In this document: positions 1-64,000 of the stretch, one piece after another
Numbering within the stretch: position 1 is the stretch's first letter
How the letters are laid out: each line of letters opens with the position of its first letter
DNA from: a virus
Strand: one strand, 5' to 3'
Length of the DNA: 64,000 bases
IMG/VR virus record: IMGVR_UViG_3300049460_000196
Location: 1 to 64,000 of that record
Made by a program: the position numbers and the translations under genes
The notes under the pieces: model-generated
Seen by the model: only the letters and a program-made list of their open reading frames with translations
Databases searched by the model: none
What the model was told of the DNA's origin: nothing

Positions 1-2
1 TC

Positions 3-476
3 ATGCAAGTCAATCTGACCATCAACAAACCCGGCGCAACCCAATTCAACGACGACGCCAAGGGCCTGAAAATCAAAGTCGAAGACGGCAAAATCTCCGT
101 GAAATTCGTCAAGACCGACAGCGGCGCCGGCGTGTACCCGATGTTCGATCGCACCCGCGGCGGCGTGGGCGTGACCCTGACCGGCTCGATCGTCGAAAAA
201 CTGCTGGCCGTCAAGGGCGTCGAAGCCGACACCCACATGACCATGGAAGCAACGAGCTACGGCTGGTTGGTCGCCACCCCGCACGAGTCGAAACCGTCGA
301 AACTGGTGCCTACCCTGCGTCTGTGGAACGTGCGCGACGAAGTCGGCGACAAAGCCGAAGTGGCCCCGGTCGCCAAGAAAGCTGCACCGAAAGCATCGCG
401 CGGCGGCACCAAAGCCAAAGCCAAAGCAAAACCACGCGCCAAGAAAGCAGCCGTCGCTGAAGCCGCCGCTCAGTAA
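3..476 (+). CDS. hypothetical protein with Lys/Ala/Pro-rich histone-H1-like C-terminal tail
   Basis: 157-aa ORF, strong codon bias, tail KKAAPKASRGGTKAKAKAKPRAKKAA, followed by a terminator. Confidence 0.7.
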   Translation: MQVNLTINKPGATQFNDDAKGLKIKVEDGKISVKFVKTDSGAGVYPMFDRTRGGVGVTLTGSIVEKLLAVKGVEADTHMTMEATSYGWLVATPHESKPSKLVPTLRLWNVRDEVGDKAEVAPVAKKAAPKASRGGTKAKAKAKPRAKKAAVAEAAAQ

Positions 477-492
477 TCCTGGGCTGGCCGGT

Positions 493-531
493 AAAAAAGG
501 GGAGTGGTTCTCAGGACCATTCCCCTTTTTT
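493..531. terminator. bidirectional intrinsic terminator
   Basis: AAAAAAGGGGAGTGGTTC-TCA-GGACCATTCCCCTTTTTT between convergent genes. Confidence 0.85.
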
Positions 532-532
532 G

Positions 533-1792
533 TCACTTCTGCAAGTGTGACAACAGCTGATCGAAATATTTGTCGTCCGCACCAGACCCGCACATACTCA
601 AGGTTGGCCGTTTGGTGATCAGACGAGCAACGGCCGCCTTGATATCTTCAACCGTGACGCGGTTCACGCCGTCAACCATTTCCTGAATCTCAGTCTGTTT
701 GCCTTCGTGCAACAGATCAGCAGCGAAATTCTCCAACAAACTAAACGGGCGCTCTGGCATTTTCTGGTATGAAACCAGCAATTGGTTACGGGCACGCTCG
801 AAATCGATTGGATTGATCTCACTTACGTGCGAGTGCAATACTTGACACACTACCGCGAACAGTTCATCCAGATGCTCAGGCGTCGTTCCTGCATGAATGA
901 ACATCTGCCCGTGGGAGGCCTGGATGTCGTCGTGAGTTCCCACGCTGTACACCAAACCACGCTTCTCGCGTACTTCAGTGAACATTGGGGAACTCATGCC
1001 ATTACCCAACAGTGCAGTCATCATCATGTCAGCATAGTGATCTGGATGGTTGAAGCCGTGAATTGGGAAACCAATCATCACTTGTGTTTGATCGAAATCG
1101 TCATCTCTTGTCGCAACTCCACTTTGCAGCACCGGAGCAGCAACCGCCGTTGAAGTCCCGGCAGGCATCGTGGAGAAGTGTTTGGTGACAAGTTCGATCA
1201 ACTCTTGCTCGTCATACTTACCCACCACACCCACTACCGTGTTAGCACCAGTGTAATACTGATTCATGTACGAGATGAAATCTTCACGCTGGAACGATTC
1301 GATGTTGTGAATCTCTCCAAGGACTTTACGGCCACGCGAGGTATCACCATATGAAGCTTGCTGTTGCAAGTCATATGTAATGCTATCGGAGTCATCCTGG
1401 TAGGAATGGTATTCCTGAATAATCACCCCACGCTCGCGCTCAATTTCATCTTCTGGGAAGATGTTGTTTTGCACAATGTCGCCGATCAAATCAACGAATA
1501 CGCCCAGGTCTTCCTTACGACCTTTAACCAGGTATGCGGTCTCATCGTAACTCGTGTAGGCATTTACGTCAGCACCCAGACGCTCAACGCCGGAGATGAT
1601 TTCATAGCAGGTCTTGGTTTTGGTGCCCTTGAACGCCATATGTTCAAGGAAGTGGCTGATGCCGTTTTGTTCGGGTGTCTCGTTCTTGGCTCCGACTTTG
1701 ATGAAGGCCGCTACACTGACGGTTTCCATATGTGGCATAGGGATGTGCAGCAAGCGAACACCGTTCGCCAATGTTATTACTTTTCCAGTCAT
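533..1792 (-). CDS. M16 family zinc peptidase (pitrilysin/insulinase-like)
   Basis: inverted Zn motif HFLEH, NAYTS, and C-terminal VREKRGLVY. Confidence 0.95.
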   Translation of the reverse strand: MTGKVITLANGVRLLHIPMPHMETVSVAAFIKVGAKNETPEQNGISHFLEHMAFKGTKTKTCYEIISGVERLGADVNAYTSYDETAYLVKGRKEDLGVFVDLIGDIVQNNIFPEDEIERERGVIIQEYHSYQDDSDSITYDLQQQASYGDTSRGRKVLGEIHNIESFQREDFISYMNQYYTGANTVVGVVGKYDEQELIELVTKHFSTMPAGTSTAVAAPVLQSGVATRDDDFDQTQVMIGFPIHGFNHPDHYADMMMTALLGNGMSSPMFTEVREKRGLVYSVGTHDDIQASHGQMFIHAGTTPEHLDELFAVVCQVLHSHVSEINPIDFERARNQLLVSYQKMPERPFSLLENFAADLLHEGKQTEIQEMVDGVNRVTVEDIKAAVARLITKRPTLSMCGSGADDKYFDQLLSHLQK

Positions 1793-1793
1793 G

Positions 1794-2357
1794 TTACTCC
1801 GAAGGGTTAAAATATCCCATCAGCTTATACATCGTCATATCAGTCTCGAAGGCTTCCATATCACCGGAAGTCAAGAACGTGATTTCGATAGCAGAATGCC
1901 AACCGCCGTATACAGACACTGATCCTTGGTTGCGGTTTTGATACGTTGAATCAGCAGTCACACGAAAGCAAATAGACCATTCATCACCCTGTACACGGAA
2001 AAAATCCGGCGTAGCATCAGGGTAATATTGCCAACTATATGTCAATTCATCCGTGAAGTATTTCTGGAAGCAAAAGAATTGATCATCTTCCAGAAATGCC
2101 CACTCAGCACGCATCAAAGGTTCACGTGTTGCGGTCCATGGTGCATACTTGATTACATCACTTGGAATAGCGGCACGGTCCATCTTTTGGATAGACAATT
2201 GCTCGCCGCGTTTGCCTGAACGAATCTTGTCACACATCAGCACGATATCGGCAATCGTTGCACCGATATATGGCAAATGGTGTTCGTTTTCGGAATCGTT
2301 AATCCAGGTGAGCTTGATTGGCAATTGCATAAACGGTATAAGAAATGGGGAACACAA
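1794..2357 (-). CDS. hypothetical protein
   Basis: ORF packed in minus-strand run. Confidence 0.6.
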   Translation of the reverse strand: MCSPFLIPFMQLPIKLTWINDSENEHHLPYIGATIADIVLMCDKIRSGKRGEQLSIQKMDRAAIPSDVIKYAPWTATREPLMRAEWAFLEDDQFFCFQKYFTDELTYSWQYYPDATPDFFRVQGDEWSICFRVTADSTYQNRNQGSVSVYGGWHSAIEITFLTSGDMEAFETDMTMYKLMGYFNPSE

Positions 2358-2393
2358 TGTTCCCCACCAGTGTATTGCCAGTTTGGCTTGATG

Positions 2394-3578
2394 TCAAACA
2401 GTTTCGATCGAACAATGCGACACGATTGTCGACTTTACGTTGTTGTACTCGTTGTGATCTTTAACCTTGGCCTGAAGGCGAACCGATTGACCTTTGCGGA
2501 CATCCAGCTCAACGCCCGTAAACCAAACAACCAGGTTGCCATTCGCATCCTCGAATCCGTAACGCACACCTGGAAAACGACCGTTGGTTGGGCTGATCGT
2601 TTTCAGGGAAGCCACCAGATCGATTTTGGCACCCTTTTCACCCAGATAGTTGCTGGTCTTCTTCACATACTCAGGCAGCAGACCATGGGCTTTCTGGTAC
2701 GCGATAATCATGCTCGCGGCATAACCGCACGAACGATACTCAATCGTACCGCTTACGGCCAGCACGTTGATGTTGTGCTCGTAGTCATTCATGGGCTTGC
2801 CCGACTCGCTCAAGCCTGCTGCCCATTCGATGGCCTTCTCGGCCAGCTCTTCATCTCGAGCGGAGATTTCCTCCGAGTAGTCCATGTGAACATGATGCAA
2901 CAACCCCAGTGCTTTGCCGCTCGTGGACTCCATGCCCTTTTCCTGCGCCATCGAACGGCTGACGAAGTACCCTTGCATGCGAGTGGCCATGCTGACGAAT
3001 TGCAGGTATTCGTTCAGGACCAGGTAACGGCGATCTTCGCCCACGCTGTTCGTGTAGCCCTTCGCACATTCATTCGCATAGCTGAGTAACTCAGCCATTT
3101 TAGCCAGCTTCACTGGATCGTTGCCGCCCAGGAAGTCTTTCAGGCACGAGCTGCCAACCTGCTGGGTTTCCTGGGTTTCCACGTTCTGGAGGATGTACGT
3201 ATCGCGACGGAAGCGGTTGATGTTGCAGTGATCGCACTTGCAACCGGTGTGGCGATACTTCTCGGGGATTTCTTTGTTTGGCAGCGCACGGACGATATTG
3301 CCCAGCTCGCCGTTTGCATGATCAATACGACCGATGAACTCCCAGCCGTTGATCTGTGGAATAGTGCAGTCCAGCAGGACTTCGTAGACCTTAACTGCTT
3401 GGGCGCGGCCAACGTCGACCATTTTGTAGCTGAACACTACCGGCAGGAATGGATCGCCGCCCAGTTTGACCGCTTTGCGGGACAGTTTCTCCAGAGCAGC
3501 TTCAAACTTTTTCAGGTTGCCTTCAGGAATTTCGAAGATCCCCGAACCCATAACATTTACACGATCACGTTCAGTCAT
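2394..3578 (-). CDS. phage protein with CxxC Zn site and probable C-terminal OB-fold
   Basis: CDHC..RRD..VGSSCL motif; C-terminal FEDANGNLVVWF..KVKDHNEYN..T pattern; upstream promoter. Confidence 0.65.
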   Translation of the reverse strand: MTERDRVNVMGSGIFEIPEGNLKKFEAALEKLSRKAVKLGGDPFLPVVFSYKMVDVGRAQAVKVYEVLLDCTIPQINGWEFIGRIDHANGELGNIVRALPNKEIPEKYRHTGCKCDHCNINRFRRDTYILQNVETQETQQVGSSCLKDFLGGNDPVKLAKMAELLSYANECAKGYTNSVGEDRRYLVLNEYLQFVSMATRMQGYFVSRSMAQEKGMESTSGKALGLLHHVHMDYSEEISARDEELAEKAIEWAAGLSESGKPMNDYEHNINVLAVSGTIEYRSCGYAASMIIAYQKAHGLLPEYVKKTSNYLGEKGAKIDLVASLKTISPTNGRFPGVRYGFEDANGNLVVWFTGVELDVRKGQSVRLQAKVKDHNEYNNVKSTIVSHCSIETV

Positions 3579-3603
3579 TTGCGTTCTCCCATAAGATGTT
3601 CAT

Positions 3604-3632
3604 ATGGTAGCATCAAATGAATAAGAGATCAA
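3604..3632 (-). promoter_or_regulatory. sigma70-type promoter with TTCATTT spacer motif
   Basis: TTGATC-17 bp-TACCAT followed by ATGAACAT. Confidence 0.7.
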
Positions 3633-3908
3633 CTACTCTTTTGTACCAACTATCTTCATCATGAAATATGCGGTTTCGTAATCGTCGTATGGGCCTATGT
3701 CTTCCCATAAATGATCTTGATCACATCTACGATTTATGATCCACCATTTGTGATCTCTACGTAATTGCACGCAAAATACAGCCACGGAATCAATCGCATA
3801 TCTGGGGACATCTTCCAACACAGCAAAGCCAAAAGTGTCTCGATGTGAAAATGCCGGCCATTCGTATTTGTCGCCATAATACTTAACTATCACTATCGCC
3901 CCACACAA
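3633..3908 (-). CDS. hypothetical protein
   Basis: ORF; shares GP(Y/F)DDxE.A motif with 4126..4335. Confidence 0.55.
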   Translation of the reverse strand: MCGAIVIVKYYGDKYEWPAFSHRDTFGFAVLEDVPRYAIDSVAVFCVQLRRDHKWWIINRRCDQDHLWEDIGPYDDYETAYFMMKIVGTKE

Positions 3909-4126
3909 ACGACGCGAATATGAGCAGTTACGCCCGTTCGCACTTGCTCATCAAGTTTGTTCCAATATGCAACTGCATCTGCAATCAACATAGTCTCAGG
4001 AAGCTCTCCGCTTTCATAACCATTATTGAGAAATTGGCGAATGGTCACCATCCCCAATGATGCATTGTTTTGACGGAGGTCAATCATTAACTCTGGCCAA
4101 CCTTTACCTGAACTTTCTTCTTCCAT
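3893..4126 (-). CDS. hypothetical protein
   Basis: translationally coupled ORF. Confidence 0.55.
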   Translation of the reverse strand: MEEESSGKGWPELMIDLRQNNASLGMVTIRQFLNNGYESGELPETMLIADAVAYWNKLDEQVRTGVTAHIRVVCVGR

Positions 4127-4335
4127 TAATCTGCTCTCAACATAGCGAAGGCCATAGCTGCCTCCACATCATCAAATGGTCCATAGACTGGACTATTTTG
4201 TGCCATAAAATCAAGTGGTACCAAACTCCACTTGCCATTCACCGTTGCCGGAAAATACTTCTTTTCATCAATCAGGTATTCACGATCAACATATAATCCC
4301 TTTGGTGCTTGGAAGATTGTATACGGTGAAGTCAT
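4126..4335 (-). CDS. hypothetical protein
   Basis: coupled ORF. Confidence 0.55.
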   Translation of the reverse strand: MTSPYTIFQAPKGLYVDREYLIDEKKYFPATVNGKWSLVPLDFMAQNSPVYGPFDDVEAAMAFAMLRAD

Positions 4336-4760
4336 TCTCTAAAAATATCCCAAGTACCAGCCCCATGGCCAATGCAATACAGATGGTCATGGGAAATCCT
4401 GGAACGCAAACAACCATTTGGCCCAAACATGGCATGATTACTTTCCATGAAATGCTCCAAGTTACGGTAATTGCCAGATTTTATTTTAGTGTCAGGATAT
4501 ATTTTTCCCGAACGATTGGTTATGACGTCAATCATCTCAGCACATGGTATCTGGCGCTCGTATTCGTCCAGGATTATATTACGGCGATTTTTGAAGTGAC
4601 TATACCAGTCAGTCAATGACTCGATGCCATGTTCTGGATATGTCCAAAGGGAGAAACACCAGCCACCCGCACTGGTGCCAATTTTAAGACCTAGCGGTTC
4701 GACACCCCGCAGAGTGTCCATCAGGTTTGGGCGGATGGTTATATGGTATTCAGTGCTCAT
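4332..4760 (-). CDS. hypothetical phage protein
   Basis: IGTSAGGWCFS / IILDEY motifs; coupled ORF. Confidence 0.65.
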   Translation of the reverse strand: MSTEYHITIRPNLMDTLRGVEPLGLKIGTSAGGWCFSLWTYPEHGIESLTDWYSHFKNRRNIILDEYERQIPCAEMIDVITNRSGKIYPDTKIKSGNYRNLEHFMESNHAMFGPNGCLRSRISHDHLYCIGHGAGTWDIFRE

Positions 4761-4797
4761 GCCCGCATGGTATATTGGTGCCAGCTATGAAGCAATT

Positions 4798-5436
4798 TTA
4801 CTTGAAACCGCCGTCCTGATTCATGTAAACCACATAGGGCACAAATGCCTTCATGAGTTGTTTACGAATACCCGTAGAGGTCTTGGCCGTTTCGCGATGA
4901 TTGACGGCATGTTGTTCAATTTCATTTAAGCAAGACGTCACATAGTCATCAGTAAGCTTTTTGAACTTGTCTGTTACTTGGTCATCCAGATTGTCAATCA
5001 TGCGTACGAGCTTGTCTGCCTGACGTTGGATGACGCGTATGGTCTCTTCCATATCTTCACGGCTGCATTGCTGATGATGCCGGGCAATTTCCAAATCTTG
5101 GCAGATAAGATCAAGCGCCGCAAAGTCAGGTGAAACTACGATCAATTGAAGTCGAGGACGCTGTTCATTACGGAACTTGACGTCGTTCATAATTGAGTCA
5201 TTCAGGAGCTTTAGAATGGTGGCATCTTGCTCGCTATCGGTTTCGAGAATAATAGCTGAACCCAATCCATACATTTTCAGGTTTGTACCTATCTCATGTA
5301 TCTTATGTCTGGTGCCAGTATGAACTGTGACATTCTCACATGACTCATTCAAGATATCAACTTGCACGCATTCTTCCGCATTGAAATATGTTTGCCCATA
5401 CTTGGCATTCACGTAATAACAAAAGTACCAAACCAT
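4798..5436 (-). CDS. hypothetical protein
   Basis: GAGG RBS and upstream TAAATA. Confidence 0.65.
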   Translation of the reverse strand: MVWYFCYYVNAKYGQTYFNAEECVQVDILNESCENVTVHTGTRHKIHEIGTNLKMYGLGSAIILETDSEQDATILKLLNDSIMNDVKFRNEQRPRLQLIVVSPDFAALDLICQDLEIARHHQQCSREDMEETIRVIQRQADKLVRMIDNLDDQVTDKFKKLTDDYVTSCLNEIEQHAVNHRETAKTSTGIRKQLMKAFVPYVVYMNQDGGFK

Positions 5437-5510
5437 AGTTTCACCTCAGTCATGTATGCAGATATTTAGCTGACTGAAATGCAAATGAGCCGCATCAGCA
5501 GCTCATTCAA

Positions 5511-5852
5511 TTATTTGTACAGTGGGGTATTGTACCGATTGTCCATCAATGTCAATCGCAGTTCTTTCATGTTCCAGGCATTATATGTAAGTGGTATAAA
5601 CTCATTCACTTCGTTAAGCCAACCAACAGGCAGACCACGTTTACCGACCAACGGTGTACCATCAGGATATTTCCATTCAGTTGGCTTCTGAGTGCGCCAA
5701 TTCAATTCGGCTTTAGGTTCAGGCGAGGTCGCCGACTTGACGACCGGCTTAGCTTCTGGTTCAGGGCGTGGATTCTTACTGCGCGTGGCTTTCATCGACT
5801 GCACTTGCTGGTTCAGAGAGTCGAACTTCTTGTTGAATTCATCGAGACGCAT
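5511..5852 (-). CDS. hypothetical protein
   Basis: GGAG RBS, upstream TAAATA, MRLDEF start. Confidence 0.65.
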   Translation of the reverse strand: MRLDEFNKKFDSLNQQVQSMKATRSKNPRPEPEAKPVVKSATSPEPKAELNWRTQKPTEWKYPDGTPLVGKRGLPVGWLNEVNEFIPLTYNAWNMKELRLTLMDNRYNTPLYK

Positions 5853-5903
5853 AATAGCTCCAAGGTTTTCAGCTATTTATTATCCTTGGAGCCAGCAGTT
5901 CAG

Positions 5904-6497
5904 TTAGGCGTTGTGATCGCGAATGGCCTTGCGGGTCATTGCGTCCAGGCCCGCATCCAGGCTAGTGATGATGCTGTTGAGGCTTTCATCTTTCAGTGGT
6001 GCCGCCAGCTCCAGGGCCGTGGTTGGGTTGCCCGGACTCATCTCCGACAAGCGTTTGGCTTGTTTGATGAACGTGTGTGCCAGTTCGACGCGTTCCGTGG
6101 CAGCTTTTTGCTCGGCAGCAGCGGCAGCTTTATCGATCTTGGCTTGCTCGTTGGCTGCTTTCTGCTTATGCGCAGCGGCGATCACCAGCGGCTCGAGGAA
6201 GTTGTCCACCAGAGCGTAGGACATGGTGATGTACACCTCATCATTATCGCCTTGGCTGTAGCATTTGTATTTGAAGCTCACCGTCTCGGTCTTGTCGTCA
6301 CCGGAGATGTCTTCCAGGAAGTAGTCTTGATTGCGCCACAGTTCGAGCGCGCCTGCTGCTTTGAAGATCGCGAATGCCTGAGTGCCCAGGCTGTAGAAGT
6401 GGTCTTGATTTTTCTGGTGTTCGCTGTAGCTGATCATTTTGTGCTCCATGTCTGTGGTCAATACAAACATGGTAAGTTCATTTGAACAAAAGATCAA
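5904..6497 (-). CDS. hypothetical protein (true start probably downstream)
   Basis: ORF with phage-like codon bias. Confidence 0.6.
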   Translation of the reverse strand: MIFCSNELTMFVLTTDMEHKMISYSEHQKNQDHFYSLGTQAFAIFKAAGALELWRNQDYFLEDISGDDKTETVSFKYKCYSQGDNDEVYITMSYALVDNFLEPLVIAAAHKQKAANEQAKIDKAAAAAEQKAATERVELAHTFIKQAKRLSEMSPGNPTTALELAAPLKDESLNSIITSLDAGLDAMTRKAIRDHNA

Positions 6498-6509
6498 CCT
6501 TTTTTCACA

Positions 6510-6779
6510 TCAGCGTGCAACACCAGAAGTGATACGTTCGTTGCGAATGTTCACCAGCTGGAGCAGCGAAGCGTTTACCACAGGAGCATACTGGTGGATG
6601 ATGGCTTCTTTGTTGTCCTTGTAGTCGCCTTCAACGGCCTGGTTAGAGTGTGCGGCCACGGCAGCGATGACTTCGACCACACCATACTTTTGACACAGTT
6701 GTATCACAGCATCAACATCTCGATAGTTCATGTTTTGCCTCTTGGATAAAAGACCACATTGTAAAGACCGCAACACCAC
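6510..6779 (-). CDS. hypothetical protein
   Basis: ORF; likely start MNYRD after GAGG. Confidence 0.55.
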   Translation of the reverse strand: MVLRSLQCGLLSKRQNMNYRDVDAVIQLCQKYGVVEVIAAVAAHSNQAVEGDYKDNKEAIIHQYAPVVNASLLQLVNIRNERITSGVAR

Positions 6780-6803
6780 AAGTCAACTGAAAGTATGGTT
6801 TGG

Positions 6804-7097
6804 TTACACTTTAGTGGGAATGGGGAACAGGTGACAGCCATATACCGCCACCTTATCCTTATCGTAGCTGGTAGTCGACGGGCTTCCGCCGTAAACATAC
6901 TGGACGACGCCGGTCACGATCAAGGATACTTTGCCCGATTTCGTGATGGTTTCGGCTATGCCAGTCACCACGCGAGTAATGCCGCTGGTGGTATTAGAAT
7001 ACCCGTACGACTGACCCATGACGATATCGTTGCCCAGAGCGTCGTTTTTACTTACTTCGATTGCCATATTAACTCTCCATGATGACCAAATAGCCAT
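6804..7097 (-). CDS. hypothetical protein (DxLGN-type small phage protein)
   Basis: DALGNDIVMGQ resembles DMLGNDYKVGD of 54243..54476. Confidence 0.55.
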   Translation of the reverse strand: MAIWSSWRVNMAIEVSKNDALGNDIVMGQSYGYSNTTSGITRVVTGIAETITKSGKVSLIVTGVVQYVYGGSPSTTSYDKDKVAVYGCHLFPIPTKV

Positions 7098-7551
7098 CCT
7101 TGTATGGGGTGAATGCCACGATGATGCTGCGGTATTGACTGCCGCCCTGTTTCCACAGTTGTTCGGCTGCTTTCCACATCATCAACCAGGATGGATCTTC
7201 CAGCAACACCGCATCTTCTGCTTCGTAGTAGACCTTCACCTGGCCTTGCGTGAAGGTTTGACGGAAGCCATCCAGTGGGATTTCGAAGATGCCCCATTCA
7301 GTTTTCAGTTCCTGGCGGGCACGAACTTCCTTGTAATACTGGGACCGTTCGTTTTCACGCTTCTCGTCGGCGGCGTAGGTCGCGGCCATGGCTTCTTCCA
7401 TTTTGGAGAGGCTGGCCTTGAAGCGAGCATTAAGCTTGGCATTCAGAACGCCATCCAACTCTTGCTGGAGGAAATACAGCTCGCTCCTGGCATTGTGCAG
7501 GTTGCGGAATTCTTCGCGGGTCAGAACAACTTGGTCGCCAGTATCAGCCAT
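7069..7551 (-). CDS. hypothetical protein
   Basis: GGAG RBS, upstream promoter. Confidence 0.65.
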   Translation of the reverse strand: MADTGDQVVLTREEFRNLHNARSELYFLQQELDGVLNAKLNARFKASLSKMEEAMAATYAADEKRENERSQYYKEVRARQELKTEWGIFEIPLDGFRQTFTQGQVKVYYEAEDAVLLEDPSWLMMWKAAEQLWKQGGSQYRSIIVAFTPYKDGYLVIMES

Positions 7552-7629
7552 GTCACTACTCCAAAATATTCATAATAGCGACATGGTATATTCATTTGAC
7601 TAGTAAGTCAACTACTTGAGTTTTTCATT

Positions 7630-8031
7630 TTACCAGTCCCAGCTCCAAATGCCGATCAAGTTTTGCATCAGGTATTCACGTACCTGTTCGTGTTGTTCTG
7701 AGGTGACAAAAGTGGCATCAACCAGGGCATCATCTTCGTCATCGGGGATCCAATCTCCGACAATTCGATCGTCGATGTCTTTGGCGGTAATGCCCTGCCC
7801 ACGCGACATGTAGTAGTCATCATGCGGCGACCGTTGGCCAATGATATGATCGATGGGCGATCGCGCACTGGTGTGCGTTTTATGCCAGGAGACGGGAGCG
7901 ATAATGAACAATTCCCAACGGTCATTGACTGGAAATTCGGTATTGCGGACTGTATCTTGCCAGATTGAAACCATCATCTCACCTTGCTTCAGGTAAGCTT
8001 CAACCATACGGTGGACTGCTTTTGCAGACAT
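7630..8031 (-). CDS. hypothetical protein
   Basis: AAGGA RBS. Confidence 0.6.
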   Translation of the reverse strand: MSAKAVHRMVEAYLKQGEMMVSIWQDTVRNTEFPVNDRWELFIIAPVSWHKTHTSARSPIDHIIGQRSPHDDYYMSRGQGITAKDIDDRIVGDWIPDDEDDALVDATFVTSEQHEQVREYLMQNLIGIWSWDW

Positions 8032-8976
8032 GGCATTCCTTTTTGCTATTCGAAATGCCAGTCTATAGAGGAAATATGATGTGGTGTTGATTTACTTACC
8101 AGATTTCTTGGCTTCGGTTTTCAACTGTTTTTCGATTGCATCGATAAGATTTCGGGCCACTTCCATGCCTTCCCAACCATGTTGATCATGATTCAAGGAG
8201 GCAATTTCTTTGCCATTCATGGTGATAACCAATCGTTCTTCGTCATCATCTGGGTTGGTGTGGTCGAATACGGGTAGATTAATTTGTTTGGCCATTTGGT
8301 TTCTCGCGTTTAACAGCTTTCCATACTTGCCGGATTTGTTTGAGCGTGATATCACGACTACCATTCACCCACAACGTGCCGTCATACATGACAGACATAC
8401 CTATGACTGAACGACCAATACGCACCACGTAATCTTCATCACGAGTGAGATTCGTCCAGTCAGATTTAGGGATCTCGATCAAGTCTACGTCGTCACCCAA
8501 TGCTTCTTTACGACAGTGGGCGTACATTGCGTCAGCTTGCTCGTCGCTATAGCCTTCTTTGATCAAAAGACGCTTGGCTTTGCGTTTGTTGCTTTCACGA
8601 ACTGCTTCTGAAAAGTCATTCATCTCCATCTGCGAAAATGAATAGCCCAAATCTTCCAGCAAATCCTGAACGTCGTCGTCGCTGATACTCATTGTTGTGC
8701 TTCGACGGCATGAACATAGCGAAGGCCAGGCGGCGGGACGACCGCAGTCAACCCGCCAATTTGAGGTGGATGACTTTCCAGCCACATTTCAATACGAACG
8801 AAAGTGCCATCAGGCAACTTGATGTGATCGATATCAAACGGAATGGTGTCTGTTACATAGCGTACACCATTGTATCTAAAATATTCGCGCATTATGGTTC
8901 CTATAAAAAGCCCTGCCAATGTTACTTGGCAGGGCTTTTGGAGTCAAGGCTACTTGGTTAAGTGGCGTGGTTGGTC

Positions 8977-9297
8977 TTACTGACGTTCGAACATACCATC
9001 TTCGATGTCTGCACGCAGACATTCTGGGATCGCTTCAACACGGAAGGTTTCAGCTTGCTTGATGTCAGCCTGAAGGGCTTCACGCACGAACTTGCGCAGG
9101 TTGCCCGCTGGAGTGACAGAGTACGAACCACCGTAGAACTCGACCATTTGAATAACGATTGGCTTGTTGTTTTCACTACGCAGGAGCACGACACGTACTT
9201 TACCGTCAGTATTCAGGGCTTTGACTTTGGCAGCAATTTCTGGAAACTTGATCATCTCATTTACTCCGTGGCGTTCATCATGTAAAACATGATACAA
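8977..9297 (-). CDS. hypothetical protein
   Basis: ORF with promoter upstream and terminator downstream; true start likely MIKF. Confidence 0.6.
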   Translation of the reverse strand: MYHVLHDERHGVNEMIKFPEIAAKVKALNTDGKVRVVLLRSENNKPIVIQMVEFYGGSYSVTPAGNLRKFVREALQADIKQAETFRVEAIPECLRADIEDGMFERQ

Positions 9298-9319
9298 CCA
9301 AATGAATAAAAAGTCAAAA

Positions 9320-9351
9320 GAAAACCCGAAGATTTAGGTCTTCGGGTTTTC
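9320..9351 (-). terminator. intrinsic terminator of the TROVE/vWA gene
   Basis: AAAACCCGAAGA-TTTAGG-TCTTCGGGTTTT. Confidence 0.8.
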
Positions 9352-9367
9352 TACTATGAACAAGCTT

Positions 9368-10783
9368 TTAAGCTGCCAGCTTGTAGCGGTCAACCATCAC
9401 GGCTTCCAGCATCACGGACATTGGCGAGAAGTCCTTGGCACCCAGCACAGCTTTCAGGATGGCTGGCGAGAAACCAGATACCAGCGCAACGCCGCTGTCG
9501 TCATAGCGCGTTGGGGCGCTACCATGCGAGTTCAGGTTCCAGAACACGATGTTCGGTGCCTGGTAACCAGCTTCCGCGTACTTGGTGCGGATCATTTCCA
9601 TCGCTTGCACGGAACGGCCCTGGATGCAGTTGTTATCGAACTGCATATCCGACAGGATCAGGATGTTCTCTGGCATGTGCTCAGGTGCAACCTTCTGCGC
9701 CACCGCGATCTTCAGCACTTCCTCGAAAGCCGCCTGGATGTTGGTGTTGTACGCAACCTGCGAACCCATCTGATCCAGTTTCTGGAAGATGTCACCTTGC
9801 AGGTTGTACAGCTTAGGCACGTCAGTGAAGGTCATGAACGTGTCTTTGAACGCACCAGTGTTCTTTTCTGCCAGGTACAGACCCAGCGACATTGCCACAT
9901 TCATGCAGCTAACAGTACCGCTACCACCGGCAGGGCTACCCATCGAACCCGACACGTCAACCATCGGCAGGATAGACGCTTCACCGACGAAGTTTTCCAG
10001 GGCTTCCCACTGGGCAACCATCACCTTGCGAACGGCCTCGTCCATCGAACGACGTTCGTACGCCGTGAACGCACCTTTCAGCACATCGTATGGGTAAACG
10101 GCGCCGCTGTTGATCTTGGCTTCGCCAGTCGTCAGTGCTTCGGCGTACTTAGTGTAAGCGGCTTCAGCATTACGCTTGAACGCTTTCTTGTAGCGAGCAG
10201 CAGCCAGCGATGGCACGTGGCCGAAGTTGATGTTGTCCCAGTCTTTCGCGCACATCTGGGTTTCCACGACTTTCGTCAGGGTCACCAGAGTCTTGCGGTA
10301 GCGCTTAGGCGAGAAGCCCAGGTAGGCACGCAGCTCTTCAGCTACCTTGCCTTTACGTGGCATCCACTTTGCGCACAGGCCGTTACCAGCTTCCAGGCCA
10401 CCTTTGATCAGCTCAAAAGCGTGCTGGCGCAGGATTGGGTGCTTGACGGTCAGCAGGTCATCCCAACGACCGATTTCTGGGATCTTTTGCATGAGCTTCT
10501 GAGCCAGTGCGCTATCCTGGTTTTCCAGGTAACGCAGCACTTGCTTGAACAGCTCACGCTCGCCAGCACCACCGCGAACGTCACGCGCCCACTGCATGAT
10601 GCGCACAGCAACGTCGGCATCTTCCACGAAGGCCGATACAAACGCTGGGATCGGATCTTTACCGCGCATCGCGCCGATATGGAAGAACAGGTCAACACAC
10701 TTGTTCAGCGTGGACTTGTACGCCAGGGCGCCGTTGGTGGTGGTGGTTTCTTGCTCGTTGATTGCTTGTGCGAAAGTAGTCAT
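9368..10783 (-). CDS. TROVE/Ro60-related helical-repeat plus vWA protein (DUF2828-type)
   Basis: N-terminal TTNGA, RDVRGGAGER, GRWDDL, AKWMPR; vWA MIDAS DVSGSM, ILSDMQFD, VFWNL, SGFS. Confidence 0.88.
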   Translation of the reverse strand: MTTFAQAINEQETTTTNGALAYKSTLNKCVDLFFHIGAMRGKDPIPAFVSAFVEDADVAVRIMQWARDVRGGAGERELFKQVLRYLENQDSALAQKLMQKIPEIGRWDDLLTVKHPILRQHAFELIKGGLEAGNGLCAKWMPRKGKVAEELRAYLGFSPKRYRKTLVTLTKVVETQMCAKDWDNINFGHVPSLAAARYKKAFKRNAEAAYTKYAEALTTGEAKINSGAVYPYDVLKGAFTAYERRSMDEAVRKVMVAQWEALENFVGEASILPMVDVSGSMGSPAGGSGTVSCMNVAMSLGLYLAEKNTGAFKDTFMTFTDVPKLYNLQGDIFQKLDQMGSQVAYNTNIQAAFEEVLKIAVAQKVAPEHMPENILILSDMQFDNNCIQGRSVQAMEMIRTKYAEAGYQAPNIVFWNLNSHGSAPTRYDDSGVALVSGFSPAILKAVLGAKDFSPMSVMLEAVMVDRYKLAA

Positions 10784-10806
10784 CTTTTTGTCCTCTTGTT
10801 GTAGTT

Positions 10807-10930
10807 AACTGGATCAGTTGTGCTGAATTATTTGGTAACGTTCAGTATCGTTAGGTCCCGGAGCCACTGGGAGGTTGTAAGTCCCAGTCCTCACGGTAGC
10901 GCGTGTTTTTGAATTGCTGTATCTGATCCA
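10807..10930 (-). ncRNA. ACAGCAA-module RNA in the leader of the TROVE/vWA gene (Y-RNA-like)
   Basis: TGGATCAG-A-TACAGCAA ... CTGATCCA-GTT terminal helix enclosing two hairpins; same architecture as the 39-40 kb elements. Confidence 0.7.
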
Positions 10931-10971
10931 TCTATCTAGCGGCATCCGGGGATGTGCCAAACAGTGGTGTA

Positions 10972-11000
10972 ACTATATGGCAATGGCTTTCGCATTGCAA
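10972..11000 (-). promoter_or_regulatory. sigma70 promoter for the RNA + TROVE/vWA unit
   Basis: TTGCAA-17 bp-TATAGT. Confidence 0.7.
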
Positions 11001-11022
11001 GATGTTTTTACAACAATTTAGA

Positions 11023-11436
11023 TTATTTTTGGTATGGAAACATGTAGCGGAATTTGATGTAGTCCGCATCACGCAAGATAAGCCAGCAGTCATCTGGGTT
11101 ACCAGTTGTACGGTCAGTTGGGCGATGCTCAACAAACGGAAACTCACGCCGCATCCACGCCATAAAGGTAGAGAAGTGGGAATCGGGCATAGCTATGACG
11201 CGAATCTCCAATTCGTCAGCACAGCGAGTGAGGTCAATAACAGCCATACAATAGTTGGCATCACCCATAAATTTGAACATTGCTCGTTTGGCGGTCGTGA
11301 CCCCAGCTGTGGCATCCGCGGCCGCTCTCATACTCATGAACGTGGATTCACGAATTGCTTTTTCGTTCGCTATAAAAAATACAGCTTTGGCATCCAACGA
11401 AGGAAAACGCTGAATGTGTTCGGTCCAGATATTCAT
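11023..11436 (-). CDS. hypothetical protein
   Basis: ORF under a TTGACG..CATAAT promoter. Confidence 0.6.
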   Translation of the reverse strand: MNIWTEHIQRFPSLDAKAVFFIANEKAIRESTFMSMRAAADATAGVTTAKRAMFKFMGDANYCMAVIDLTRCADELEIRVIAMPDSHFSTFMAWMRREFPFVEHRPTDRTTGNPDDCWLILRDADYIKFRYMFPYQK

Positions 11437-11562
11437 TTAAGAGCCCAATGTAAAATACCATTATGCAAGTAAATGAATAAAACGTCAAGTCAATCAAGTT
11501 TAGGAAAAGTTAACAAAAAGTTATAAAATACTTGAGCTGCATTAACAACAACTATAATAACT

Positions 11563-12138
11563 ATGCAACTTATTGAAAACCTAAAACCTGTTTTTGAAAC
11601 CTACATGACTGGGACCTTCGCATACCGTCCTATTAGTCGCTCTGACGCTTTCCCACTATATGAAGCAGCCCAGGAGCCTCAATTCCTTTCCAAGCTGTGG
11701 TGGGGCCCACCTGACACCTATGCGGATGCAGTCGTGGAAGTTGATAAACTGCTGGGCGAACATACAACAAACACCTCGGTGGTGCTATCTGTGGTTGAAC
11801 GCACGACCGGTAAATGGATCGGATTTGTGAAATTCATGGAGTGGGAAGACACACTGATGATGACTCTCTGGACGCATCCTGATTATTGGCGCTCCACTAC
11901 ACCGTTCAGATGTGCTGAGACAGCAGTTGATATTGTGATTCAAAATACCAATCTGCCGTTCATTTATGCTCGCGTCACCAAAGACTATCCAGTGATGGAA
12001 AAGATGGTGATGAGCAATGGATTCATTCATGAAGGAGAATCAACTGGCATGCACACAAACGGGACAGTGATGCCCTGCAATGTGTTCAAGCTCACACGAG
12101 AGAATTGGACACGGACGCCCAAGTCATCTCGTTACTGA
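11563..12138 (+). CDS. GNAT acetyltransferase (RimJ/RimL-like)
   Basis: RPISRSDA..LYE, GKWIG, HPDYW, NGFIHEG pattern. Confidence 0.75.
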   Translation: MQLIENLKPVFETYMTGTFAYRPISRSDAFPLYEAAQEPQFLSKLWWGPPDTYADAVVEVDKLLGEHTTNTSVVLSVVERTTGKWIGFVKFMEWEDTLMMTLWTHPDYWRSTTPFRCAETAVDIVIQNTNLPFIYARVTKDYPVMEKMVMSNGFIHEGESTGMHTNGTVMPCNVFKLTRENWTRTPKSSRY

Positions 12139-12947
12139 TTCATTGCCAACTTAGCCGCACTCAGCATGTCGCTACCAGACAGAGTAGTGTCGAGGCAAAC
12201 CCCGTATGCCATTTCAACATTGATCGTTGCTTGGTCAATGGCAAATGGCTGGGAAATTGCACTTAGGGCACGGTGGACTTCTAGGTTCACGGCATTGGCA
12301 CCGAAATTGGTGGGGACCACCATAACAAACAGGTCCTCGTCTATCCGGTAAACCTGATTGATCGATGAGGTGCTGGACCGAATACGTGCCGCGATCTGCA
12401 TCAAGCAACGATCAACTACATGATCATCGTAGACGTCGGTGATTTGATTCAACGACTTGACCTTGAACAGCACCAGACCAAACTTGATCTTTTCGGCCAG
12501 CATGTCTTCGAGATCGACGTCCAGGGCGAAGATGTTCTTCAGCGACGTCATGGAGTCCAATTCTGACTCCAGAATGATATCCGTGTTGTGCAGCATGGGT
12601 TCGGCACTCAGCACCGGATAATCGCCGGCCATAAAGGTCTTCACCAACAACCACCGTTTGGTATTGCTTGAGTAGCCGATCCTTGCTGTTTTCTTGCCAC
12701 TCTGGATGGTGTCACGGGCGCCGTCGTAGAACACTGAGGTCTTGAATTGCGGGTAAAATTCAAACACAGAACGACCAATCAGGTCGCGTGCTTGCATACC
12801 ATAGAAGTCAGCCATCAGCTGGTTAGCGGCAATGAACGTATAATCTTCCGTGCAAGCGGCAATCGCGGCCTGATCATGGTTGACGGTGCTTGGTAGCACC
12901 AGAGGGACATTGGCAATCACTGTCGTTTGTGTGGACATTTTGTTCAC
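12132..12947 (-). CDS. PAS + degenerate GGDEF-domain protein
   Basis: PAS (FIAAN..DLIGRSVFEFYP); DSMTSLKN, YRIDEDLF replacing RxGGDEF. Confidence 0.8.
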   Translation of the reverse strand: MNKMSTQTTVIANVPLVLPSTVNHDQAAIAACTEDYTFIAANQLMADFYGMQARDLIGRSVFEFYPQFKTSVFYDGARDTIQSGKKTARIGYSSNTKRWLLVKTFMAGDYPVLSAEPMLHNTDIILESELDSMTSLKNIFALDVDLEDMLAEKIKFGLVLFKVKSLNQITDVYDDHVVDRCLMQIAARIRSSTSSINQVYRIDEDLFVMVVPTNFGANAVNLEVHRALSAISQPFAIDQATINVEMAYGVCLDTTLSGSDMLSAAKLAMNQ

Positions 12948-13004
12948 TTAGATTTTCAATTGTTCACATTATAGATTCAAGTGAACAAAATGTCAACAGC
13001 TTGA

Positions 13005-13532
13005 TTAATTTCCTGCGAGGACTTTCTGAACCTTGGCCATGTCTGCTTCAGTGAACACGTAGACGATGGGGGTAAATTTGGTGCTCAGGGTCTCGATCAA
13101 ACGAGCGATCACAAACCAGTCACCATTGGCCAGACCAGCGCCGATCAGTGGAAAGCCAACCTTCACATCGTGATCAATCGCTGGGTCAATCATGGAATCA
13201 ATCAACTCCACGACATTTGCGATTGCATCGTAGCTCACATAGCGAACATCATCTCGCCCTGCGAATTCTTGTGTGATGCCGTTCAGGATGATACGTTCTG
13301 GATATTCTTCACCCAGGTATTCTACTGCTGGTACAACAACCGGCACGATCGAGCCCATAGCCAGACCTGCCACGTCATACACAGCGCGGTATTCGTCGTA
13401 GACATTTGGGTACAGGTCACGGATGGTTTTTGCAATGCCACTGCCCATTGCCCCTTGAGCGTTGCAGCCCTGAACAATGTACTGACAGTCGCGGTTGGTG
13501 AGGACATCACCCAGACGATATTCGATTTTCAT
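13005..13532 (-). CDS. macrodomain (Appr-1''-p processing, Poa1p-like) protein
   Basis: GD, IVQGCNAQGAMGSGIA, PLIGAGLANGDW; start trimmed to MKIEY. Confidence 0.9.
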   Translation of the reverse strand: MKIEYRLGDVLTNRDCQYIVQGCNAQGAMGSGIAKTIRDLYPNVYDEYRAVYDVAGLAMGSIVPVVVPAVEYLGEEYPERIILNGITQEFAGRDDVRYVSYDAIANVVELIDSMIDPAIDHDVKVGFPLIGAGLANGDWFVIARLIETLSTKFTPIVYVFTEADMAKVQKVLAGN

Positions 13533-13586
13533 TAATACTCCCGTTGATAATACCAAAACTATAACGGGAGTACCTGAATCTAGCAA

Positions 13587-14009
13587 TTAGAAGTTGTGTT
13601 TCAGCGTGACAGTTTTTTCAAAAGTTTCCGTGCTGGTGCCGTCAGGATAGACAACCATCAGCTTAGTGCCAATGCGACCTTTGACCGGGTTGAAAATATT
13701 GTTGTTCACCAGCAGTACGGCAACATTCAACGAATGCTTATTTTGCCACATCTTGTTAAATTTGTAACCCCGGGATTCCTGTTGCGTAATACGCAAGCTT
13801 TGCGTATCAGTAAGACGTTCCAGGGCAGCAGCAAAACGTTGATTTTTGGCAATGGCACTACGACGCGAGCGCTCGGCACGCTGACGTGCTTGTGCCATGA
13901 TCTCATCGGCCGACAGACCGGTTAATGCGGTACCAAAAGCCAGGAACGCGTTAAGGAGATCTTTGTCAGCTTGTGCGTTTTGTGCCAGTTGCTCTTCGGT
14001 CAGTGCCAT
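13587..14009 (-). CDS. hypothetical protein
   Basis: AAGGAG RBS and own promoter. Confidence 0.7.
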   Translation of the reverse strand: MALTEEQLAQNAQADKDLLNAFLAFGTALTGLSADEIMAQARQRAERSRRSAIAKNQRFAAALERLTDTQSLRITQQESRGYKFNKMWQNKHSLNVAVLLVNNNIFNPVKGRIGTKLMVVYPDGTSTETFEKTVTLKHNF

Positions 14010-14065
14010 GATGTGCTCCTTAGTTCAGATGTTCCTATTATAGGTTCAAATGAACTAAGAATCAA

Positions 14066-14614
14066 CTATTCACGACAACTTTGATCAACTAATTTCAGAA
14101 GGGTTGGTAGACGGAACTCGCCGTGCATGTTTGCAACCGCAAGCTTTGCTGCTTCGTGATCCATGCCCAGAGCCGTCACATACAGCTCTTTGGTGCTACC
14201 GTTGCGCAATACTGCCTGGTTGTCTGGGGTTCCGTTGAAATACGTTTTGGCGACGCCAACGACTGGAATAGTACCCGCCAGTTCACGATACAGGTGGGCA
14301 CCCAAGCCGTAGTGTTGATCCTCACCCAAAGTCACGTAGCCATCAACCACGATAGTCTTATAACGCAATTGCTGGGTGGCATACAGGAGCGCAATGATGC
14401 ATGGCATTTCACGCCTGTAAAATGCCCCTGGTTCGTATGGTTCAACTTCTGGTACAATCGTGCTGTACACCACACACTTATTGCTGGTCCACGAATCAGT
14501 CACGACGCCGCTCACCTTGGCCGTACCATCAGCCCGGTAATCAACGTCAACAAACAGAATCAAATTGCTTTGATCCAGAGTAGTGATATCAACAATTTCG
14601 TGTATGGTTTTCAT
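14066..14614 (-). CDS. nfi: endonuclease V family protein
   Basis: VDVDY, YEPGAFYRREMP, VVDG, GLGAHL, VGVAK, RLP. Confidence 0.88.
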   Translation of the reverse strand: MKTIHEIVDITTLDQSNLILFVDVDYRADGTAKVSGVVTDSWTSNKCVVYSTIVPEVEPYEPGAFYRREMPCIIALLYATQQLRYKTIVVDGYVTLGEDQHYGLGAHLYRELAGTIPVVGVAKTYFNGTPDNQAVLRNGSTKELYVTALGMDHEAAKLAVANMHGEFRLPTLLKLVDQSCRE

Positions 14615-15021
14615 TATTTGTACAGTGACAGATGACCCGTAATTGGATCGATTTTATCAGGAGTGTGCGGACCGATACCAACACCAGTTACAGTTGGCTT
14701 TCCGAATTCGGTACGACCAGCGTCTTCAATCAGCACACAACGGAGACCAGCTTGCTTGGCCTTCTGGTAAATGTCCAGGACTTCGGCGATGCCGTTCGCT
14801 TGGAGTGTGACCTTCGTAAAGGCATTGTCACACCATGCTTCCAGATCTTGATCGTCGTCGAACGGAATGAAATAGCCAGCACGGCCTTCATGCACGATCT
14901 TCTCTTTGTCGCGGAGCACCAGGGCAACTGACTGGTGACTGCCTTGTGCCACCAGCTTGCCGCGACTCATCCCCAACGCTTTGTCGAGGATGATTACTTG
15001 TTTGGGTTCAGTTTTACTCAT
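14614..15021 (-). CDS. pth2: peptidyl-tRNA hydrolase, PTH2 family
   Basis: MSRGKLVAQGSH, DAGRTE, T..GIGP, IDPITGHL. Confidence 0.93.
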   Translation of the reverse strand: MSKTEPKQVIILDKALGMSRGKLVAQGSHQSVALVLRDKEKIVHEGRAGYFIPFDDDQDLEAWCDNAFTKVTLQANGIAEVLDIYQKAKQAGLRCVLIEDAGRTEFGKPTVTGVGIGPHTPDKIDPITGHLSLYK

Positions 15022-16462
15022 TTGGTTTCTCAGTTTCCAACACTTCCGTCATGGTAGTGAGGTTGATGACGTTTGCCTTCAACTTACCAGTATACATGAG
15101 TTTCATCCAAGCCGCAGTAGAAATATCTTTCACGCCGATCGCAAAGCCGGTCGTACTCTTGTGCGTCTTGATGTCTTTCTTATCCACCTGAGCGACCATG
15201 TCAGCAAATTCTGCTTTCTCTGCATCAGTCAACTCAATATCCCAGTAATACTTGGACGACACGTCGTCTTCGGTTTTGGTATAGACCATGATAGCCTGGA
15301 ATTCATCCAGCTTGTTCTTCTTGTCCAGGTCGCTGTAGATCGCACGCACGGCCGAACCATACTTAACAGTCAGGCCACGCAGACTCCAAGTACGATTGAA
15401 CGTATCAAGCAACTCGATGTTAGCAATCACATCCTTGGACAGCTTGTCGTACTTGACGATTTCCCAAGTATCGGGAATATCGAACATTTTGCCACCTTGC
15501 ATCCAATCTGGTACTTCACCCCAAAAAGACGGCAGATCATCATAGTAGCCAGATTGAACCAAGCAATGAACACGGGCGTCATTGAGACGTTTGAATTTCT
15601 TGGCCTTCGACAGTTTGTCGACCATCGTCAGAGACATCGCGGCCCGGGTGTGAGTCGTATAATCGTACGCACCGTATTCGTAGCCCGCGTAATATTTCTT
15701 CGTAACCTTGTCCTGGATTACGAATGCTGGTTCAGGCTCAGGTTTGCTCAGCTGCTCAACAACCGGAGTCAAGTCGGTGACACGCACATAGGTACGCTTG
15801 TCAACCATGCTTTCGCCGTTACGTTCACCTTTAGTAAACAGCACGTCAACCCACAGCCCTTCAGACTTAATTGGATGTGAAATGCGTGACGATGGATAGC
15901 CGATATCTGGGTGACCACTCACAGGCTTGGAGCGCACTTTGAATTCAACATCGGCTGGAATTTCACCTTCGAGTACCAGTGCATGTTCGGTCCACTTGTA
16001 ACCGTGGCCGTTGTCAAACGGCGTGCCAGCATCTTTCTTGTAGTGAGGAATGTTTTTGTTGATCTTCCACGTCGAATCTTCCACAAGCCGTTGGCGCAGC
16101 GGCGGTTCTTTGCTGGTCGCTTTTTCCACTGGGGCTTCAACTTTGGTGACATTGGCAATATAGGTCCACTTCTTCTTGGACCAGATTACAATTTGACCCT
16201 TGTCAACTTTGGTGAAGGTTTTGTCCTTGTGAGTGCGACCATAATTACCAGGATCATAGGCATGCACTTCGTTTGCATCAGCATCGTTGACCCAAACGGT
16301 CAGTGTTTGAATACTCTCAACATTGACTACCCGGGTCGACTTCGTGTCAGCTTGTTCATTACTGGCCGGATCCACCATGGCGCCATTATATGGCTTAGTG
16401 AAGACCGTGGTGCCCTTTGGGATTTCCACGTAGTCGCCGGATTTGATGTCTTGAGTGGTCAT
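15014..16462 (-). CDS. hypothetical protein
   Basis: 482-aa ORF. Confidence 0.75.
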   Translation of the reverse strand: MTTQDIKSGDYVEIPKGTTVFTKPYNGAMVDPASNEQADTKSTRVVNVESIQTLTVWVNDADANEVHAYDPGNYGRTHKDKTFTKVDKGQIVIWSKKKWTYIANVTKVEAPVEKATSKEPPLRQRLVEDSTWKINKNIPHYKKDAGTPFDNGHGYKWTEHALVLEGEIPADVEFKVRSKPVSGHPDIGYPSSRISHPIKSEGLWVDVLFTKGERNGESMVDKRTYVRVTDLTPVVEQLSKPEPEPAFVIQDKVTKKYYAGYEYGAYDYTTHTRAAMSLTMVDKLSKAKKFKRLNDARVHCLVQSGYYDDLPSFWGEVPDWMQGGKMFDIPDTWEIVKYDKLSKDVIANIELLDTFNRTWSLRGLTVKYGSAVRAIYSDLDKKNKLDEFQAIMVYTKTEDDVSSKYYWDIELTDAEKAEFADMVAQVDKKDIKTHKSTTGFAIGVKDISTAAWMKLMYTGKLKANVINLTTMTEVLETEKPNE

Positions 16463-16556
16463 AATGTTCTTTCATGAAAAAGGGCGAACAATTGTTCGCC
16501 CTCAGGGAATTGTTTGTGCCACTATAACACAAACGGTTACCAGATAGTTGAGGCAG

Positions 16557-16763
16557 TTATGCCATCCACTCAGCTCCAATTTCACGCGGAGTCACGGTAA
16601 CTGGCGTGTTGGTCGCAGCCTTTACGCTGATGGCACCTTGCGGCTTTTTGCTGTTCGGCTTGGTGACCGAAACAACTTTGAAGCCATGATCGACGCGCCC
16701 TGCAACCTTGACGTCGTCGCCGGCACGAACCGAACGACCGTTACTCGTATAAGCAAGATACAT
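16557..16763 (-). CDS. small hypothetical protein
   Basis: ORF with RBS and downstream hairpin. Confidence 0.55.
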   Translation of the reverse strand: MYLAYTSNGRSVRAGDDVKVAGRVDHGFKVVSVTKPNSKKPQGAISVKAATNTPVTVTPREIGAEWMA

Positions 16764-16885
16764 TTCACTACCCTTTCATTCAGTTAAGTGGAAAATTCCC
16801 TTTGCTGCACTGCCAGAACAAATATACATTCGTCCCAATGAACATGCAACGTAAATTCACATGATAATGCCATATGAATATTAGG

Positions 16886-17533
16886 TCAAGCAACCAATGG
16901 CAAATAGTGACGCAGCGTTTCACTGATACGAGGCAGGCAGATGTGTTTGCTGGACTTTGGGATGCGGTGATCATGCGTGAGCTGCATCCCTGGCTTCATT
17001 GCGAAGATACTGCCGTGCCCCAGCAACCACACCTGGGGCTTCCTGAACATCAGGAACAATTCCTTACGACGTTCAGGCGAGGCCTCGCCTTTTTCATGCT
17101 CAGTCACGTAGACATCCACCAAACGCCATGCTTCACGTTCATTTGCACGCGCCCAGATTTCACGCTCTTCTCCCAAGCTAATGGACACGATATAGTCGTC
17201 GTTATCCATCTCTGGCGAGTCATCTGCGTGATAACCCAACTGATCGTGCCCGTCCTCGTACATGTTGAGGAAGTTCACATCCAGGTTGGATCCCAAGAAC
17301 TCATTCACCTGATTGACATGCTCACGCATGATTGGGTGCCAAGGCTGTGGCATGTAGGTGCGGGCGAAACGCGGATCACCATAGGTATAAGGCGCGGCCG
17401 TGTCGTTCGAGTAGTATTCACTACGTGGTACTTTGTCGTGGCGGATCCATGCCAATTCTGCCCTCAGCGTCTTGAACGCATGGTCGGCATCACGGATAAA
17501 TTCCGGCACGTAAATTACAGGTGCATTATTCAT
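16886..17533 (-). CDS. AlkB-family 2OG-Fe(II) dioxygenase (ALKBH2/3-like)
   Basis: VPR, FLNMYEDG.DQLGYHAD, SISLG, H.IPK, PRIS.T.R. Confidence 0.9.
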   Translation of the reverse strand: MNNAPVIYVPEFIRDADHAFKTLRAELAWIRHDKVPRSEYYSNDTAAPYTYGDPRFARTYMPQPWHPIMREHVNQVNEFLGSNLDVNFLNMYEDGHDQLGYHADDSPEMDNDDYIVSISLGEEREIWARANEREAWRLVDVYVTEHEKGEASPERRKELFLMFRKPQVWLLGHGSIFAMKPGMQLTHDHRIPKSSKHICLPRISETLRHYLPLVA

Positions 17534-17540
17534 GTTTGAC

Positions 17541-18014
17541 TCACATTTGAGTATAGTTGCAATGCTTTTTCAGCTCTTTGATTGGTTCTTGGACTTGTTC
17601 GGTCAACCGATACAGAACACCTTCTGGAGTGTCCCAGCCCTTATGACCATCATGTTTCATCCAAGCTTCAATCTTCTCTTTTGATCCACTGCATGGCTTT
17701 GGGAAAAAGTATTTGACAAGCTTTACCATGTTTCCCATCGTGTGCTTGGAATGCTCATGTGCTTTCCGTGTAGCCAAGTCAACGTCGTGCATCAAAACCG
17801 CCATCCCACAACTACCCGGATCAAGTCCAAAGTCGAAGTAGACAAGCAATGCTTCCAGGAGAGTCAGATCTACCGCTGTATCATCCATATAATCTCCATT
17901 GAACAACAGAATGGTATATTCATTTGTTCGTGAGATCAAGCAAATAATCGCGGCAATGAAAAAGGCCAGCAACTGCTGGCCTCGTTGAACTACGCTTTCA
18001 CGTAGTAATTCCAC
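17541..18014 (-). CDS. hypothetical protein (probable start MDDTAV)
   Basis: GGAG RBS before MDD. Confidence 0.55.
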   Translation of the reverse strand: MELLRESVVQRGQQLLAFFIAAIICLISRTNEYTILLFNGDYMDDTAVDLTLLEALLVYFDFGLDPGSCGMAVLMHDVDLATRKAHEHSKHTMGNMVKLVKYFFPKPCSGSKEKIEAWMKHDGHKGWDTPEGVLYRLTEQVQEPIKELKKHCNYTQM

Positions 18015-18433
18015 TTGTCTTCGACGGGGTCGTAAATCCTGTCCGTGATGACACGGAAACCGGCTCTAACGTATGTGGGCAACGCAGAGTCCTTGGGATA
18101 GCTCCAGAGACAACGGCCTGGCTTACGACAGGCAATCGTCGCCTTGAGCAGTTTGGTGGCAATGCCATTGCTGCGGAATTCTGGAAGCACAAACAATCCA
18201 CGACTACGCTGTTGATTCTCATCAACATCATGGATGCTGTTGACGCCAACCAACTGTTCATTCACGAAGGCACCCAAGAAGGTTGGTGTCCCAACATTAG
18301 TTGTATATGAACGTTGGCTAGTATGACTGAATGTCATTGCTGAAGTGGGTTCAATGGGCGACACGCGATTAGCCCAAAGTTGATTCCAGAGCGTCAAACA
18401 TTGCTCGTAAGTGATTTCTTGAATTGTTACCAT
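17990..18433 (-). CDS. GNAT acetyltransferase
   Basis: RGLFVLPEFRSNGIATKLL (motif A), Y.RAGF. Confidence 0.85.
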   Translation of the reverse strand: MVTIQEITYEQCLTLWNQLWANRVSPIEPTSAMTFSHTSQRSYTTNVGTPTFLGAFVNEQLVGVNSIHDVDENQQRSRGLFVLPEFRSNGIATKLLKATIACRKPGRCLWSYPKDSALPTYVRAGFRVITDRIYDPVEDKWNYYVKA

Positions 18434-18841
18434 AGCTGCCTCGAGTTGCGTGGTTTTATTTATCACTTGCGAGTGAGGAATTTGTAAAGTTGGCGCATAG
18501 TTTGAACCAACCCAATACAACAGACTACAAGTGCGATGCAGCACAGGCCAAAAATACTAACACGGACCATTTGATTCCAGTTACCATCAGTCAGCCAATA
18601 CATGAACAAAAACGAACTCATCGCCCAACCTTTCTCAGGAATTCTTTACAACGAATTGCACGACGAACATAGAATTGAATCTTTGGTGTCACCAAGTGAT
18701 CAGTCCCATATTTCTTATACAGAGTTTCCAGCCAGTGCAATCGAGTGATGATTAAACCACACTCCATCATACGATGTTCCAGACGAGCAATTCGCGCCGG
18801 ACCTTTGAACCATTTAATGAGTTTGCGCATATGAATGTGAG

Positions 18842-18954
18842 TGGTCCGTCCAAAGGGATTCGAACCCCCATTGATCCGCTTACTCGACTACCGCTTAGAA
18901 GACGGTTGAGATACGGGCGGTTATACGTGCTCTATCCATCTGAGCTATGGACGG
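18842..18954 (-). tRNA. aberrant tRNA-Arg(UCU)-like RNA: D-armless core plus an extra upstream 5' half
   Basis: T-arm GGGGTTCGAATCCC, TGGACGG-A-CCA end, ACCGT-CTTCTAA-GCGGT arm; upstream CCGTCCA-TAGCTCAGATGGATAGAGCA. Confidence 0.7.
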
Positions 18955-19006
18955 CCTTAATTAGTAGAGTGTAAAGAGTGGCAACCAGATAGTCAATACA
19001 AAGTGG

Positions 19007-19225
19007 TTATTTGTGGGTCACCACTTTGTATTTCCAGTCGTTGTTTTCTTCGTAGAGGCGTGCTTCGCCATGTTTTCTCAACTCGGCACGAAGGGAGGAT
19101 TTGGTCATCGGACGTTCGCAATATTCATCCAAAAATGTATCAGCATTTTCGTAACGGCGCCACAGGTCGTCAAACTTGCGGAATACATCAACGTCATAGC
19201 CTTCATCAACAACCGTATAGATCAT
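19007..19225 (-). CDS. hypothetical protein
   Basis: coupled ORF. Confidence 0.55.
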   Translation of the reverse strand: MIYTVVDEGYDVDVFRKFDDLWRRYENADTFLDEYCERPMTKSSLRAELRKHGEARLYEENNDWKYKVVTHK

Positions 19226-19980
19226 GAATGCACCAGTTTAATCAAGTCTTCAGAGAATTTCTGGATAGTATCATTATCCAGCTTATTGGGCACATTATCG
19301 AAGATCGAAGTGATCTCATGTTTCCGCGCCAACCCAGCGAGTTCTGTTGTTGTGAGCAACCGTGGCAACGAACGATACTTGATCGCCGCTGCCTTCCAGG
19401 CATCACGCATTTGATCAACTTCCAGATTGCTTAGACCCCGGCAACCATCAGTCTGCTCATCGTAAGCCAGCCATGCTTCGAACTGAGCAACGATGCGACC
19501 TTCGTGTTCAATCGGCAACTCAAATTCAGGTTGTTGATACAACACGGCACCCATTGAATGCAGTCGCTTGATGCGTATCATTGCAAGCGACATCACATTG
19601 GACAGCCCTTGATTATCTGAAACCGTCAGGGTATCGCGCAATTGCTTGAATGCCGCCAGTTCATGCTTGTTCAGCACGGCGTAGTCGGACGGCTGTTCCT
19701 CTTGTATCACCGATTGGACGTCACCAAGTGTCACCAGCGCGTCGCTAATAAGTTTTGCGTCGCTGAGCATGAAGCGGCCAGTGGCTTGATTGCGTGACAG
19801 GAGAATCAAGGTCTCCTTCAGCGATTGCAGGGCGGCGTCAAGATTCATTAATCGTATTCCCGATTGGTGCGCGTGGATGGATAACGGCGAGTGCTTGCTG
19901 CACTGTCCACCATCATGATGCTTTCGCCAGTTTGAACCGCAGTCACACGCTTGCGCGACGGGCATTCTACTTGACCGCAA
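19222..19980 (-). CDS. hypothetical protein (start probably MNLD near 19848)
   Basis: ORF. Confidence 0.6.
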   Translation of the reverse strand: MRSSRMPVAQACDCGSNWRKHHDGGQCSKHSPLSIHAHQSGIRLMNLDAALQSLKETLILLSRNQATGRFMLSDAKLISDALVTLGDVQSVIQEEQPSDYAVLNKHELAAFKQLRDTLTVSDNQGLSNVMSLAMIRIKRLHSMGAVLYQQPEFELPIEHEGRIVAQFEAWLAYDEQTDGCRGLSNLEVDQMRDAWKAAAIKYRSLPRLLTTTELAGLARKHEITSIFDNVPNKLDNDTIQKFSEDLIKLVHS

Positions 19981-20068
19981 CGATCACCATAACTTGCATA
20001 GTGGTTGCAATTCTCCTTGGCACAGCGAGGAGCCTTGGGGCTCTCTTTCTTGGTTTCGTTTTCGACAC

Positions 20069-20500
20069 TCATGATTTTATCCCTTCAATTGCCAGGTATT
20101 CCGAGTAGAATTGGAAACGGCGACCGTCAACGTCACACACGAAGATTGGTTTGCCAAATTCCATCGCATGCTTGATTTCATCTTGAACACCAGTGCTGAC
20201 TTTCCAACCGTCTAGCATCACGACAATCAGTGCGTCACAACGACGCAGCAGGTTGATGCTGTATGGGCCCCAGTATTCGTAGGTGCCTGGAGTTTGACGA
20301 CGACCTAGGTATGGGTGATTCATCAACGGCGACACTGCATGAATGCCCAGGCTCATCAGCAGCGAGAAGAAGTCCCCCATATTGTCCATACGGGCCTCGA
20401 TGACTTCTGGATCTTGATGGCCATACGGGGCAGCAATGTATGCCAGGTTGGAATGAATGCCACCAAGCATTGCGGGAAAATCGGCCAGATACATGATCAC
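20069..20500 (-). CDS. DUF1937 / nucleoside 2-deoxyribosyltransferase-like protein
   Basis: YIAAPY, SP..H, CDAL.V..DGW..STGV..E...A...GKP. Confidence 0.8.
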   Translation of the reverse strand: MIMYLADFPAMLGGIHSNLAYIAAPYGHQDPEVIEARMDNMGDFFSLLMSLGIHAVSPLMNHPYLGRRQTPGTYEYWGPYSINLLRRCDALIVVMLDGWKVSTGVQDEIKHAMEFGKPIFVCDVDGRRFQFYSEYLAIEGIKS

Positions 20501-20706
20501 GTCCTTGACAGAGTTGGGAACACTTCTTCGATGCGGACAATGTGGTGAACACAGTACGAGCTGTCCTGTTGCGTGTAGTGCTTCTCCAGGATGTCCCGAG
20601 CATCTTCTTCGTCCACACCTTCAACCGGATACATGAAGTCTTCACGCTCGTGATCGTCTTGCATGTAGTGGTGTTTCTCCACGTACCCTTTAATGATGAA
20701 TAACAT
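20497..20706 (-). CDS. hypothetical protein
   Basis: coupled ORF. Confidence 0.55.
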   Translation of the reverse strand: MLFIIKGYVEKHHYMQDDHEREDFMYPVEGVDEEDARDILEKHYTQQDSSYCVHHIVRIEEVFPTLSRT

Positions 20707-20885
20707 TACATGATCTCTTCAAAAATTTCCAACTCGTCGACATCACGACGCTGTTTCTCGTAATGTGCGATAACCTTTTGACGAGCTTCTTCTTTGCTGT
20801 CAGCACGCACCACATGATGAAACTTCTCACCACCGGCTGGTTCGGTAAAGAAACCGCTCGAGGTTCCCACGGCAAAGTATAACAT
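20706..20885 (-). CDS. 59-aa hypothetical protein, paralog-like to 20497..20706 (below ORF-track cutoff)
   Basis: MLYFAVG..VRADSKEEARQKVIAHY..IFEEIM versus VEGVDEEDARDILEKHY; GAGG RBS. Confidence 0.55.
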   Translation of the reverse strand: MLYFAVGTSSGFFTEPAGGEKFHHVVRADSKEEARQKVIAHYEKQRRDVDELEIFEEIM

Positions 20886-20896
20886 AGCAACCTCGA

Positions 20897-21184
20897 CTAT
20901 TTCTTCATGGATTCATCGACCGAACATTTGATGGGCTTGGCCGGCTTCATCATGAAGCTGCTCCAGGTCCATTCACCCTTGGTCGCACAGGAGGCGTAAA
21001 CATCAGTGGTTGCTAGGTGGAAAGCCGTGAACGAACCGGCGAACAGCGCGAATACAACCAGCAGCGTCAGCAGCCACATGGGCACCAGACTTTGCGGGTT
21101 GGTGCTATGACGCACGGGCATGGCGGGGAGATGTTTCGGAGGCTTCACCTTGAAGCCTTTGATGCTTTTTTTACGCCAGTTCAT
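20897..21184 (-). CDS. small membrane protein
   Basis: one hydrophobic segment. Confidence 0.55.
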   Translation of the reverse strand: MNWRKKSIKGFKVKPPKHLPAMPVRHSTNPQSLVPMWLLTLLVVFALFAGSFTAFHLATTDVYASCATKGEWTWSSFMMKPAKPIKCSVDESMKK

Positions 21185-21685
21185 TGTTTTCCACCAGTTC
21201 AGCGAGTTCCATGTTCCGCATGACGCGCAGCATCAGCGGGCTAATTTCGGCCTTGTTGGCCGGCTCAGGAGGGGCAAGAACGATCCGCTCAGTTACGGAT
21301 TCACGTGCGTTCAGGACCAACACAGTCTTTGCAGTATTCATCACACCCTCCTGTTGTTCATGTACCAATTATATGGCAACTTGTTCAAATGAATCAAGCA
21401 GTTTCTGGAAAGAATGCTTGATACATCGTTGCCAGATCAGCTTCGGTGCGGCCACGCCAGTATTCAACTGGACGGCCGTAAGTGGACCAGCAGATGATGC
21501 CCTGGCTATCACCAACACCCATAGTCGAACCTTCGTCGGATTGTTGAGCCATATGACCATTAAGGTCCCAGTGGTCTGCACTCCAGATACCGCCCATGCG
21601 ATGGTTGGCCTCGCGTAGTTTACCATGTTCGCGAATATGGTCATACAGCTTTTGCAGTTGATCGAGGGTGGTCATGTTGATCTCC

Positions 21686-22060
21686 TTAAATGGTAGCGGC
21701 CAAGTGGGACAGAGTGCGCACCATAGCGGCACCAGGTGCAAAGTCGGGACGTTTCATCGCATATACTTCGTAGAAGTCAGCAGCAAGTTCCAGGAAGGCC
21801 ACAACGTCAGCTTTGGGGCCGTAAATTTCCATCGTGTGCTCGCCGCCATTGTGCGGGTAACCGGAACTGGAAAGCTCGGCGCCAGCCGGCTTGTTTTCGT
21901 AGACAAAAGACGGCAGAAGGTCACTGAGGATGCGATTGCTGTAGTAGAGGTGTCCAACGATCAGACCCAGGGGATCACGTTGAGCGTCGGTCATGGTGAC
22001 GCCAATACTACCACGGACATTGTTCAGCTTGCGTACACGATCTTGACCACGATATTGCAT
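21686..22060 (-). CDS. hypothetical protein
   Basis: AGGAG RBS and promoter. Confidence 0.65.
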   Translation of the reverse strand: MQYRGQDRVRKLNNVRGSIGVTMTDAQRDPLGLIVGHLYYSNRILSDLLPSFVYENKPAGAELSSSGYPHNGGEHTMEIYGPKADVVAFLELAADFYEVYAMKRPDFAPGAAMVRTLSHLAATI

Positions 22061-22115
22061 AACTGCTCCTGTTCATTTAACCATGTTCCTATTATGTAGC
22101 TAAATGAACAAAAAA

Positions 22116-22667
22116 TCAACTATAGAATAGGTCAGTTCGAAGGACGAATTTCTCGCCGGCTGTCACTTGCCGACCCTCATGCCAAACATTGTGTTCAAAC
22201 AACAACACATCGCCAGCTCGGGGTTGAATAACAATGTGAGACCAAGCTTGCGAGACACCATATGGCATCAACACAGTTTCGCCACCCTGCGCATCATTGA
22301 GGTAGAAAAGCACCGTGATCTCACTCTCAAACTCACCATCCTGGAATGATCCATCTTTGTGTGGTTTGAAGTACTGACCCGGCGTATAGCGGTACATGCG
22401 GAAATGCGTACCAGCTTTCGCGTAATCTTTGTTGGCAAATACATGAGGGAAATCATCCCCAAGTGCAATCATGAGCTTATTCTGGAGTTCGACAGCCAAT
22501 ACATGATCATCAAACTCCAGACGCTCATTATTCCTGACTTGCGTCATCATGGTCTGATCGCCATAGTGATTCACCTTCGCGGCCTCAAACCCTTGCTTGA
22601 GACCACGATCAATAAGACGCTGACACTCTTCAGCGCTTAATAGTCCGGTGATATGACGATGCCACAT
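22116..22667 (-). CDS. 2OG-Fe(II) prolyl-hydroxylase-like oxygenase
   Basis: RMYRY..GQYFKPHKDG, FYLND..GGET, HEG, K.VLRTD. Confidence 0.9.
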   Translation of the reverse strand: MWHRHITGLLSAEECQRLIDRGLKQGFEAAKVNHYGDQTMMTQVRNNERLEFDDHVLAVELQNKLMIALGDDFPHVFANKDYAKAGTHFRMYRYTPGQYFKPHKDGSFQDGEFESEITVLFYLNDAQGGETVLMPYGVSQAWSHIVIQPRAGDVLLFEHNVWHEGRQVTAGEKFVLRTDLFYS

Positions 22668-22669
22668 GA

Positions 22670-23371
22670 TTACACGCTCAGCAGTTCAACGTCAAAGATC
22701 AACGTGGCATCTGGTGGAATAACACCACCAGCACCACGCGAACCGTAACCCAGTGCTGAGGGGATAATCAGCTGACGTTGACCGCCGACTGCCATACCCT
22801 GCACACCTTCATCCCAGCCACGAATAACAAAGCCGGCACCCAAGGTGAAGGCAAAAGGATCGTTGCGATCTTTGCTGGAGTCAAACTTGCGACCTTTGCT
22901 GCCATCGGCATTTTGCAGCCAGCCCGTATAATGCACGGTCACATTCTGACCCGAACGAGCAACCGGGCCGCTGCCTGTGACCATATCCTTGATGCCTAGA
23001 CCCGATTGCAGGATCAACACACCGTCTTCCGCTGGACCCGACGTTTCATCCTGGATGCCGTTGTGTTTCTTCAACGACGAAATCCATTTGCCGCCCTTAG
23101 CACGAGCGATTTCGATCAGGTCTTCTTCCGTGATGTCTGGGTTATGGCGGTAGATCAGATCCAATACAGCCAGGATGGTATCCACGCCTTCGCCCACTAC
23201 GCCGTCAGAACTTGGTTGCTTGTATGAATGACCTTCAACGATGGCCACTTCCTGAGCCAGTTCACCCAGTTCCGAAGTGGCATGAGCCAAAACAGAATAA
23301 CGAGTACGATTGGGATCGTACTTGTCGCCCTGATGGCATGCTTCCAGAATGGTGGTAACTAGAGTAGTCAT
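22670..23371 (-). CDS. MazG-like NTP-PPase domain fused to FKBP-type peptidyl-prolyl isomerase
   Basis: SELGELAQE..GEGVD; VHYTGWL, FDSS, VIRGWDEG, IPSALGYG, IPPDATLIFDVELL. Confidence 0.9.
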   Translation of the reverse strand: MTTLVTTILEACHQGDKYDPNRTRYSVLAHATSELGELAQEVAIVEGHSYKQPSSDGVVGEGVDTILAVLDLIYRHNPDITEEDLIEIARAKGGKWISSLKKHNGIQDETSGPAEDGVLILQSGLGIKDMVTGSGPVARSGQNVTVHYTGWLQNADGSKGRKFDSSKDRNDPFAFTLGAGFVIRGWDEGVQGMAVGGQRQLIIPSALGYGSRGAGGVIPPDATLIFDVELLSV

Positions 23372-23416
23372 ATGCGTCCTTGTAAAACCACAGTATAGTG
23401 GTAAATGAAAATTAAA

Positions 23417-23770
23417 TCAAGTCCTGGTCCCAAACCAAATATCAATGTTTGGACTGTCACTCCAGGTATAGCCTTTTTTGAGAGCCGTGGTCTTACGAAT
23501 CCCACTCGATAGCTCGTCAAAGGAAAACACATCTGTGAGGAAACGCAATTTGAAGATGCAAGCGAGACCATCATCCTTAAATGTGACTGCACTGTATTGC
23601 ATCTTGGGCTTATATTCTGGTGGAACTGGTGCTGATGCGAATGAACAAGCGGTGAGCGTCCATTCGTCCGGATCGCAAGTCTCGCGCAACCATTTGAGCA
23701 TGGGCTTGGCAGTCTTGCGTTCTAAAGCTATGATGAATTGTGGGGCACAGCTAAGTGATATCTTGCTCAT
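23417..23770 (-). CDS. hypothetical protein
   Basis: GGAGG RBS. Confidence 0.6.
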   Translation of the reverse strand: MSKISLSCAPQFIIALERKTAKPMLKWLRETCDPDEWTLTACSFASAPVPPEYKPKMQYSAVTFKDDGLACIFKLRFLTDVFSFDELSSGIRKTTALKKGYTWSDSPNIDIWFGTRT

Positions 23771-23800
23771 ACAACCTCCGTGAGGCCATATTATACAACA

Positions 23801-24955
23801 TCACCCCACTTTAGTCATGGTGAATATGGCTTCCCGGCAACCATATAATTCAATGTTCCGCTCACCAGCAATCTCAGTGAAATCCTTGTCACGAAGGCCA
23901 TACGAAATGCGATAACGGCCAGGTGTCACATCAAGCTCGAAGCCCTCCATTTCATTTTCGATCCACTCTTCAATCACATCATCAGTCTTGTCACCATGGT
24001 GAGATTGCAACAATCCACTCAATACCTGATAGTCAATGACACTTACGGCCCACATTTCACAACACACTGTACCCTGATCACAGGCAGTCATGTCGTAATG
24101 CTCAGTGTCAGTCTCGTTATCCCACCACGAACCATCACCAATGTTGAACACTAGGTGATCCGTATTCTCTTCCTCGGCACTGAATACATGGACGGAACAA
24201 TTGCCACTTGGCAACAAGATCCAACCCTGACTGGCATAATGCTTAACACGCTCATTATGACTCCACGACGTATCTATGGAGAAATCCTTTGTGTCGACTG
24301 CTTCCCGGAAACCGGGAATACGGAACCAATCATTCATCAACAGACGACCCGTTGGAAGGTCGATCTCAAACTCCCGGTAACCAGACTCTGGTGGCAAATC
24401 AGGCATGGCCTTGAAGACATTGCCCTCATTGGTACCCCAAACAGGAACCCAATCCTGTATGTCAAGCCAAATAACTTCACCAGTACGATCACACTTACTA
24501 CTGAGCGATGTGGTGAACCACGTGTAATTGCCACTATCCATACTTGCAATCAACGACTGGTATTTGTCCTTGAATGGATTCTTGGTGTGATGCGACACCA
24601 TCAATTCATAACGCAAATACTTGATGAACGCAGACAATACCGGTTTGGTCAACTCCGAGTTGAGGCTCTCTTCCCAAGCATAACCGATATGCCGCTCGCG
24701 ATCACAATGATTGGCAATGGGTTTAAACACCTTGTCAGCAAACAATTGACTGATGAAAACCCGTACGGGCTCTCGACAAGTCTCATCCCAATTCTTACTC
24801 ATCGCATCATACCAAACTTGCATGGCAGGATCATTAGACGGAACTGTCGGACGAGGATTGAAGTCCTCAAAGGTGATCACACGCACAAATTGCAAATACG
24901 AAAAATACTCACCAAATGATTTCATCGCTTGATCGCTATCATGATAACAACACAA
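23801..24955 (-). CDS. hypothetical protein
   Basis: long ORF; start probably MKSF. Confidence 0.7.
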   Translation of the reverse strand: MCCYHDSDQAMKSFGEYFSYLQFVRVITFEDFNPRPTVPSNDPAMQVWYDAMSKNWDETCREPVRVFISQLFADKVFKPIANHCDRERHIGYAWEESLNSELTKPVLSAFIKYLRYELMVSHHTKNPFKDKYQSLIASMDSGNYTWFTTSLSSKCDRTGEVIWLDIQDWVPVWGTNEGNVFKAMPDLPPESGYREFEIDLPTGRLLMNDWFRIPGFREAVDTKDFSIDTSWSHNERVKHYASQGWILLPSGNCSVHVFSAEEENTDHLVFNIGDGSWWDNETDTEHYDMTACDQGTVCCEMWAVSVIDYQVLSGLLQSHHGDKTDDVIEEWIENEMEGFELDVTPGRYRISYGLRDKDFTEIAGERNIELYGCREAIFTMTKVG

Positions 24956-25377
24956 CCACTCTCCTGATCACTTACCGTCATACCATGCGTACTCGTATGT
25001 TCAAACGAATACACGGCACCAACCTCTACTACCTGATGATCTATACGACCCGGCGAAGACTCACAGGTGATAATATTCAACCCAGGTGGCAAAATAACTG
25101 GCACAATATAAGTCGTGGTCTCAAAGACTAACGGATCCAATAAGTCAACATGCGGCTCCGCTCCACGACACACAGAAAAATACACGTAGTCCAAACGAGT
25201 TGATTCAATGCCAATCAACTCACTGATGTCTTTCATCAACTGGCTGGCTATAGCATCAGTCAATGTACGCTTCTGGAAACGAGCAGGCGAACTTGTACGG
25301 TAATTCAATAACTTGATCGAATCAGCCGCAATAGTCACGGCCTCAGGAATAACCACTTGACCGTGACTGGTAATCAT
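24922..25377 (-). CDS. putative cupin/2OG-Fe(II)-like protein
   Basis: PHVD ... F.H...HG facial-triad-like pattern. Confidence 0.5.
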   Translation of the reverse strand: MITSHGQVVIPEAVTIAADSIKLLNYRTSSPARFQKRTLTDAIASQLMKDISELIGIESTRLDYVYFSVCRGAEPHVDLLDPLVFETTTYIVPVILPPGLNIITCESSPGRIDHQVVEVGAVYSFEHTSTHGMTVSDQESGCVVIMIAIKR

Positions 25378-25820
25378 TTGGCAATCAACCCAACAACCAT
25401 CTCGTTGACCTGAGCACCATCAAACCGACCCTTGAACTCCTGCTTGATGAAGCCCATCACAACACCACGATCCTTGGCCGTAATCACCTCGCCAAACTTG
25501 GCAACAACCGCCGCACGAATAACCGCAATGTCTTCCATGACCACACGGTACAAAGCATACACGGCAACCTCAGCACGCTTAACCTCGATCTCCGCTGCAT
25601 TGGTAATGTCCTGCTCCAATACAGCAATAACCTCATGGCACGAATCGGTAAACGACTTCAACTTGCCCTGGATTACTTCCACCTCAGGCAACGACTTCGC
25701 CTGCGATAACGCATTCTGCACGTCACCAATCAATGGACGCAATGTGTCACGCTTAAACACATCCTTGGCTAACATGGCTTGCTTCAACTCATCTTTCAAC
25801 TGCTGTAACGTAACACTCAT
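25374..25820 (-). CDS. GatB/YqeY domain protein
   Basis: LKDELKQAMLAKD..RDTLR, KDRGVVMG..K..FKGRFDG. Confidence 0.85.
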   Translation of the reverse strand: MSVTLQQLKDELKQAMLAKDVFKRDTLRPLIGDVQNALSQAKSLPEVEVIQGKLKSFTDSCHEVIAVLEQDITNAAEIEVKRAEVAVYALYRVVMEDIAVIRAAVVAKFGEVITAKDRGVVMGFIKQEFKGRFDGAQVNEMVVGLIAK

Positions 25821-26013
25821 ATTCTTCCCCCTTAAAATCATTACTCTAATACAACCAATGATCCAACCCATCAAGAGATGTTCGATATCATAAAATACCA
25901 TTCTTCACGAATTCTTGAGGAAATGTGTCAAAAACAATGACCTCTATGTCGTAAACTCCAGGTAGGTTTTTTAAAACTTGATTGATTTCTGACACATTCC
26001 ACAATTCCGCATA

Positions 26014-26280
26014 TCAGGCCAATGCGGTCAATCCCCACATCAAAATGCACTCGACGAGTAATCCCTCATCGTCGAATCGAATCTTGATCCCATGACGATA
26101 TGACGCGGTATCAACACTAGCCCAACAGCCTCGCTCCTGTATCCAATCGGTAACTTCTGGCAGCAACTTGGCGGTCACCATTTCCCGCGTGGCGCCAGTC
26201 ATTATGTCACGAGTCCGAACAAAGTAGTTCCCTGTATATTTCCTTGGGAACTCGTACCACTTTGTCCAGACCCGCTCCAT
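26014..26280 (-). CDS. hypothetical protein
   Basis: coupled to rpoZ. Confidence 0.55.
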   Translation of the reverse strand: MERVWTKWYEFPRKYTGNYFVRTRDIMTGATREMVTAKLLPEVTDWIQERGCWASVDTASYRHGIKIRFDDEGLLVECILMWGLTALA

Positions 26281-26504
26281 TACTTGATGTTGCGCAGCAG
26301 TTCACGGCCCACATTGCCAGCGGCGATTTCGCGCAGGGCGGTGACTGGTTCACGGCTGGTGGTGGTGATGGTGGCCTTGTGGCCATTGTACAGCTGACGT
26401 ACACGCTGGCCAGCAGCCAGGATGAGTTCGAAGCGGTTAGGAATTTTTTCGATTGCGTCTTCGATTTTCAGACGGTCGTATTCGTGTTGGGTAACTGGTT
26501 CCAT
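26280..26504 (-). CDS. rpoZ: RNA polymerase omega subunit
   Basis: IEDAIEKIPNRFELILAAGQRVRQL..G, PV.ALREIAAG. Confidence 0.92.
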   Translation of the reverse strand: MEPVTQHEYDRLKIEDAIEKIPNRFELILAAGQRVRQLYNGHKATITTTSREPVTALREIAAGNVGRELLRNIK

Positions 26505-26585
26505 AATTGCTCCTTGTTGTAGAAGCCATATGGTAACAGCTATGGTGCCAGTTATCAGCCTGGCTTTTTCAAGTATTGTGATTTC

Positions 26586-26936
26586 TCACTTAGGAGCTGG
26601 GCGCTTTGCCTTTTTCCCAAGTGGCCTTGGGACAGTGTAGTCATGCAACCAGAATGCGGTCTTGTAACAACGCATCCAAACCAGGATGTGCATGAGAGGA
26701 TGAGCCACGATATTATGGAATGCCCAGACGAATTTGGGCCAGTGCATTCTAAGCCCTTCAAACGCGCTAGGCTTGACACTCATCACGAGTTCGATAGCTC
26801 GTAGCTCCGTGGCTTCAAAAGACGCACCATTGACAAGCTCGCCCCTTACAATCAAGTCCTGGAGTTGGGAGATATCCAGAACTCGAATGTCTTCTGGACG
26901 AAAGACCAACTTGTCACTCATCAGCCACTGGTTCAT
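26586..26936 (-). CDS. hypothetical protein
   Basis: HNIVAHPLM..WLHD.T motif. Confidence 0.65.
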   Translation of the reverse strand: MNQWLMSDKLVFRPEDIRVLDISQLQDLIVRGELVNGASFEATELRAIELVMSVKPSAFEGLRMHWPKFVWAFHNIVAHPLMHILVWMRCYKTAFWLHDYTVPRPLGKKAKRPAPK

Positions 26937-27303
26937 TTACATCTTTCAGGAAGAGAGCCCGGAACAAACATGCGAAGATCAGACCACCCACTATACCGTA
27001 AGCACCTGACCCAATGAGCATAGCTGGATCTTGGTACAGGTCGGGTATCTGCTCTTGAACCTGATGTCCGAATGTGATCATGATTGTACCAAGCACCATC
27101 ACGCAGGAGCTCATGATTATAAGTGTGTCGTATGGGAGGTTCACGAACGAAATCACCCGCAAGAGCAACATGGGCATCACGCCCAACACCACCAGGAAGA
27201 ACCCCAAGGGCTTGTCTGTATCACAGATGTGTGCGCCCAACATGACAACCACCATGCAGATCCACCAGATGATTTGATAATGATTTTCGTTATACTTTAG
27301 CAT
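26914..27303 (-). CDS. membrane protein (~4 TM)
   Basis: hydrophobic segments. Confidence 0.6.
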   Translation of the reverse strand: MLKYNENHYQIIWWICMVVVMLGAHICDTDKPLGFFLVVLGVMPMLLLRVISFVNLPYDTLIIMSSCVMVLGTIMITFGHQVQEQIPDLYQDPAMLIGSGAYGIVGGLIFACLFRALFLKDVNEPVADE

Positions 27304-27649
27304 CGGCTGGGCTCAGAAAAGATTTGTCGGTTGGTAGTAAGCTGGGGTTGATATCCTGAAACGCAATCAATTCGCCCCTGCCAGTTTTGTGCTTGTCGAT
27401 GAAGTCGTTGATGCACCGAAAAATGCCGCGACTTTTCTGCATGACCTGCAACAGAGTGATCTTATTGTCCATGAACAATTTCAAGTTTTCACTCGAAATT
27501 TCAATAGCATGCCAGATGATCATTTTCGGTTCGTCATCAACCCAGGACACGATGTAGTGAGCATCCTGGGCCGTATAATGACTTAGCACTGGACCGTCAT
27601 ACCATATCAGTATTTCGGCCTCGTGCATATTCTTGGCGAACAGGATCAT
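27290..27649 (-). CDS. hypothetical protein
   Basis: YDGP motif; coupled ORF. Confidence 0.6.
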   Translation of the reverse strand: MILFAKNMHEAEILIWYDGPVLSHYTAQDAHYIVSWVDDEPKMIIWHAIEISSENLKLFMDNKITLLQVMQKSRGIFRCINDFIDKHKTGRGELIAFQDINPSLLPTDKSFLSPADAKV

Positions 27650-28914
27650 GCTGAAACCAGGCCGCCCGTTTTCTGTTTCAGATCGAAGCGCTCGTTGATG
27701 AAGTGAATGACCTTCAGTGCTGGAGTATTACGATTGAACACGATGTTCGGGCCGTGTTTGTCCAAGTACACCATCTTCAACTTGTCGCCGTCACCCAGGT
27801 CAAACTCTTGCAGGTGACCGCTGGTGTTCTTGCCGCACTCATGGCTACCACATTCGTTCGGCCACTGATCCGCCTTGGGCACGTCAGCCTCGTCTTTTGG
27901 TGGGCAGTGGAAGTGAACGATGCAGTCCGCTTCCTGATGCTCACTGAAGATGATACGTTGGCTCTGACCACCAACCGACGGTTTGCGGCCATAGGCCAGC
28001 ACCGTGTTGGCATCCTTGCTGACGACTTTCACCAGGCCGATTTTGTTCAGCTCGTTGAAGTTAGTTTTGCGGGCCGAGGTCAGGAACGTGGTGTCATCCA
28101 CCTTGACCGCAAAGTGACCAGCAGTTTTGCCCAAGAATGGCTTGTATGCGCCGTTGTTGATGCAGTGGTTCACAACTTGACGCAAATTCTGCGGGACATC
28201 TTCGCTATTCCAAGGCACAGCGGCCCCGTCGACCACCGTGCTGCGGGTGAACGTGTTTTGCATCCGGGAGATCATCATCTCCACCAGGATGTTCAACGCA
28301 CCTGTGCGGTCGGTGCTGTTAGCGTATTGGGTTTCTTCGGGCGCGATCACGATGTTATTGCGGGTCGTGAGGTCGTTTGCGAGCACCAGGTTCAGGCTGT
28401 TTTCTTTCAGTAGCTTGAGGCCCAGGGCGTATTGATCTTCTGGGGCTTTGCCCGTCGTGGTCTTGAAGCCGACGACGAAGATGTCTTTGCGCTTTTCACG
28501 AATGCGCGAGATCAGCTTGGGCTTTGCCGTCAGGTTGATGGTCAGGTCACCGCGTTTGCTTTGCAGGCGTTCCGCACGTTGGCCGCTGGGCTGGTTGTCA
28601 ACCATACCTTCGAAGTCTGCGAGGGCGACGTTGAACATGATCGCCTTGGTGTCCGGATCAGCGATCAGCTTGGTCAGCAGTGCATCGACGTCTTCGTTGG
28701 TCGTCATCGTGCTGTTGCGCGGATCCGCCATCTTGGTCAAGTGCAGCTTGACGTCGAAGTTTTCATTGCCGATTGGCAGATGTTTGAGTTCACTTTTTAC
28801 CAGTTCATGGAGCTGGATGGCCGTGTTGCCGAAAGCTGGCATAGCCAGAGCGAGGTGGGCACGAACATGACTGAACGTACCGCCGCCGAGAATGTGAATG
28901 GTTTTCATGTTCAC
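27646..28914 (-). CDS. CoaB/DFP-like domain fused to class II aldolase/adducin-like domain
   Basis: ILGGGT..VR, ALADF, PKLI, VVGFK, LVLANDL; then GHFAVK..FLTS, KPS, IVHFH, HG. Confidence 0.75.
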   Translation of the reverse strand: MNMKTIHILGGGTFSHVRAHLALAMPAFGNTAIQLHELVKSELKHLPIGNENFDVKLHLTKMADPRNSTMTTNEDVDALLTKLIADPDTKAIMFNVALADFEGMVDNQPSGQRAERLQSKRGDLTINLTAKPKLISRIREKRKDIFVVGFKTTTGKAPEDQYALGLKLLKENSLNLVLANDLTTRNNIVIAPEETQYANSTDRTGALNILVEMMISRMQNTFTRSTVVDGAAVPWNSEDVPQNLRQVVNHCINNGAYKPFLGKTAGHFAVKVDDTTFLTSARKTNFNELNKIGLVKVVSKDANTVLAYGRKPSVGGQSQRIIFSEHQEADCIVHFHCPPKDEADVPKADQWPNECGSHECGKNTSGHLQEFDLGDGDKLKMVYLDKHGPNIVFNRNTPALKVIHFINERFDLKQKTGGLVSA

Positions 28915-28917
28915 TCC

Positions 28918-29160
28918 TTAGTAATCAGGGCCGGTGATTTGGCATTCAGTAAGCTTGTGGGAATCCAGGAAGGCGACGAGCATCTTGTCCAGCTCTGCTT
29001 CGCTATCCTGATAATCAACTCGCTTGAACGTCAGGAGCGGTTCGCACTCAGGGAAGAATTCGTCTTCGACCTGCATGCGTGCTTCTGCTTCGTCAACGTT
29101 CAGAAAGGTTTGGGCGAACTTTGACAGCTCGTCCACGCCAGTTGTGTTCGTTTTCCGCAT
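28918..29160 (-). CDS. hypothetical protein
   Basis: AGGAG RBS and promoter. Confidence 0.6.
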   Translation of the reverse strand: MRKTNTTGVDELSKFAQTFLNVDEAEARMQVEDEFFPECEPLLTFKRVDYQDSEAELDKMLVAFLDSHKLTECQITGPDY

Positions 29161-29246
29161 AATTACTCCTTGAATGAAGAACTGATACTATACAGGAGTC
29201 CTTCATTTAAGTCAAACGAACATGGTTATCAGTTATTCAGTGAATG

Positions 29247-29609
29247 TTATATCAAATCCACAACCGCATAGTGCGGCGCGGCTGGTTCACAGATGAGATC
29301 AAACTGTTCAATGATGGTATCATCATTTACATAGAGCCGTAGGCTCACATTACCGTCATGTACTCCGCTGGTCCATATCGAATCTTTCACGAAGCCGAAA
29401 TACCAAGGACGTTGATCTTTGACGCCGTTGCCTGCCAATTCCAACATAGGATGTTGAATTGGTCCCAACTTAGCTTGAAGGTCAGCCACCACTTGAAATA
29501 ACAGGTGTGCGGGAATCGTTATGCCAAATGCCCGCTTGGTTTTTGCACTACGCTCGATTCTGAATATGTGATATTGCTTCAGGATGTTTTCCGCACAAGC
29601 GTCATTCAT
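29247..29609 (-). CDS. hypothetical protein
   Basis: similar to neighbour (AFG..LYVND). Confidence 0.6.
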   Translation of the reverse strand: MNDACAENILKQYHIFRIERSAKTKRAFGITIPAHLLFQVVADLQAKLGPIQHPMLELAGNGVKDQRPWYFGFVKDSIWTSGVHDGNVSLRLYVNDDTIIEQFDLICEPAAPHYAVVDLI

Positions 29610-29908
29610 GCAGTCACCTCAATGCAGTGATTAGCAGTCAGGCTATCGGCCAATGTCACGTCATTAACATACACTTTAAAGTTGCAGGTATTTGCACCAG
29701 CTCCACCACCAAAGCGACTAGTGACGGTCTCGAGTGCTATGAAATAGTTGGGCATTTTCACACCTGGATACTTGGCTGTCTCCACCAGAGTTTCATCGCC
29801 CAGCATGGCAATCAGGGCATTGACTTCTGTGAAGAAGTTATCACCAGTCAGAGTTCCTTTGAAGCCGAAGAGTGCCTTTTGGCAGCGTTTCATTTTAGTA
29901 AGTTGCAT
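29606..29908 (-). CDS. hypothetical protein
   Basis: LFG..VYVND; tandem paralog-like. Confidence 0.6.
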   Translation of the reverse strand: MQLTKMKRCQKALFGFKGTLTGDNFFTEVNALIAMLGDETLVETAKYPGVKMPNYFIALETVTSRFGGGAGANTCNFKVYVNDVTLADSLTANHCIEVTA

Positions 29909-29929
29909 GGGTTCTTATTGTTGTTATTG

Positions 29930-30289
29930 TTACCACTTGCCATCAGTCACATGCTGGGCCCATTCGTCAAGCGCTTTCTTGAATTCTTTTTCCGCCAGAT
30001 CACGTTTCTCATTCGAGCTAAACACCATCGAACCTGAACGCGAATCTTTGGCATTGCCAATCAACCATAGACGTTCGGTTTGAATGTCCATACGCGAGTC
30101 AGAGATGATATCGTAACCATTGCTGGCCTCGAAGGTATGTCTCCCCTGATATTCATCAGTGTGTGGTTCATTGATGGTGTCTGGGTCTTGATACGGGATA
30201 TCAAATGTGAGGCGGCGAGTAGTCTTGATCAGATGATATTGCATCAAGATCTTGCTACCGTCAGGAGAAAGAAGATATGTCGGGTGCAT
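29930..30289 (-). CDS. hypothetical protein
   Basis: ORF. Confidence 0.55.
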   Translation of the reverse strand: MHPTYLLSPDGSKILMQYHLIKTTRRLTFDIPYQDPDTINEPHTDEYQGRHTFEASNGYDIISDSRMDIQTERLWLIGNAKDSRSGSMVFSSNEKRDLAEKEFKKALDEWAQHVTDGKW

Positions 30290-30458
30290 GTGTTATCAAG
30301 TAGATGACTGGCAATATGCCATATCATGCAGCCACGATAACAAGGAAACTTGATTGACACAAAATACAACAAAGAGGATATTTCAACTCCCCTAGTACCT
30401 GTTGTCATACTAGATGTCATACGACGCACTGGTGACGAACCATGACGTCTATAGTCGT

Positions 30459-30488
30459 AAAAAAGCCCGGGACGTCCCGGGCTTTTTT
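30459..30488 (-). terminator. intrinsic terminator
   Basis: AAAAAGCCCGGGACGTCCCGGGCTTTTTT. Confidence 0.85.
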
Positions 30489-30501
30489 ATCACCGAAGTG
30501 A

Positions 30502-30936
30502 TTAGCCGAGCAGTGCAGCCAGCTCAGCTTTCAGGTCAGCTTCCGAAGCGGTGGTGATCTTCTCGCCATCGCGTTTCGCCAGCTCAGCCATGATGGCCTG
30601 GGCGCGTTCGCGTTTGGTTGCAGCAGCGGCAGCAGCATCACGTTCAGCGATCTTCTCGTCCAGGATGGCCTTGACCAGATCGAATTTCACCTGGGTGAAG
30701 TCGGTTTTGGTTGGCGTTGGTTTCACGAACGAAACCACTTTACCGGTGCTGGCTTCCAGCTCTGCGTTCAGCGACAGCGCGATAGCATCCAGCGACGCGG
30801 CGTTGGCGCGGGTGCTGGTCAGTGGCAGACCGAACAGGTCTTGTGGCAGCAGGTCGCCGGTGGTCGACTTGAAGGTCAGGTTGTTACGGACAGCGATTTC
30901 GATCAGTTGAGCCAGAGTTTTGGTAGTCATGTGCAT
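30502..30936 (-). CDS. conserved phage coiled-coil protein
   Basis: F.STTG.L...DLF.LPL motif, strong codon bias. Confidence 0.75.
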   Translation of the reverse strand: MHMTTKTLAQLIEIAVRNNLTFKSTTGDLLPQDLFGLPLTSTRANAASLDAIALSLNAELEASTGKVVSFVKPTPTKTDFTQVKFDLVKAILDEKIAERDAAAAAATKRERAQAIMAELAKRDGEKITTASEADLKAELAALLG

Positions 30937-31009
30937 TTTCCTTTATCAATTATAGGAGTTCATTATAAGGTCAAGTATGCTGATATTCAATACATACTTG
31001 ACCTTATTG

Positions 31010-33094
31010 TTAGAACACGATTTTTACAGTACGGGTGACGTTACCCGACACACGGGCAATCACGGTCTTTTTCAGCGTCGACGATACGCCGATACCACTC
31101 AGCTGCGCGGTAGCGTCGTCTACCGTCATTTTGGCGCCCACCACTTCGAACACTTTGCGGTGTTCGTTGAGTTCTTGTTTCAGGAACTCGTTGTAGAAGC
31201 CGCGTGCCGAATCGTCGTTCACGCAACCTTCCAACATGAAGAAGTAGTGCTTGTTACCGACTTCGTTGTCGTCCCAGAAGTTAGGCGACAGCATCATCGC
31301 ATTCACTTTGTGGAACGTCTGGGTTGGCAGACCCCAGATAGTCTTGCTTGCTTGCGTCATCGGCAGCGAGGAGATGATCTTCAGGCCGTCCTTGTGCGTG
31401 TACTCGAACTTGGCCACTTCGATCTTGGCTTTGTTCGCCACCGCTTGCGGGAAAGCGAAGTTGTAGCGCGTGCCCATGAAGTCGATTTCAACTTCAAAGC
31501 CCACGTCCTTGGTCTCGCGCTTGCTGAACTGGTTCACCAGCAGCGTGTACACACCTTCCTTCATGGTCTTGCGCGACTCGTAGAAGATGTTTTCCACAGG
31601 CTCGCGGGTGGTACCCGTACCGGCGTTCATGTCAACGTCCAGGCGCCCACCGTTCGGCGACTTGCTGGTGCGCGTGCCGAAGTAGATCTCGTAGCCGTTA
31701 GGCTCGATCATGTGGAAGTCCAGGTCATCGTGGTTGTACCAGGCCAAACGGCAGCACAGGTCACCGGTCACGTTACCGCCGGCCTTCTTCACGCGCTCGA
31801 TGATCGAATCCGTGACTTCGCCGGTGTACGACCAGCTGAAGTTGTTGTTCCACTTGAACAAGTTGCCGGCCGTTGGATCTTCTGGGGCGATCAAGCTGAC
31901 GAGGTTGTTCGACAGGTTGTTGTCCAGCATGATCTCGATATTCGAGGCCGTCGGTACGATGTTCGCGATGAAGTTTTCGATCGAGACTTCTTCGACCTTG
32001 TCCAGCTTACGCGAGTTCAGCTTGTCGCCCATGCCGGACATCAGGTCGTCAAAGACGTCGCCTTCGATGATCTTACGGGTGGCGCGGTTCACATAGATCA
32101 GGTTGTTCACCGTGATATCGTTCACGTTAGCGTAACGACGACGCAGTGCCGAGGTCAGGCCCAGTTCTTCCAGCTTTGCCTTGGCGTTGGCGATCATGGA
32201 TTTGGTCACAAGCGCGGTCGGGCGCTTGTACTTGCTGCCGTGGACTTTGTCTTCGAACTTGGCGACGGCCACTTCCAGGTCGACGCCGTCGGTCAGGTCT
32301 TCAACCAGCGTACCGATCACGTCGTTGCGGAATTTGGCCAGCGCACCGTGCAAACCCTTGGTTTTCTGCCAGGCGAACAGGCGTTTGCCATCGGCGTCCA
32401 GCTTCAGGTATTCTTTTTGCAGCTTCGCGAACTGGTCGAGCAGCGGTTTCTTTTCGGCGCCCTTGTACAGGGAGTTGCTATTGACCAGATCTTGCACGGC
32501 CGAAACAGCGTCAGGCGCCAGCTCTGCCAGGCCGCGAGCAAACACGTCGCGGTGAGCGCGCAGATCACCCAGACGGCTTTCACGGCTTGGGGTGCTGTTC
32601 TTCGGCACGTGGTAGGCCGCAGGAATGTTCACGAAGAAGTGTTCCCACGTTTTCACGCCGTCGGTCAGTTGTTCGAAGTTCTTGTCGGTGCCGGCGGTGC
32701 GCTCTTCGTGCAGGAAGTAATCCGCAATTGCGCGTGGCTCGATGGCGCCGGTCAGTTCGCCTGCTTCGTTTTTCACAGCGGCGTTTTTGATCAGTTTGGA
32801 CATCGCATCCACGACTGCCTGGTATTCAGGCTCGTTCTTGACCACGATGTCCCACAGGCTCACGACCTTGTTGTCGATGATCGCTACCACATCGCCGACG
32901 GCGCGGATGAACTGCTTGCAGCACGAACAGTCGTGCGAGGTACGTTCGCGGTAATGCGGATTGGAACCGGTTGGGAAGCTGTTCAGGTAAGTGTCCCACA
33001 GCTCGTCTTTCTCGACGGCTACGCGGAACATCTCATATTTTTGCATGGCCGCAAATTGCGTTGCCACGGCTGTTTTTAATGCGTGAAAGTGCAT
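31010..33094 (-). CDS. large conserved phage protein with C-terminal DLDxH/LDVD..ENI (YfaP/TerD-like) domain
   Basis: HDCSCCKQFI, LAWYNHDDLDFH, LDVDMN, PVENI; high-expression codon bias. Confidence 0.75.
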   Translation of the reverse strand: MHFHALKTAVATQFAAMQKYEMFRVAVEKDELWDTYLNSFPTGSNPHYRERTSHDCSCCKQFIRAVGDVVAIIDNKVVSLWDIVVKNEPEYQAVVDAMSKLIKNAAVKNEAGELTGAIEPRAIADYFLHEERTAGTDKNFEQLTDGVKTWEHFFVNIPAAYHVPKNSTPSRESRLGDLRAHRDVFARGLAELAPDAVSAVQDLVNSNSLYKGAEKKPLLDQFAKLQKEYLKLDADGKRLFAWQKTKGLHGALAKFRNDVIGTLVEDLTDGVDLEVAVAKFEDKVHGSKYKRPTALVTKSMIANAKAKLEELGLTSALRRRYANVNDITVNNLIYVNRATRKIIEGDVFDDLMSGMGDKLNSRKLDKVEEVSIENFIANIVPTASNIEIMLDNNLSNNLVSLIAPEDPTAGNLFKWNNNFSWSYTGEVTDSIIERVKKAGGNVTGDLCCRLAWYNHDDLDFHMIEPNGYEIYFGTRTSKSPNGGRLDVDMNAGTGTTREPVENIFYESRKTMKEGVYTLLVNQFSKRETKDVGFEVEIDFMGTRYNFAFPQAVANKAKIEVAKFEYTHKDGLKIISSLPMTQASKTIWGLPTQTFHKVNAMMLSPNFWDDNEVGNKHYFFMLEGCVNDDSARGFYNEFLKQELNEHRKVFEVVGAKMTVDDATAQLSGIGVSSTLKKTVIARVSGNVTRTVKIVF

Positions 33095-33186
33095 TCCCGT
33101 TTCTCCTTCGTTTTAAAGTAACGCAATTATACACAAAATTTCATTAGTGTGGCACAATTTTTCAAATATTTTTGCCATGTGGTATT

Positions 33187-33534
33187 TCATAGCACATAGA
33201 CGCGCTTGCCATGAAAACTTACCCACTGCACGTCATGCACTGGAGCAAGAGTTCGCCTGTTAACAAATGAATCGTACTTATATGGATCATACGTGATTTG
33301 CTCTTTGAACACCAGAAGGGGCGTGGTATCAACTATGGTCCCCACTATACCAGCATGAACATTCTTTCGACGTTCAGCCAACACTCGTTTGCGACCGGCC
33401 ATCGATACCTTGCAAGTACAGTCGGTCAAGGTCAACATGTTGGTATGGCGAATGACTTTACCTTTCATCTCGCCTTCTAGTGCTTTGACGGACCAGACCT
33501 TCTTGTGAAGGTTGTAATAGACGAATACTTTCAC
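33187..33534 (-). CDS. conserved phage protein
   Basis: VYYNLHK..WSV, GRKRVL.E.RKNVHA, Y.PYK. Confidence 0.75.
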   Translation of the reverse strand: MKVFVYYNLHKKVWSVKALEGEMKGKVIRHTNMLTLTDCTCKVSMAGRKRVLAERRKNVHAGIVGTIVDTTPLLVFKEQITYDPYKYDSFVNRRTLAPVHDVQWVSFHGKRVYVL

Positions 33535-34043
33535 ACGCGGTTTTGCCAGCTGCGCATCAACTCATACACGAGAAGTTGTGTGGACGTCGTGACTTCACGT
33601 GATTTGGTAAGGTCTTGTTCAACCAACATTTCCAAGCTTACGTATTCTGGTGGACGAGTGTTACGCAGTTCGGCATCGAACCATTGCATCATGAATTCGT
33701 TAACGGCTTCTTTGAGAATGAATGGGCGCTCAGCCGCTCGTTTGCGTTGTTCAATCCGCCATTCATTTTGTCGTTCCAAAACTTCACCCAATGGCGTATC
33801 TGGATATTTGCGCCATGGTGCAGGAACCTGACCCTTTACTTGATTGTCAAGTTCAGCCAATTGATCCTCGTTGCTGGGATCAGGCAGTTTGTGCAGGAGA
33901 TTGTCTTGACGATGGCGGTTGCGACGATGCGCTTTTGCCTTGCGCAAAGGGATGCCAGTACGTGATGACTTGTTGTTTTCGCCGTATGTGTTACGACGAT
34001 CTTTCTTGAGACTGAGACGTTTCTTTTCTTGTGGTGTTTTCAT
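33531..34043 (-). CDS. hypothetical protein with very basic N-terminus
   Basis: PQEKKRLSLKKDRRNTYGENNKSSR. Confidence 0.7.
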   Translation of the reverse strand: MKTPQEKKRLSLKKDRRNTYGENNKSSRTGIPLRKAKAHRRNRHRQDNLLHKLPDPSNEDQLAELDNQVKGQVPAPWRKYPDTPLGEVLERQNEWRIEQRKRAAERPFILKEAVNEFMMQWFDAELRNTRPPEYVSLEMLVEQDLTKSREVTTSTQLLVYELMRSWQNRV

Positions 34044-34056
34044 ACGTCACCTATCG

Positions 34057-34144
34057 TGGTCCGGGAAGCGGGATTCGAACCCGCAATCCTCTAAGGGCGG
34101 GAGATTTTAAGTCTCCAGTGTATAGCCATTTCCACCATTCCCGG
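34057..34144 (-). tRNA. tRNA-Leu(UAA)
   Basis: full cloverleaf, GGAGA-CT-TAA-AA-TCTCC, long variable arm, CCA. Confidence 0.92.
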
Positions 34145-34146
34145 AT

Positions 34147-34374
34147 TTACCATTTACCTACTGGACATTTTTCATTCTTAAGCCAAGTTTTGGCATGAAC
34201 AAAACAACCACATTTCATACATGATGCAGTTGGCTTAAACAGCTCGGGACACGCACGACAAATATCCATACGTGCTTCTCGATCTGGAGCATCTAACTTC
34301 AGCTCGATGATTTTTTGTTCAGCGACATCTTTGACTTCTTCAACGCGCTTTTTCAGTTTGTCGATGAATGACAT
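34147..34374 (-). CDS. small Cys-rich protein (DUF6171-like)
   Basis: R..IC..C..C..CGCF..K....CP..KW. Confidence 0.7.
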   Translation of the reverse strand: MSFIDKLKKRVEEVKDVAEQKIIELKLDAPDREARMDICRACPELFKPTASCMKCGCFVHAKTWLKNEKCPVGKW

Positions 34375-34375
34375 A

Positions 34376-34963
34376 TTACAACCAGTTTACTACATATTGG
34401 ACTGGACCAGTACGCATTGCCATACCAGGCAAGTTCATTACTTGGCAGTGCTTCATTTCCCAGTCTCCAATGCGATCGTAGCCGCCATCAGCACTGTTTT
34501 GGACCAAGCAAGGGAAGGTGACGTCTGTCAGGAAATCATCCCGGTATACAATAGCAGCAGGCTTTCTGACTTCCATGGTAGCTTTGGTGACATGCAGACG
34601 CTGATCGAAGTCATAGAATTCATTAAACTTGATTGTGCGAACTTCACGTGTTTCCCAACCAGCTTCCTGGCTTTCGATCCAGGCCTCGTTTGACTCGAGT
34701 TCATCATCGTCGTCATACTTCACGTAGACGTCTTTCACCACTTGATTCCATGCACTCAAGTCTTCAATCTTACACAGGAAGGCCGTCAGCTCTTCAAGAT
34801 TGTTGGCCACGATATAGTAGCCACCACGAGCTGGTAAAATGGTAGACGGTTCTGAGGCTATCCGTCCAAACTCACTCAACGGAAGTTGTTCGGTATCAGC
34901 TTGCCATTTCTTATAAGCGGCAAGCTCTTGAGCACGATATTCTCCATCAGTCATGTCTACCAT
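34376..34963 (-). CDS. hypothetical protein
   Basis: ORF. Confidence 0.65.
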   Translation of the reverse strand: MVDMTDGEYRAQELAAYKKWQADTEQLPLSEFGRIASEPSTILPARGGYYIVANNLEELTAFLCKIEDLSAWNQVVKDVYVKYDDDDELESNEAWIESQEAGWETREVRTIKFNEFYDFDQRLHVTKATMEVRKPAAIVYRDDFLTDVTFPCLVQNSADGGYDRIGDWEMKHCQVMNLPGMAMRTGPVQYVVNWL

Positions 34964-34970
34964 CTTTCAA

Positions 34971-35354
34971 TTAATGCGCGGCTGCTGCCAGGGTTGCTTT
35001 GTAGAAGCTGGCAGTCTCGTGGAAGTGATGCGACCACTGCCATTCGTTCTTGAAGTACGCCTTGAATGCATCGCGATCCAGCACCAGCGAATCCTCAACG
35101 CCATATGACAGCATTTCCAGAATGTCGGAGTATTCAGCGCTGTGATCTTGTGGGGCGGTTATATGAATGGTAACTTCGGCAAAGTTACCAGCGGCGATCT
35201 GGTTACGGATACGGGTGAACTCGCTCAGCAGAACTGCTTCGTAGTCTGCTTTGGCTTCCGCATATGCGGCCAGGTGTTTTGCCTGACCTTCTTTGATTGC
35301 TTCGATGATATCGAGGCGTTTGACCGACAGTTGTTGTTGACGCAGGGTAATCAT
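34971..35354 (-). CDS. hypothetical protein
   Basis: AAGGA RBS. Confidence 0.65.
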   Translation of the reverse strand: MITLRQQQLSVKRLDIIEAIKEGQAKHLAAYAEAKADYEAVLLSEFTRIRNQIAAGNFAEVTIHITAPQDHSAEYSDILEMLSYGVEDSLVLDRDAFKAYFKNEWQWSHHFHETASFYKATLAAAAH

Positions 35355-35363
35355 ATGGTTTCC

Positions 35364-35783
35364 TTACCAGTAGTGTGTAGGCTTAAATGGTATGGTATTT
35401 TTGTGCGCCTTACTAGTTTTCTGCCAGTATGGTTTATCATCTTTTACCGGTCGAATATGAATCTTGAATCCATCAATTCCATGCAGGCACAAAAGGGTAG
35501 CATCGACATCTGAATACAGCCGGAATATGAACGTATACTTGGCTTCATCTCTTTTGAAATTATGCGTCAGATTCAAATCATGAAGATAATATCGGTCAGT
35601 CGGCAATATCCCTTTCATCGCATCAGCTATTGCATGTATGACCTGAGAATCATACATGCGAATATATGGATATGTGGGATGGATATGTGACCGTACATAA
35701 GTGATGATGGCAAGATGCTTATTGGGGCATGAATTCCATTTTTGAGAAATCTTGGCTTTCGTCAGCAGTTCATTGATGTTCAT
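35364..35783 (-). CDS. hypothetical protein
   Basis: ORF. Confidence 0.55.
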   Translation of the reverse strand: MNINELLTKAKISQKWNSCPNKHLAIITYVRSHIHPTYPYIRMYDSQVIHAIADAMKGILPTDRYYLHDLNLTHNFKRDEAKYTFIFRLYSDVDATLLCLHGIDGFKIHIRPVKDDKPYWQKTSKAHKNTIPFKPTHYW

Positions 35784-36153
35784 GGTGCTTTGAGCTAATC
35801 GTTATATCTCCTGGAAGCACAAGTCGTATGAGGACTTCAGCTGCCTCATCTTCGACCTGCATCACCATTATGGATTCGCCCTGCTTGTTGCCCACTGCTT
35901 TCCATTCCATGCCAATTTCAAACCATGCTTCGCCCAACTGTTCAATTGCCAATTGATTTACTTTACGTCGCAGCAGACCAGGAGTACCAGATTTGGTGAA
36001 GGTCAGGAAACGAGTGTGCTCAGTTACGGGTGGTTGGCCCGGCTTTGCCTTCGTGGCGAATGGCATGCCATGCGTTGCAAGAGCATCCTGCATCTCATCA
36101 TCTGTTATTGAATTGATGCGCTCCATAGCATGCTTGAAAAACGCCTGGTTCAT
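35770..36153 (-). CDS. hypothetical protein
   Basis: ORF. Confidence 0.6.
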   Translation of the reverse strand: MNQAFFKHAMERINSITDDEMQDALATHGMPFATKAKPGQPPVTEHTRFLTFTKSGTPGLLRRKVNQLAIEQLGEAWFEIGMEWKAVGNKQGESIMVMQVEDEAAEVLIRLVLPGDITISSKHHEHQ

Positions 36154-36474
36154 TATCCTGGACCAAAGCTGTTGGTATGGCCTGGTGGGAGATGGCCATT
36201 GCTTGATGGTGCGACAATACCGCTTGGCCGCGCCAATTGCATCCGTTCATGTTTCTGATCACGAAGATGCTGATTCAACTCTTGCAATTCAATCAATATT
36301 CGACGGTTGATATCAACCAGGTCTTCCGATATTAATTGCATTTCGCGATCGTGATTTCTCATAGTATTGGGGCAAGTGGTAAGGTGCAGGATTCCCATAC
36401 GCACCAAGCACAGAAGGCAAGGAGGATGGTAGTGATGATGGAGAGTTTGAGTTTAGACATAAGTGTCCGAAAAG

Positions 36475-36568
36475 TGGTCTTTGAGTTGACGCCTACAAAT
36501 GAACCGGATTCGAACCGATGCACACGCCTCTCAGCGTAGCTCTGCCAACTGAGCTTACCAACCGTCAA
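36475..36568 (-). ncRNA. tRNA-like RNA with anticodon loop replaced by a GAGA tetraloop
   Basis: D-arm AGCTCAGTTGGCAGAGCT, ACGCT-GAGA-GGCGT, T-arm ATCGG-TTCGAAT-CCGGT; irregular acceptor stem. Confidence 0.6.
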
Positions 36569-36719
36569 GCATCACATCCGTAATTATTGGCATGGCTTCG
36601 TCTAGAATTCCGCCATGTTTTCACTAGTTCAATTAATGCTGCCCGTCAAGCGTCAACTCAAAAACAACTGGCACCATAATACGCATATGGTGCCAATCTT
36701 TCAAGCTAGTGTTGCCAGC

Positions 36720-37106
36720 TTATTTGGCGAGTTTCTCGAACTCCAGACGTGCGGCCACTTCGGCGTCGTGCAGGTTGGAGCGAGCTTGTTTGACCTGCAT
36801 GGACGCGCCAACGATGGCTTCCATCTGCGCCTGGGTGAGTATAACGAACGGCCAATTCTCCAGCGTATAATCGCCAGCCGCTGTCATTCGAGTTTTTGCA
36901 TGACCTTCGTCGTTGTGCATCAGAGCCGAATGAACTTCTTCGGCGTTTTTGCAAAAGCGAGGGTTGTAGTAATAGAACGACATACCAGCAGGGGCGGTGA
37001 TAGTGGTGGTGCCTTCACCGATTTCGTTGCTGGCTACAGTGAACTGATTATCTTGGAAAATTCGTTGCATGTTGATCTCCTTGTAATGAACATATGGTAC
37101 GTTCAT
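36720..37106 (-). CDS. hypothetical protein
   Basis: AAGGAG before MQRIF. Confidence 0.6.
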   Translation of the reverse strand: MNVPYVHYKEINMQRIFQDNQFTVASNEIGEGTTTITAPAGMSFYYYNPRFCKNAEEVHSALMHNDEGHAKTRMTAAGDYTLENWPFVILTQAQMEAIVGASMQVKQARSNLHDAEVAARLEFEKLAK

Positions 37107-37129
37107 TCGCCAAAGAGATCAAGGCAAAG

Positions 37130-37336
37130 TCATTGCGCCTTTACGTCTGTGGCGTCATGGATCGTCGTACTAAGGTCATGAATAGTAGAACAGTTACCAC
37201 ACTTGATAAAAACTGCTGGTTTGAATTCCACGACCTCGTCTGACACGTCATGGCCCTTCGGATCAATCTGGAAGGTGAATTGATTGTTGCAGCCACAGTT
37301 TCCACATATGACGTGTAGTCTAGCGTTAGCCATCAA
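37130..37336 (-). CDS. small Zn-ribbon protein
   Basis: CGNCGC ... CGNC. Confidence 0.65.
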   Translation of the reverse strand: MMANARLHVICGNCGCNNQFTFQIDPKGHDVSDEVVEFKPAVFIKCGNCSTIHDLSTTIHDATDVKAQ

Positions 37337-37781
37337 GTTCTACCATGGGAAAAGAAATGAAGCGACACATGATCGCTGGGCCAAATGCGAAACGACTGGA
37401 ACTAGTGACCACCGCTATCCGTTTGAATGGGGTCGCATTGGCAATCATCATCCCAAGCCGATTCGACAACCAAACAATGATATGATTGGTTTCCACACAA
37501 TCACGAACCGATACCAGCAATGTGTCCTGGCGTGTTTCTTGCGCATGTTCAATGATCAGATCAAACAAGGTATGGAATTCACTTGCCGTGTAATCGCAAT
37601 GCTGAGAAAAATCCAAGCGCACTGCATGATGTACTTTGTCAAGCAACAAATCCCATACCTGATTGGCTACCGTCATGCCATCGCATTGAATGATGGGATT
37701 GAACACGGGCACGTTGGTGCTCGCCACGGCCATGACAAGGTCGTCGATTGTGACTTGGAGTGTGGGATGCCGGATCATCAC
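37326..37781 (-). CDS. hypothetical protein
   Basis: coupled ORF. Confidence 0.55.
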   Translation of the reverse strand: MMIRHPTLQVTIDDLVMAVASTNVPVFNPIIQCDGMTVANQVWDLLLDKVHHAVRLDFSQHCDYTASEFHTLFDLIIEHAQETRQDTLLVSVRDCVETNHIIVWLSNRLGMMIANATPFKRIAVVTSSSRFAFGPAIMCRFISFPMVELDG

Positions 37782-38314
37782 AGATTCATGTGGATCATAC
37801 GGTTGGTCAGCGGGGTTGGCACGCCATCGAAGACGATTTTGTGTTTGGAGATGAACACGAAACTGCCGCCATTTTGCACAATGCGCATCAGGCTAGGCCA
37901 CATCGCATAGTTGACTTTGAACGTCGCATCGTGGATGTCGAGGATCAACGTGTGCTCTGGTTGCATGATGGTCACGACTTCATCCAGCTCGTGCAGGAAC
38001 TCGTCATCCGTTTGGAAGCAGTTCAGGACTGGGTTGGCACGACCCAGTATTTCGCGAGTGAACCAAAGGGCGCCGCAGCCAGGTTTGGTCTGAATGGCCA
38101 CGCCGATGAACTGATTGGGCGACATTTGTTTGAACGCCTGCTCCAGGGTTGTGCGAATTTCCGAGCCCTTGTTCATGTTATCGATATTCTCACGGAAGCG
38201 AGTATTGCGGATGCCATACTGTTGGGAGGGATTCACGTCAAACTCCTGAATTTGTAATACCACAATATTACAAGCAAGTGAACGAAAAATCAACAAGAAG
38301 GTGGCCTGAGCCAC
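37778..38314 (-). CDS. hypothetical protein
   Basis: ORF; start uncertain. Confidence 0.55.
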   Translation of the reverse strand: MAQATFLLIFRSLACNIVVLQIQEFDVNPSQQYGIRNTRFRENIDNMNKGSEIRTTLEQAFKQMSPNQFIGVAIQTKPGCGALWFTREILGRANPVLNCFQTDDEFLHELDEVVTIMQPEHTLILDIHDATFKVNYAMWPSLMRIVQNGGSFVFISKHKIVFDGVPTPLTNRMIHMNL

Positions 38315-38321
38315 CTTTTTA

Positions 38322-38741
38322 CTACAGACGGAAGATTTCGTTCAACCAGTCACGTGCTTCCGTGGACTCGTTGATCTTGTATGGGCCATGGATACGAGCG
38401 AAGCAGCCACGGCTATCAACTTTTTTCTGCATGTTGTCCTTGACCCAGTTAACATAGATGCGGTAAAGGTCTTCATCCAGGGCAGTGACGATGCCGATGG
38501 CCATAATGACCACTTTGTCAGAGCCCATGCCGTTCATGCGTTTGATGGCAATGCGGTCGCCTACTTGGATCTTGCTGTAACGATCGATTGATTTTTCATC
38601 CAAGGCACCTTTGATGCCGGGGCGGGATGGTTTGAGGCGGTCATCCATTTCCCAGTAACCACGAGAAATGAACTTTTCGGAGAGATCGAGATTTTGGTCG
38701 TCATTGGAAGACGCACCGACTACGAAGTATTGACGGGCCAT
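38322..38741 (-). CDS. stand-alone PUA/EVE-like domain resembling the N-terminus of McrB-type proteins
   Basis: YFVVGA..F...GYW, IQVGDRIAIK, IMAIGIV, VNW; own promoter and terminator. Confidence 0.5.
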   Translation of the reverse strand: MARQYFVVGASSNDDQNLDLSEKFISRGYWEMDDRLKPSRPGIKGALDEKSIDRYSKIQVGDRIAIKRMNGMGSDKVVIMAIGIVTALDEDLYRIYVNWVKDNMQKKVDSRGCFARIHGPYKINESTEARDWLNEIFRL

Positions 38742-38816
38742 AGATGATCCTTTGTGTTACGTTGTGGTAAAAAGCGACCTAACGGTTCGCGACACAATTA
38801 TAACACAAAAGATCTT

Positions 38817-39374
38817 TTATGCTTCGCTCAAATACTTGTATGGGACACAGTCAACCAACCACACGCCGTTAGTTGACAAGTAGAAGGTGTGGCCATTTTC
38901 GACCATGCGATGAGCATCGACCTTATACATGAACAGTTCACCATGCCGTGTGCCGACATTGCTGGCAGTTTCCTGATTGGAACTGAGATGCACATAGTGG
39001 CGAGTTTTTGGAATCAAACCCATCTTGTTGATTTCAGATACGAACTTGGTTGCGGTGCCATGATACAGCGTATCTGGAGGTTCCGCGACATCGAACGTGA
39101 GGTCAACTTGTGGTGTTGAGTGGCCTTGATTGCAGCGAATTTGCAGTGTGTGTTGTTCACCGCGCATCGAGTAACGAGTCTTGGTGTCGCTGGCCACAAT
39201 TTGCAGCAGCTCTTCCATGGTAAGCGGGTGTTTATCCGCTGCCATCTTCGACAGCAGGGTATCAACATAGACCCAGCCCTGGATGTCCAGGATAATGTTG
39301 AGTTTTTCAGGAAAATGACGCAGGACGCCACTCATGTACACACTGAATTTTTCTAGTTCTTTTTGACTACGCAT
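38817..39374 (-). CDS. kptA: RNA 2'-phosphotransferase (Tpt1/KptA)
   Basis: S..MS.VLRH.P, D.QGW, D.K.RY, IRCNQGHS, LYHGT, R.YVHLS, RHG, NGVWL. Confidence 0.96.
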   Translation of the reverse strand: MRSQKELEKFSVYMSGVLRHFPEKLNIILDIQGWVYVDTLLSKMAADKHPLTMEELLQIVASDTKTRYSMRGEQHTLQIRCNQGHSTPQVDLTFDVAEPPDTLYHGTATKFVSEINKMGLIPKTRHYVHLSSNQETASNVGTRHGELFMYKVDAHRMVENGHTFYLSTNGVWLVDCVPYKYLSEA

Positions 39375-39387
39375 GATATTTCCATTT

Positions 39388-39489
39388 AACAGAATCGTTG
39401 CCCACTAACCATTGGAGCAGTCAGAGCCGGCTTTCACCAAGCCCCGACAGGAGTCGAACCTGCGATATTTTATTTGCTGTAACGATTCT
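39388..39489 (-). ncRNA. circularly permuted tRNA-like RNA 1 with ACAGCAA module
   Basis: AGAATCGT-TACAGCAA..T-arm GCAGG-TTCGACT-CCTGT, loop-closed acceptor stem, D-like GCTCCAATGGTTAGTGG..ACGATTCT-GTT. Confidence 0.8.
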
Positions 39490-39495
39490 ATGAAT

Positions 39496-39623
39496 AACAG
39501 GATGGTGGTTTTTGCTGCTCTTACGAGCGATGCTGTCCTAACTTAGACTACAGCCCACAGGCCGACGGGATTCGATACCCGCACACACACCTTGAAATAG
39601 CGGTAAATTGCTGTGACCATCCT
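39496..39623 (-). ncRNA. circularly permuted tRNA-like RNA 2 (Glu-like) with ACAGCAA module
   Basis: AGGATGGT-CACAGCAA..ATTTCAA-GGTGT, T-arm GCGGG-TATCGAAT-CCCGT, CGGCC..GGCTG, D-arm GTCT-AAGTTA-GGAC, GCATC..ACCATCCT-GTT. Confidence 0.8.
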
Positions 39624-39673
39624 ACAAACTTTAGACCACATGGTAGCACGTTTTTGCCACCATGCAACCTTTA

Positions 39674-39994
39674 TTACTTCCAGATGTTAACCGTGATTTC
39701 AACTACTGGATCCGTACAGTCACGATATGGCTTCAAGGGCAAATACCAGTCCTCGCAGTCGCCAAAGCTATATTTGCTCGACGTCCGCTGCACGAGTTTA
39801 TCCTCAAGCGCGTCTTTGACCAGATGATCGATGTAGCCATATTCTGATCCATAGGCATCTTCGAATTTCTCTATTCGGCGAGTGCTTACTTCTTGCACAT
39901 GACGACTATACTCTTCTTCGATGCCAGTTTCGTAATCGGTCAGGTATGTTACCTCAGTGAAACGCAGTATTTTGTGAACCATGTTATCAAGCAA
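39674..39994 (-). CDS. hypothetical protein
   Basis: ORF. Confidence 0.55.
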   Translation of the reverse strand: MLDNMVHKILRFTEVTYLTDYETGIEEEYSRHVQEVSTRRIEKFEDAYGSEYGYIDHLVKDALEDKLVQRTSSKYSFGDCEDWYLPLKPYRDCTDPVVEITVNIWK

Positions 39995-40181
39995 TGCTGA
40001 GCAATACCCTGGTTACCGATTGTGCGATTTCGGCAGTGCTCATGCCAACAGTGGTGACGTTTTGTTCGCCAGCATGGGCCAGATGATAGACCGAACGATA
40101 GATCAGGTCACGTTCATCTTCCGTTTTAGCAGCGGACAGGGCGGAGCGGTATTCGTGGATTTGTTTGGCCGAGATAGTCAT
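39987..40181 (-). CDS. hypothetical protein
   Basis: AAGGA RBS. Confidence 0.55.
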   Translation of the reverse strand: MTISAKQIHEYRSALSAAKTEDERDLIYRSVYHLAHAGEQNVTTVGMSTAEIAQSVTRVLLSIA

Positions 40182-40206
40182 GTTGTTCCTTGTTGTTTTT
40201 ATTCAT

Positions 40207-40233
40207 GAAAAGGGCCCACCGAAGTGAGCCCTT
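40207..40233 (-). terminator. terminator after the permuted-RNA pair
   Basis: AAGGGCTCAC-TTCG-GTGGGCCCTTTT. Confidence 0.75.
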
Positions 40234-40375
40234 GCGGGTTGTTTTGCCTTTAGGCCAGTGCATTAGACCACTCTGCCATCCTTGGGACGAAGCCTGAGGA
40301 GTGGGATTCGAACCCACGAAGTAAGCCTTGGCGAGGCTCCTTGCCGGCTTGTGTATTGTTTGCTGTACACAACCC
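40234..40375 (-). ncRNA. circularly permuted tRNA-like RNA 3 (Ser-like) with ACAGCAA module
   Basis: GGGTTGTG-TACAGCAA..AA-GCCGG, long variable arm, GTGGG-TTCGAAT-CCCAC, closed acceptor, TGGCAGAGTGGTCTAATGCA, CTGGC-CT..ACAACCC. Confidence 0.85.
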
Positions 40376-40381
40376 AAAATT

Positions 40382-40529
40382 AACAGGATCGCGATGGATT
40401 GAACCATCTTTTAGTCGGGCGCGTCTACCGGTTTCGCCACAGACGAAAGATTTCGCTTTCGCCCGGGAGGGCTCGAACCTCCATGCCTTGCGGCACCTGA
40501 TTTCCGTTTAGTGTTGCTGCATCGATCCT
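40382..40529 (-). ncRNA. circularly permuted tRNA-like RNA 4 (Leu-like) with GCAGCAA module
   Basis: AGGATCGA-TGCAGCAA..AA-TCAGG, TGCC-GCAA-GGCA arm, GGAGG-TTCGAGC-CCTCC, closed acceptor, TGGCGAAACCGGTAGACGCG, CCCGA-CT..CGATCCT-GTT. Confidence 0.85.
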
Positions 40530-40549
40530 AAAACTTGTTACTTGTCTGT

Positions 40550-40578
40550 ATTAGAACACGGCGTTTCTGGAGTGTCAA
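40550..40578 (-). promoter_or_regulatory. sigma70 promoter for permuted RNAs 4 and 3
   Basis: TTGACA-17 bp-TCTAAT about 20 nt upstream of RNA 4. Confidence 0.65.
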
Positions 40579-40752
40579 CCTGTGCGACAACTGGTTTTTC
40601 ATCTTTGTTATCATCTTTCTTACCAAAGATAGCATCCCAACCAGTACGATACTTGTCGCTTGATGGTTTCGTCACCAGTGCTTCGCCAGTCACATCATTA
40701 TAGTGCATGTCAGTTCCTTAAAACCCATATGATACATGACGATCTCGTGTCG

Positions 40753-41286
40753 TCAATATGTATCAAATACCAGATGTATTCGTGTTTGATCACTGGCATT
40801 TACTGCGGTGTGCATTTCATTTGTCTTAAAACGATACAAACGCCCCACCGTTACCATACGTTCAATCTTATCGGCATTTACGAAAAAGCATCTGGGATTA
40901 GTATCGATGGGAATATGATACCGGAACTCTTCAACATCACGATGCAATGTATAGCAAGTCTTTGGTTGCAAATACATGAAGCGAATACGCCCAATATTCA
41001 CATTGTCAATTACCGCTTGTGCTTTCACGGCATCAATCACAGTTTCCATATAGGTGCCATGGAAGTGTTGATTCAATATCGCGAAGTCATGTGTGAACCG
41101 ATCAAAGACATTCAAGTCGTAGTTAAACAGCGGGCCTACACTTGAGAACCATCCTGAATCAGTTTGGGAATGTGTTACTGATAATTGCTGCCAGGTTTGG
41201 AATTCTGGCAGCAATGTAATATCTGGAATCGTACTTTTGATTCGTTGAGCAGCAAAAGTATTGGGGGTGGCGGTGATTGATTTCAT
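40753..41286 (-). CDS. aspartyl/asparaginyl beta-hydroxylase-like 2OG-Fe(II) oxygenase
   Basis: GRIRFM.L.P...YTLHRD, RYHIPI.TN, HTAVN.S...RIHLV. Confidence 0.85.
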   Translation of the reverse strand: MKSITATPNTFAAQRIKSTIPDITLLPEFQTWQQLSVTHSQTDSGWFSSVGPLFNYDLNVFDRFTHDFAILNQHFHGTYMETVIDAVKAQAVIDNVNIGRIRFMYLQPKTCYTLHRDVEEFRYHIPIDTNPRCFFVNADKIERMVTVGRLYRFKTNEMHTAVNASDQTRIHLVFDTY

Positions 41287-41307
41287 ACGGGTATTTACCC
41301 GCTGGTA

Positions 41308-41565
41308 CTATTGCATTACCAGAACCTCGAAACCCAACTGCATCTTGTTCAACTCTGCAATCACATACGTGACGTAATCGAAATTTGGAACATTACGCAT
41401 TTGCGCCACCCGGGCGGCATCATCTGCGAATTTTACCAAACTATTGGCATCGCCGTCACTTACCTCATCAGGTATAGCCACCAAGACAAATTGTGGCGCA
41501 CGGCCCACCATTATGATACGCCGTACTGGCGTAATAGTGGCTTGGGGAATGTCTTTCAATTTCAT
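41308..41565 (-). CDS. hypothetical protein
   Basis: ORF. Confidence 0.55.
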   Translation of the reverse strand: MKLKDIPQATITPVRRIIMVGRAPQFVLVAIPDEVSDGDANSLVKFADDAARVAQMRNVPNFDYVTYVIAELNKMQLGFEVLVMQ

Positions 41566-41618
41566 TTTATCTTTCCGGCATTCAGGAAATCACATATTAC
41601 ATGGCACCAACCCAAAAA

Positions 41619-42224
41619 TCAAGTCTTAAATGAAAGATCATGTTCGACCTGTCTTGTCGCCCAAGCTCGTTCACTGCAATGAAAGCATTGACCACATGCT
41701 GGAATTGAGTCATGTTTCGGGCACGACCGAGTCAATTCCAATAATTCAGATAAGCCCAATGTCTCGTACAGGTAAATGGTTGCACGCTTATCGAAGGTAA
41801 CAAATGGAGTGGCATAACCACGATACTTATTATCCATCGCAGTTAAGGGACGAGATGGAGCTGGCCCCGTGTAATCCCAGTCAAACGGATTCTGGGTTAC
41901 ACCTGTGTACAGCCAATCCATAGTTTCCATCGTTTGATAGATGTCACGACGCAGCTTATTGTCGATCAACACGAACTCATGTTCACGAGACTTCAACTCT
42001 ACGTTGAATTGATTTTCTAACCAACCCAACGTATTGCTGATACTTGCATTCTTGAGACCATTACGGAAAACTGTATAGATCTTATCAGGCACCAACCCAT
42101 TTGCCAACAGTAGATACATGAGGATCACACTGTCAGCGCCACCGGAATACGAAATACCCGTTTGTCCTTCATGGATGGGTATTATCACATTCCGGTATGG
42201 AGTTGGATAAATGACTTCGCGCAT
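41619..42224 (-). CDS. QueC-like PP-loop ATPase
   Basis: SYSGGADS, PF...DK, TRSC, CGQCFHCSER. Confidence 0.8.
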   Translation of the reverse strand: MREVIYPTPYRNVIIPIHEGQTGISYSGGADSVILMYLLLANGLVPDKIYTVFRNGLKNASISNTLGWLENQFNVELKSREHEFVLIDNKLRRDIYQTMETMDWLYTGVTQNPFDWDYTGPAPSRPLTAMDNKYRGYATPFVTFDKRATIYLYETLGLSELLELTRSCPKHDSIPACGQCFHCSERAWATRQVEHDLSFKT

Positions 42225-43819
42225 TACGATTTGATACCTTTACTTTGCACCGATTCTTGGTCAACCTCTTCCAAGAATGTGAAAGACGAACTCGCACTCA
42301 ATTCATCCAACAGTGGTTTAATATCGCTACCGGTGGCTTCCTTCGTTGCCAGGAAGAAGTAGATGGGTGGCGACACGAAGGTAATACCTGGGCATTCCAG
42401 CGTAACTCGGAACCACATTTGTTTCACCAGTACACCAACTCCCAAATCTGCATTTGGGTCAATACGAATTTGAACCACGCCCGTGTTAGTCACGAATGAT
42501 TTACTCATGATTGCTTCGATGGACTCGTTACCATACGATAACGAGAAGACTGCATTTTCGCCATTGGCTTGTGCCAACGTACTGGCCGGCATCAACATCT
42601 TGATGTCAACAAACATGCTATCATCCATTCCCAACACTTCAACACCCAGATATTGAATATTGTCATCTGGTAATGAGCTAGTATCTGGACGGTGCAAAAG
42701 CTTATTCTCAGCTTGCGACACATTGGTTTGCAAAATCAACGCATTCAATGTTGCGTCGTCGATGATGGCTTTGGTAACATCAGCTGACAATGGAGCACTT
42801 GAACGCAAACTATACAAGACACTTGCGACACCACTAACAAAAGCTGCCGAGAACGACGAACCAGTATTGGTGCTATATTGATTCGTTGTATTGATAGTTG
42901 GCACCGCAACCATGTCACCTGGTGCATATATGTCAATCTTTTTATTCACGCCATATACGTTGTAGAGCGCACGATCATCTTTCGAACTGGCGGCTACCGT
43001 AAACACACCTGGAATACCAGCTGGGGTAACATCGTCAATGTTGAGATCACTATTGCCAGCCGCAGCTACCACCGTGATACCAGCAGCCAAGAGGGCTGCG
43101 ATCTTTTCATCCAAGTAGGCACTACGCGGAATAGCCCAGCTCAGATTGACTACCTTTGGCACTGTTAGGGTGCTTGTGTGGTGAGATAAGATGGCGTCAA
43201 AGATGTCACCCAATTCACCAAGGGTTGGTTTGCGATCTTTGCTGCTGATCTTAACATTGCTGATTGTTGCGTGTGGATTCATACCCAATGTCGCACCTGC
43301 CACCAATGCCGCGATGGCGGTGCCGTGACCCAAGTCATCAGTGCCATCAGTATAGAAAGGCACGGAGAACAAGTCTTCAATAGCTGTATTGGCAAATTCA
43401 GCATGGGTGGCATCGATACCACTGTCCACGATGATCACTTCGACGGGACGTTGAGGTGTGATGTCGGCAAAATATGGATTAGGGATGAATGGACGATATC
43501 GATTTGCGATGCGATTTTCTGCCCATTTGTTAACTGTGTCATCAGCCAACATCTTGATAGGAGCATCAAATGGCTCCATCACTTCGCCTGCTTTGATGCG
43601 TGGAACTGGATCTGCTTCTTCCTCGGTGACCCAGGTACCGTCATCTTTACGGACGTGGAATTGAATGGCGTCGCCTTCAGTTTCCACTGTATCGATCCCA
43701 TCAAATTGTAGAGCAAGATTGATTAAGCCAATGTTTACTTTGTCAATAGATACTTCTCCGGTCATTGCCAGAAAAGCTGCTTCACGTTCCGATGTTTTGA
43801 ATGTGAGTTTTAAGAACAT
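42224..43819 (-). CDS. S8 subtilisin-like serine protease
   Basis: IVDSG, GHGT, VNLS, AAAGN, TGSSFSA; start trimmed to MFLK after GAGGA. Confidence 0.92.
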   Translation of the reverse strand: MFLKLTFKTSEREAAFLAMTGEVSIDKVNIGLINLALQFDGIDTVETEGDAIQFHVRKDDGTWVTEEEADPVPRIKAGEVMEPFDAPIKMLADDTVNKWAENRIANRYRPFIPNPYFADITPQRPVEVIIVDSGIDATHAEFANTAIEDLFSVPFYTDGTDDLGHGTAIAALVAGATLGMNPHATISNVKISSKDRKPTLGELGDIFDAILSHHTSTLTVPKVVNLSWAIPRSAYLDEKIAALLAAGITVVAAAGNSDLNIDDVTPAGIPGVFTVAASSKDDRALYNVYGVNKKIDIYAPGDMVAVPTINTTNQYSTNTGSSFSAAFVSGVASVLYSLRSSAPLSADVTKAIIDDATLNALILQTNVSQAENKLLHRPDTSSLPDDNIQYLGVEVLGMDDSMFVDIKMLMPASTLAQANGENAVFSLSYGNESIEAIMSKSFVTNTGVVQIRIDPNADLGVGVLVKQMWFRVTLECPGITFVSPPIYFFLATKEATGSDIKPLLDELSASSSFTFLEEVDQESVQSKGIKS

Positions 43820-43820
43820 G

Positions 43821-44762
43821 TTATTCCTCTTTATTAATTTGGGCAAGCGCATGGCGCTCGCGTAGAACTTCCGTGATCTCTTCTGGAAGCTCCAATAAAC
43901 TATCGTATTCTGGATACTTACTGTGATGCGGTAATCTGAAAAACTTTTCAAATGCCCAGCCATCACCAGTCATATTGGCAAAATGTTCTTTCACCAATTC
44001 AAACCCTGTATACTTCTGTTGCTGTGGAATAACACTCAAACCCAATCTGTGCATACCGGTCACCTTCGCGATGTAGCGAAGTGCGATATCGGTTGGCATA
44101 TCGGGCTGAAACAGCATGAAAGGTAAGGCGATGTCAAGTGTATATCCAAGGAAATTTCCTACCAAAGGATATTTATTGATTTCAGCAAACGTCATCCAGA
44201 CACTATGACTGCGATTGGAAATGAACTCCCATTTGCCATCTCTTATACATGGTGGATTGCCGCCGCAAATAATAGCTGATGGAGCAAACCGTTCAATCAG
44301 CATTTCGTAGAAACGGCAATGGGCAGATAGCTGTGGCGATGGACAGTTGTATTTGACCACATAGGATGGAAGGTCGCGGCCCAGAAAACTCAATATGTTG
44401 AAGTCAACCAGCGTGTACTTGAATCTATGTGTTGTGCAAAAGGTGATGGCGGAAGAAACGTCATGGATATTCAGGTCATCACGAAATTGCATAATCACAA
44501 TGGTGAATTTCACATTAGCTCGTCGCAGCAAAAGGCATGCCGCCTGACTGTCAATCCCACCACTCAAGGCAACATATATGTTTGGCCCCAAAGATGCGGA
44601 AACGCTTGCTATTGACGCCTGCTGACGAGCCAGGAGTTCGGAAGGGATATAAGCACCAGTAAGTATATCAAATTGAGCGCCAGCTGACATCCGCCAAACC
44701 AGTTTGTTGACTGGTTCGACCGTGGGGGACAACCATTTTTCATGAAAAATACCTGGGGTCAT
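43821..44762 (-). CDS. PP-loop (asparagine-synthase-like) adenine nucleotide alpha-hydrolase
   Basis: VALSGGIDS, KYTGFE. Confidence 0.7.
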   Translation of the reverse strand: MTPGIFHEKWLSPTVEPVNKLVWRMSAGAQFDILTGAYIPSELLARQQASIASVSASLGPNIYVALSGGIDSQAACLLLRRANVKFTIVIMQFRDDLNIHDVSSAITFCTTHRFKYTLVDFNILSFLGRDLPSYVVKYNCPSPQLSAHCRFYEMLIERFAPSAIICGGNPPCIRDGKWEFISNRSHSVWMTFAEINKYPLVGNFLGYTLDIALPFMLFQPDMPTDIALRYIAKVTGMHRLGLSVIPQQQKYTGFELVKEHFANMTGDGWAFEKFFRLPHHSKYPEYDSLLELPEEITEVLRERHALAQINKEE

Positions 44763-44809
44763 TATGATATTTATAATACTTTATTAGCATATTATTGTAC
44801 TAATGCAAC

Positions 44810-45472
44810 ATGATAAATATGAATATGATAAATCTCAATAACTTTAAGGGCATTATTGACTGGCCCACCTTTGGTTTCCTGCATAATGACAACATGCTGA
44901 GTGACGAAGATTTCGCACTCTTGAACGCATATGACTTCCGCAATTGCCAATTACCAGCAGCTGAAGGCAATCGACGAATGAAACAATTCTGGTTGAATCA
45001 ACCGTTCGACGAAAGTGATCCGGTTGAAATGCTGATCAAGCGATTGCTGACTCAACTCAATAGTTGGGACGTACTAAAAAAGTTGATTGAAGATTCTTTG
45101 GCGGCAAACAATCTGGTACCAAGTGATGTCTGGAATGGCACTATCGAGGACGTCGAATCACATTATCTGGGTGTCTTCTGTGCATTCAATGAAGACTCAG
45201 ATGCCTATTACCTGAAGCCACATCGAGACTCTCGCCCAGTAATGCAGCTTTACATCAGCCCAGATGGAGCACCGGTTGGTACACGTTTTCATGTGATGGA
45301 AGATCACAGTATAATGAAACAATTACCATTCAAGGCCAATACGGGATATTTTCAGCTACCATTGAAGCGCGGGGTTCATAGTGCCATGGGTGCGGACGGA
45401 GTCACGCGGCGGTCATTGCTGTTCGGTTGGAACATGATGTATAGCAATAATCTACACCATCGAAATATATGA
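44810..45472 (+). CDS. 2OG-Fe(II) oxygenase-like protein
   Basis: YYLKPHRD, QLYI, GTRF, PFKANTGY, HS, RRSL. Confidence 0.75.
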   Translation: MINMNMINLNNFKGIIDWPTFGFLHNDNMLSDEDFALLNAYDFRNCQLPAAEGNRRMKQFWLNQPFDESDPVEMLIKRLLTQLNSWDVLKKLIEDSLAANNLVPSDVWNGTIEDVESHYLGVFCAFNEDSDAYYLKPHRDSRPVMQLYISPDGAPVGTRFHVMEDHSIMKQLPFKANTGYFQLPLKRGVHSAMGADGVTRRSLLFGWNMMYSNNLHHRNI

Positions 45473-45551
45473 AGAAAGCCCGGAATTTGCTGAGTGGTTA
45501 ACCAGTCATGCGATCCAGTTCAAAACTGAGGTACCGTTCAAGAACCATCTA

Positions 45552-45779
45552 TTGGGAGTCACATATTATGCTGATTTTGTTTTTGACCATCTGAAGTTGA
45601 TTATTGAACTTGATGGTCGGCAACATCACCAAACTGTTGAATATGATTCCCGACGAGATGCGTATATTACCGCCAACTACGGGCTAAATGTGATTCGCAT
45701 AACTGCAAAGGAATATTTCAATAAAACAAGGGTCTCAGAGATTGAGACCCTTTTGATGCTACGCGGGGCAGGTCATTAG
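45552..45779 (+). CDS. DUF559/Vsr-like PD-(D/E)xK endonuclease, possibly N-truncated (frame open to ~45438 without ATG)
   Basis: YADF..LKLIIELDGRQH..YD.RRD..G.NVIR. Confidence 0.75.
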   Translation: MGVTYYADFVFDHLKLIIELDGRQHHQTVEYDSRRDAYITANYGLNVIRITAKEYFNKTRVSEIETLLMLRGAGH

Positions 45780-45877
45780 ACCGTCCGAGGGGATTCGAAC
45801 CCCTATTCCCAGCTCCAATTACGCTTCATGAGGTAGAAGCTCACGGCGGCTACAGACGGTCTAATGACCCGCTCCCG
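45764..45877 (-). ncRNA. D-armless tRNA-Arg(UCU)-like RNA with long extended acceptor helix and no CCA
   Basis: GTGAG-CTTCTAC-CTCAT, AGGGG-TTCGAAT-CCCCT, >20-bp terminal inverted repeat. Confidence 0.7.
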
Positions 45878-45898
45878 ATGTGGGAACAGGTCGGAGGA

Positions 45899-46231
45899 TT
45901 ACGATCCCAGGCGTTGATCCTTGTAGCACTCTGGGCAGTACGGAATATGACGAGTCTTGCCAGTCACAGCCAGATGATACGGATCGGCCACCACGTCATC
46001 AGTCGTGACGCTATGTGTTTTGCAGTGATGGGCAGTTGGCAGAGTATCGCCGCGGATAACTTTAGCCACCGTACCTGGGGTGACCAGATATTGTTCACGT
46101 GGGCCACCGTTAACGATGAAGTTACCGATTTTGGAATTTTCGAACAGGCCGAAGCCTTTGATTTTCAGATGGGTCTTGCCGATGACGTACTCGTAAGTTT
46201 TTTCGTCGACAGTAATTTTGCGATAAGACAT
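45899..46231 (-). CDS. hypothetical protein
   Basis: GAGG RBS; C-terminal CPEC. Confidence 0.6.
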   Translation of the reverse strand: MSYRKITVDEKTYEYVIGKTHLKIKGFGLFENSKIGNFIVNGGPREQYLVTPGTVAKVIRGDTLPTAHHCKTHSVTTDDVVADPYHLAVTGKTRHIPYCPECYKDQRLGS

Positions 46232-46268
46232 TGTGATACCTCACTAAAAAGTGGTTGGGGTGAAACAT

Positions 46269-46348
46269 TGGTGCGCTTGTGTGGACTTGAACCACAGTGC
46301 GGGTGCAGCAAAAAACCGCCCCTGTTCTACCAGTTGAACTACAATCGC
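46269..46348 (-). tRNA. atypical tRNA with lengthened anticodon arm and U-run loop (Lys-like or undetermined)
   Basis: D-arm GTTC-AACTGGTA-GAAC, GGGGCGG-TTTTTT-GCTGCACCC, T-arm, ACCA. Confidence 0.65.
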
Positions 46349-46387
46349 CATATACAACAAAAGCCGCTTGCGCGGCTTAGTTATTTA

Positions 46388-47575
46388 GTACCACTGAGAT
46401 TACATGGTCCTCGTTGACGCTTCGAACATTATTAGCCAGGATTGCGTCCCAACCTTCTTTCGATATCCACTAGAGCCCCTTTCGGGTAATCTAGTACGCC
46501 AACATCATCGCCGTTTTAAGTCAGGCAGTAGACTTGACACAGGGTGCTATTCTACGACTTTCCATCCGTTGACATTCGACTGCCATTAGAGCTTGCGGGC
46601 CCTACGAACTTCTTTTCATAAACCAACTAGGCCTTGCGAGCTTCGCTGAACTTGATTAACTTTCGTCTCAAGTATTAGATGATTTTCACACCCTGCCGAG
46701 GTAGACTTTGCATTTTGTATAAGTAAACGGTTTGATCGTTCGCTCTTTCTCCAATGAAAGTGCCATTTCTGGCGTGCAACTCACTGCGACGTGCTACCTC
46801 AGCTGCTCCAAAGTCTTTTGGACTCCAGAATACAACACGCCACGTATCTTTCGCCTCGCGGGCTACCGGATCGTCTTTCTCGACTAATGTCCACACCCTT
46901 GCGGATAGTCCACCAACCGATAAAACTGCATCATACCTCTTGGGTGCGACCCCTCGAAACATAACACTACCTTTCCCCGTACAAGATGGCAAGTTGGATT
47001 TGTGATGAGACTCGGCTCCCGCCATGTTCTCCCTCAACTGATGTTCCCTAACGAGCAAGCCCGCTAGGCATCTAAGCCAAGGTTCTTTCCATCACTCTTG
47101 CGTCCCAATTATCTCCAGGATAACCTGAAGTGCTTCCTTTCGGAAGCCGGGTCGGCTTGCATAACAGAACCACTTGCATGGCGCGGCTGCGTGAGCTTGA
47201 CCGCTTTCCCCGGGTTGCCCCGGCTCTTCCTTCCAATATACGGCAAGCCGTATACCGTGGAGCTATGCCCCCAAAACTTGTTTTACTCATAAATTCTACA
47301 AATACCCATTAAAGGAACGGCTGATACTAATGGAGCGACCATTATAAGGTTGCGAACCTCGCAGTGAACAAGTCACCGGCATATCAACTATGCGTTAGTA
47401 TCGTCAGGCAGCCGCACTGGCTGTTACTCCCTATTGTCCACCCGCACACGGAACAATCAACTACCGCGGTCAGGTCGCGTGCCATCAGGCAGTAGGTAAT
47501 TGACGGCTAGGATTTACACCTAGTACGTTCCATTAATGAATACTCAGAAAACACATGAGTAAAACAAATTGCTTA
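46388..47575 (-). ncRNA. large structured ncRNA, GOLLD-like
   Basis: ~1.2 kb with no credible ORF, many GNRA-capped hairpins, long-range helices 47278-90/47556-68, 3' GTAATCTCAG, next to a tRNA, own promoter. Confidence 0.65.
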
Positions 47576-47590
47576 AATTGTCCAAGAACA
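47575..47590 (-). promoter_or_regulatory. boxA-like antitermination element
   Basis: TGTTCTTGGACAATTT versus rrn boxA TGCTCTTTAACAATTT. Confidence 0.55.
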
Positions 47591-47643
47591 TTTTGTTACG
47601 TTGCTTTGTAACCAGTGCTGCGTTGTGCATCACCACAGAACGT

Positions 47644-47672
47644 ATTCTAAAGAAGCCATTTACATCCGTCAA
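47644..47672 (-). promoter_or_regulatory. strong sigma70 promoter of the large ncRNA
   Basis: TTGACG-17 bp-TAGAAT with AT-rich UP-like region. Confidence 0.75.
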
Positions 47673-47735
47673 TACTTTTTTAGAAATAATTTACTTCTTT
47701 TTGCCAACTTATCAAAACACTAGTAACCACGAGCA

Positions 47736-48101
47736 TTAGTCCATGCCTGGATCTGGTGGCCTGTTGGGATCAGCATAGAACACATGGCGATCTTCAGCAA
47801 ATTTCCAAGCCTGAACATTACACACTAGACGAAGCATTACTACATCCGCAGGTGCCAAATCTTCTATGATGTAATAGTGGGTGTTGATACTGCGTGGATC
47901 AACACCTGCTAACTGGACACGTTGCTCGCGCCACAGTTTGCGAATATCATCCACACTCCAGTGGTCTAACCGATCACCCAGATAGCACGTTGAGTAGGCA
48001 TAATACCAGCGATCAGGAAACAGCCCGTCAAGGATTTCATGCAAACGCACGCACTCCACATAGGTGTGCTTGGCAGTGACACGGTTGTTGAGTAATGACA
48101 T
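47736..48101 (-). CDS. hypothetical protein
   Basis: ORF. Confidence 0.55.
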   Translation of the reverse strand: MSLLNNRVTAKHTYVECVRLHEILDGLFPDRWYYAYSTCYLGDRLDHWSVDDIRKLWREQRVQLAGVDPRSINTHYYIIEDLAPADVVMLRLVCNVQAWKFAEDRHVFYADPNRPPDPGMD

Positions 48102-48299
48102 CAGCCCAGCTTATTGTAGGCCATGAACAGTTCAGCGGCCAGCTCACATGCAGCCAAGATCAGGATGAAGATGCTCTCGTCAAAACTGACGAGACTTTTG
48201 GTGTTCATGTAGAGGTAGACGAATGCGAACAACATATTATTCTTATTCTTATCGTGTGAAGATGTTCAAGGGCCACTATGGGTGTGGCCCTTCTCAAAA

Positions 48300-48692
48300 T
48301 TATTCAAATTCCTGGTAGCATACAACCCGCTGCACAACACCATCGATAAACACAACAGCATCATCGCCATGTTTTGCTTTCCACAGTTGGGCGAAAGCAT
48401 CAAGGCTCAGATTGGTGGCATTGCGGGCATTATGAATATGAGTTGCATGCGACAAACTCAAAGTGCGTTCATGTATCCAGTCACGGGTGATGGGCAATTC
48501 CACTAACCCATTGACTTGCTGTTTCAGCTCAAGAAAATGAACTTGATACGCATCACCAAGAACATATTGTTTGATGCATGCCACCAGTTGCGGATTGTGC
48601 CGAAACGCTTTCCCTGCCTGCTTATGTCGGGTCAACTCACTAATCAATACGGGCACTACTTCATTAGGTATACGTTTTTGCTCAGTATTCAT
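48300..48692 (-). CDS. hypothetical protein
   Basis: start trimmed to MNTEQ, directly after the RNase P RNA. Confidence 0.55.
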   Translation of the reverse strand: MNTEQKRIPNEVVPVLISELTRHKQAGKAFRHNPQLVACIKQYVLGDAYQVHFLELKQQVNGLVELPITRDWIHERTLSLSHATHIHNARNATNLSLDAFAQLWKAKHGDDAVVFIDGVVQRVVCYQEFE

Positions 48693-48693
48693 G

Positions 48694-49054
48694 GTTTCCA
48701 ACGCCTCATAGCCGGGGTTCTGGTTCTCTTCCATCATTCATCTATGAGCATTACTGCTCATCCTCGCCGCCTTTCAAAACGGGTCATAGGTGCTACAACC
48801 CAGGCACTCGTCAGGTGGAGTCAACATGCCCTGTTTGTATTGCTGCGGAATCGTTGTGGTACAAGCGAAGCTTTTCCGTTCCCTATCTGATATCGAGTCG
48901 TTCAACACGGAGAACGGGGCACCGCAGAAGACACTTAGGCACATATATCAGTCAGTTTATCATTACTAGCTTCTCCCAACAGAGCGATAGCCCTACCTTG
49001 TGCAGCCCCGAACTTCCTCAAGCTTTCGCCTGCGATGGATCGAGCGTTGGAAAC
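48694..49054 (-). ncRNA. rnpB: RNase P RNA
   Basis: P1 GTTTCCAACGC/GCGTTGGAAAC; GAGGAAGTTCGGGGCT (P4 5'), TAGATGAATGAT, CAGAACCCCGGCTAT (P4 3'); ~360 nt. Confidence 0.88.
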
Positions 49055-49159
49055 TGTCGCCAGTATAAATGCTTTCCAGATTCGTATCAAGGATTATTTG
49101 ACGCCATGTGAAAACTTGATTACAAGGCTTTCGATAAATACTGTTTTAATGAGGTATTC

Positions 49160-49624
49160 ATGCGAGCTATCGAAATCTTCCAAAATTCAGTATTGAACGA
49201 ATCAGTTACTGAACAAATAATCGCCAAAGCACAGTCATTTGTTAATGCGGTAAAACGCATGAGTGGTATGGAGACCGCAATGGTGCAAGCTAATAGCTAT
49301 CAGCAAGAATTGTTGAATATTTTTGAGAACTGCGTAGATGCCGAAGATCTCAAAATGAAGATTCAGCAACTTGGTCAAACCATCACGATGTCACAAGTAC
49401 ATGAAGGTGTGGGATCCAAGATTGCCAAGGCATCACTGTTGACTCTGGCTGGTGTTGGTGCGGTAGTATGTGCCAAACTGGTCGGCATCTACAATCAAAT
49501 GGGCCAACCAGATGTTATTGACGGCAGTCATTTGAACATGGTTGGAGGTGTACTGTTTGGTGTTATTCCAGCCGTGTTATGTGCGATGCTGGCTATCTTT
49601 ATCGCCCTTGACAGCCGGGCTTGA
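49160..49624 (+). CDS. membrane protein (2 TM), probable late gene
   Basis: TAAATA upstream, GAGG RBS. Confidence 0.65.
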   Translation: MRAIEIFQNSVLNESVTEQIIAKAQSFVNAVKRMSGMETAMVQANSYQQELLNIFENCVDAEDLKMKIQQLGQTITMSQVHEGVGSKIAKASLLTLAGVGAVVCAKLVGIYNQMGQPDVIDGSHLNMVGGVLFGVIPAVLCAMLAIFIALDSRA

Positions 49625-49737
49625 TGGCAAACAACCAATAAAATCAGGACACACTTGTTCTTCTTTTGGTGGATGAGTGGCCGAAAAATTAGTGCGGAAG
49701 ATCATTGGTCGTCCGCACTTGATGCAAGTATAACCCA

Positions 49738-50112
49738 TTAAATGGATACCGCCAACAGGTCAGTGGCCACAACATGTGGCGGCACGTTTGCACGTACATG
49801 ATGCTGAATCAACAGCATACCAATGTATTTGTCGAAGTTGCCGTCATCCGCGTCGTCTACCCAGCCGTTGTAAGGATACGTGGTTTCGTCGTATCCCTCT
49901 TCACCTTCCTGAAACTTCACTAATTCACTTACTGGCGTGGGATCGTCAATCTTCAGACTCAGCTTGTACTTAAAGTCACCGTCCTGATAGTCCAGCATCT
50001 TGTAGTCGTACTCCAATGCATCATCACGAAGCATCTGATACATCCAATCTGGCAAGTCATAGCCACGGATAGTGTGAATATAAGCTGGGCTGTGATCAGT
50101 TATTGCCAACAT
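49738..50112 (-). CDS. hypothetical protein
   Basis: ORF. Confidence 0.6.
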   Translation of the reverse strand: MLAITDHSPAYIHTIRGYDLPDWMYQMLRDDALEYDYKMLDYQDGDFKYKLSLKIDDPTPVSELVKFQEGEEGYDETTYPYNGWVDDADDGNFDKYIGMLLIQHHVRANVPPHVVATDLLAVSI

Positions 50113-50115
50113 GAA

Positions 50116-50724
50116 TTATCCTTCAGATATTAAGCGCTTGATGGTCGCTGTGACCAATTGTGGATCGGCCTTCATTTGACGCATAACTTGCCCCATGAGC
50201 GAGCCGATTGCTTTGTCCTTACCAGACTTAAATTCCTGGACTGCCTTGGCATTCTGCGCCAAGACTGTTTTTACAATCGCATCCAGTTCACTCGTATCTG
50301 CCTCATCCAGTGCCGTAGAGGTCACCAAAACGTCTTCCAGCAAAAGTCCGATGTTGGACGTCAGCAGCACATCTTTCAGCAGCAAACGCGCCTGGTCTTT
50401 GCGAATCAGGTTTTTGTCGAGGAGCTGGGCAATTGCGAACAACGAACGCCCAGCACCATAGTGGTATTCTGGAATGTCGGTCAAGACCAAACCTGATTGA
50501 CTCAGTTGGCCTGACACGTCGTTGATCATGAACTTGTGGAAAACATCCAGATCAGAACTGAGGGTGAAACTTGCCGCATCTTTGCCGTGGAGATTAGCCA
50601 TGACAGCACGGTACATGAGTTCCTGATCTTTCATCACATTGATGTTTTGGTACAGTTTCAGCACCTCGGTATCATCAATGTGGGCAATACTGGCCACAAC
50701 AGCGGCAATTTCTAATTGTTTCAT
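50116..50724 (-). CDS. GatB C-terminal/YqeY tRNA-binding domain protein
   Basis: IVKTVLAQN..AV.EFKSGK.KAIG.LMGQVMR..KADP; start trimmed to MKQL. Confidence 0.85.
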   Translation of the reverse strand: MKQLEIAAVVASIAHIDDTEVLKLYQNINVMKDQELMYRAVMANLHGKDAASFTLSSDLDVFHKFMINDVSGQLSQSGLVLTDIPEYHYGAGRSLFAIAQLLDKNLIRKDQARLLLKDVLLTSNIGLLLEDVLVTSTALDEADTSELDAIVKTVLAQNAKAVQEFKSGKDKAIGSLMGQVMRQMKADPQLVTATIKRLISEG

Positions 50725-50737
50725 ATACGTTAAATTC

Positions 50738-50968
50738 TGGTGGACGCGACGGGACTTGAACCCGCGTATTTCCTTGTACCCGGGCATTACTCCGGGATCT
50801 AACACAACTTGGAAAATCCGCTTCCCTTGCTGTTTATCGCCACCTGTTGCCAGGCCGCTATAGGTGCGGGGTAAAACCATGCGTTATGCCAGACTTGCGA
50901 CTTGGAACCCATTTTATTGGAACCCCTGCCTATTTTTAGGAGTGCATCGCCCTCTTTGCTACGCGCCC
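50738..50968 (-). ncRNA. 231-nt tRNA-like RNA with ~160-nt structured insertion in the anticodon arm
   Basis: GGGCGCG/CGCGTCC-A-CCA (G3:U70), D-arm, T-arm GCGGG-TTCAAGT-CCCGT; insert contains ACAGCAA; own promoter TTGACT-17-TACCAT. Confidence 0.75.
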
Positions 50969-51145
50969 ATGTTCATATGGTATTGCCAGTTTACCGGGAA
51001 GTCAAGCGATCTATTACCGCCCAAGCTTTTAGCCGATCAATCTCGAGTGAAATTTCAAGATCCGTGTAACCTTCCAGTTCCATCACGGTGGCGATGTAGA
51101 AATATGGATCAGGCTGTAACGAAGCCCAGATTTTCTTGAGCCAAT

Positions 51146-51370
51146 TCATGATATCAACACTGCATTGGTGGAGATAACTTCGTTAATCAGTTCACGCTGT
51201 TTATCAGCCAAAGCCAAGGGAAACATGGGCGAATCGTATTGCTTCTGGGTTAAGTTGAAGGTTAGCTCAGCGGTCATCAACACACCAACACCCAACCCTT
51301 CCTGAAATTCTTTGGTGGCCCCGTTTACCACTACGGATAGCTTGTAGACTCGCTTGATCGTTTCGGTCAT
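51146..51370 (-). CDS. hypothetical protein
   Basis: GGAG RBS. Confidence 0.55.
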   Translation of the reverse strand: MTETIKRVYKLSVVVNGATKEFQEGLGVGVLMTAELTFNLTQKQYDSPMFPLALADKQRELINEVISTNAVLIS

Positions 51371-51379
51371 AGCCAGCTC

Positions 51380-51628
51380 CTAGTGAACAGTGTTGTTGCC
51401 AGGCATTACCAGCGCATGATTGTTCCGGTACAGCAAGCCAGCATGAATCATATTCACTTCTTCCACAAACGCACGGATCTTTTCAGGCGATACCATGTCC
51501 TCTTCATGCGACTTGATATCTAGGACAAAAACTTCGACATCAAAGTCTGGTTTAGGCGGAAGAACTTCAGTCCGCTCACTCATGAATTTTTTCAACAGGT
51601 CACGCCATTCCAATTTCTTGTCGTCCAT
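51380..51628 (-). CDS. hypothetical protein
   Basis: AAGGAG RBS. Confidence 0.6.
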   Translation of the reverse strand: MDDKKLEWRDLLKKFMSERTEVLPPKPDFDVEVFVLDIKSHEEDMVSPEKIRAFVEEVNMIHAGLLYRNNHALVMPGNNTVH

Positions 51629-51682
51629 GATTGCTCCTTTTCTGATGTTTCATTTTACACGCAAGTGAACAATCATGCAAGC

Positions 51683-52057
51683 CTATTCTGGGAGATCGCT
51701 TGGGTGCATGCCATAGAGGTCAGCTACTGGTTCACGTAAGACAGTTTTGAGGTTGGCAACCAAATCTTCCAGATAAGCGAGGCGAGCTTCCAACTCGCTC
51801 TTTTGCTCTTTGTGCATGGCATGAGCAGTTGCATAAGTGTAGTCATCAGCATACGATAAACTACCGTAACCAGAAAGACTGTAACCAATCAATTGTGCGA
51901 ACTGATTTTGATCATCTTTGTCAACATCATCCATACAGGCGATGTCATTGAGGTTGATCACGTTGGTGTCAACTAACTGACGAATGATCTTATTGGCTTT
52001 GAAGCGAAGGGTGCCGTGCTGGTCGAGTTCCAGCGGCTGAATTGGATGTTTGGACAT
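51683..52057 (-). CDS. conserved phage protein
   Basis: HPIQP..D..G.LRFK.N, QFAQLIGYSLSGY; start trimmed to MSKH. Confidence 0.7.
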   Translation of the reverse strand: MSKHPIQPLELDQHGTLRFKANKIIRQLVDTNVINLNDIACMDDVDKDDQNQFAQLIGYSLSGYGSLSYADDYTYATAHAMHKEQKSELEARLAYLEDLVANLKTVLREPVADLYGMHPSDLPE

Positions 52058-52062
52058 GTTTT

Positions 52063-52134
52063 TGGTCCCTCGTACTGGAGTCGAACCAGTCAAGCACGCT
52101 TAGGAGGCACGCTGCTCAATCCCTGAGACGAGAG
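52063..52134 (-). tRNA. atypical tRNA-Arg(CCU) with shortened D region
   Basis: CTCTCGT/ACGAGGG-A-CCA, CT-CCT-AA loop, ACTGG-TTCGACT-CCAGT. Confidence 0.7.
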
Positions 52135-52214
52135 GTAATGGTTAAGATATTGCCACTCTACTGGCAATACTTGATGCACACAATAATCTAAATACCAGTC
52201 ATTGGAGACATTAT

Positions 52215-52757
52215 ATGAAAATTCTTATCACAGGTGCAAGTCGGGGTATTGGTCTTGCCACAGCGTCTTTGCTGACGTCTATGGGGCATACCGTGATTGA
52301 TGCTAGTCGGAGTACCGGCCATGACATTCGTCGCCCACAATCATTCTTGAATCTACTGCGCGACTGCGATGTATTCATCAACAACGCATATTCATTCCAG
52401 GCACATTTCGCACAAACGGAAGTGCTATATGGCGCATATGATCTCTGGAAGGATACCAATAAACACATCATCAGTATTGGATCAAACTCAGCAGATGGCA
52501 TTAAGAATCATCCGCACCTATACGCCGTAGCCAAACATGCGTTGGATAAAGCATCCGAGCAATTGGCCAACACTGGATCGAAATGCCGTGTGACCAATGT
52601 GAGGTTTGGATTAGTTGACACCCAAATGAGTGCCAGTATTGTGGGATATCCTGGGCAGCGTCGTATCACTCCCCAGGAAGCCGCAGAGACGATTGTGTGG
52701 GCTACGAATCAGCCAAGTGGATTGCTGATGAAAACCACTACAGTGCAACCGTGTTGA
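52215..52757 (+). CDS. short-chain dehydrogenase/reductase
   Basis: ITGASRGIG, NNA, YAVAK, G.VDT. Confidence 0.92.
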   Translation: MKILITGASRGIGLATASLLTSMGHTVIDASRSTGHDIRRPQSFLNLLRDCDVFINNAYSFQAHFAQTEVLYGAYDLWKDTNKHIISIGSNSADGIKNHPHLYAVAKHALDKASEQLANTGSKCRVTNVRFGLVDTQMSASIVGYPGQRRITPQEAAETIVWATNQPSGLLMKTTTVQPC

Positions 52758-53129
52758 ATTACTGACGTGGCATTTTGCTGGTTTTGGTAGGCCAGGCAGC
52801 GGGATTACGGGCGGTATTGTACTTCTGTTCAGGAGCTGATTCGCGGATCATATTGATCGTCGTTGTCAGTGGAGATTCATGGCCGGGGGCAAACAACTTG
52901 CTAACTTTTACAACAACCGAGTTAATAAAGTTTTGTTTGGAAGTGTTTGGCATGATGGTCATCCAGCTAGTTAAGATAACGCAGTATAGTACCAAATGAA
53001 CAAAAGATCAACTTCTATTTGAAGACAGCCACCAACCCTGATCACAAAGTTGGTGCTGCGGAGAATCAGACCACCATCCAGAATAAACCAGATAGCCTGG
53101 GGAACGAGTGCTCCCGGGTCATTGAATTT

Positions 53130-53207
53130 TGGTGGTGATAGGCGGGATCGAACCGCCGACCTGCGGGTTATGAATCCGCCGCTCTAACCAGTCTGAGCTA
53201 TATCACC
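53130..53207 (-). tRNA. tRNA-CAU (Met or Ile2)
   Basis: canonical cloverleaf, TT-CAT-AA, CCA. Confidence 0.92.
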
Positions 53208-53209
53208 TT

Positions 53210-53294
53210 TGGTGTCCTGGGCGGGACTCGAACCCGCACGCCTTTCGGCACCACCCCCTCAAAGTGGCGAGTCTACCAATTTCTCCACCAGGAC
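53210..53294 (-). tRNA. tRNA-Leu(GAG)
   Basis: CCACT-TT-GAG-GG-GGTGG, long variable arm, CCA. Confidence 0.92.
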
Positions 53295-53339
53295 ATTTTG
53301 TATTGCATGTATTATAGAACCTATTTACTAGTCTTGCAA

Positions 53340-53735
53340 CTACAGCCGTTTGAAAATTCCTTCCAGGGCCTGATATTCAGTACCCTTCAGATCTTTTGTT
53401 GCCTTATTGGCTGCACGAATTGCTGAACGGCTACTCTTAACCTGATTGATCAACTCTGCCAATACCTTCGGATCCAAGCATTCAAATTCATGAAGAGCCA
53501 TGATACGGCTGCACCCATATTTACCCGTGAAAGAAGTGGTAACATGCAGATGCACGGCATCCAGATTTGCATTATAGCCAGCGAGGAAAATCCGGAAGAC
53601 GACATCGTGATTCTTTTTCGTTCTCGCAAGCAGGTATGGGCTCCATTGTGTTGGCTCAGTGACGGCGAGGTTCAACATATTGGCTTTCGCGACAAAGCGA
53701 TTCGCAACATCTTGTTGCACAGGATTGAGAATCAT
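53340..53735 (-). CDS. hypothetical protein (tandem paralog A)
   Basis: similar along its length to 53744..54199. Confidence 0.7.
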   Translation of the reverse strand: MILNPVQQDVANRFVAKANMLNLAVTEPTQWSPYLLARTKKNHDVVFRIFLAGYNANLDAVHLHVTTSFTGKYGCSRIMALHEFECLDPKVLAELINQVKSSRSAIRAANKATKDLKGTEYQALEGIFKRL

Positions 53736-53743
53736 GTTGTACC

Positions 53744-54199
53744 TTAAATCAGCTTATTGATCAAGTCGTTGATCTTCACACCTTCAGCGCCGATGGCAAC
53801 CTGTAGGGCTTTCTTGGCTGCACGGTGAGCCGTACGACTGTCAGTGATTTGTTGGTGGAGCGCAGCCAAAGCCTTGGGATCAATGCGCTCAAATTCTTCA
53901 ATCGTGATGTACTTGATCGACTCATGGATGCCCGAAATACTTGATTGGACATGCTGGGTGATCTTTGGGCCGTTCGCACTCAATGGATCAGCACTCACAT
54001 TGAATTGGAACAGGATAGAACGGTTCTTGGCATGCCGGGCTTCGTGCGTCCAAGTATTCCACCAATTCATGGTTGATGTTGGATTACGAAAATCCAGAAC
54101 GAAGCCAATGTGTTCAGCTTTAAGGATAAAGCGATCGGCTAGTGCCTGCATGGCGGGATGAATGTTCATGTGAATACAAAAAGATTGACAATACCACAT
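53744..54199 (-). CDS. hypothetical protein (tandem paralog B)
   Basis: ADRFILKA..EFERIDPKALA..SR.A.RAA.KA. Confidence 0.7.
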   Translation of the reverse strand: MWYCQSFCIHMNIHPAMQALADRFILKAEHIGFVLDFRNPTSTMNWWNTWTHEARHAKNRSILFQFNVSADPLSANGPKITQHVQSSISGIHESIKYITIEEFERIDPKALAALHQQITDSRTAHRAAKKALQVAIGAEGVKINDLINKLI

Positions 54200-54242
54200 G
54201 GTACTGCCAATCTGGCAACTACTCTACTGGGGAGTTTTCACA

Positions 54243-54476
54243 TTATTGGAAAACTTTGGTGACGATCAGCATACGACCTGGATACTTGACCGAGCGAGTG
54301 GCGCCATCCAGATAGACTTTGCCATTTTTGATCTCAGTTACTTCCTTGATCTCGATGTCATACGACGTTGCGATTTTACCCAACACAACGCCACGGACGA
54401 CTTTGTCGCCAACCTTGTAGTCGTTACCCAGCATGTCTTTGGCTTCGGTACCGAGGAAATCGCTCTGGATGGTCAT
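54243..54476 (-). CDS. hypothetical protein
   Basis: GGAG RBS and promoter. Confidence 0.6.
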   Translation of the reverse strand: MTIQSDFLGTEAKDMLGNDYKVGDKVVRGVVLGKIATSYDIEIKEVTEIKNGKVYLDGATRSVKYPGRMLIVTKVFQ

Positions 54477-54539
54477 CTGCTACTCCGTGTTCGTTTATCT
54501 TGTTCCTATTATAGGCGTAGATGAACAAACAATCAAGTA

Positions 54540-54752
54540 TTAGTCACGTTTGTTTGCCAGTTCGTTCAACTGTTTGCTGAGGTCGGCGTCGGTTTCGGCG
54601 GTGATCACGCCCAGCTTAACCATGTTGTTCATGGTACCACGATACACTTCAAACTCGCGGTTATCGAACGACTCAACCATCACGTGCTCGCGACCAGTGT
54701 CGCTGTCGAAGGTGTCGTAGTTGTGTTTGATCTGCGCGTTGATGATATACAT
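54540..54752 (-). CDS. hypothetical protein
   Basis: AGGAG RBS and promoter. Confidence 0.6.
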   Translation of the reverse strand: MYIINAQIKHNYDTFDSDTGREHVMVESFDNREFEVYRGTMNNMVKLGVITAETDADLSKQLNELANKRD

Positions 54753-54817
54753 GGTCGCTCCTGCATTTGTGTAGAATCACATTATAGACGCAGATGAACA
54801 GAAAATCAAGTAATATT

Positions 54818-54901
54818 TGGTGGACCAGAGCGGAATTGAACCGCCACGACGTCGCGAACGTCTTTCCCAGTGCGGAGGACTTGTACTCACCTGAGTAGCC
54901 C
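54818..54901 (-). ncRNA. degenerate tRNA-like RNA
   Basis: GGCGG-TTCAATT-CCGCT, ACCA end, variable-arm hairpin; D and anticodon arms irregular. Confidence 0.5.
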
Positions 54902-54926
54902 AGCGAAGCACCAATACATGATGCTT

Positions 54927-55003
54927 TGGTGGACTATGGGGACTCGAACCCCCTCTCCCTGGCCCGTAATGATCAGCCTCGTGGGGCTTGTCCCACAATC
55001 TCC
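54927..55003 (-). ncRNA. degenerate tRNA-like RNA (UAC-like loop)
   Basis: GGGG-TTCGAGT-CCCC, TAGTCC-ACCA; non-standard D region. Confidence 0.5.
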
Positions 55004-55095
55004 GCCATTAGATGTAGCGGTGCTGAATCACGCTTCTGAAGCTACTCGCTTGAAGCCGATCATTACGAGCGACTGTTGCCAGTCACCCAGCTGGT

Positions 55096-55380
55096 TTAAT
55101 GGTCTTTGCAGTGACTCAGGTCGCCACGTGATGGCTTTGCACCAGCACGATGTTGTTTCGACCAGTCGTAATCTGCACCCGCGGAGGTAGCACCAGCTTT
55201 ACCAACGCTGTTTGGGTTCTCGGATACCATAGTCACGAAACGAATCTTACCCGTTTCTTCACCTTCGCGGCGCAGAGCAGCCTGAAACTCCAGTGGCTCT
55301 GCCAACAGTACGGTATCAAACACGCGGGATTTTGCTTCCAGGCCGTCTTCGTGAACTTCCGACCAATAAATCATAAACAT
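55096..55380 (-). CDS. hypothetical protein
   Basis: FVTMVSENPNSVGK.G..DY.W.K. Confidence 0.65.
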   Translation of the reverse strand: MFMIYWSEVHEDGLEAKSRVFDTVLLAEPLEFQAALRREGEETGKIRFVTMVSENPNSVGKAGATSAGADYDWSKQHRAGAKPSRGDLSHCKDH

Positions 55381-55496
55381 TTTACTTCCTCTCTCTTTTC
55401 ATCTTTATATTTACAAGAGAGTATATGGTAAAATGGCCACATTTTCAACTGTTATTTCAGATGGGTGGGGAAAGTTGACTTTCCCCAGTTTACGCA

Positions 55497-56144
55497 CTAT
55501 GCAGCCTCACGCTCCAATTCGGCCATAGCCGTCTGGTATTCGTCATCGCTGTAGTAATGATTGCCCAGAACGTCTATCCAAACATTGGTAGTAGCATACT
55601 GATTGTTGTCGCAGAATTGAGCATCGACTTTGAATTGTTCACCATCAACCGAATAGGTTTTCGGTACAGTCACGTTATTGCAATAACGATCGACATGAAG
55701 GAACATTTGAGACAAGCGGGCATGACTTGCGACACGCGCTTTGGTGATGTCGCGAGTGAACTCAGTTACCTTCGCATCAACGGCATAAATGGGCTCCACG
55801 CCTTTATGATAAAACTTGACCAAGTATGCAGTCTTGGCTGGCTCGTAACGGAGTCGAGCATCGCGTCCGAGAACTTTCGTTTGACGAAACATGGTGGACA
55901 CACATTCGATAACCTCTGGTTTGAATCCTTCAGGGCCCACCAGTTTAACGTTCATCAAAAGCTCGCCTTTGTATTGGAGCCCGACCATATTATGACCGTG
56001 GGTATCAAGCAGCTTGCGAACGGCTTTGGCATGATGCTTGGTGCCCGTATATAGCGTCAATAGCGTATTGGGTTTGAACCCACGCTCCATCAATGCTGTA
56101 ACGGCCCGAACTGGATCTGAATCTACAATACGATGCGAAATCAT
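55497..56144 (-). CDS. hypothetical protein
   Basis: ORF. Confidence 0.65.
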   Translation of the reverse strand: MISHRIVDSDPVRAVTALMERGFKPNTLLTLYTGTKHHAKAVRKLLDTHGHNMVGLQYKGELLMNVKLVGPEGFKPEVIECVSTMFRQTKVLGRDARLRYEPAKTAYLVKFYHKGVEPIYAVDAKVTEFTRDITKARVASHARLSQMFLHVDRYCNNVTVPKTYSVDGEQFKVDAQFCDNNQYATTNVWIDVLGNHYYSDDEYQTAMAELEREAA

Positions 56145-56205
56145 GTGCTTCCCCGGTGCGTTAAAAAAAACACACTATACTGTAATTAATACAATGTTCA
56201 AAGCT

Positions 56206-56508
56206 CTACACTACTAAAACATCAATGAAGGCAGTTGGGGTATTGGTGGGTTCAGGAGGAAAGACGGCGGCCCATTGTGCGGCATAGCGCTCAATAGATT
56301 CGCCTAGAATGAATTTATAGCCAACCACACAACCATCACCAGTAAACGCATTCAGCGTCGTGATCAGGAGTTCATTGGTTGGTGTTTCTTCGTAGTCATC
56401 ACTCAATGAATATGAGTCGATGTTGTGTGATTCGAGCCATGACTTTGCTTCCGGGTAATCACCGAACCAGAGTCCGTAAATGGCAATGCCCGTGTATGCA
56501 ACTGTCAT
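56206..56508 (-). CDS. hypothetical protein
   Basis: ORF. Confidence 0.55.
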   Translation of the reverse strand: MTVAYTGIAIYGLWFGDYPEAKSWLESHNIDSYSLSDDYEETPTNELLITTLNAFTGDGCVVGYKFILGESIERYAAQWAAVFPPEPTNTPTAFIDVLVV

Positions 56509-56519
56509 AGTCTTTTATG

Positions 56520-56552
56520 TGGTAGGGAGAGGGGGACTTGAACCCCCACGCC
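56520..56552 (-). pseudogene. orphan 3' half of a tRNA-Leu
   Basis: GGCGT-GGGGG-TTCAAGT-CCCCC-TCTCCCT-A-CCA. Confidence 0.75.
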
Positions 56553-56557
56553 ACTAT

Positions 56558-56642
56558 TGGTACCCTGAGCCGGAATCGAACCGGCACGCCTCACGGCGCT
56601 TGATTTTGAGTCAAGTGCGTCTACCAGTTCCGCCATCAGGGC
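56558..56642 (-). tRNA. tRNA-Leu(CAA)
   Basis: CTTGA-CT-CAA-AA-TCAAG, CCA. Confidence 0.93.
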
Positions 56643-57091
56643 TCATTCTGTTTATATTGACTGCGTTTCTTACCAGTAAGAGCTTGAGCAATTTTCGCTC
56701 TATGTTCGGGAGATTTTGGCTTCCCTGCATTACCCTTACCAGCTTTACGTGCTTGCTCTACACCTCTACTCTGTGAGGCACATGCAGCTTCGTATCCATT
56801 CTTAGCGACATTCTGTTCCCAAAGCGTCATACCCGTATGGTCTACACGATCAATATAATTGTCTTTGTGCGTACCCCAATACAAATGATTGGGGTTACTG
56901 CATTTTTCATTATTGCAAGCATGACACAACAAAGTTGTGTGAGTTTCGGGTATGGTAGTTCCCAAAGTTGCTGCCAACAATCCGCGAAATTCAACTGATT
57001 TGCCACCACGTTCAACACATGGAAGTTCAAGAGCTAAATGACTACGGCGTTCTTCTCTACTCAGAAGCATATGGTCGATGATATTCATCAT
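56636..57091 (-). CDS. HNH homing endonuclease with NUMOD3-like tail
   Basis: LCHACNNEKCSNPNHLYWGT.KDN; GKPKSPEHRAKIAQALTGK. Confidence 0.88.
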   Translation of the reverse strand: MMNIIDHMLLSREERRSHLALELPCVERGGKSVEFRGLLAATLGTTIPETHTTLLCHACNNEKCSNPNHLYWGTHKDNYIDRVDHTGMTLWEQNVAKNGYEAACASQSRGVEQARKAGKGNAGKPKSPEHRAKIAQALTGKKRSQYKQNEP

Positions 57092-57107
57092 CTATTTAGT
57101 AAACACG

Positions 57108-57139
57108 GCTGCTGTGTCTACCAATTCCACCATCCCCCA
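57108..57139 (-). pseudogene. orphan 5' half of a tRNA-Leu
   Basis: TGGGGGA-TG-GTGGAATTGGTAGACAC-AGCAGC; acceptor strand pairs with the 56520 half. Confidence 0.75.
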
Positions 57140-57152
57140 TAAGCGTATATTT

Positions 57153-57237
57153 TGGTGCCCAGAGCCGGAATCGAACCGGCACGCCTTGCGGCAGCGGATT
57201 TTGAGTCCGCCAAGTCTACCAGTTTCATCATCTGGGC
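57153..57237 (-). tRNA. tRNA-Leu(CAA)
   Basis: GCGGA-CT-CAA-AA-TCCGC, CCA. Confidence 0.92.
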
Positions 57238-57310
57238 GACAAAATATAAGTTCACGTGCTGCTAGTGCTCCGCATTATACATATCGGAGCCCAGTATGCC
57301 AAATGTTTTT

Positions 57311-57389
57311 TGGTGGATGCGGTGGGCATCGAACCCACAAAGCCCAAGATTTTAAGTCCCGGAGGTATGCCATTTCCCGTCACGCATCC
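57311..57389 (-). tRNA. tRNA-Leu(UAA), short variable region
   Basis: GGATGCG/CGCATCC-A-CCA, CGGGA-CT-TAA-AA-TCTTG. Confidence 0.85.
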
Positions 57390-57415
57390 ATGGGATGACG
57401 CACGTCATCCATGTA

Positions 57416-57814
57416 TTACAGATACAGCCTGGTGTTCCAGTCGTTGTACTGGTCACCATCATAGGTGGTATTCCACCTAAACGAACGTTTAACCAGCTTC
57501 TTGTCCCACGTATATTCCACGCGATCAAAACTGTATTCAAACGAACTTACTACCGACTCGCCATCAACCAATACTGCTTGGCCATAGCGAACCTTATTGA
57601 GCATCTGATCAGGCTCAAAGAAAATTGTTCTCACTTCGTTATGCCAATCCGCAGGCACATAAAGGTCAATCAACTTCTGGACATTCTCAAATGTTGCATC
57701 CCATTGTTCAGGTATGCGAATGGTCTCCATGGCCATGTGTGTGCCATTCCAAGCCGCATACCGTATCTCAACGGACGGTTTGATTCTATATTGGGGAAGG
57801 GTTATGGGAAACAT
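57416..57814 (-). CDS. hypothetical protein (tandem paralog)
   Basis: ITLPQY..KPSV similar to 57822..58235. Confidence 0.7.
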   Translation of the reverse strand: MFPITLPQYRIKPSVEIRYAAWNGTHMAMETIRIPEQWDATFENVQKLIDLYVPADWHNEVRTIFFEPDQMLNKVRYGQAVLVDGESVVSSFEYSFDRVEYTWDKKLVKRSFRWNTTYDGDQYNDWNTRLYL

Positions 57815-57821
57815 CGTCTAT

Positions 57822-58235
57822 TTACCGAACATAGAAATACTTGGCATGATCTTCACCATTTGCACCAGTTCGACGTGAGCGTTTGGTGATCTTACCTGCA
57901 ACTCCCTTATTCATCGCAACATCAACTTGTTCATACGAGTATGACTCAACGTGCATAACCAGATCACCATCGTCGCTCAAATAGGCTTGATCATATTGAA
58001 GCTTGGGAATCAACTGGTCAGAAATGAAGGCCACATACGATACGGTATCATGAAATTGTGGAGGAACATGCTTGTGCATGAATGCTACTGCATTGTCGCG
58101 TGTTGGCGCAAGCTCAACGTCCTCGGACACCAGGATAGCCATGTTGCCACGAGTGTGCGACAAGCCATCGTCATACACCAGAAAAACGCTTGGCTTGTAG
58201 GCATACTTGGGTAAAGTGATCGACAAATCCATCAA
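57822..58235 (-). CDS. hypothetical protein (tandem paralog)
   Basis: ITLPKY..KPSV..DQ...K..Y.QA. Confidence 0.7.
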   Translation of the reverse strand: MMDLSITLPKYAYKPSVFLVYDDGLSHTRGNMAILVSEDVELAPTRDNAVAFMHKHVPPQFHDTVSYVAFISDQLIPKLQYDQAYLSDDGDLVMHVESYSYEQVDVAMNKGVAGKITKRSRRTGANGEDHAKYFYVR

Positions 58236-58609
58236 ACACCCTTTGCGATGTCAGGATGTTTTGCCAGCAAAGTAGCCAACAGTTCTTTCTCTGCCGCCTC
58301 GTCTTTGGCTTTCTTCTTCAGTGCCTTTTCCTTACGGGTGAGATCAGCTTTTGCTTTACGTTGACGTTCTGCTTCTTCTTCCTTAGCAATAATATCCACG
58401 TAGTCGCGAACAGTTTTCTTGATGAAAGCTGCTTCGTCTGCTGGACGTTCAATGATCGAAAAGTTCATACGATGCGATGCACCATACAGCTTGTTATAGG
58501 TATCTTCGTCAACTTCAGTCCACTCAGTGATTGAATTTACGATCTGATCGCAATCATCACCATAATTATAGTAGAAGTCGCGAGTGGTTATAATGGCAAT
58601 TTTTCTCAT
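58232..58609 (-). CDS. hypothetical coiled-coil protein
   Basis: ORF. Confidence 0.65.
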   Translation of the reverse strand: MRKIAIITTRDFYYNYGDDCDQIVNSITEWTEVDEDTYNKLYGASHRMNFSIIERPADEAAFIKKTVRDYVDIIAKEEEAERQRKAKADLTRKEKALKKKAKDEAAEKELLATLLAKHPDIAKGV

Positions 58610-58625
58610 TTGCTCTTGTTATTGT

Positions 58626-58696
58626 TGGACCCACCTGCTGGGCTCGAACCAGCCTCACAGAGGTCGGAGCTCTGTGGCGTCTCCCTACGAGGTGAG
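58626..58696 (-). tRNA. atypical tRNA-Arg(CCG) with truncated D-arm
   Basis: ACAGAG-CT-CCG-AC-CTCTGT, GCTGG-TTCGAGC-CCAGC, CCA. Confidence 0.7.
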
Positions 58697-58703
58697 TTAT
58701 GTT

Positions 58704-58787
58704 TGGTCTCGGTGACAGGAGTCGAACCTGCAAAAGCCTGGGGTCTAGACCCAGTAGGTGTACCTGATTTCCATGAGCCACACCGAG
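58704..58787 (-). tRNA. atypical tRNA-Leu(UAG): enlarged D region, short variable arm, C33
   Basis: CTCGGTG/CACCGAG-A-CCA, CTGGG-TC-TAG-AC-CCCAG. Confidence 0.75.
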
Positions 58788-58796
58788 GTAATTCTA

Positions 58797-59045
58797 TTAT
58801 TCAACTATTTGATTTGCAGCCATCGTGGCATCGATTTTTCGTTGTTGATCCTGATCATATAATCGAACAAAAATTAGTTCAATACGTTGACTCCATTGCT
58901 GATCACGAATTTCCTTTTCAGTCTTCTCCGCTGAAGCAATGGCGAGATCAACAGCACGATCATCTGGAAAAATATGGACCACAGATGACGAAGCAAAATC
59001 ACCACCATTGACATGCTTGGTTATAATCAATACCGGACAAGTCAT
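58797..59045 (-). CDS. hypothetical protein
   Basis: coupled ORF. Confidence 0.5.
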   Translation of the reverse strand: MTCPVLIITKHVNGGDFASSSVVHIFPDDRAVDLAIASAEKTEKEIRDQQWSQRIELIFVRLYDQDQQRKIDATMAANQIVE

Positions 59046-59220
59046 TTTCGTTTTTGTTGTTGATAAGCCAGGGTCATCACGTGTGTGATTTCGTCATCGT
59101 CGGTGTGATATACCTCACTACCATCTGCATACTTGACTTTACAATATTTCTTGCGGGAATCAAGTAAGTGGAGATCACCATACTCAACTGAAAGCATGAT
59201 GCGATTGCTCGTGATTTCAA

Positions 59221-59427
59221 TCATACCGGATAGCGGATGACTTCACCTGCCGCCAAGGCTTTAACTTGCTCAGCCAACTGTTCTTGAATCAGCAACAGCT
59301 CTGCTTTTGTGGTGATGTGTTTTTTGCTGTCGTCAGCAAAGATCACCATACAATCAACATTTTCTGGATGATCGTAATTGTAGTCTACCGACTTGATGTA
59401 CAGCGGATATTTGTCCATGTAAGCCAT
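59221..59427 (-). CDS. hypothetical protein
   Basis: GAGGAG RBS. Confidence 0.55.
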   Translation of the reverse strand: MAYMDKYPLYIKSVDYNYDHPENVDCMVIFADDSKKHITTKAELLLIQEQLAEQVKALAAGEVIRYPV

Positions 59428-59489
59428 TCAAATGCTCCTCGAAAGCATTATGGTAACAAGACAAATACTTGATGTCTAATTATGAATTC

Positions 59490-59565
59490 TGGTGCTGATG
59501 AAGGGGATCGAACCCTTGACCTCTTCCTTACCGAGAAAGTGCTCTTCCAACTGAGCTACATCAGC
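59490..59565 (-). tRNA. tRNA-Thr(GGU)
   Basis: GCTGATG/CATCAGC-A-CCA, CTTTC-TC-GGT-AA-GGAAG. Confidence 0.9.
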
Positions 59566-59596
59566 GTTGAAGGGACGGGAAGAACTCCCGTCCCTT

Positions 59597-60166
59597 TTAG
59601 TTACCTGGCAACAGGCGACTTTTCTTCTGCACACCAGCCAGCAAAAATTCCATCTGGTCAGCCAGGATGTTGCGGTTACGCATGATCAATCCTTCGTTAC
59701 GGTCAGGTACGTATGGTACGTACAAGAGTGGCATTTTTGCTTCTTCAGGAGTACGGTCAGCTTTACGACTGTTGCATGGCTCGCAAGCCGCAACAATGTT
59801 CTGCCATGTGAATGGACCACCACGCGAGTCTGGCATGATGTGTTCCATGCGCAGGTCATCTTTATGGAACTGACCACCGCAGTAAGCACAGGTGTGACGG
59901 TCACGAAGAACCAGAGCATCCTTGCTCAAAGCAATCGACAAGCGGTGACGCTGATCGCTCTTGCCCTTTACTGCGATAATGGTTGGCACTCGCATGGTGG
60001 ACTGGTCACCATCACGATTGTGACCTCCGCGCAGAGTGATCTGCTCATCGCCCATTTCCCAAAGAATCTTACCCAGCGATTGCAGGTAAGCGTAGTGTTC
60101 AATATCTGACCACTGGGTTGGCGTACCATACGCATCCAGTGTCAATATCCGTATCCGATCCAACAT
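59597..60166 (-). CDS. HNH endonuclease (McrA/HNH_5-like)
   Basis: RDRHTCAYCG, EHIMP.SRGG..WQN.V.AC..CN.RK.DRTPEEA.M.L. Confidence 0.92.
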   Translation of the reverse strand: MLDRIRILTLDAYGTPTQWSDIEHYAYLQSLGKILWEMGDEQITLRGGHNRDGDQSTMRVPTIIAVKGKSDQRHRLSIALSKDALVLRDRHTCAYCGGQFHKDDLRMEHIMPDSRGGPFTWQNIVAACEPCNSRKADRTPEEAKMPLLYVPYVPDRNEGLIMRNRNILADQMEFLLAGVQKKSRLLPGN

Positions 60167-60204
60167 ATCGTACCTCCTTTCAGTTATCAGTTATTTAATC
60201 AAAC

Positions 60205-60232
60205 AAAAGGCCCAGGAATTCCTGGGCCTTTT
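60205..60232. terminator. intrinsic terminator
   Basis: AAAAGGCCCAGGAATTCCTGGGCCTTTT. Confidence 0.8.
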
Positions 60233-60248
60233 CAATTGTGTGTATCGC

Positions 60249-60653
60249 TTAGAGTGCAAGTAAGGGTGGTAAACCTATTCCTGCTCGCAACCTCTGACAA
60301 TCTGGATTCGGCGTACCATCATCCATCCAGACTGGAAATTCCCTACATACTGATGGACGGTTGGTGTAAATTGCACAACCGATACCACCGACACCAATCT
60401 CACCCTGGAGTGCAGAGCAGCGACCATTACCACATTCAGTACCAGTCATGCACGCCATGAAATCATTGACCTTAGATGTCAATGCAACGGGCACCGTACC
60501 ACCAACATCAGTCGTTTCACCCTGGTAGAATGAAACCCGGTAATGGGAGCAGCAAATGCCGCAAGTCAAGCATGGATTGTCTGGGCCGTCAGGCATGTCA
60601 ATAAAGACCTTGCCGTCATCCTGAACCCTGGATATTTGTTTGATCGTTTCCAT
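60249..60653 (-). CDS. YkgJ-family cysteine-cluster (Zn/Fe-chelating) protein
   Basis: NPCLTCGICC, RC.AL.G, C.IY.NRPSVCREF. Confidence 0.88.
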   Translation of the reverse strand: METIKQISRVQDDGKVFIDMPDGPDNPCLTCGICCSHYRVSFYQGETTDVGGTVPVALTSKVNDFMACMTGTECGNGRCSALQGEIGVGGIGCAIYTNRPSVCREFPVWMDDGTPNPDCQRLRAGIGLPPLLAL

Positions 60654-60663
60654 GACGGCCTCG

Positions 60664-60966
60664 TCAGACCTTAATAGCAATGTTGACGTTATCCATTTCC
60701 ATAAGACCCTGGTGATACACATCTTCGCTATCGATGTACAGGCGAATTTCTTGGTTGTTCATGTTTGTGTCAACTTCCATCCACCAAGCTTCTTGGTCGC
60801 GTGGTGGATAACCAAATACACGAACAATCTCATGACTGATTTGCAGAATGTTGTGGGTATAAAAGTTGAAGCGGAAACCGAATTTGGATTTCTTGGGCTT
60901 GAATTCGTGCATGGCAACCTCGTGATTAGAAGTTGCCAGTTTAACTGGCAGAATGCTATTTTGCAA
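60664..60966 (-). CDS. hypothetical protein
   Basis: ORF. Confidence 0.5.
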   Translation of the reverse strand: MQNSILPVKLATSNHEVAMHEFKPKKSKFGFRFNFYTHNILQISHEIVRVFGYPPRDQEAWWMEVDTNMNNQEIRLYIDSEDVYHQGLMEMDNVNIAIKV

Positions 60967-60986
60967 ACGGCATTCTTCAGGTATAC

Positions 60987-61547
60987 TTAGATATATGCCG
61001 AACGAATCTGATCGTACAATTCAGCTTTGGCCTTTTGCTTACCGATTGGTCCAAGCTTGTTGATGGTGCGCAGATATGCGTTGAATGGCTGCAATACCGA
61101 TTCATATTTGTCTTCCACGTCCGGGCCTGGATTCGTCAATGCTTCAATGAGGACGGACAATACGGCATCTGCACCAGTGCCAACATGGTTGATCAAGGCA
61201 GTCATTACCGTATTTGGAGTTACACCCGCCATATCACCAACATAATCGGAAACGTTATCTGGGTTTGCAACCAAGAAGTCATACATTGAATCGCAGTAGT
61301 CTTTCATGAACGCTGGCAGATCAATACCGAACGACTCAAAAGTTCTCGGCTCAAAATTCTTTCGATCACCACGACGTTCAGCTGCTGCTTGTTTGTTACG
61401 GGTTCTGATGTTTTCAATCTCGCGGAATGCCGCATCGCGTGCTTTCGCATTTACTTCAGGACTGAATTCATCACTGTATTGCCACAAGCTCGAGAGCTTT
61501 GGGACTGGTTCAGCTTCCATTAATTGTTTGATTTCGTTGAATCGCAT
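60987..61547 (-). CDS. hypothetical protein, probable late gene
   Basis: GGAG RBS, upstream TAAATA, MRFNEI start. Confidence 0.7.
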   Translation of the reverse strand: MRFNEIKQLMEAEPVPKLSSLWQYSDEFSPEVNAKARDAAFREIENIRTRNKQAAAERRGDRKNFEPRTFESFGIDLPAFMKDYCDSMYDFLVANPDNVSDYVGDMAGVTPNTVMTALINHVGTGADAVLSVLIEALTNPGPDVEDKYESVLQPFNAYLRTINKLGPIGKQKAKAELYDQIRSAYI

Positions 61548-61582
61548 AAGATACTCCCATTAAGAGAGTATTTATCTTGTGG

Positions 61583-61658
61583 TGGTGCCCATTACCAGAA
61601 TCGAACTGATGGCCTCCTGATTACGAAACAGGCACTCTTCCAACTGAGCTAAATGGGC
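61583..61658 (-). tRNA. tRNA-Thr(CGU)
   Basis: GCCCATT/AATGGGC-A-CCA, TT-CGT-AA loop. Confidence 0.9.
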
Positions 61659-61659
61659 T

Positions 61660-61980
61660 TTAAACTTTGGCGCGAGCTACAAAGAGCTGCATGGCTTTCT
61701 GAATATCAATGCTGTACAGGTTAGGCCCAATCAACTCACTCATTGGTAAGTTGCGGCCAGGAGCCCGGTAGGCTTTGATCTGATGTACGTTATTGGCACT
61801 GAGGAATTGAATCAACTCAGCCAACAATCGACGAGTGATTACACCGTGAAGACCAGTCACCCAGACTACATGGGGTGTTTCCCACATGAGCGTACAAATG
61901 GCGTCATATGGTGCATACGGGTCGGTGGATGACTCGTTGAAGAATCGAACTTGCGAGGTTACCGTAGTGTGTCGAATCAT
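61660..61980 (-). CDS. hypothetical protein
   Basis: ORF with TAAATA upstream. Confidence 0.55.
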   Translation of the reverse strand: MIRHTTVTSQVRFFNESSTDPYAPYDAICTLMWETPHVVWVTGLHGVITRRLLAELIQFLSANNVHQIKAYRAPGRNLPMSELIGPNLYSIDIQKAMQLFVARAKV

Positions 61981-62024
61981 ATTTCACCATAAATGTATTC
62001 CTGTATTTATGGTGAATCTATGGT

Positions 62025-62300
62025 TCATTTACTACATGTAATTGGCTGAACTGGATTGCCACGGAAACCTGGTTGATACACTTGCACCAAGGCCACGCCA
62101 CCAGCACCATTACTGGTATTCGACTTTTCCTGCGAAGCAACAGCAAACACGAAGCCACTCAAGCATACCGTGTTGACTGTTACCGTTGCATTGTTGTTAG
62201 TCTTAGTTGATACCGACTCTGGGCGAAACACAGGAGCAACGGCATCAGCCGCAAATGCGGTACTGGCGAGCAACAGGGTAGTGAGGATTACTTTTTTCAT
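62025..62300 (-). CDS. small secreted protein
   Basis: signal peptide MKKVILTTLLLASTAFA; two Cys; start trimmed. Confidence 0.7.
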   Translation of the reverse strand: MKKVILTTLLLASTAFAADAVAPVFRPESVSTKTNNNATVTVNTVCLSGFVFAVASQEKSNTSNGAGGVALVQVYQPGFRGNPVQPITCSK

Positions 62301-62413
62301 ATTTGATATTATTGGGGGCGGGTGGAGGACTCGAACCTCCGACAACGTCCTTACAAGGGAATTGAGGGTTATGCTGTGACTATCCTGATCAGGATCGTGC
62401 CTTTCGGCTTCTA

Positions 62414-63035
62414 CAGCTAAATAAGGTCGCGAGATTGCAGTCTCCACCTTTCTAACGCTTTCAAGGAGCATCAGCATGGATATTTATCCGCCAACTTTTC
62501 TTTATATAAAACAACACGCAATTACTGGCAAACTTTACTTTGGCAAAACCGCAAAGGACCCAGAAACTTATTTGGGATCAGGCACTTATTGGCGCAAGCA
62601 TATCAAAAAACATGGAACAGAACATGTCATTACTGTGTGGTATTGTTTGTTTTATGACACGACAACAATAAGTGAATTTGCATTATCATTTTCGGCAATG
62701 CACAACATTGTTGAATCTACAGATTGGGCAAATCTTAGGCCTGAAAATGGTCTAGATGGTAACCTTCCTGGAAATGTCCCGTGGAATGTCGGACTAGAAG
62801 CACACAATAAAGGCACAACCAGTCCAAACAAAGGGCGAACTTTGTCAGTTCGTTCTCAAGAACATAAAGACAAAATATCAGCAAGCTTAACTGGTAAAAC
62901 CAAGTCTAGTAAACCTCAACCCAATCGAAAAGCACGGGTACATGTAAAACACGACACCGTAATCTGCCCTCATTGCGGAAAAACTGGCGGAAGTAATATA
63001 ATGGGTAGGTGGCATTTTTCTAATTGTCCAGCTAA
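62414..63035 (+). mobile_element. endonuclease cassette with 7-bp direct repeat CAGCTAA
   Basis: CAGCTAA at 62414-62420 and 63029-63035 flanks the leader and most of the ORF. Confidence 0.7.
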
Positions 63036-63054
63036 GACGTGCTCTACCAACTGA
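62476..63054 (+). CDS. GIY-YIG-like (Seg-type) homing endonuclease with NUMOD3-like repeats and C-terminal Zn finger
   Basis: FLYIKQH..TGKLYFGKT..Y.GSG.YW, WAN; PWN.G, EHKDKISASLTGK, CPHCGK..RWH..NC. Confidence 0.82.
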   Translation: MDIYPPTFLYIKQHAITGKLYFGKTAKDPETYLGSGTYWRKHIKKHGTEHVITVWYCLFYDTTTISEFALSFSAMHNIVESTDWANLRPENGLDGNLPGNVPWNVGLEAHNKGTTSPNKGRTLSVRSQEHKDKISASLTGKTKSSKPQPNRKARVHVKHDTVICPHCGKTGGSNIMGRWHFSNCPAKTCSTN

Positions 63055-63075
63055 GCTAACCCGCCCAAAAACTGT

Positions 63076-63447
63076 TTAGCAGCCTGCCGCAGGGCCGCGA
63101 TGTGCCATGCCGTAGGCAATGTGATCGGAATTACTACCCGCCTCTGCAAGCATTTTGGCCATGCGAGCGCGAGTCATATCATCTTCGAGACGTTTAGCTT
63201 CAGCTTCAGTCTGGATGGCAAGTTGCAGGTGATTGCCGATGATGTTCAGCTTTTCTTGAGTAATGCCGGTCGGTTTACTGACTTCCAGATAACCACGGAG
63301 CCAGTAAACGAAATCGCGAGAATTCATTGGAGTTAATCCTTGTTGTTGTTCAATAGCTAGACGTCGAATCCCGTCTACCAGTGCCTGTAATAAGACTTGT
63401 TTGCTCATCATGTGGCAACTATACAACAACAAGGTGGTACCATGCAA
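63076..63447 (-). CDS. hypothetical protein (probable start MNSRDF)
   Basis: FVYWLRGYLE..I.NHLQL. Confidence 0.6.
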   Translation of the reverse strand: MHGTTLLLYSCHMMSKQVLLQALVDGIRRLAIEQQQGLTPMNSRDFVYWLRGYLEVSKPTGITQEKLNIIGNHLQLAIQTEAEAKRLEDDMTRARMAKMLAEAGSNSDHIAYGMAHRGPAAGC

Positions 63448-63449
63448 GC

Positions 63450-63911
63450 TTACATGATATCCAGATAATCAAACCGTTCGTCAGGAGACATTGGCGCTTC
63501 TTCGCTCAACATCTTGGGATTGAACGCCTTCAGGAAAGCCTGAATGTCGGCTTGGGAAATGCTTGTGATCTCGTCGTAAACCTTGTACTGCCATTCCACG
63601 AGTTCACGCTCGGAGAGGCGATCAGGCATGACCACAACGTCGCAAGCATCGAAGCTCGACGCTGGGTTGCTCCAACCGAAGTCGTTTATCCTAGGACGAA
63701 TCTCGGCGAGAACGCTCGCAACATCGGACAGCTTAACGTTGCAGACCACAAGCTCGGTATGCGAACCTTTTGGACGCCAGCTTTGAGGCACTTCTCCGGT
63801 GCCGTCCCAATCCTCAACACCCTTGTTGATCCAGTACTGACCCGTTATCGCGATTTGAACCAGCATCGAGTGCTCCTTAAGATTGGAAGATCGTGGTGCC
63901 GTACAGTTCAT
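63450..63911 (-). CDS. hypothetical protein (probable start MLVQI)
   Basis: WDGTGE.PQ.W.PKG; AAGGAG RBS. Confidence 0.65.
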   Translation of the reverse strand: MNCTAPRSSNLKEHSMLVQIAITGQYWINKGVEDWDGTGEVPQSWRPKGSHTELVVCNVKLSDVASVLAEIRPRINDFGWSNPASSFDACDVVVMPDRLSERELVEWQYKVYDEITSISQADIQAFLKAFNPKMLSEEAPMSPDERFDYLDIM

Positions 63912-64000
63912 CGATGGTAAGGAAATCTACCACTGGCCGTCGGCCATTAACGAAGCCAAAAATCAGGCTGATGTATTTGAAACCGTTGACCAGTTCGCGG

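Follow-up and report, generated by a model that had tools for sequence, protein, structure and literature searches.

The window analysed here covers the first 64 kb of an IMG/VR virus record of 113 kb, which CheckV rates as ~27% complete, and the whole stretch was found in one sequencing run only, a rhizosphere metagenome that probably represents its source. Nearly all genes of the window, like the at least 11 tRNA genes called in it, are encoded on the minus strand. One protein of 694 aa shares 51% identity with proteins of phiCbK-like Caulobacter phages and 51-55% with proteins of uncultured phage contigs, including a complete 360-kb genome, and an upstream 121-aa protein has a 71%-identical homologue (P0002). 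GOLLD RNA is present in a single one (G006) of 30 related phage records, and searches with the neighbouring proteins retrieved no relatives from viral, metagenome or genome contigs. Relatives of the RNA locus were gathered by a pattern derived from the first hairpin of the GOLLD 3′ domain, which is conserved in the window, in G006 and in phiCbK; this search yielded 6 viral, 42 JGI metagenome and 7 genome contigs.

GOLLD RNAs are among the largest non-coding RNAs of bacteria and phages, and their cage structure has been solved. The Rfam GOLLD model RF02032 (gathering cut-off 150 bits) matches positions 46391-46843 on the minus strand with 203.1 bits (E = 7e-56) and is covered from end to end (model positions 1-416 of 416). 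The initial annotation had likened the 3′ part of this stretch to GOLLD and had proposed a covariance-model search; the three segments on which it relied, GTAGAATAGC, GACTTAAAACGGCG and GTAATCTCAG, all fall within the RF02032 match, so that the resemblance is borne out. This 453-nt 3′ domain contains a hairpin with an A-rich loop (CAAAAG), a pseudoknot and the terminal GUAAUCUCAG. The Rfam model is restricted to the 3′ region of the RNA (PMC12286853; PMC12990946). In env-38 GOLLD, whose cryo-EM structure is a 14-mer cage, the 5′ region (residues 1-420) is variable and the 3′ region (421-833) is conserved (Kretsch et al. 2025, PMC12286853).

A 430-nt 5′ domain (47273-46844, minus strand) precedes the Rfam match, a length within the 381-564 nt that separate the upstream tRNA from the 3′-domain hairpin in relatives. 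RNAalifold applied to an alignment of 15 sequences (the window and 14 related loci) predicted 122 base pairs, 53 of which show compensatory changes. In this alignment 97.0% of the cells pair, compared with 36-43% when the 3′ partners were slid by 1-3 columns, and none of 500 shuffles equalled any of the observed measures. The domain opens with the hairpin GGGGC-AUA-GCUCC (47273-47258), from whose start at 47272 the relatives align onward. This first hairpin itself covaries, one pair being CG in 10 sequences and UA in 5, another AU in 10 and GC in 4. Since the 5′ domain begins at this conserved covarying hairpin, GOLLD proper extends from 47273 to 46391, a length of ~883 nt. The Rfam match and the covarying 5′ domain establish that the stretch encodes a bona fide GOLLD RNA, an ordinary further member of the known family. 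Of the ~1.2-kb GOLLD-like RNA first proposed, the family membership thus stands and the size does not: 1.2 kb is the predicted length of a primary transcript that also carries an inserted module (see below), and the conserved body is ~883 nt. The density of GNRA-capped hairpins that had drawn attention to the stretch is real, as the 1253-nt RNA contains 11 of them with stems of at least 3 bp, compared with 2.9 ± 1.7 in shuffled sequences (maximum 9 in 500 shuffles) and 1-4 in neighbouring coding DNA of equal length.

After the first hairpin of the 3′ domain GOLLD RNAs have a variable linker, which sometimes holds a tRNA and in the window is a decayed tRNA of 60 nt (46716-46775, minus strand). 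Column for column, this segment matches the tRNA-Thr linkers of loci L175, L201 and others. Its D-arm has been lost and the D region shortened, while a T-arm-like AACG-AUCAAAC-CGUU is kept; neither Rfam (E ≤ 10) nor ARAGORN recognises 46716-46775 as a tRNA.

Two sense open reading frames, 46675-47058 (127 aa) and 47072-47290 (72 aa), overlie the RNA. Both are open in the window, as real genes with an incidental RNA structure would be, and we give that possibility a negligible probability. The corresponding frames carry stops in all 14 relatives (1-7 per relative, and 5 in the longer frame of the 80%-identical L200), the sense frames of the GOLLD stretch have no Pfam match, the longer one overlaps the RF02032 match, and substitutions keep base pairs rather than codons. 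The description of 46675-47290 as non-coding therefore holds, and both frames were rejected as genes.

Immediately ahead of GOLLD lies a 296-nt segment (47275-47570, minus strand) delimited by an inverted repeat, by its fold and by its absence in relatives. The two arms, 47526-47570 and 47275-47319, measure 45 nt each, with 73% complementarity when G-U pairs are left out of account. They form an imperfect stalk of ~42 bp, with 17 continuous pairs at its base, that closes a multi-branched interior of 206 nt. The 13-bp long-range helix on which the initial annotation had based a ~290-nt 5′ unit is present, TTGTTTTACTCAT (47279-47291) pairing with ATGAGTAAAACAA (47556-47568), and is part of these longer arms. 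A 298-nt piece folds at −107.9 kcal/mol, compared with −80.4 ± 5.2 kcal/mol for 200 shuffles (z = −5.29).

The module occupies the same place in two DNA relatives, sequencing runs X2 and X3, which are 86-94% identical to the window. In X2 a single contig of 9,078 nt covers 46547-47195 and 47269-47771, the intervening 74 nt being replaced, and X3 has pieces covering both module arms. Outside these runs, nhmmer searches of ~200 retrieved loci (48 being related GOLLD loci) and of the remainder of the 113-kb record detected no homologue, and blastn over the 48 related loci and the seven genome-contig loci (~55 related GOLLD loci) gave no match. Locus L200, whose GOLLD has 80% identity to that of the window over 47009-46394, shows unrelated sequence immediately ahead of its first hairpin, and the module is absent from the leader-GOLLD junction of L200, L175 and L201. 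In L162 that junction, between a boxA-like leader and GOLLD, is occupied by a T5orf172/GIY-YIG-type (homing-endonuclease-like) gene; the junction of other lineages holds a tRNA, nothing, or a gene of this homing-endonuclease-like kind. Because the module occurs in X2 and X3 only and is missing from ~55 other related GOLLD loci including the 80%-identical L200, we conclude that it is a recent lineage-specific insertion between leader and GOLLD, and no conserved domain of the RNA.

The initial annotation had left open whether this 5′ segment was an extra domain or a separate RNA, and the evidence favours the second of these, a separate inserted module. Were the whole 1.2 kb one mature RNA, with the module as an attached 5′ domain decorating or regulating the cage, one would have to accept that all other related GOLLD loci do without it, that it lies outside the covarying 5′ domain, that its position is that of processed tRNAs or of an inserted gene elsewhere, and that its ~42-bp stalk is a typical RNase III substrate. 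We regard such an arrangement as unlikely, even though the module ends ~2 nt from the first GOLLD hairpin with no terminator between, is retained in both near relatives (X2 and X3), has a fold well beyond that of shuffles and shares an exact 11-mer, CUACUGCCUGA, with the GOLLD 3′ domain; the GOLLD 5′ region is also known to be variable (PMC12286853).

Taken as a separate insertion, the module resembles the RNase III stalks and intervening sequences of bacterial rRNA in that a long, near-continuous duplex is formed from the ends of a discrete insert; unlike them, it encloses 206 nt that match no known RNA family. Rfam searches at E ≤ 10 with permissive filters returned no relevant family (group I intron, tRNA, tmRNA, Y RNA, 6S, ROOL and others), and a U12 snRNA match overlapping the module (47210-47301) had E = 7.2 and was taken as chance. 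ARAGORN found nothing within the module, and inspection of its interior revealed no convincing tRNA-, retron- or intron-like feature. A miniature inverted-repeat transposable element was considered and rejected, as nhmmer found no other copy in the 113-kb record (~27% complete) or the ~200 loci and a flanking direct repeat is not evident. A pattern from the 5′ arm of the module had zero matches in viral contigs. The pattern GCTCGCAAGGC...CCGCAAG retrieved 120 stretches, none of which had a blastn match to the unit; three have a GUAAUCUCA-like motif downstream, and they look like chance.

Upstream of the module, a sigma-70-type promoter, TTGACG-17-TAGAAT (47672-47644, minus strand), agrees with the consensus at 10 of 12 positions and has a predicted start near 47637. 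An A/T-rich, UP-element-like tract ending in AAAAAAGTA (47700-47673) abuts its −35 hexamer, and L175 and L201 have a comparable A-tract ahead of their TTGACA. The sequences that the initial annotation had read as a UP element and a strong promoter are thus present where it had placed them. In 2.6 kb the consensus scan returned 5 sites, compared with 3.0 ± 1.7 in shuffles, so the match carries little weight alone, and the argument for the site lies in its position ahead of the leader. The minimum free energy fold places a hairpin, GUUAC...GUAAC (47613-47594, minus strand), before the boxA-like element described below, in the order of boxB and boxA in rrn leaders. Since twelve of its bases are deleted in X2, this hairpin is not conserved, and the one found at that position in L175 and L201 is different.

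One of the other promoter-like sites, TTCACT-16-TATAAT (47368-47341), lies within the module, also agrees at 10 of 12 positions and has a perfect −10 hexamer. GOLLD might be transcribed from this internal site, the upstream promoter and boxA then serving only the 5′ part of the module. We consider this very improbable: the region is not enriched in promoter-like sites by the scan just given, the site falls within predicted helices of the module, and the boxA-to-GOLLD arrangement of other lineages would be left unused.

Between the leader hairpin and the module lies a boxA-like element, UGUUCUUGGACAA (47590-47578, minus strand), recognised by consensus comparison, with the 11-mer core GUUCUUGGACA at 47589-47579. 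The element that had been reported just upstream of the 5′ module is thus present; within the 64-kb window a degenerate pattern matches its sequence TGTTCTTGGACAA and nothing else, a result that is circular in that the pattern was built knowing the sequence. The published consensus, GYTCTTTAANA, is gamma-proteobacterial (PMC5725501). Relative to it the window copy, GTTCTTGGACA, has two mismatches (U8G and A9G), and this consensus may not be that of the host. Positions G2, C5 and U6 of boxA, which make extensive NusB contacts (PMC3177189), are all kept. The element starts 54 nt past the end of the −10 hexamer, after the hairpin, and lies at −749 from the 3′-domain hairpin, or ~−452 once the 296-297 nt of the module are subtracted. 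The phage contains many matches as loose as this: GYTCTTTRANA, with one mismatch allowed, occurs 23 times on the two strands of the 113-kb record (~1 per 10 kb), so the window copy by itself is not significant; the case for it is positional and comparative.

The consensus was compared with the RNA strand of 42 related, non-identical loci. A boxA with at most one mismatch occurs at −462 to −422 from the 3′-domain hairpin in L189, L201, L175, L169, L207 and L182, in each case 10-15 nt before the first GOLLD hairpin, and the matches in L189 and L201 are perfect. These six loci belong to five or more diverged lineages, with 50-64% identity between them (86% for L175 and L201). The full loci, 249 kb in total, contain 33 such boxA matches on the sense and 29 on the antisense strand (~1 per 8 kb per strand), a background from which ~0.24 would be expected by calculation in this 41-nt slot, compared with the six observed. 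The window copy, at ~−452 after subtraction of the module, falls into the slot too. Two further, Saprospiraceae-binned loci, L211 and L212, have the motif at −462 and −489. BoxA-like motifs at the heads of tRNA arrays in L003, L161 and L213 were left out, as they overlap a TTGACA hexamer and may be promoters. L175 and L201 have, within 80 nt, an A-tract, TTGACA-17-TATACT, a hairpin, the boxA, ~12 nt and GOLLD, and in L169 and L182 two tandem promoter-like repeats stand ahead of the boxA. In global alignment the window leader, with the module removed, matched those of L175 and L201 no better than shuffles, so the layout the three share appears to be architectural rather than demonstrable homology.

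It is possible, and we would call it doubtful rather than far-fetched, that the motif reflects chance in A/U-rich sequence or marks a single-stranded site of processing (for example by RNase E) at the 5′ edge of GOLLD and has no part in antitermination. The two mismatches of the window copy and the abundance of such loose motifs in the phage fit that idea, as do the low G+C content of several matching loci (33-36%) and the GOLLD units within tRNA arrays that have no adjoining motif; moreover, the E. coli 13-mer boxA with up to three mismatches gave 20 sense and 13 antisense matches and did not separate the strands. It does not readily account for six diverged loci (eight with L211 and L212) that place the motif, on the sense strand only, in the same slot of 40-70 nt and with no more than one mismatch. 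The consensus, two of whose matches here are perfect, was published independently, L175 and L201 have 47-48% G+C, and, as in rrn leaders, the motif stands downstream of promoters. Applied to five bacterial genomes, a very degenerate boxA pattern returned only noise.

A functional boxA is the reading that we prefer, and it agrees with the initial annotation in likening the locus to an rRNA operon, a view supported by the promoter, the A-tract, the leader hairpin, the boxA-like element and the boxA of diverged GOLLD lineages. With rRNA operon leaders (boxB hairpin and boxA, acting with NusB, NusE, NusA and NusG plus SuhB) the unit shares the order of strong promoter, hairpin, boxA-like element and a long structured RNA that is not translated, the presence of tRNAs alongside, and a boxA ~8 nt ahead of the 5′ strand of a long-range helix, an arrangement known from pre-16S leaders. 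It differs from them in that its motif is imperfect and its product is not rRNA. Our literature search found no paper that pairs GOLLD with boxA; for GOLLD and "antitermination", one paper has the word only in a T-box reference.

Downstream of GOLLD, a G+C-rich hairpin, AAGCCGCGCAAGCGGCUU, followed by UUGUUGU (46378-46351, minus strand; 46378-46361 in the terminator scan) resembles an intrinsic terminator or a processing element. Positions 46352-46381 are identical in X3, and in related loci a tRNA follows GOLLD directly, without a G+C-rich hairpin. The hairpin may cause partial transcription termination or stabilise the 3′ end. Next comes an aberrant tRNA-like gene (46348-46272, minus strand), 43 nt downstream of GOLLD, which scores 39 bits with the Rfam tRNA model (cut-off 29) and is not called by ARAGORN. 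In most related loci GOLLD lies within a tRNA array, the upstream tRNA often being Arg(GCG), the linker often Thr, and a tRNA-Leu following the 3′ end.

With env-38 GOLLD and RF02032 the window has in common the full-length 3′-domain match, in which A-rich loop hairpin, pseudoknot and terminal GUAAUCUCAG are all present, a separate and more variable 5′ domain (~430 nt) with a variable linker, and a phage origin with adjoining tRNAs. It differs by the 296-nt stalk-closed module ahead of the 5′ domain, by a linker that is a decayed tRNA and not an intact one or none, and by a unit that has its own promoter and boxA-like leader outside any tRNA array. The GOLLDs of phiCbK-like Caulobacter phages and of Mesorhizobium phage Cp1R7A-A1 (165 and 193 bits with the Rfam model) belong to a related lineage, as judged by the 694-aa protein (~51%), and their first 3′-domain hairpin is 75-79% identical to that of the window. 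Unlike the window, these phages have an intact linker tRNA, place GOLLD within tRNA arrays and have nothing like the 296-nt module. Copies of the phiCbK type are already included in the supplementary alignment of Kretsch et al. (PMC12286853). What the locus appears to add to the known GOLLD picture is the recurrent rRNA-type boxA heading promoter-led units, weaker in the window than elsewhere, and the lineage-specific 296-nt insertion.

We think it probable, though well short of assured, that these elements form, in a large phage of soil or rhizosphere, a non-coding operon comprising promoter, boxA-like leader, module, GOLLD, hairpin and tRNA, in which Nus factors, RNase III and cage assembly would act as follows. 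The promoter at 47672-47644 would start a minus-strand transcript of ~1.29-1.37 kb carrying, in order, the hairpin and boxA-like leader, the 296-nt module, the 883-nt GOLLD, the G+C-rich hairpin with its U-run and the aberrant tRNA. Host NusB and NusE (S10), recruited by boxA, would let the polymerase pass the long untranslated structured RNA without Rho-dependent termination and perhaps assist its folding, as in rRNA operons. RNase III could then cut the long stalk, removing the leader and releasing the module as an RNA of ~250 nt, so that GOLLD would begin a few nucleotides ahead of its first hairpin, comparable to the processing of flanking tRNAs in related phages. Since the junction holds the module here and a homing-endonuclease-like gene or tRNAs in other lineages, the comparison suggests that, in maturation, the RNA loses sequence that lies upstream of the first GOLLD hairpin. 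By homology to env-38 GOLLD, the mature RNA would assemble into a multimeric cage, to which, in the present data, the conserved A-rich loop hairpin is the feature that points. If a conserved boxA indeed heads GOLLD units, it would be the first clue to how GOLLD is produced: the RNA would be made like rRNA, by a termination-resistant polymerase that aids its folding. A broader proposal, that promoter-led GOLLD genes in general use a boxA-recruited Nus antitermination complex for protection from Rho and for folding, and that the module is a partner or cargo of GOLLD released by RNase III, is speculative and in our judgement improbable as a whole.

Relatives of the locus are present in RNA libraries. 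In two soil studies (RNA runs X4 and X5; runs X6-X24, which have small shares, were left out), contigs from RNA libraries are 93-95% identical to 46388-46695 and 46740-47232, which establishes presence in RNA libraries and not transcription as such. The run data are contigs, in which transcript starts and ends cannot be read, and those of X4 and X5 do not span 47280-47600 or the flanking genes and so have no bearing on expression of the module. In both RNA studies a contig ends at 46695 with no loose end, and the DNA run continues past this point, a weak hint that just past the linker either the RNA ends or the assembly breaks.

Comparison with the near relative in the DNA sequencing run X2 revealed that the first ~75 nt of the GOLLD 5′ domain (window 47195-47269) are replaced by 74 unrelated letters. 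The sequences flanking these replaced letters remain 86-94% identical between X2 and the window, and 47195-47269 is thus a hypervariable patch. Two exact 11-nt direct repeats were also found on the RNA strand of the window, where ~0.3 such pairs would be expected by chance in 1.6 kb. UUGGGACGCAA occurs once in the GOLLD 3′ domain (46442-46452) and once in the 5′ domain (47098-47108), while the copies of CUACUGCCUGA lie in the 3′ domain (46521-46531) and in the 296-nt module that precedes the 5′ domain (47485-47495).

The variable linker of GOLLD in the window (46716-46775, minus strand) and in L200, the locus whose GOLLD RNA is 80% identical, is a decayed tRNA. Both linkers can be aligned to the tRNA-Thr that remains intact in the linkers of L175, L201 and other loci, carry a GAAA-capped hairpin in place of the D-arm, and have AUCAAAC as their T-loop. 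Two contigs assembled from RNA libraries, each from a separate soil study (X4 record 7 and X5 record 14), both stop at window 46695 without a loose end, a position past which a DNA run extends. This shared stop, just 3′ of the linker, weakly hints that either the RNA ends or the assembly breaks there.

The sequence upstream of GOLLD varies among the other loci. In the 242-kb viral contig L162, a consensus promoter and its boxA-like leader are followed by a gene coding for a 176-aa T5orf172/MUG113 protein of GIY-YIG type (L162:2837-3367, minus strand), and then by the GOLLD RNA. L169 and L182 carry a promoter-like repeat in two tandem copies, ~600-450 nt upstream of the 3′-domain hairpin and ahead of boxA and GOLLD, an arrangement that recalls rRNA operons, whose promoters P1 and P2 lie in tandem. 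In nine loci (L185, L190, L193, L195-L197, L199, L210 and L215), GAUUGCCAAUUG-type short repeats fill the 100-130 nt between a tRNA-Arg(GCG) and GOLLD; some contigs of the subgroup bearing them are binned with Pyrinomonadaceae MAGs. The same GOLLD hairpin pattern was also matched in L209-L215, from genomes labelled Thalassospira xianhensis and Pseudaminobacter soli and from Pyrinomonadaceae and Saprospiraceae MAGs, so that the hosts, or bins, of this clade of GOLLD RNAs belong to several phyla.

At window 54538-55017 (minus strand), ARAGORN predicted a permuted tmRNA (tag ASLKCIVVP), which Rfam did not confirm at the gathering threshold. In Caulobacter phage phiCbK, a permuted tmRNA (Rfam RF04321, 71 bits; L002:2197-2515, minus strand) absent from the feature table of the record lies directly upstream of the phiCbK GOLLD, on the opposite strand. 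Proteins encoded on the minus strand of the window include one with DUF2828 and DUF7788 domains (9368-10783) and a 580-aa subtilase-family (S8) peptidase (42224-43966).

Follow-up and report, generated by a model that had tools for sequence, protein, structure and literature searches.

RNase P RNA is the ribozyme that trims new tRNAs, and in its canonical form a specificity domain (S-domain) reads the tRNA elbow. It is viewed as a ribozyme universal to cells, and searches of the full-text literature, with a 2026 paper on RNase P evolution among the texts, gave no account of one encoded by a virus. Among the closest described systems are RNase P RNAs that work with little or no S-domain. Among natural RNAs, the Type T RNase P RNA of Thermoproteaceae (Pyrobaculum) is described as having lost nearly all of the S-domain while keeping the catalytic domain, or C-domain (Lai et al. 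2010, PMC3012483, via PMC12974513), and it has been modelled as well (PMC3579882). Among engineered RNAs, the E. coli C-domain ribozyme (Eco CP RPR) cleaves without the S-domain, whether or not the C5 protein is present, and relies on an interaction of the P6 type; the E. coli RNase P RNA becomes less efficient when the S-domain is lost (PMC5839562).

The RNA described here is encoded in a stretch of 64,000 nucleotides (the window) that makes up the first 64 kb of a 113,103-base IMG/VR virus record (IMGVR_UViG_3300049460_000196). The completeness of the record was estimated by CheckV at 27%, which makes it a fragment of a very large phage, and several of its large ORFs match PHROG families. 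A previous sequence-only reading had placed a phage-encoded RNase P RNA with a divergent specificity domain at 48694-49054, giving no strand. Rfam cmscan at permissive thresholds matched RF00010 (RNaseP_bact_a) to positions 48692-49052 of the minus strand over the whole model (positions 1-367), in agreement with those coordinates within 2 nt. The covariance-model search proposed in that reading thus produced a match, of 48.7 bits (E 1.1e-13) and below the Rfam gathering score of 100; for this reason the default Rfam search of the window, which returned GOLLD and eight tRNAs, is silent on RNase P. The identification is borne out by this match on a phage contig, by 64 distinct homologues and by covarying helices. 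In the model alignment, P1, P2, P3, J3/4 with the P4 5' strand, P5, P15-P16, J18/2 and the P4 3' strand are all taken in, and all the S-domain positions are passed over as local insertions, so that the divergence noticed in the specificity domain is real: the domain is non-canonical next to an intact catalytic domain. P1, P2, P3, the P4 strands, J18/2 and L15 are also legible by eye. The minimum free energy z-score of the entire RNA (-0.25) is uninformative.

The features of the gene and of its catalytic domain are given below, where RNA position n corresponds to window coordinate 49053-n, and the percentages of paired cells and the compensatory changes refer to the family alignment.

48696 to 49052, minus strand: RNase P RNA gene of 357 nt, delimited by the two strands of P1 (RF00010 match and alignment A5); the Rfam match runs 4 nt past the P1 3' strand, down to 48692
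RNA 14-19 with 318-323: P2, 92% paired, compensatory changes at 6 of 6 pairs
RNA 21-25 with 30-34: P3, 96% paired, compensatory changes at 3 of 5 pairs
49006 to 49019, minus strand: J3/4 and P4 5' strand (CR-I), GAGGAAGUUCGGGG, with the bulged U41, invariant or nearly so in 22 sequences
48708 to 48722, minus strand: P4 3' strand (CR-V), CAGAACCCCGGCUAU, from the RF00010 alignment, pair counts and variant counts
RNA 39-40 and 42-47 with 336-343: P4, 97% paired, compensatory changes at 3 of 8 pairs
RNA 48-51 with 207-210: P5, 99% paired, compensatory changes at 3 of 4 pairs
48994 to 48998 (RNA 55-59) with 48813-48817 (RNA 236-240, mini-P17 loop), minus strand: P6 pseudoknot, 97% paired
48985 to 48988 (RNA 65-68) with 48850-48853 (RNA 200-203), minus strand: P7, 99% paired, compensatory changes at 3 of 4 pairs
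48794 to 48839 (within RNA 214-259), minus strand: P15, P16, mini-P17 and L15, 100% paired, with compensatory changes
48762 to 48790 (RNA 271-274 with 283-286), minus strand: extra hairpin between P15 and P18, called P18a, 100% paired, compensatory changes at 4 of 4 pairs
48736 to 48761, minus strand: P18 (base RNA 292-295 with 306-309) with a GUAA (GNRA) loop, followed by J18/2, AGAUGAAU

The fold was tested on an alignment of 22 sequences (A5), with partners slid by 1-3 columns and 500 shuffles as controls. The proposed structure has 77-84% of its cells paired, compared with ~35-48% for slid partners, and the observed covariation was reached by none of the 500 shuffles. Compensatory changes so far above the shuffled and slid controls, in a family of 64 homologues, indicate that the feature is not due to chance. 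Covariation was found at all 11 pairs of P1, even though the MAFFT alignment of this helix is poor, and at the base of P18 95% of the cells are paired, with compensatory changes at 4 of 4 pairs. The P6 pseudoknot, formed by J5/7 with L17, shows both-sided changes in 4 of 5 pairs, and true bacterial RNAs have this pairing too. In the window RNA, J5/7 departs from the family consensus and a matching change in the L17 loop restores the P6 pairing; as these deviations compensate each other, the constraint that acts on the family acts on the window copy as well.

The L15 sequence GGGUUG (48796-48801), the 3'-CCA-binding loop of class-A RNAs, is invariant in the 22 aligned sequences. J18/2 is invariant in the family alignment as well, and in the window RNA it is aligned to RF00010 at high posterior probability. 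The GNRA loop of P18 is kept although P8, its usual docking partner, is missing, and the P18a hairpin is not present in the bacterial RNAs compared in a further alignment (A6). A local hairpin after P5 (ACAGAG/CUCUGU) was considered and rejected, with one compensatory cell against six unpaired cells, because the same nucleotides are better explained by P6 and by a UGUGG/CCACA helix. As a whole, sequence and covariation support the assignment of the window RNA to a complete class-A catalytic domain, comprising P1-P7, the P6 pseudoknot, P15-P18 and the P4 core.

Within this core, the P4 helix shows a change of register. In about 57 of 61 scorable members GAGGAAGUUCGGGG pairs with CCCCGGCUAY, which gives two pairs, the bulged U and six pairs, whereas three pairs, the bulge and five pairs are found in all bacterial controls and in two phage members of the L042 type. 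The total length of P4 is unchanged and the bulge has moved by one pair with respect to bacteria. Of the 22 aligned sequences, 17 have G-C as the additional distal pair, one has A-U and four leave it unpaired. The two exceptional members (L042:2781-3123 and one other) combine the bacterial 3+5 register, GAGGAAAGUC... with ...CCGCUUAY, with an S-region of the phage type, and may represent a snapshot of the register shift.

What stands in place of the specificity domain is described by two further features.

48976 to 48981 (RNA 72-74 and 76-77, with an extra U75) with 48855-48859 (CCACA), minus strand: short helix beyond P7, 98% paired
48867 to 48973, minus strand: S-region, consisting of a closing helix S1 (RNA 80-85 with 181-186) around a 95-nt lineage-specific insert (RNA 86-180)

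Neither direct alignment nor an HMM of the bacterial S-domain could detect P8, P9, P10-P14 or the CR-II/CR-III T-loop modules in the phage RNAs; the HMM matched 0 of 64 of them at E<=1e-3, while an HMM of the 3' half of the bacterial C-domain recovered 62 of the 64. The site of bacterial P8/P9, between P7 and the UGUGG/CCACA helix, is occupied by a CUC/A internal loop alone. In alignment A5, four sequences have a G-C pair of this helix changed to C-G, L019 has another three swaps, and a conserved asymmetric junction separates the helix from S1. S1 is itself a covarying helix, with a mean of 4.4 consecutive pairs from the anchor as compared with 2.0 +/- 0.17 for shuffled partners (maximum 2.6 in 2000 permutations) and with 44 distinct strand sequences across the family. 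Between the end of the P7 loop and the CCACA strand there are 19 to 198 nt, the window RNA having 118 nt, 95 of them inside S1, and the smallest members (L019 and L088) having an S-region of 19-20 nt. No motif conserved family-wide was found in the S-region. The window RNA falls in a subgroup with L010, L091, L017, L102 and L053, which have the junction GCC-N-AAGUGUC in common, and for this subgroup RNAalifold predicts S1 followed by helices Sa, Sb (GUC/GAC, interrupted by a 4-nt bulge) and Sc; 11 of the 25 pairs show compensatory changes, the covariation term is small, and the predicted fold has moderate support. A tentative pseudoknot, in which the Sc loop pairs with the strand 3' of Sa (RNA 136-142 with 171-177), recurs in position in L010, L091 and the L017 group, with duplex energies no better than those of shuffles (z -0.65 for the window RNA; a p of 0.03 is reached in L091 alone).

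The 64 homologues were gathered from viral and metagenome contigs by three pattern scans of IMG/VR, each with a different conserved block, and one metagenome scan, followed by nhmmer block models on the loci. All seven relatives that were scored are full-length RF00010 matches of 26.6-66.7 bits, all sub-threshold, and the Rfam gathering score was not reached by any of eleven large family loci. Since the family RNAs tested lie below the Rfam threshold, such genes escape annotation pipelines. Relatives occur in complete phage genomes of 336-385 kb, two of which have terminal repeats. The sequence-only reading had called RNase P RNAs uncommon in phages, and this holds for the 50,697 GenBank phage records, in which three family members used as blastn queries gave no match; it does not hold for uncultured large phages, in which the family recurs.

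A few members have unusual architectures. On one contig only (L028, IMGVR_UViG_3300012988_000040, shared with L096), the reverse complement of about 6985-7249 contains a miniature gene for RNase P RNA that is circularly permuted, in the order 3' half, P1 with a capping loop, 5' half, with tRNA genes directly after. Its termini pair at 7 of 7 positions, rebuilding the S1 helix, and its distal P4 pairs are all swapped in a compensatory manner with respect to the family. L030:5001-5334 (minus strand) is a full-size member whose 3' part is interrupted or trailed by a second miniature RNase P-like unit with another GAGGAAGUUC...GGGUUG set, which could be a nested copy, a tandem copy or an assembly artefact. 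L011:1512-1872 (identical to L012) is divergent, and no other member shows even a faint similarity to the bacterial S-domain HMM (E 0.0024, 10 bits for L011). Part of the canonical S-domain may be retained in it, which would make it an intermediate form.

A degenerate pattern for P17/P6/L15, run over one genome per species for 185,579 prokaryote species, gave 12 matches. Of these, seven belong to Armatimonadota and Actinomycetota and are true class-A RNAs, six of them scored with Rfam at 220-293 bits, two are phage-type RNAs, and three were placed in neither class. Both phage-type RNAs lie on short MAG contigs, L053 with 62.7 bits among tRNA genes and L062 recognised by nhmmer alone. When the phage RNAs and those of Armatimonadota and Actinomycetota are aligned directly, J5/7 and an exact 17-nt P17/P6 strand are found in both, and the phage sequence is unrelated where the bacteria have P8, P9, the P10/P11 strand, J11/12, J12/13 and P13-P14.

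The genomic context of the gene is dominated by tRNA genes, of which ARAGORN predicted 55 in the record, all on the minus strand and mostly between 53 and 72.7 kb.

53130 to 61658, minus strand: part of the tRNA array inside the window, upstream of the RNase P RNA and on the same strand, continuing to 72.7 kb of the record
49062 to 49090, minus strand: putative sigma-70-like promoter, TTGATA-17 nt-TATACT, with 10 of 12 consensus matches, the best site in the region

The promoter-like site ends 10 nt before P1, with a predicted start about 3 nt upstream of P1, and no terminator was found after the RNase P RNA gene. At 63 family loci, every one of the 366 predicted tRNAs shares the strand of the RNase P RNA, and the nearest lies at a median of 173 nt. 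In the window phage the 3'-CCA is encoded by 49 of the 55 tRNA genes, matching the invariant L15; leader position -1 is U in 58% of the tRNAs compared with a background of 25%, and 17 of 54 spacers between tRNAs measure 15 nt or less. Five of the 55 tRNAs have a D-stem of 2-3 bp and a small D-loop, yet a normal T-arm, acceptor stem and CCA. Short-D-arm tRNAs lie at 58626-58696 in the window and at 64462-64545, 70901-70972 and 72306-72376 in the record (the numbering is the same up to 64000). Several 'Leu' tRNAs of 78-79 nt in the window phage are without a long variable arm.

GOLLD RNA (203 bits) is located at 46391-46843 on the minus strand, 1.85 kb downstream of the RNase P RNA and on the same strand, and in L042 and L046, too, GOLLD and the family RNA are no more than a few kb apart. 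Directly 3' of GOLLD, at 46272-46348 (minus strand), a permissive search gave a tRNA match of 39 bits (family cut-off 29), which was called neither by the default Rfam run nor by ARAGORN. A permuted tmRNA called by ARAGORN at 54538-55017 (minus strand) has no Rfam tmRNA support there; the call is probably false, or the RNA there of a different kind. The RNA island is flanked by a GatB/YqeY-domain protein (50116-50880, minus strand, E 1e-18) and by a weak match to a PP-loop, tRNA_Me_trans-like protein (43821-44762, minus strand, just below the cut-off), which suggests a cluster of tRNA-related functions. The neighbouring proteins are otherwise nearly all orphans, and the ORFs that overlap the RNase P RNA on both strands gave no Pfam or PHROG match. 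RnpA (PF00825) had no match in the 113 kb record, nor in three relatives of 336-385 kb with 98-100% completeness. A 130-aa ORF starting 4 nt after the RNase P RNA was rejected as a protein partner, as it has a pI of 7.1 and no homologue at the other family loci.

We consider it probable that the gene encodes a working phage RNase P ribozyme, derived from bacterial class A, that processes the phage tRNA arrays with the host RnpA. From homology, fold, conservation and gene context we infer the catalysis, the substrates and the protein partner. The RNA would be transcribed from its own putative promoter, on the same strand as the ~55 tRNA genes, and would fold into the full class-A catalytic domain. 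Precursor tRNAs would be held by the acceptor stem, by the encoded 3'-CCA through L15 and by the U at leader position -1, and the cleavage of their 5' leaders would separate the tightly packed tRNA arrays during infection. The reader of the tRNA elbow (P8-P14 with CR-II/CR-III) would have been replaced by a stack of P7, the short helix and S1 with its lineage-specific insert, and the host RnpA would be borrowed as protein partner, given that the phage encodes none. In addition, as a tRNA-like Y RNA is an RNase P substrate (PMC4201824), tRNA-like RNAs could by analogy be extra substrates of the phage RNA. Against this reading stand the sub-threshold Rfam score, the disappearance of CR-II/CR-III, which normally position the tRNA, together with the reduced efficiency of the E. 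coli RNA on S-domain loss (PMC5839562), and a P4 register that is unlike that of all bacterial controls and may bear on the metal-binding site.

One alternative, which seems unlikely, is that the RNA is active as RNase P but is directed by its new S-region to special substrates of the phage in place of ordinary tRNAs, such as short-D-arm tRNAs, tRNA-like mimics of the Y-RNA type or structured RNAs, for example GOLLD. In bacteria the S-region half selects the substrate, and in the phage RNAs it is the part that is replaced and variable; the precedent of the Y RNA (PMC4201824), the five tRNAs with reduced D-arms in the window phage and GOLLD, lying 1.85 kb downstream and also near the RNase P RNA in L042 and L046, point in the same direction. 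A related suggestion, that the RNase P RNA is present to serve D-arm-deficient tRNAs, had been made from the sequence alone and is not upheld as a general rule: such tRNAs amount to 5 of 55 in the window phage and are nearly absent beside relatives (3 of 366 at 43 loci), so that aberrant D-arms do not travel with the RNase P RNA family. Moreover, members with an S-region of 19-20 nt adjoin ordinary tRNA arrays, and the S-region has no family-wide motif, as a shared recognition surface would need.

An improbable alternative is that of a decoy or competitor, which would bind the host RnpA or precursor tRNAs without useful catalysis and divert tRNA maturation from the host. A phage with no RnpA found, whose RNA keeps the class-A protein-contact regions (P3, J18/2 and P4) and has lost the substrate-positioning S-domain, would fit such a role; yet compensatory change has maintained the P4 bulged U, J5/15, the CCA-binding L15 and the P6 pseudoknot, more than protein binding would call for, and the strict same-strand position in tRNA arrays suits a role in processing. 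Finally, it is very improbable that the gene is a decaying, non-functional leftover of an rnpB captured from the host, or that the contig is misclassified and the gene bacterial, and covariation largely refutes this reading. The sub-threshold Rfam score and the departure of the window J5/7 and P6 strands from the family consensus have to be set against 64 diverged copies with compensatory substitutions, P6 deviations in the window that offset each other, relatives in complete phage genomes of 336-385 kb (two with terminal repeats), and a search of 185,579 prokaryote species genomes in which the phage type was found on two short MAG contigs only, one of them (L053) with a tRNA array, the bacteria's own RNAs being canonical.

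If the reading as a working phage ribozyme is true, the RNA would be the first RNase P encoded by a virus, and with at least 64 copies in phages, tRNA 5' maturation would join the translation functions that huge phages bring along. It would also constitute a natural experiment on how much S-domain a bacterial RNase P needs, since the family offers natural, covariation-validated cases of a bacterial C-domain with a replaced or nearly absent S-domain and a shifted P4; in this way, the contribution of the S-domain and the tolerance of the active site become testable on small natural RNAs. More tentatively, and with somewhat more doubt than confidence, the phage RNAs could be seen as a distinct class, with a class-A C-domain, P4 slid by one base pair, an added hairpin and interchangeable, fast-evolving replacements of the elbow domain (from a 19-nt hairpin to ~200 nt), permuted at least once and active on phage tRNA arrays with the host RnpA alone or with no protein.

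Compared with class-A RNase P RNA (RF00010; E. coli M1 RNA, rnpB), the phage RNA has the same P1-P7, P6 pseudoknot, P15-P18, bulged-U P4 core, J18/2 and J5/15, together with the L15 GGU loop, which in the phage is matched to CCA-encoding tRNA genes. It differs in its score (48.7 bits against 220-293 for true bacterial RNAs), in being without P8, P9, CR-II/CR-III and P10-P14, in its 2+6 arrangement of P4 against the bacterial 3+5, in the hairpin added before P18 and in a carrier without an rnpA gene. As in Type T, the catalytic domain is retained and the specificity domain is gone. Type T, however, is archaeal and chromosomal and works with archaeal proteins, whereas the phage RNA has a class-A backbone and a viral gene, and while Type T has lost its S-domain, the window RNA has exchanged it for a structured insert of ~100 nt. 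An archaeal-type catalytic domain like that of Type T was not found, the best member of the clan being bacterial class A, and P15-P18 with L15 are bacterial features, so that the resemblance to Type T is in the kind of reduction and not in ancestry. With Eco CP RPR the phage RNAs have in common a class-A C-domain without the S-domain, and P6, on which that ribozyme depends, is strictly kept in them; the E. coli RNA, in contrast, is a laboratory construct of reduced efficiency, without the helices specific to the phage RNAs or the shift in P4.

What the first reader, a model, noticed from the sequence alone, without database searches (positions are those of the whole stretch)
50738..50968. 231-nt tRNA-like RNA with Ala identity elements and a large structured insert
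The acceptor stem has G1-C72, G2-C71, G3:U70, A73 and encoded CCA, the AlaRS identity set shared with tmRNA. It has a D-arm, unlike tmRNA, and ~160 nt in place of the anticodon loop. The insert has hairpins (CCCGGA-GTAA-TGCCCGGG, CCTG-GCAA-CAGG), a repeated GGGTTCCAA, an ACAGCAA after a probable helix, and a tiny frame ...CAAGTC-GCA-AGT-CTG-GCA-TAA (ASLA*) reminiscent of a tmRNA resume site and tag end. It has its own promoter and lies just upstream of a GatB/YqeY tRNA-binding domain gene. It could be a mini-tmRNA, an intron-containing tRNA or another module RNA.
Basis: partly seen in the sequence, partly recalled or inferred. Interest (0 to 1): 0.75.

Follow-up and report, generated by a model that had tools for sequence, protein, structure and literature searches.

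The report
Phage tRNA-like RNA with big insert
A giant-phage fragment carries a real, conserved small-RNA gene that looks like a complete alanine tRNA whose anticodon loop has been replaced by a 163-base folded domain; it is not a normal tRNA, tmRNA or known intron, and what the extra domain does is still unknown.

Summary
Window 50738-50968 (minus strand) encodes a 231-nt RNA with a full tRNA core: a 7-bp acceptor stem with G3:U70, A73 and encoded CCA, a D arm with U8/A14/G18G19, and a canonical T arm. A 163-nt insert sits where the anticodon loop should be.

Four related metagenome contigs match only the RNA gene, and their flanks are unlike. Their changes are compensatory in the T stem and in a 12-bp helix inside the insert. 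The -35/-10 boxes and 17-nt spacing persist although the spacers differ. A gene for a GatB C-terminal (YqeY-type) tRNA-binding protein starts 12 nt after the CCA.

It fails tmRNA tests:
- Rfam scores 20.5 bits against a threshold of 47.
- It has a D stem and no long P2 helix or pseudoknots.
- The 4-codon "tag" is not conserved and lies in a covarying helix.

No intron model matches, and no sensible anticodon loop could be restored. It shares only the ACAGCAA heptamer with this phage's Y-RNA-like module family.

Best reading (about 0.4): a non-decoding, probably alanine-chargeable tRNA-scaffolded RNA that pairs with the co-transcribed protein. It matches no Rfam family. The scan had read this same stretch before, in overlapping windows of the same genome, but not on other DNA.

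The parts
50738..50968 (-). 231-nt tRNA-like RNA gene (RNA position i = 50969 - window position)
   Evidence: Sequence read. ARAGORN -i calls a tRNA on exactly these ends. Similarity in relatives ends at 50738 and at about 50982-50984.
51000..51005 (-). -35 box TTGACT
   Evidence: Promoter scan. Relatives X3 (TTGACA) and X4 (TTGACT) keep a -35 box 17 nt from the -10 box although their spacer letters differ (loose ends).
50977..50982 (-). -10 box TACCAT, ending 8 nt before G1
   Evidence: It lies inside the stretch conserved in X3 and X4.
50962..50968 (-). Acceptor stem, 5' strand GGGCGCG (RNA 1-7)
   Evidence: Pairs with RNA 221-227 and gives G3:U70.
50738..50748 (-). Acceptor stem 3' strand CGCGUCC (RNA 221-227), then A73 and CCA (228-231)
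   Evidence: U70 is unchanged in X2 and X3, while pairs 5-6 change in X3. A relative's read-through peptide implies U-N-G-A-Y-C-C-A-C-C-A.
50944..50959 (-). D arm (RNA 10-25) with G18G19
   Evidence: Read from the sequence. It is kept in constrained folds. It is about 15/19 identical to the D arm of this phage's tRNA-Phe(GAA).
50938..50941 (-). Remnant of the anticodon stem, 5' strand UCCU (RNA 28-31)
   Evidence: Pairs with AGGA at 195-198 in the lowest-energy constrained fold (-79.0 against -73.9 kcal/mol for the local-hairpin alternative). No covariation data are available.
50771..50774 (-). Remnant of the anticodon stem, 3' strand AGGA (RNA 195-198), followed by a 4-5 nt variable loop
   Evidence: A relative has one extra A here.
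50899..50930 (-). Insert arm 1 (RNA 39-70): G.U-rich hairpin made by the two GGGUUCCAA copies
   Evidence: Folds. RNA 16-74 shows no substitution in X2 or X10.
50884..50898 (-). Mini frame GCA AGU CUG GCA UAA (RNA 71-85), preceded by AGUC
   Evidence: It reads ASLA* in the window and in X2. X4 carries the same two substitutions as X2, and both are synonymous. X10 reads ASHT*. X3 carries C72>U, probably giving VSLA*. RNA 75-86 form the 5' strand of the covarying helix.
50797..50894 (-). Insert arm 2 (RNA 75-172): a 98-nt rod closed by the 12-bp helix 75-86/161-172
   Evidence: Compensatory changes 77:170 (C-G to U-A) and 82:165 (A-U to U-G or U-A). Half-changes at 78:169, 83:164 and 86:161 keep the pairs.
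50839..50858 (-). Tip hairpin of the rod (RNA 111-130) with a GNRA loop, GCAA
   Evidence: The loop changes to GUAA in X2, X3 and X10, so it stays GNRA.
50827..50833 (-). ACAGCAA (RNA 136-142) in an asymmetric internal loop, 5-7 nt after the tip hairpin
   Evidence: It is unchanged in the relatives. The linker before it varies in length and sequence: GAUAA, GAUUAA, GUUAA, GUUUAA.
50779..50796 (-). Insert arm 3 (RNA 173-190): hairpin with a GUAA loop
   Evidence: It is unchanged in X2 and X3. Its 3' strand differs in the relative behind P0005.
50749..50765 (-). T arm (RNA 204-220)
   Evidence: Canonical UUCAAGU loop. Pair 206:218 changes from G-C to C-G in X2 and X3.
50116..50724 (-). Co-transcribed gene: a 202-aa protein equal to the C-terminal helical and YqeY-type tail part of GatB, without the catalytic domain
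   Evidence: Pfam GatB_Yqey, 6e-19. It aligns to residues about 317-480 of GatB models. PDB relatives are 3h0l_B, 3al0_B, 2df4_B and 2hz7_A. Homologues of 72-88% identity all start at the same MK(Q/I)LE.

Best explanation
This is a stand-alone phage non-coding RNA gene built on a complete tRNA(Ala)-type body. A 163-nt, three-armed folded domain has replaced the anticodon loop.

Shown:
- The tRNA core is present.
- The unit from promoter to CCA is conserved.
- Compensatory changes occur in the T stem and in the long helix of the insert.
- It is transcriptionally coupled to a GatB-tail gene.

Inferred:
- The transcript starts at or 1-2 nt before G1, from a host-type sigma-70 promoter.
- It is trimmed like a tRNA, and host AlaRS charges it with alanine through G3:U70/A73.
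- It cannot decode, because a bulky four-way junction sits where the anticodon should enter the 30S subunit.
- The tRNA body therefore serves as a processing and stability scaffold and as a docking handle for tRNA-binding proteins. The first candidate is the co-transcribed GatB C-terminal (D-loop/elbow-binding) protein.
- The insert is the working part and binds a second, still unknown partner.

This would be a tRNA-mimic adaptor RNP. Its logic resembles that of Y RNAs (a tRNA-like module plus a partner-binding module), within this phage's large set of tRNA-related genes.
For: - Canonical tRNA core nucleotides, with G3:U70, A73 and CCA.
- In four related contigs from soil, mollusc-associated and freshwater samples, similarity starts after the -10 box and stops exactly at the CCA. 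The flanks are unlike.
- Three base pairs show double compensatory changes (77:170, 82:165 in two forms, 206:218). Three pairs show pair-keeping single changes. Only one pair, in a weak 3-bp helix, is broken.
- The GNRA loop stays GNRA.
- RNA 16-74 is invariant in X2 and X10, while the helices vary.
- The -35 and -10 boxes and the 17-nt spacing are kept across unrelated spacer sequences.
- The top three acceptor pairs and U/Y70 are kept while pairs 4-7 vary in X3 and in the relative behind P0005. This is the pattern expected if alanine identity is selected.
- The GatB-tail ORF starts 12 nt after the CCA, with no promoter of its own found between them. The same adjacency appears in the P0005 relative, where the gap is 9 nt. 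It also appears in X3, whose alignment runs 52 nt past the CCA into the spacer and the first codons of the gene.
- The protein corresponds to the tRNA-binding tail of GatB and to the YqeY appendage of D. radiodurans GlnRS.
- Chen et al. 2014 (PMC4201824) proposed that a tRNA fold, CCA addition and possibly aminoacylation protect Y RNAs from exonucleases.
- A 156-nt contig from an RNA library lies wholly inside the gene and spans the 5' junction of the insert. This is only a weak hint of expression.
Against: - No experiment or strand-specific read shows that the RNA is made, processed or charged.
- Binding to the GatB-tail protein is inferred only from adjacency and from the known role of that domain.
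- The closing stem 28-31/195-198 has no covariation support. Alternative pairings exist: a local hairpin 27-43, or UUCC at 47-50 pairing with 196-199.
- The partner and role of the insert are unknown.
- C4:G69 replaces the G4:C69 of E. coli tRNA(Ala), which may lower the efficiency of charging (my own knowledge).
- All comparative data come from close relatives (90-95% identity), rebuilt from a difference table. For X3 and X4 that table lists no difference beyond window 50897, although the totals show that some remain.
Confidence: 0.4

Rival explanations
1. It is a non-permuted member of this phage's stem+ACAGCAA (Y-RNA-like) small-RNA family. The ACAGCAA loop next to a hairpin would be the handle for the phage's DUF2828/DUF7788 (Ro60/TROVE-like) protein, and the tRNA(Ala) body would be the cargo.
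For: - ACAGCAA lies at RNA 136-142, unpaired, 3' of a hairpin, and is unchanged in all relatives.
- At least 10 other minus-strand small RNAs in this genome carry GGAUxxxx-ACAGCAA...xxxxAUCC-(U/A)GUUA around tRNA pieces.
- A tRNA-Thr gene carries hairpin-ACAGCAU in its anticodon region.
- A DUF2828+DUF7788 protein is encoded at 9368-10783.
- The heptamer is expected only about 0.04 times by chance in 231 nt at this strand's background rate (my estimate).
Against: - The family signature GGAU/AUCC stem directly abutting ACAGCAA is absent. Here a length-variable 5-7 nt linker separates the hairpin from the heptamer.
- The following sequence is G-rich (GGGAAGCGG). In the family members it is an A/C/U-rich linker.
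- No (U/A)GUUA tail is present.
- Pfam TROVE itself does not hit this genome.
- The known bacterial Ro60 motif GNCGAA(N)G (PMC4201824) is not present.
Confidence: 0.2
2. It is a minimal tmRNA-like molecule. Charged with alanine, it would enter stalled ribosomes and add a very short tag from the GCA AGU CUG GCA UAA frame. Alternatively it would act as a decoy that blocks host trans-translation, like a tmRNA reduced to its tRNA-like domain (TLD).
For: - It has G3:U70, A73 and CCA, as tmRNA does.
- AGUC|GCA matches positions -4 to +3 of the E. coli resume site (my own knowledge), and a stop codon follows after 4 codons. The stop is kept as UGA in X10.
- The substitutions at 77 and 82 are synonymous.
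- There is a weak local Rfam tmRNA hit, E=2e-6, and ARAGORN calls a tmRNA at a relaxed threshold.
- Huge phages and mycobacteriophages do carry tmRNAs. [quoted passage not shown]
Against: - Rfam scores 20.5 bits against a gathering score of 47, and the match covers only the 3' tRNA-like part.
- ARAGORN makes no call at default settings.
- At a relaxed threshold ARAGORN picks a different tag, and that tag becomes AW* in three relatives.
- A true D stem and an anticodon-stem remnant occupy the place where SmpB binds in tmRNA (my own knowledge).
- There is no long P2 helix and no pseudoknot.
- The tag peptide differs among close relatives: ASLA, ASHT, and probably VSLA.
- Nucleotides 75-86 of the frame are one strand of a 12-bp helix, and the 'synonymous' changes are exactly the compensated ones.
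- G68-C70 of 'AGUC' pair in the best fold.
- No SmpB gene was found in the 113 kb held.
Confidence: 0.13
3. It is chiefly a cis element of the GatB-tail mRNA. The tRNA-shaped leader would be cut off by tRNA-processing enzymes to create the mRNA 5' end, or the tRNA-binding protein would bind it to regulate its own synthesis, as in tRNA-mimic operators such as the one in thrS mRNA.
For: - One promoter, and a 12-nt gap between the CCA and the ATG with no evident Shine-Dalgarno sequence.
- The adjacency is kept in two relatives.
- The protein is a tRNA binder.
Against: - The gap between the CCA and the ATG is 12 nt here and 9 nt behind P0005.
- In X2 the sequence after the CCA is unlike. The first ATG there is 27 nt on, and its gene is unknown.
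- A leader would not need G3:U70, A73, CCA, a full D/T core and a 163-nt covarying domain.
- The RNA is more conserved than the gene next to it: 90-95% nucleotide identity against 85-88% protein identity.
Confidence: 0.1
4. It is a precursor tRNA whose 140-163 nt insert is an intron. The intron would be removed either by self-splicing or by phage RNA-repair enzymes (the phage is reported to encode Tpt1/KptA), giving a working tRNA.
For: - ARAGORN -i models it as tRNA(AAA) with a 138-nt intron at 37/38.
- Other tRNA genes of this phage are interrupted.
- The insert replaces the anticodon loop.
Against: - No group I, group II or other intron or ribozyme family matches at E<=10.
- No flanking letters give a 7-nt loop with U33 and an Ala (NGC) anticodon. 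The candidate loops are AAAAAUA, UAAAAAU and GGGUACA.
- Bacteria have no endonuclease for a bulge-helix-bulge site at 37/38 (my own knowledge).
- The RNA-library contig runs unspliced across the 5' junction.
- The sequence of RNA 32-74 is invariant, which is unusual for an intron periphery.
Confidence: 0.07

Closest known systems
tmRNA (SsrA), including the TLD-only tmRNA of mycobacteriophage DS6A (PMC4131195)
   Same: An alanine-identity acceptor stem (G3:U70, A73, CCA) and a T arm joined to a large internal non-tRNA domain. It is phage-borne. A small tRNA-binding protein gene lies next to it, as smpB often lies next to ssrA. A short frame follows an AGUC|GCA site.
   Different: It has a real D stem and an anticodon-stem remnant. 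It lacks the long P2 helix and the pseudoknots. The frame is 4 codons long, is not conserved as a peptide, and lies inside a covarying helix. It scores below the Rfam and ARAGORN thresholds. The neighbouring protein is a helical GatB tail, not SmpB.
YrlA-type bacterial and phage Y RNAs with Ro60/Rsr (Rfam RF02553; PMC4201824)
   Same: A small RNA that combines a tRNA-mimicking module (D and T arms, acceptor-like stem) with a second, protein-binding module. It occurs in a genome that has a Ro60-like (DUF2828) protein and many tRNA-derived small RNAs. It shares the ACAGCAA heptamer with those RNAs.
   Different: In YrlA the RNA ends form the Ro-binding stem and the acceptor-like stem is closed. 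Here the ends are true tRNA ends with CCA, and the extra module sits in the anticodon position. There is no RF02553 match and no GNCGAA(N)G motif. The GGAU/AUCC-ACAGCAA architecture of the phage family is absent.
Engineered 'tRNA scaffold' RNAs (Ponchon and Dardel 2007; cited from my own knowledge, not read here)
   Same: An RNA of interest replaces the anticodon loop of a tRNA. The tRNA body provides correct processing and protection from nucleases. The topology is the same as here.
   Different: Those RNAs are man-made. This one is natural, conserved and alanine-type, and a specific tRNA-binding protein is co-expressed with it.
Stable RNAs of unknown function in phage tRNA clusters (T4 species 1 and 2 RNAs; cited from my own knowledge)
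   Same: Small stable RNAs encoded among phage tRNA genes, matured by tRNA-processing enzymes, with no known function.
   Different: There is no sequence relation. The T4 RNAs are not full tRNA bodies with a large insert and are not known to carry alanine identity.

Membership tests
tmRNA (Rfam RF00023 and permuted forms) | Score at or above the family's gathering threshold over the whole model | tested here: not met
   20.5 bits against 47, and only the 3' tRNA-like part aligns. No tmRNA family hit at gathering threshold.
tmRNA | Alanine-type acceptor end: G3:U70, A73, CCA, T arm | tested here: met
   U70 is kept in X2 and X3.
tmRNA | tRNA-like domain without a D stem, joined to the rest by a long P2 helix | tested here: not met
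   A 3-bp D stem with canonical loop nucleotides is present. Only a 4-bp closing stem leads into a four-way junction.
tmRNA | Pseudoknot(s), especially PK1 before the resume codon | tested here: inconclusive
   Nested folds explain the region as a plain hairpin at RNA 39-70. No pseudoknot-capable predictor was available.
tmRNA | Conserved tag reading frame ending in a stop | tested here: not met
   The mini frame reads ASLA*, ASHT* or probably VSLA* in close relatives, and its changes are explained by helix covariation. ARAGORN's alternative tag is cut to AW* in three relatives.
Canonical decoding tRNA (Rfam RF00005) | Cloverleaf with a 7-nt anticodon loop (U33, anticodon, R37) | tested here: not met
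   No RF00005 hit. ARAGORN makes no call without introns. The loop is replaced by 163 nt. The alternative local loop AAAAAUA has A33.
tRNA(Ala) identity set for AlaRS | G3:U70 with A73 and G1-C72/G2-C71 | tested here: met
   Present in the sequence. Charging itself cannot be tested with these tools. C4:G69 differs from E. coli tRNA(Ala).
Group I / group II introns or self-cleaving ribozymes in a tRNA gene | Match to a catalytic-core model | tested here: not met
   No such family at E<=10 in 50600-51100.
Spliced tRNA precursor (any mechanism) | Removing the insert restores a functional anticodon arm | tested here: not met
   No junction gives U33 plus an Ala or other sensible anticodon.
This phage's stem+ACAGCAA module RNAs (uncatalogued; earlier scan notes) | GGAUxxxx helix strand directly followed by (R)CAGCAA, with partner strand xxxxAUCC followed by (U/A)GUUA | tested here: not met
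   At least 10 copies in the genome have this layout. In this RNA only the heptamer is present, 5-7 variable nt after an unrelated hairpin.
YrlA Y RNA (Rfam RF02553) | Match to the family model; GNCGAA(N)G Ro60 motif | tested here: not met
   No RF02553 hit at E<=10. The motif described in PMC4201824 is absent from the sequence.
GatB_Yqey domain (Pfam PF02637), for the downstream protein | Domain match above the curated cut-off | tested here: met
   68.8 bits against 27, residues 59-198. It aligns to the C-terminal third of GatB only. PDB GatB and GlnRS-YqeY relatives found.

The most novel reading that the evidence does not exclude
The RNA and the co-transcribed GatB-tail protein form a phage RNP that is charged with alanine and acts on the host translation machinery without SmpB. 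It would either be a second, independent invention of a tmRNA-like ribosome-rescue or tagging device, or an alanyl-RNA that delivers or withholds alanine and tRNA-binding factors during infection.
Probability: 0.08. Interest if true: 0.9.

Novelty: new variant of a known kind. Interest (0 to 1): 0.6.

Why it matters
tmRNA is the textbook case of a chargeable tRNA-like end fused to a large functional domain in one RNA. Y RNAs show tRNA mimicry without charging. This RNA has the full tRNA core, including the D arm, with alanine identity and a covarying 163-nt domain in the anticodon position. It is expressed together with a free-standing GatB tail. That combination matches no Rfam family and appeared in none of the papers I searched.

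If it is charged and stable, it would be a natural counterpart of the engineered tRNA scaffold. It would also be a new handle on what giant phages do with their tRNA-related gene sets. It gives free-standing YqeY/GatB-tail proteins, whose role is unknown, a candidate RNA partner that can be tested directly.

Tried and rejected
- Close DNA relatives in the phage collection: none.
- GatB-tail protein relatives in viral contigs and metagenome contigs, as a single protein and as an alignment: none confirmed.
- Exact conserved 22-24-mers of the RNA in viral, metagenome and genome contigs: no hit.
The contigs behind the nine GatB-tail homologues therefore could not be read.
- A spurious antisense ORF across the RNA gene, used as a protein probe: no hit.
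- Pattern with the same acceptor stem: one hit, L002. My model aligns it as a 76-nt tRNA-like element with no insert homology. Rejected as a homologue.
- Model R1 on the phage's own 113 kb, on 36 viral records sharing the phrog_1735 protein, and on Ralstonia phage RsoM2USA (which has a 34%-identical GatB-tail gene): only ordinary tRNAs matched. None of the 36 records has a GatB_Yqey gene.
- Generic pattern for an Ala-type tRNA body of 210-240 nt. The first try had a wrong spacing. The corrected scan gave 35 loci, most of them two adjacent tRNAs. One was a two-piece tmRNA (L054). One was a different tRNA with a D-loop insert (L083). None was homologous.
- ARAGORN's permuted tmRNA at 54538-55017: no Rfam support.
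- SmpB in the genome: none.
- Pfam TROVE: none.
- Ideas considered and dropped for lack of support: CsrA-type GGA sponge (GGA count is at chance), an 11-nt tetraloop receptor, an anti-Shine-Dalgarno mimic, and UUCCAAG as anticodon-loop or CCA mimics.
- Laid runs: the parts of the 601-nt stretch outside the RNA gene had no cover in X2, X3, X4 or X10. I draw nothing from that beyond the loose ends reported.
Full report
WHAT IS THERE.
The window is the first 64 kb of a 113-kb IMG/VR virus record estimated to be 27% complete. The record is a fragment of a very large phage. It has about 55 tRNA genes on the minus strand and a GOLLD RNA at 46391-46843. On the minus strand, 50738-50968 reads as a 231-nt RNA. 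I number it so that RNA position i equals 50969 minus the window position.

The RNA has a 7-bp acceptor stem, GGGCGCG/CGCGUCC, with G3:U70, followed by A73 and CCA. U8, A9, G10, A14, G15 and G18G19 sit at their canonical tRNA numbers, around a D stem of G10-C25, C11-G24 and A12-U23. The T arm is canonical (GCGGG, UUCAAGU, CCCGU), and C203 sits at position 48. UCCU at 28-31 can pair with AGGA at 195-198. That leaves 163 nt where the 7-nt anticodon loop should be.

ARAGORN and Rfam do not call it at default settings. The tRNA part of my covariance model R1 scores 20-34 bits on ordinary tRNAs.

IS IT A GENE?
The best evidence comes from laying contigs of four public runs on 50560-51160 at 80% likeness.

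- A soil run (X2) matches 50738-50970.
- A mollusc-associated run (X3) matches 50686-50984.
- A second soil run (X4) matches 50858-50982.
- A freshwater metatranscriptome (X10) matches 50808-50953.
- Identity is 90-95%.

Beyond these limits the contigs run on into unlike sequence. X2 diverges exactly at the base after the CCA. X3 and X4 diverge just upstream of the -10 box. The conserved unit is therefore 'from the -10 box to the CCA'.

Upstream, the window has TTGACT-17 nt-TACCAT. The loose ends of X3 and X4 read, on the RNA strand, TTGACA and TTGACT. Each lies exactly 17 nt from TACCAT, although the spacer letters are unrelated. A promoter kept in position through diverged sequence is good evidence of function. 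The -10 box ends 8 nt before G1, so transcription should start at or 1-2 nt before the mature 5' end.

STRUCTURE AND COVARIATION.
I rebuilt the variants from the difference table and counted pairs.

- T stem, pair 206:218: G-C becomes C-G in X2 and X3.
- A 12-bp helix, 75-86 with 161-172, is supported by three kinds of change:
  - 77:170 changes from C-G to U-A.
  - 82:165 changes from A-U to U-G in X2 and to U-A in X3.
  - Single changes at 78:169, 83:164 and 86:161 keep the pairs.
- The tip loop GCAA becomes GUAA, so it is still GNRA.
- Only one predicted pair is broken, in a weak 3-bp helix.
- RNA 16-74 has no change at all in X2 or X10, although 3-4 changes would be expected in each.
- The acceptor 3' strand changes at positions 222-223 in X3.

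A read-through ORF (P0005) gives further evidence. Its 20 N-terminal residues translate the 3' end of the RNA gene in another relative. They imply U-N-G-A-Y-C-C-A-C-C-A. Pairs 4-7 therefore drift, while G1-C72, G2-C71 and U/Y70 stay. This fits selection for alanine identity.

With these helices fixed, the lowest-energy fold (-79.0 kcal/mol) is a cloverleaf whose 4-bp anticodon-stem remnant opens into a four-way junction. Its three other arms are:

- Arm 1 (39-70): the two GGGUUCCAA 'repeats' are simply its two G.U-rich strands.
- Arm 2 (75-172): a 98-nt rod with internal loops and the GNRA tip. ACAGCAA (136-142) sits in an asymmetric internal loop after a linker that varies in length.
- Arm 3 (173-190): capped by a GUAA loop.

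Alternative pairings of 27-31 cost 4.6-10 kcal/mol but cannot be excluded, because those letters do not vary in the relatives I could see. The alternatives are a local hairpin 27-43 (which would move the insert to the variable-arm position), ARAGORN's pairing with 176-180, and UUCC at 47-50 pairing with 196-199.

Caveat: table 3 stops at 50897. Eight differences of X3 and three of X4, which lie in RNA 1-71 or the promoter region, are not listed.

NEIGHBOUR.
Twelve nt after the CCA starts a 202-aa ORF. Residues 59-198 are a GatB_Yqey domain (6e-19). NCBIfam aligns the protein to residues 317-480 of GatB only. The nearest solved relatives are GatB chains, including the Thermotoga transamidosome entry 3al0, and the YqeY appendage of D. 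radiodurans GlnRS.

From established knowledge, this part of GatB holds the tRNA by its D-loop/elbow region. The catalytic cradle domain is missing here. Nine homologues of 72-88% identity exist in metagenomes, and all start at the same MK(Q/I)LE.

The RNA-protein adjacency is seen again in the P0005 relative, where the CCA is followed 9 nt later by the ATG. It is also seen in X3. The X3 contig has the same length, 1956 nt, as the contig recorded for P0007. That they are the same contig is my inference.

Neither the RNA nor a GatB_Yqey gene is found in 36 viral records that share the phrog_1735 protein. Ralstonia phage RsoM2USA has a 34%-identical GatB-tail gene in a tRNA region but no such RNA. 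The family is therefore narrow.

WHAT IT IS NOT.
tmRNA:
- The Rfam model gives 20.5 bits against a threshold of 47, and only for the 3' tRNA-like part.
- There is a D stem, and no long P2 helix or pseudoknot.
- ARAGORN's relaxed-threshold tag is cut to AW* in three relatives.
- Its 'synonymous' changes are exactly the ones compensated on the opposite strand of the 12-bp helix.
- No SmpB gene lies in the 113 kb.

Intron:
- No intron or ribozyme family matches at E<=10.
- No junction restores U33 with a sensible anticodon.
- The one RNA-library contig runs unspliced across the 5' junction.

The phage's stem+ACAGCAA family was a lead from earlier scan notes, and I checked it myself. At least 10 minus-strand copies share GGAUxxxx-ACAGCAA...xxxxAUCC-(U/A)GUUA. 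This RNA has only the heptamer, after an unrelated hairpin and a variable linker, and it is followed by G-rich sequence. Chance expectation for the heptamer is about 0.04, so a shared partner remains possible but is not shown.

MOST LIKELY MECHANISM.
Shown:
- A promoter-driven, structurally constrained RNA with a complete alanine-type tRNA core.
- A large covarying domain in the anticodon position.
- Co-transcription with a tRNA-elbow-binding protein.

Inferred:
- It is processed like a tRNA and charged by host AlaRS, which needs only the acceptor helix.
- It cannot decode, because the four-way junction sits where the anticodon stem must enter the 30S subunit.
- The tRNA body gives processing, stability and a docking surface. 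Chen et al. proposed this for Y RNAs (PMC4201824), and engineered tRNA scaffolds exploit the same idea.
- The invariant arm 1 and the rod carry the actual function, through an unknown partner.

I put about 0.4 on this 'tRNA-scaffolded adaptor RNP with the GatB-tail protein'. The rivals are:
- 0.2 on its being a true member of the Ro60-like/ACAGCAA system.
- 0.13 on a tmRNA-like or anti-tmRNA role. Phage DS6A's TLD-only tmRNA is a precedent (PMC4131195).
- 0.1 on a leader or processing element for the protein gene.
- 0.07 on a spliced precursor.

NOVELTY.
No Rfam family matches, and I found no description in the papers I searched. It is a new variant among tRNA-like non-coding RNAs. It is clearly real and well delimited, but its function is open.

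The same stretch had been read before by first-stage readers in overlapping windows of this same genome, but not on other DNA.

Noticed in passing
L083:4511-4732 (-), IMGVR_UViG_3300035698_017726: A 222-nt tRNA-like gene inside a large phage tRNA array. Its acceptor stem is GGGACCG/CGGUUCC (G3:U70, A73, CCA). It has a structured insert of about 145 nt in the D loop and an anticodon loop AUUUGGU (UUG). ARAGORN and Rfam do not call it. It is a second, unrelated case of an alanine-type tRNA body carrying a big insert. The same record has a sub-threshold YrlA hit at 6269-6375.
   Followed up: partly
L054:7699-8108 (+), IMGVR_UViG_3300017917_001849: A phage contig with a two-piece (permuted, beta-type) tmRNA: Rfam 111 bits (beta_tmRNA) and 116 bits (tmRNA_permuted).
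   Followed up: no
L002:2241-2316 (-), IMGVR_UViG_3300010352_000538: A 76-nt tRNA-like element with the same GGGCGCG/CGCGUCC-ACCA acceptor stem (G3:U70). It has no clear D arm and ARAGORN does not call it.
   Followed up: partly
window 54538-55017 (-): ARAGORN calls a permuted tmRNA here (tag ASLKCIVVP*). Rfam finds nothing at E<=1, so it is probably a false call.
   Followed up: partly
window 18842-18954 (-): A tRNA body with an insert of about 34 nt. Rfam tRNA scores 37.8 bits over 110 nt, and ARAGORN -i calls Ser(CGA) with a 34-nt intron.
   Followed up: no
window 62313-63065 (-): A tRNA-Thr(UGU) gene interrupted after nt 31. The insert ends with AUCCUGAUCAGGAUAGUC-ACAGCAU, a 13-nt linker, then the intact loop CUUGUAA. 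This is the non-permuted form of the ACAGCAA module noted by earlier readers.
   Followed up: partly
G000 (whole 113-kb record), e.g. window 10914-10920, 39474-39480, 39608-39614, 40360-40366, 40514-40520 (-): At least 10 minus-strand copies of GGAUxxxx-(R)CAGCAA ... xxxxAUCC-(U/A)GUUA, several of them enclosing tRNA pieces. RCAGCAA occurs 45 times in the window against 25.7 expected.
   Followed up: partly
window 9368-10783 (-): A 471-aa protein with DUF2828 and DUF7788 domains. It is the 'Ro60/TROVE-like' candidate of the earlier notes. Pfam TROVE itself does not match anywhere in the record.
   Followed up: partly
G000:C1:72397-72472 (-): This phage's tRNA-Phe(GAA) has a D arm (UAGCAAAGAUGGUCUAUGC) and a variable loop close to those of the 231-nt RNA. 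This hints that the body of the RNA derives from a phage tRNA of that type, with a changed acceptor stem.
   Followed up: no
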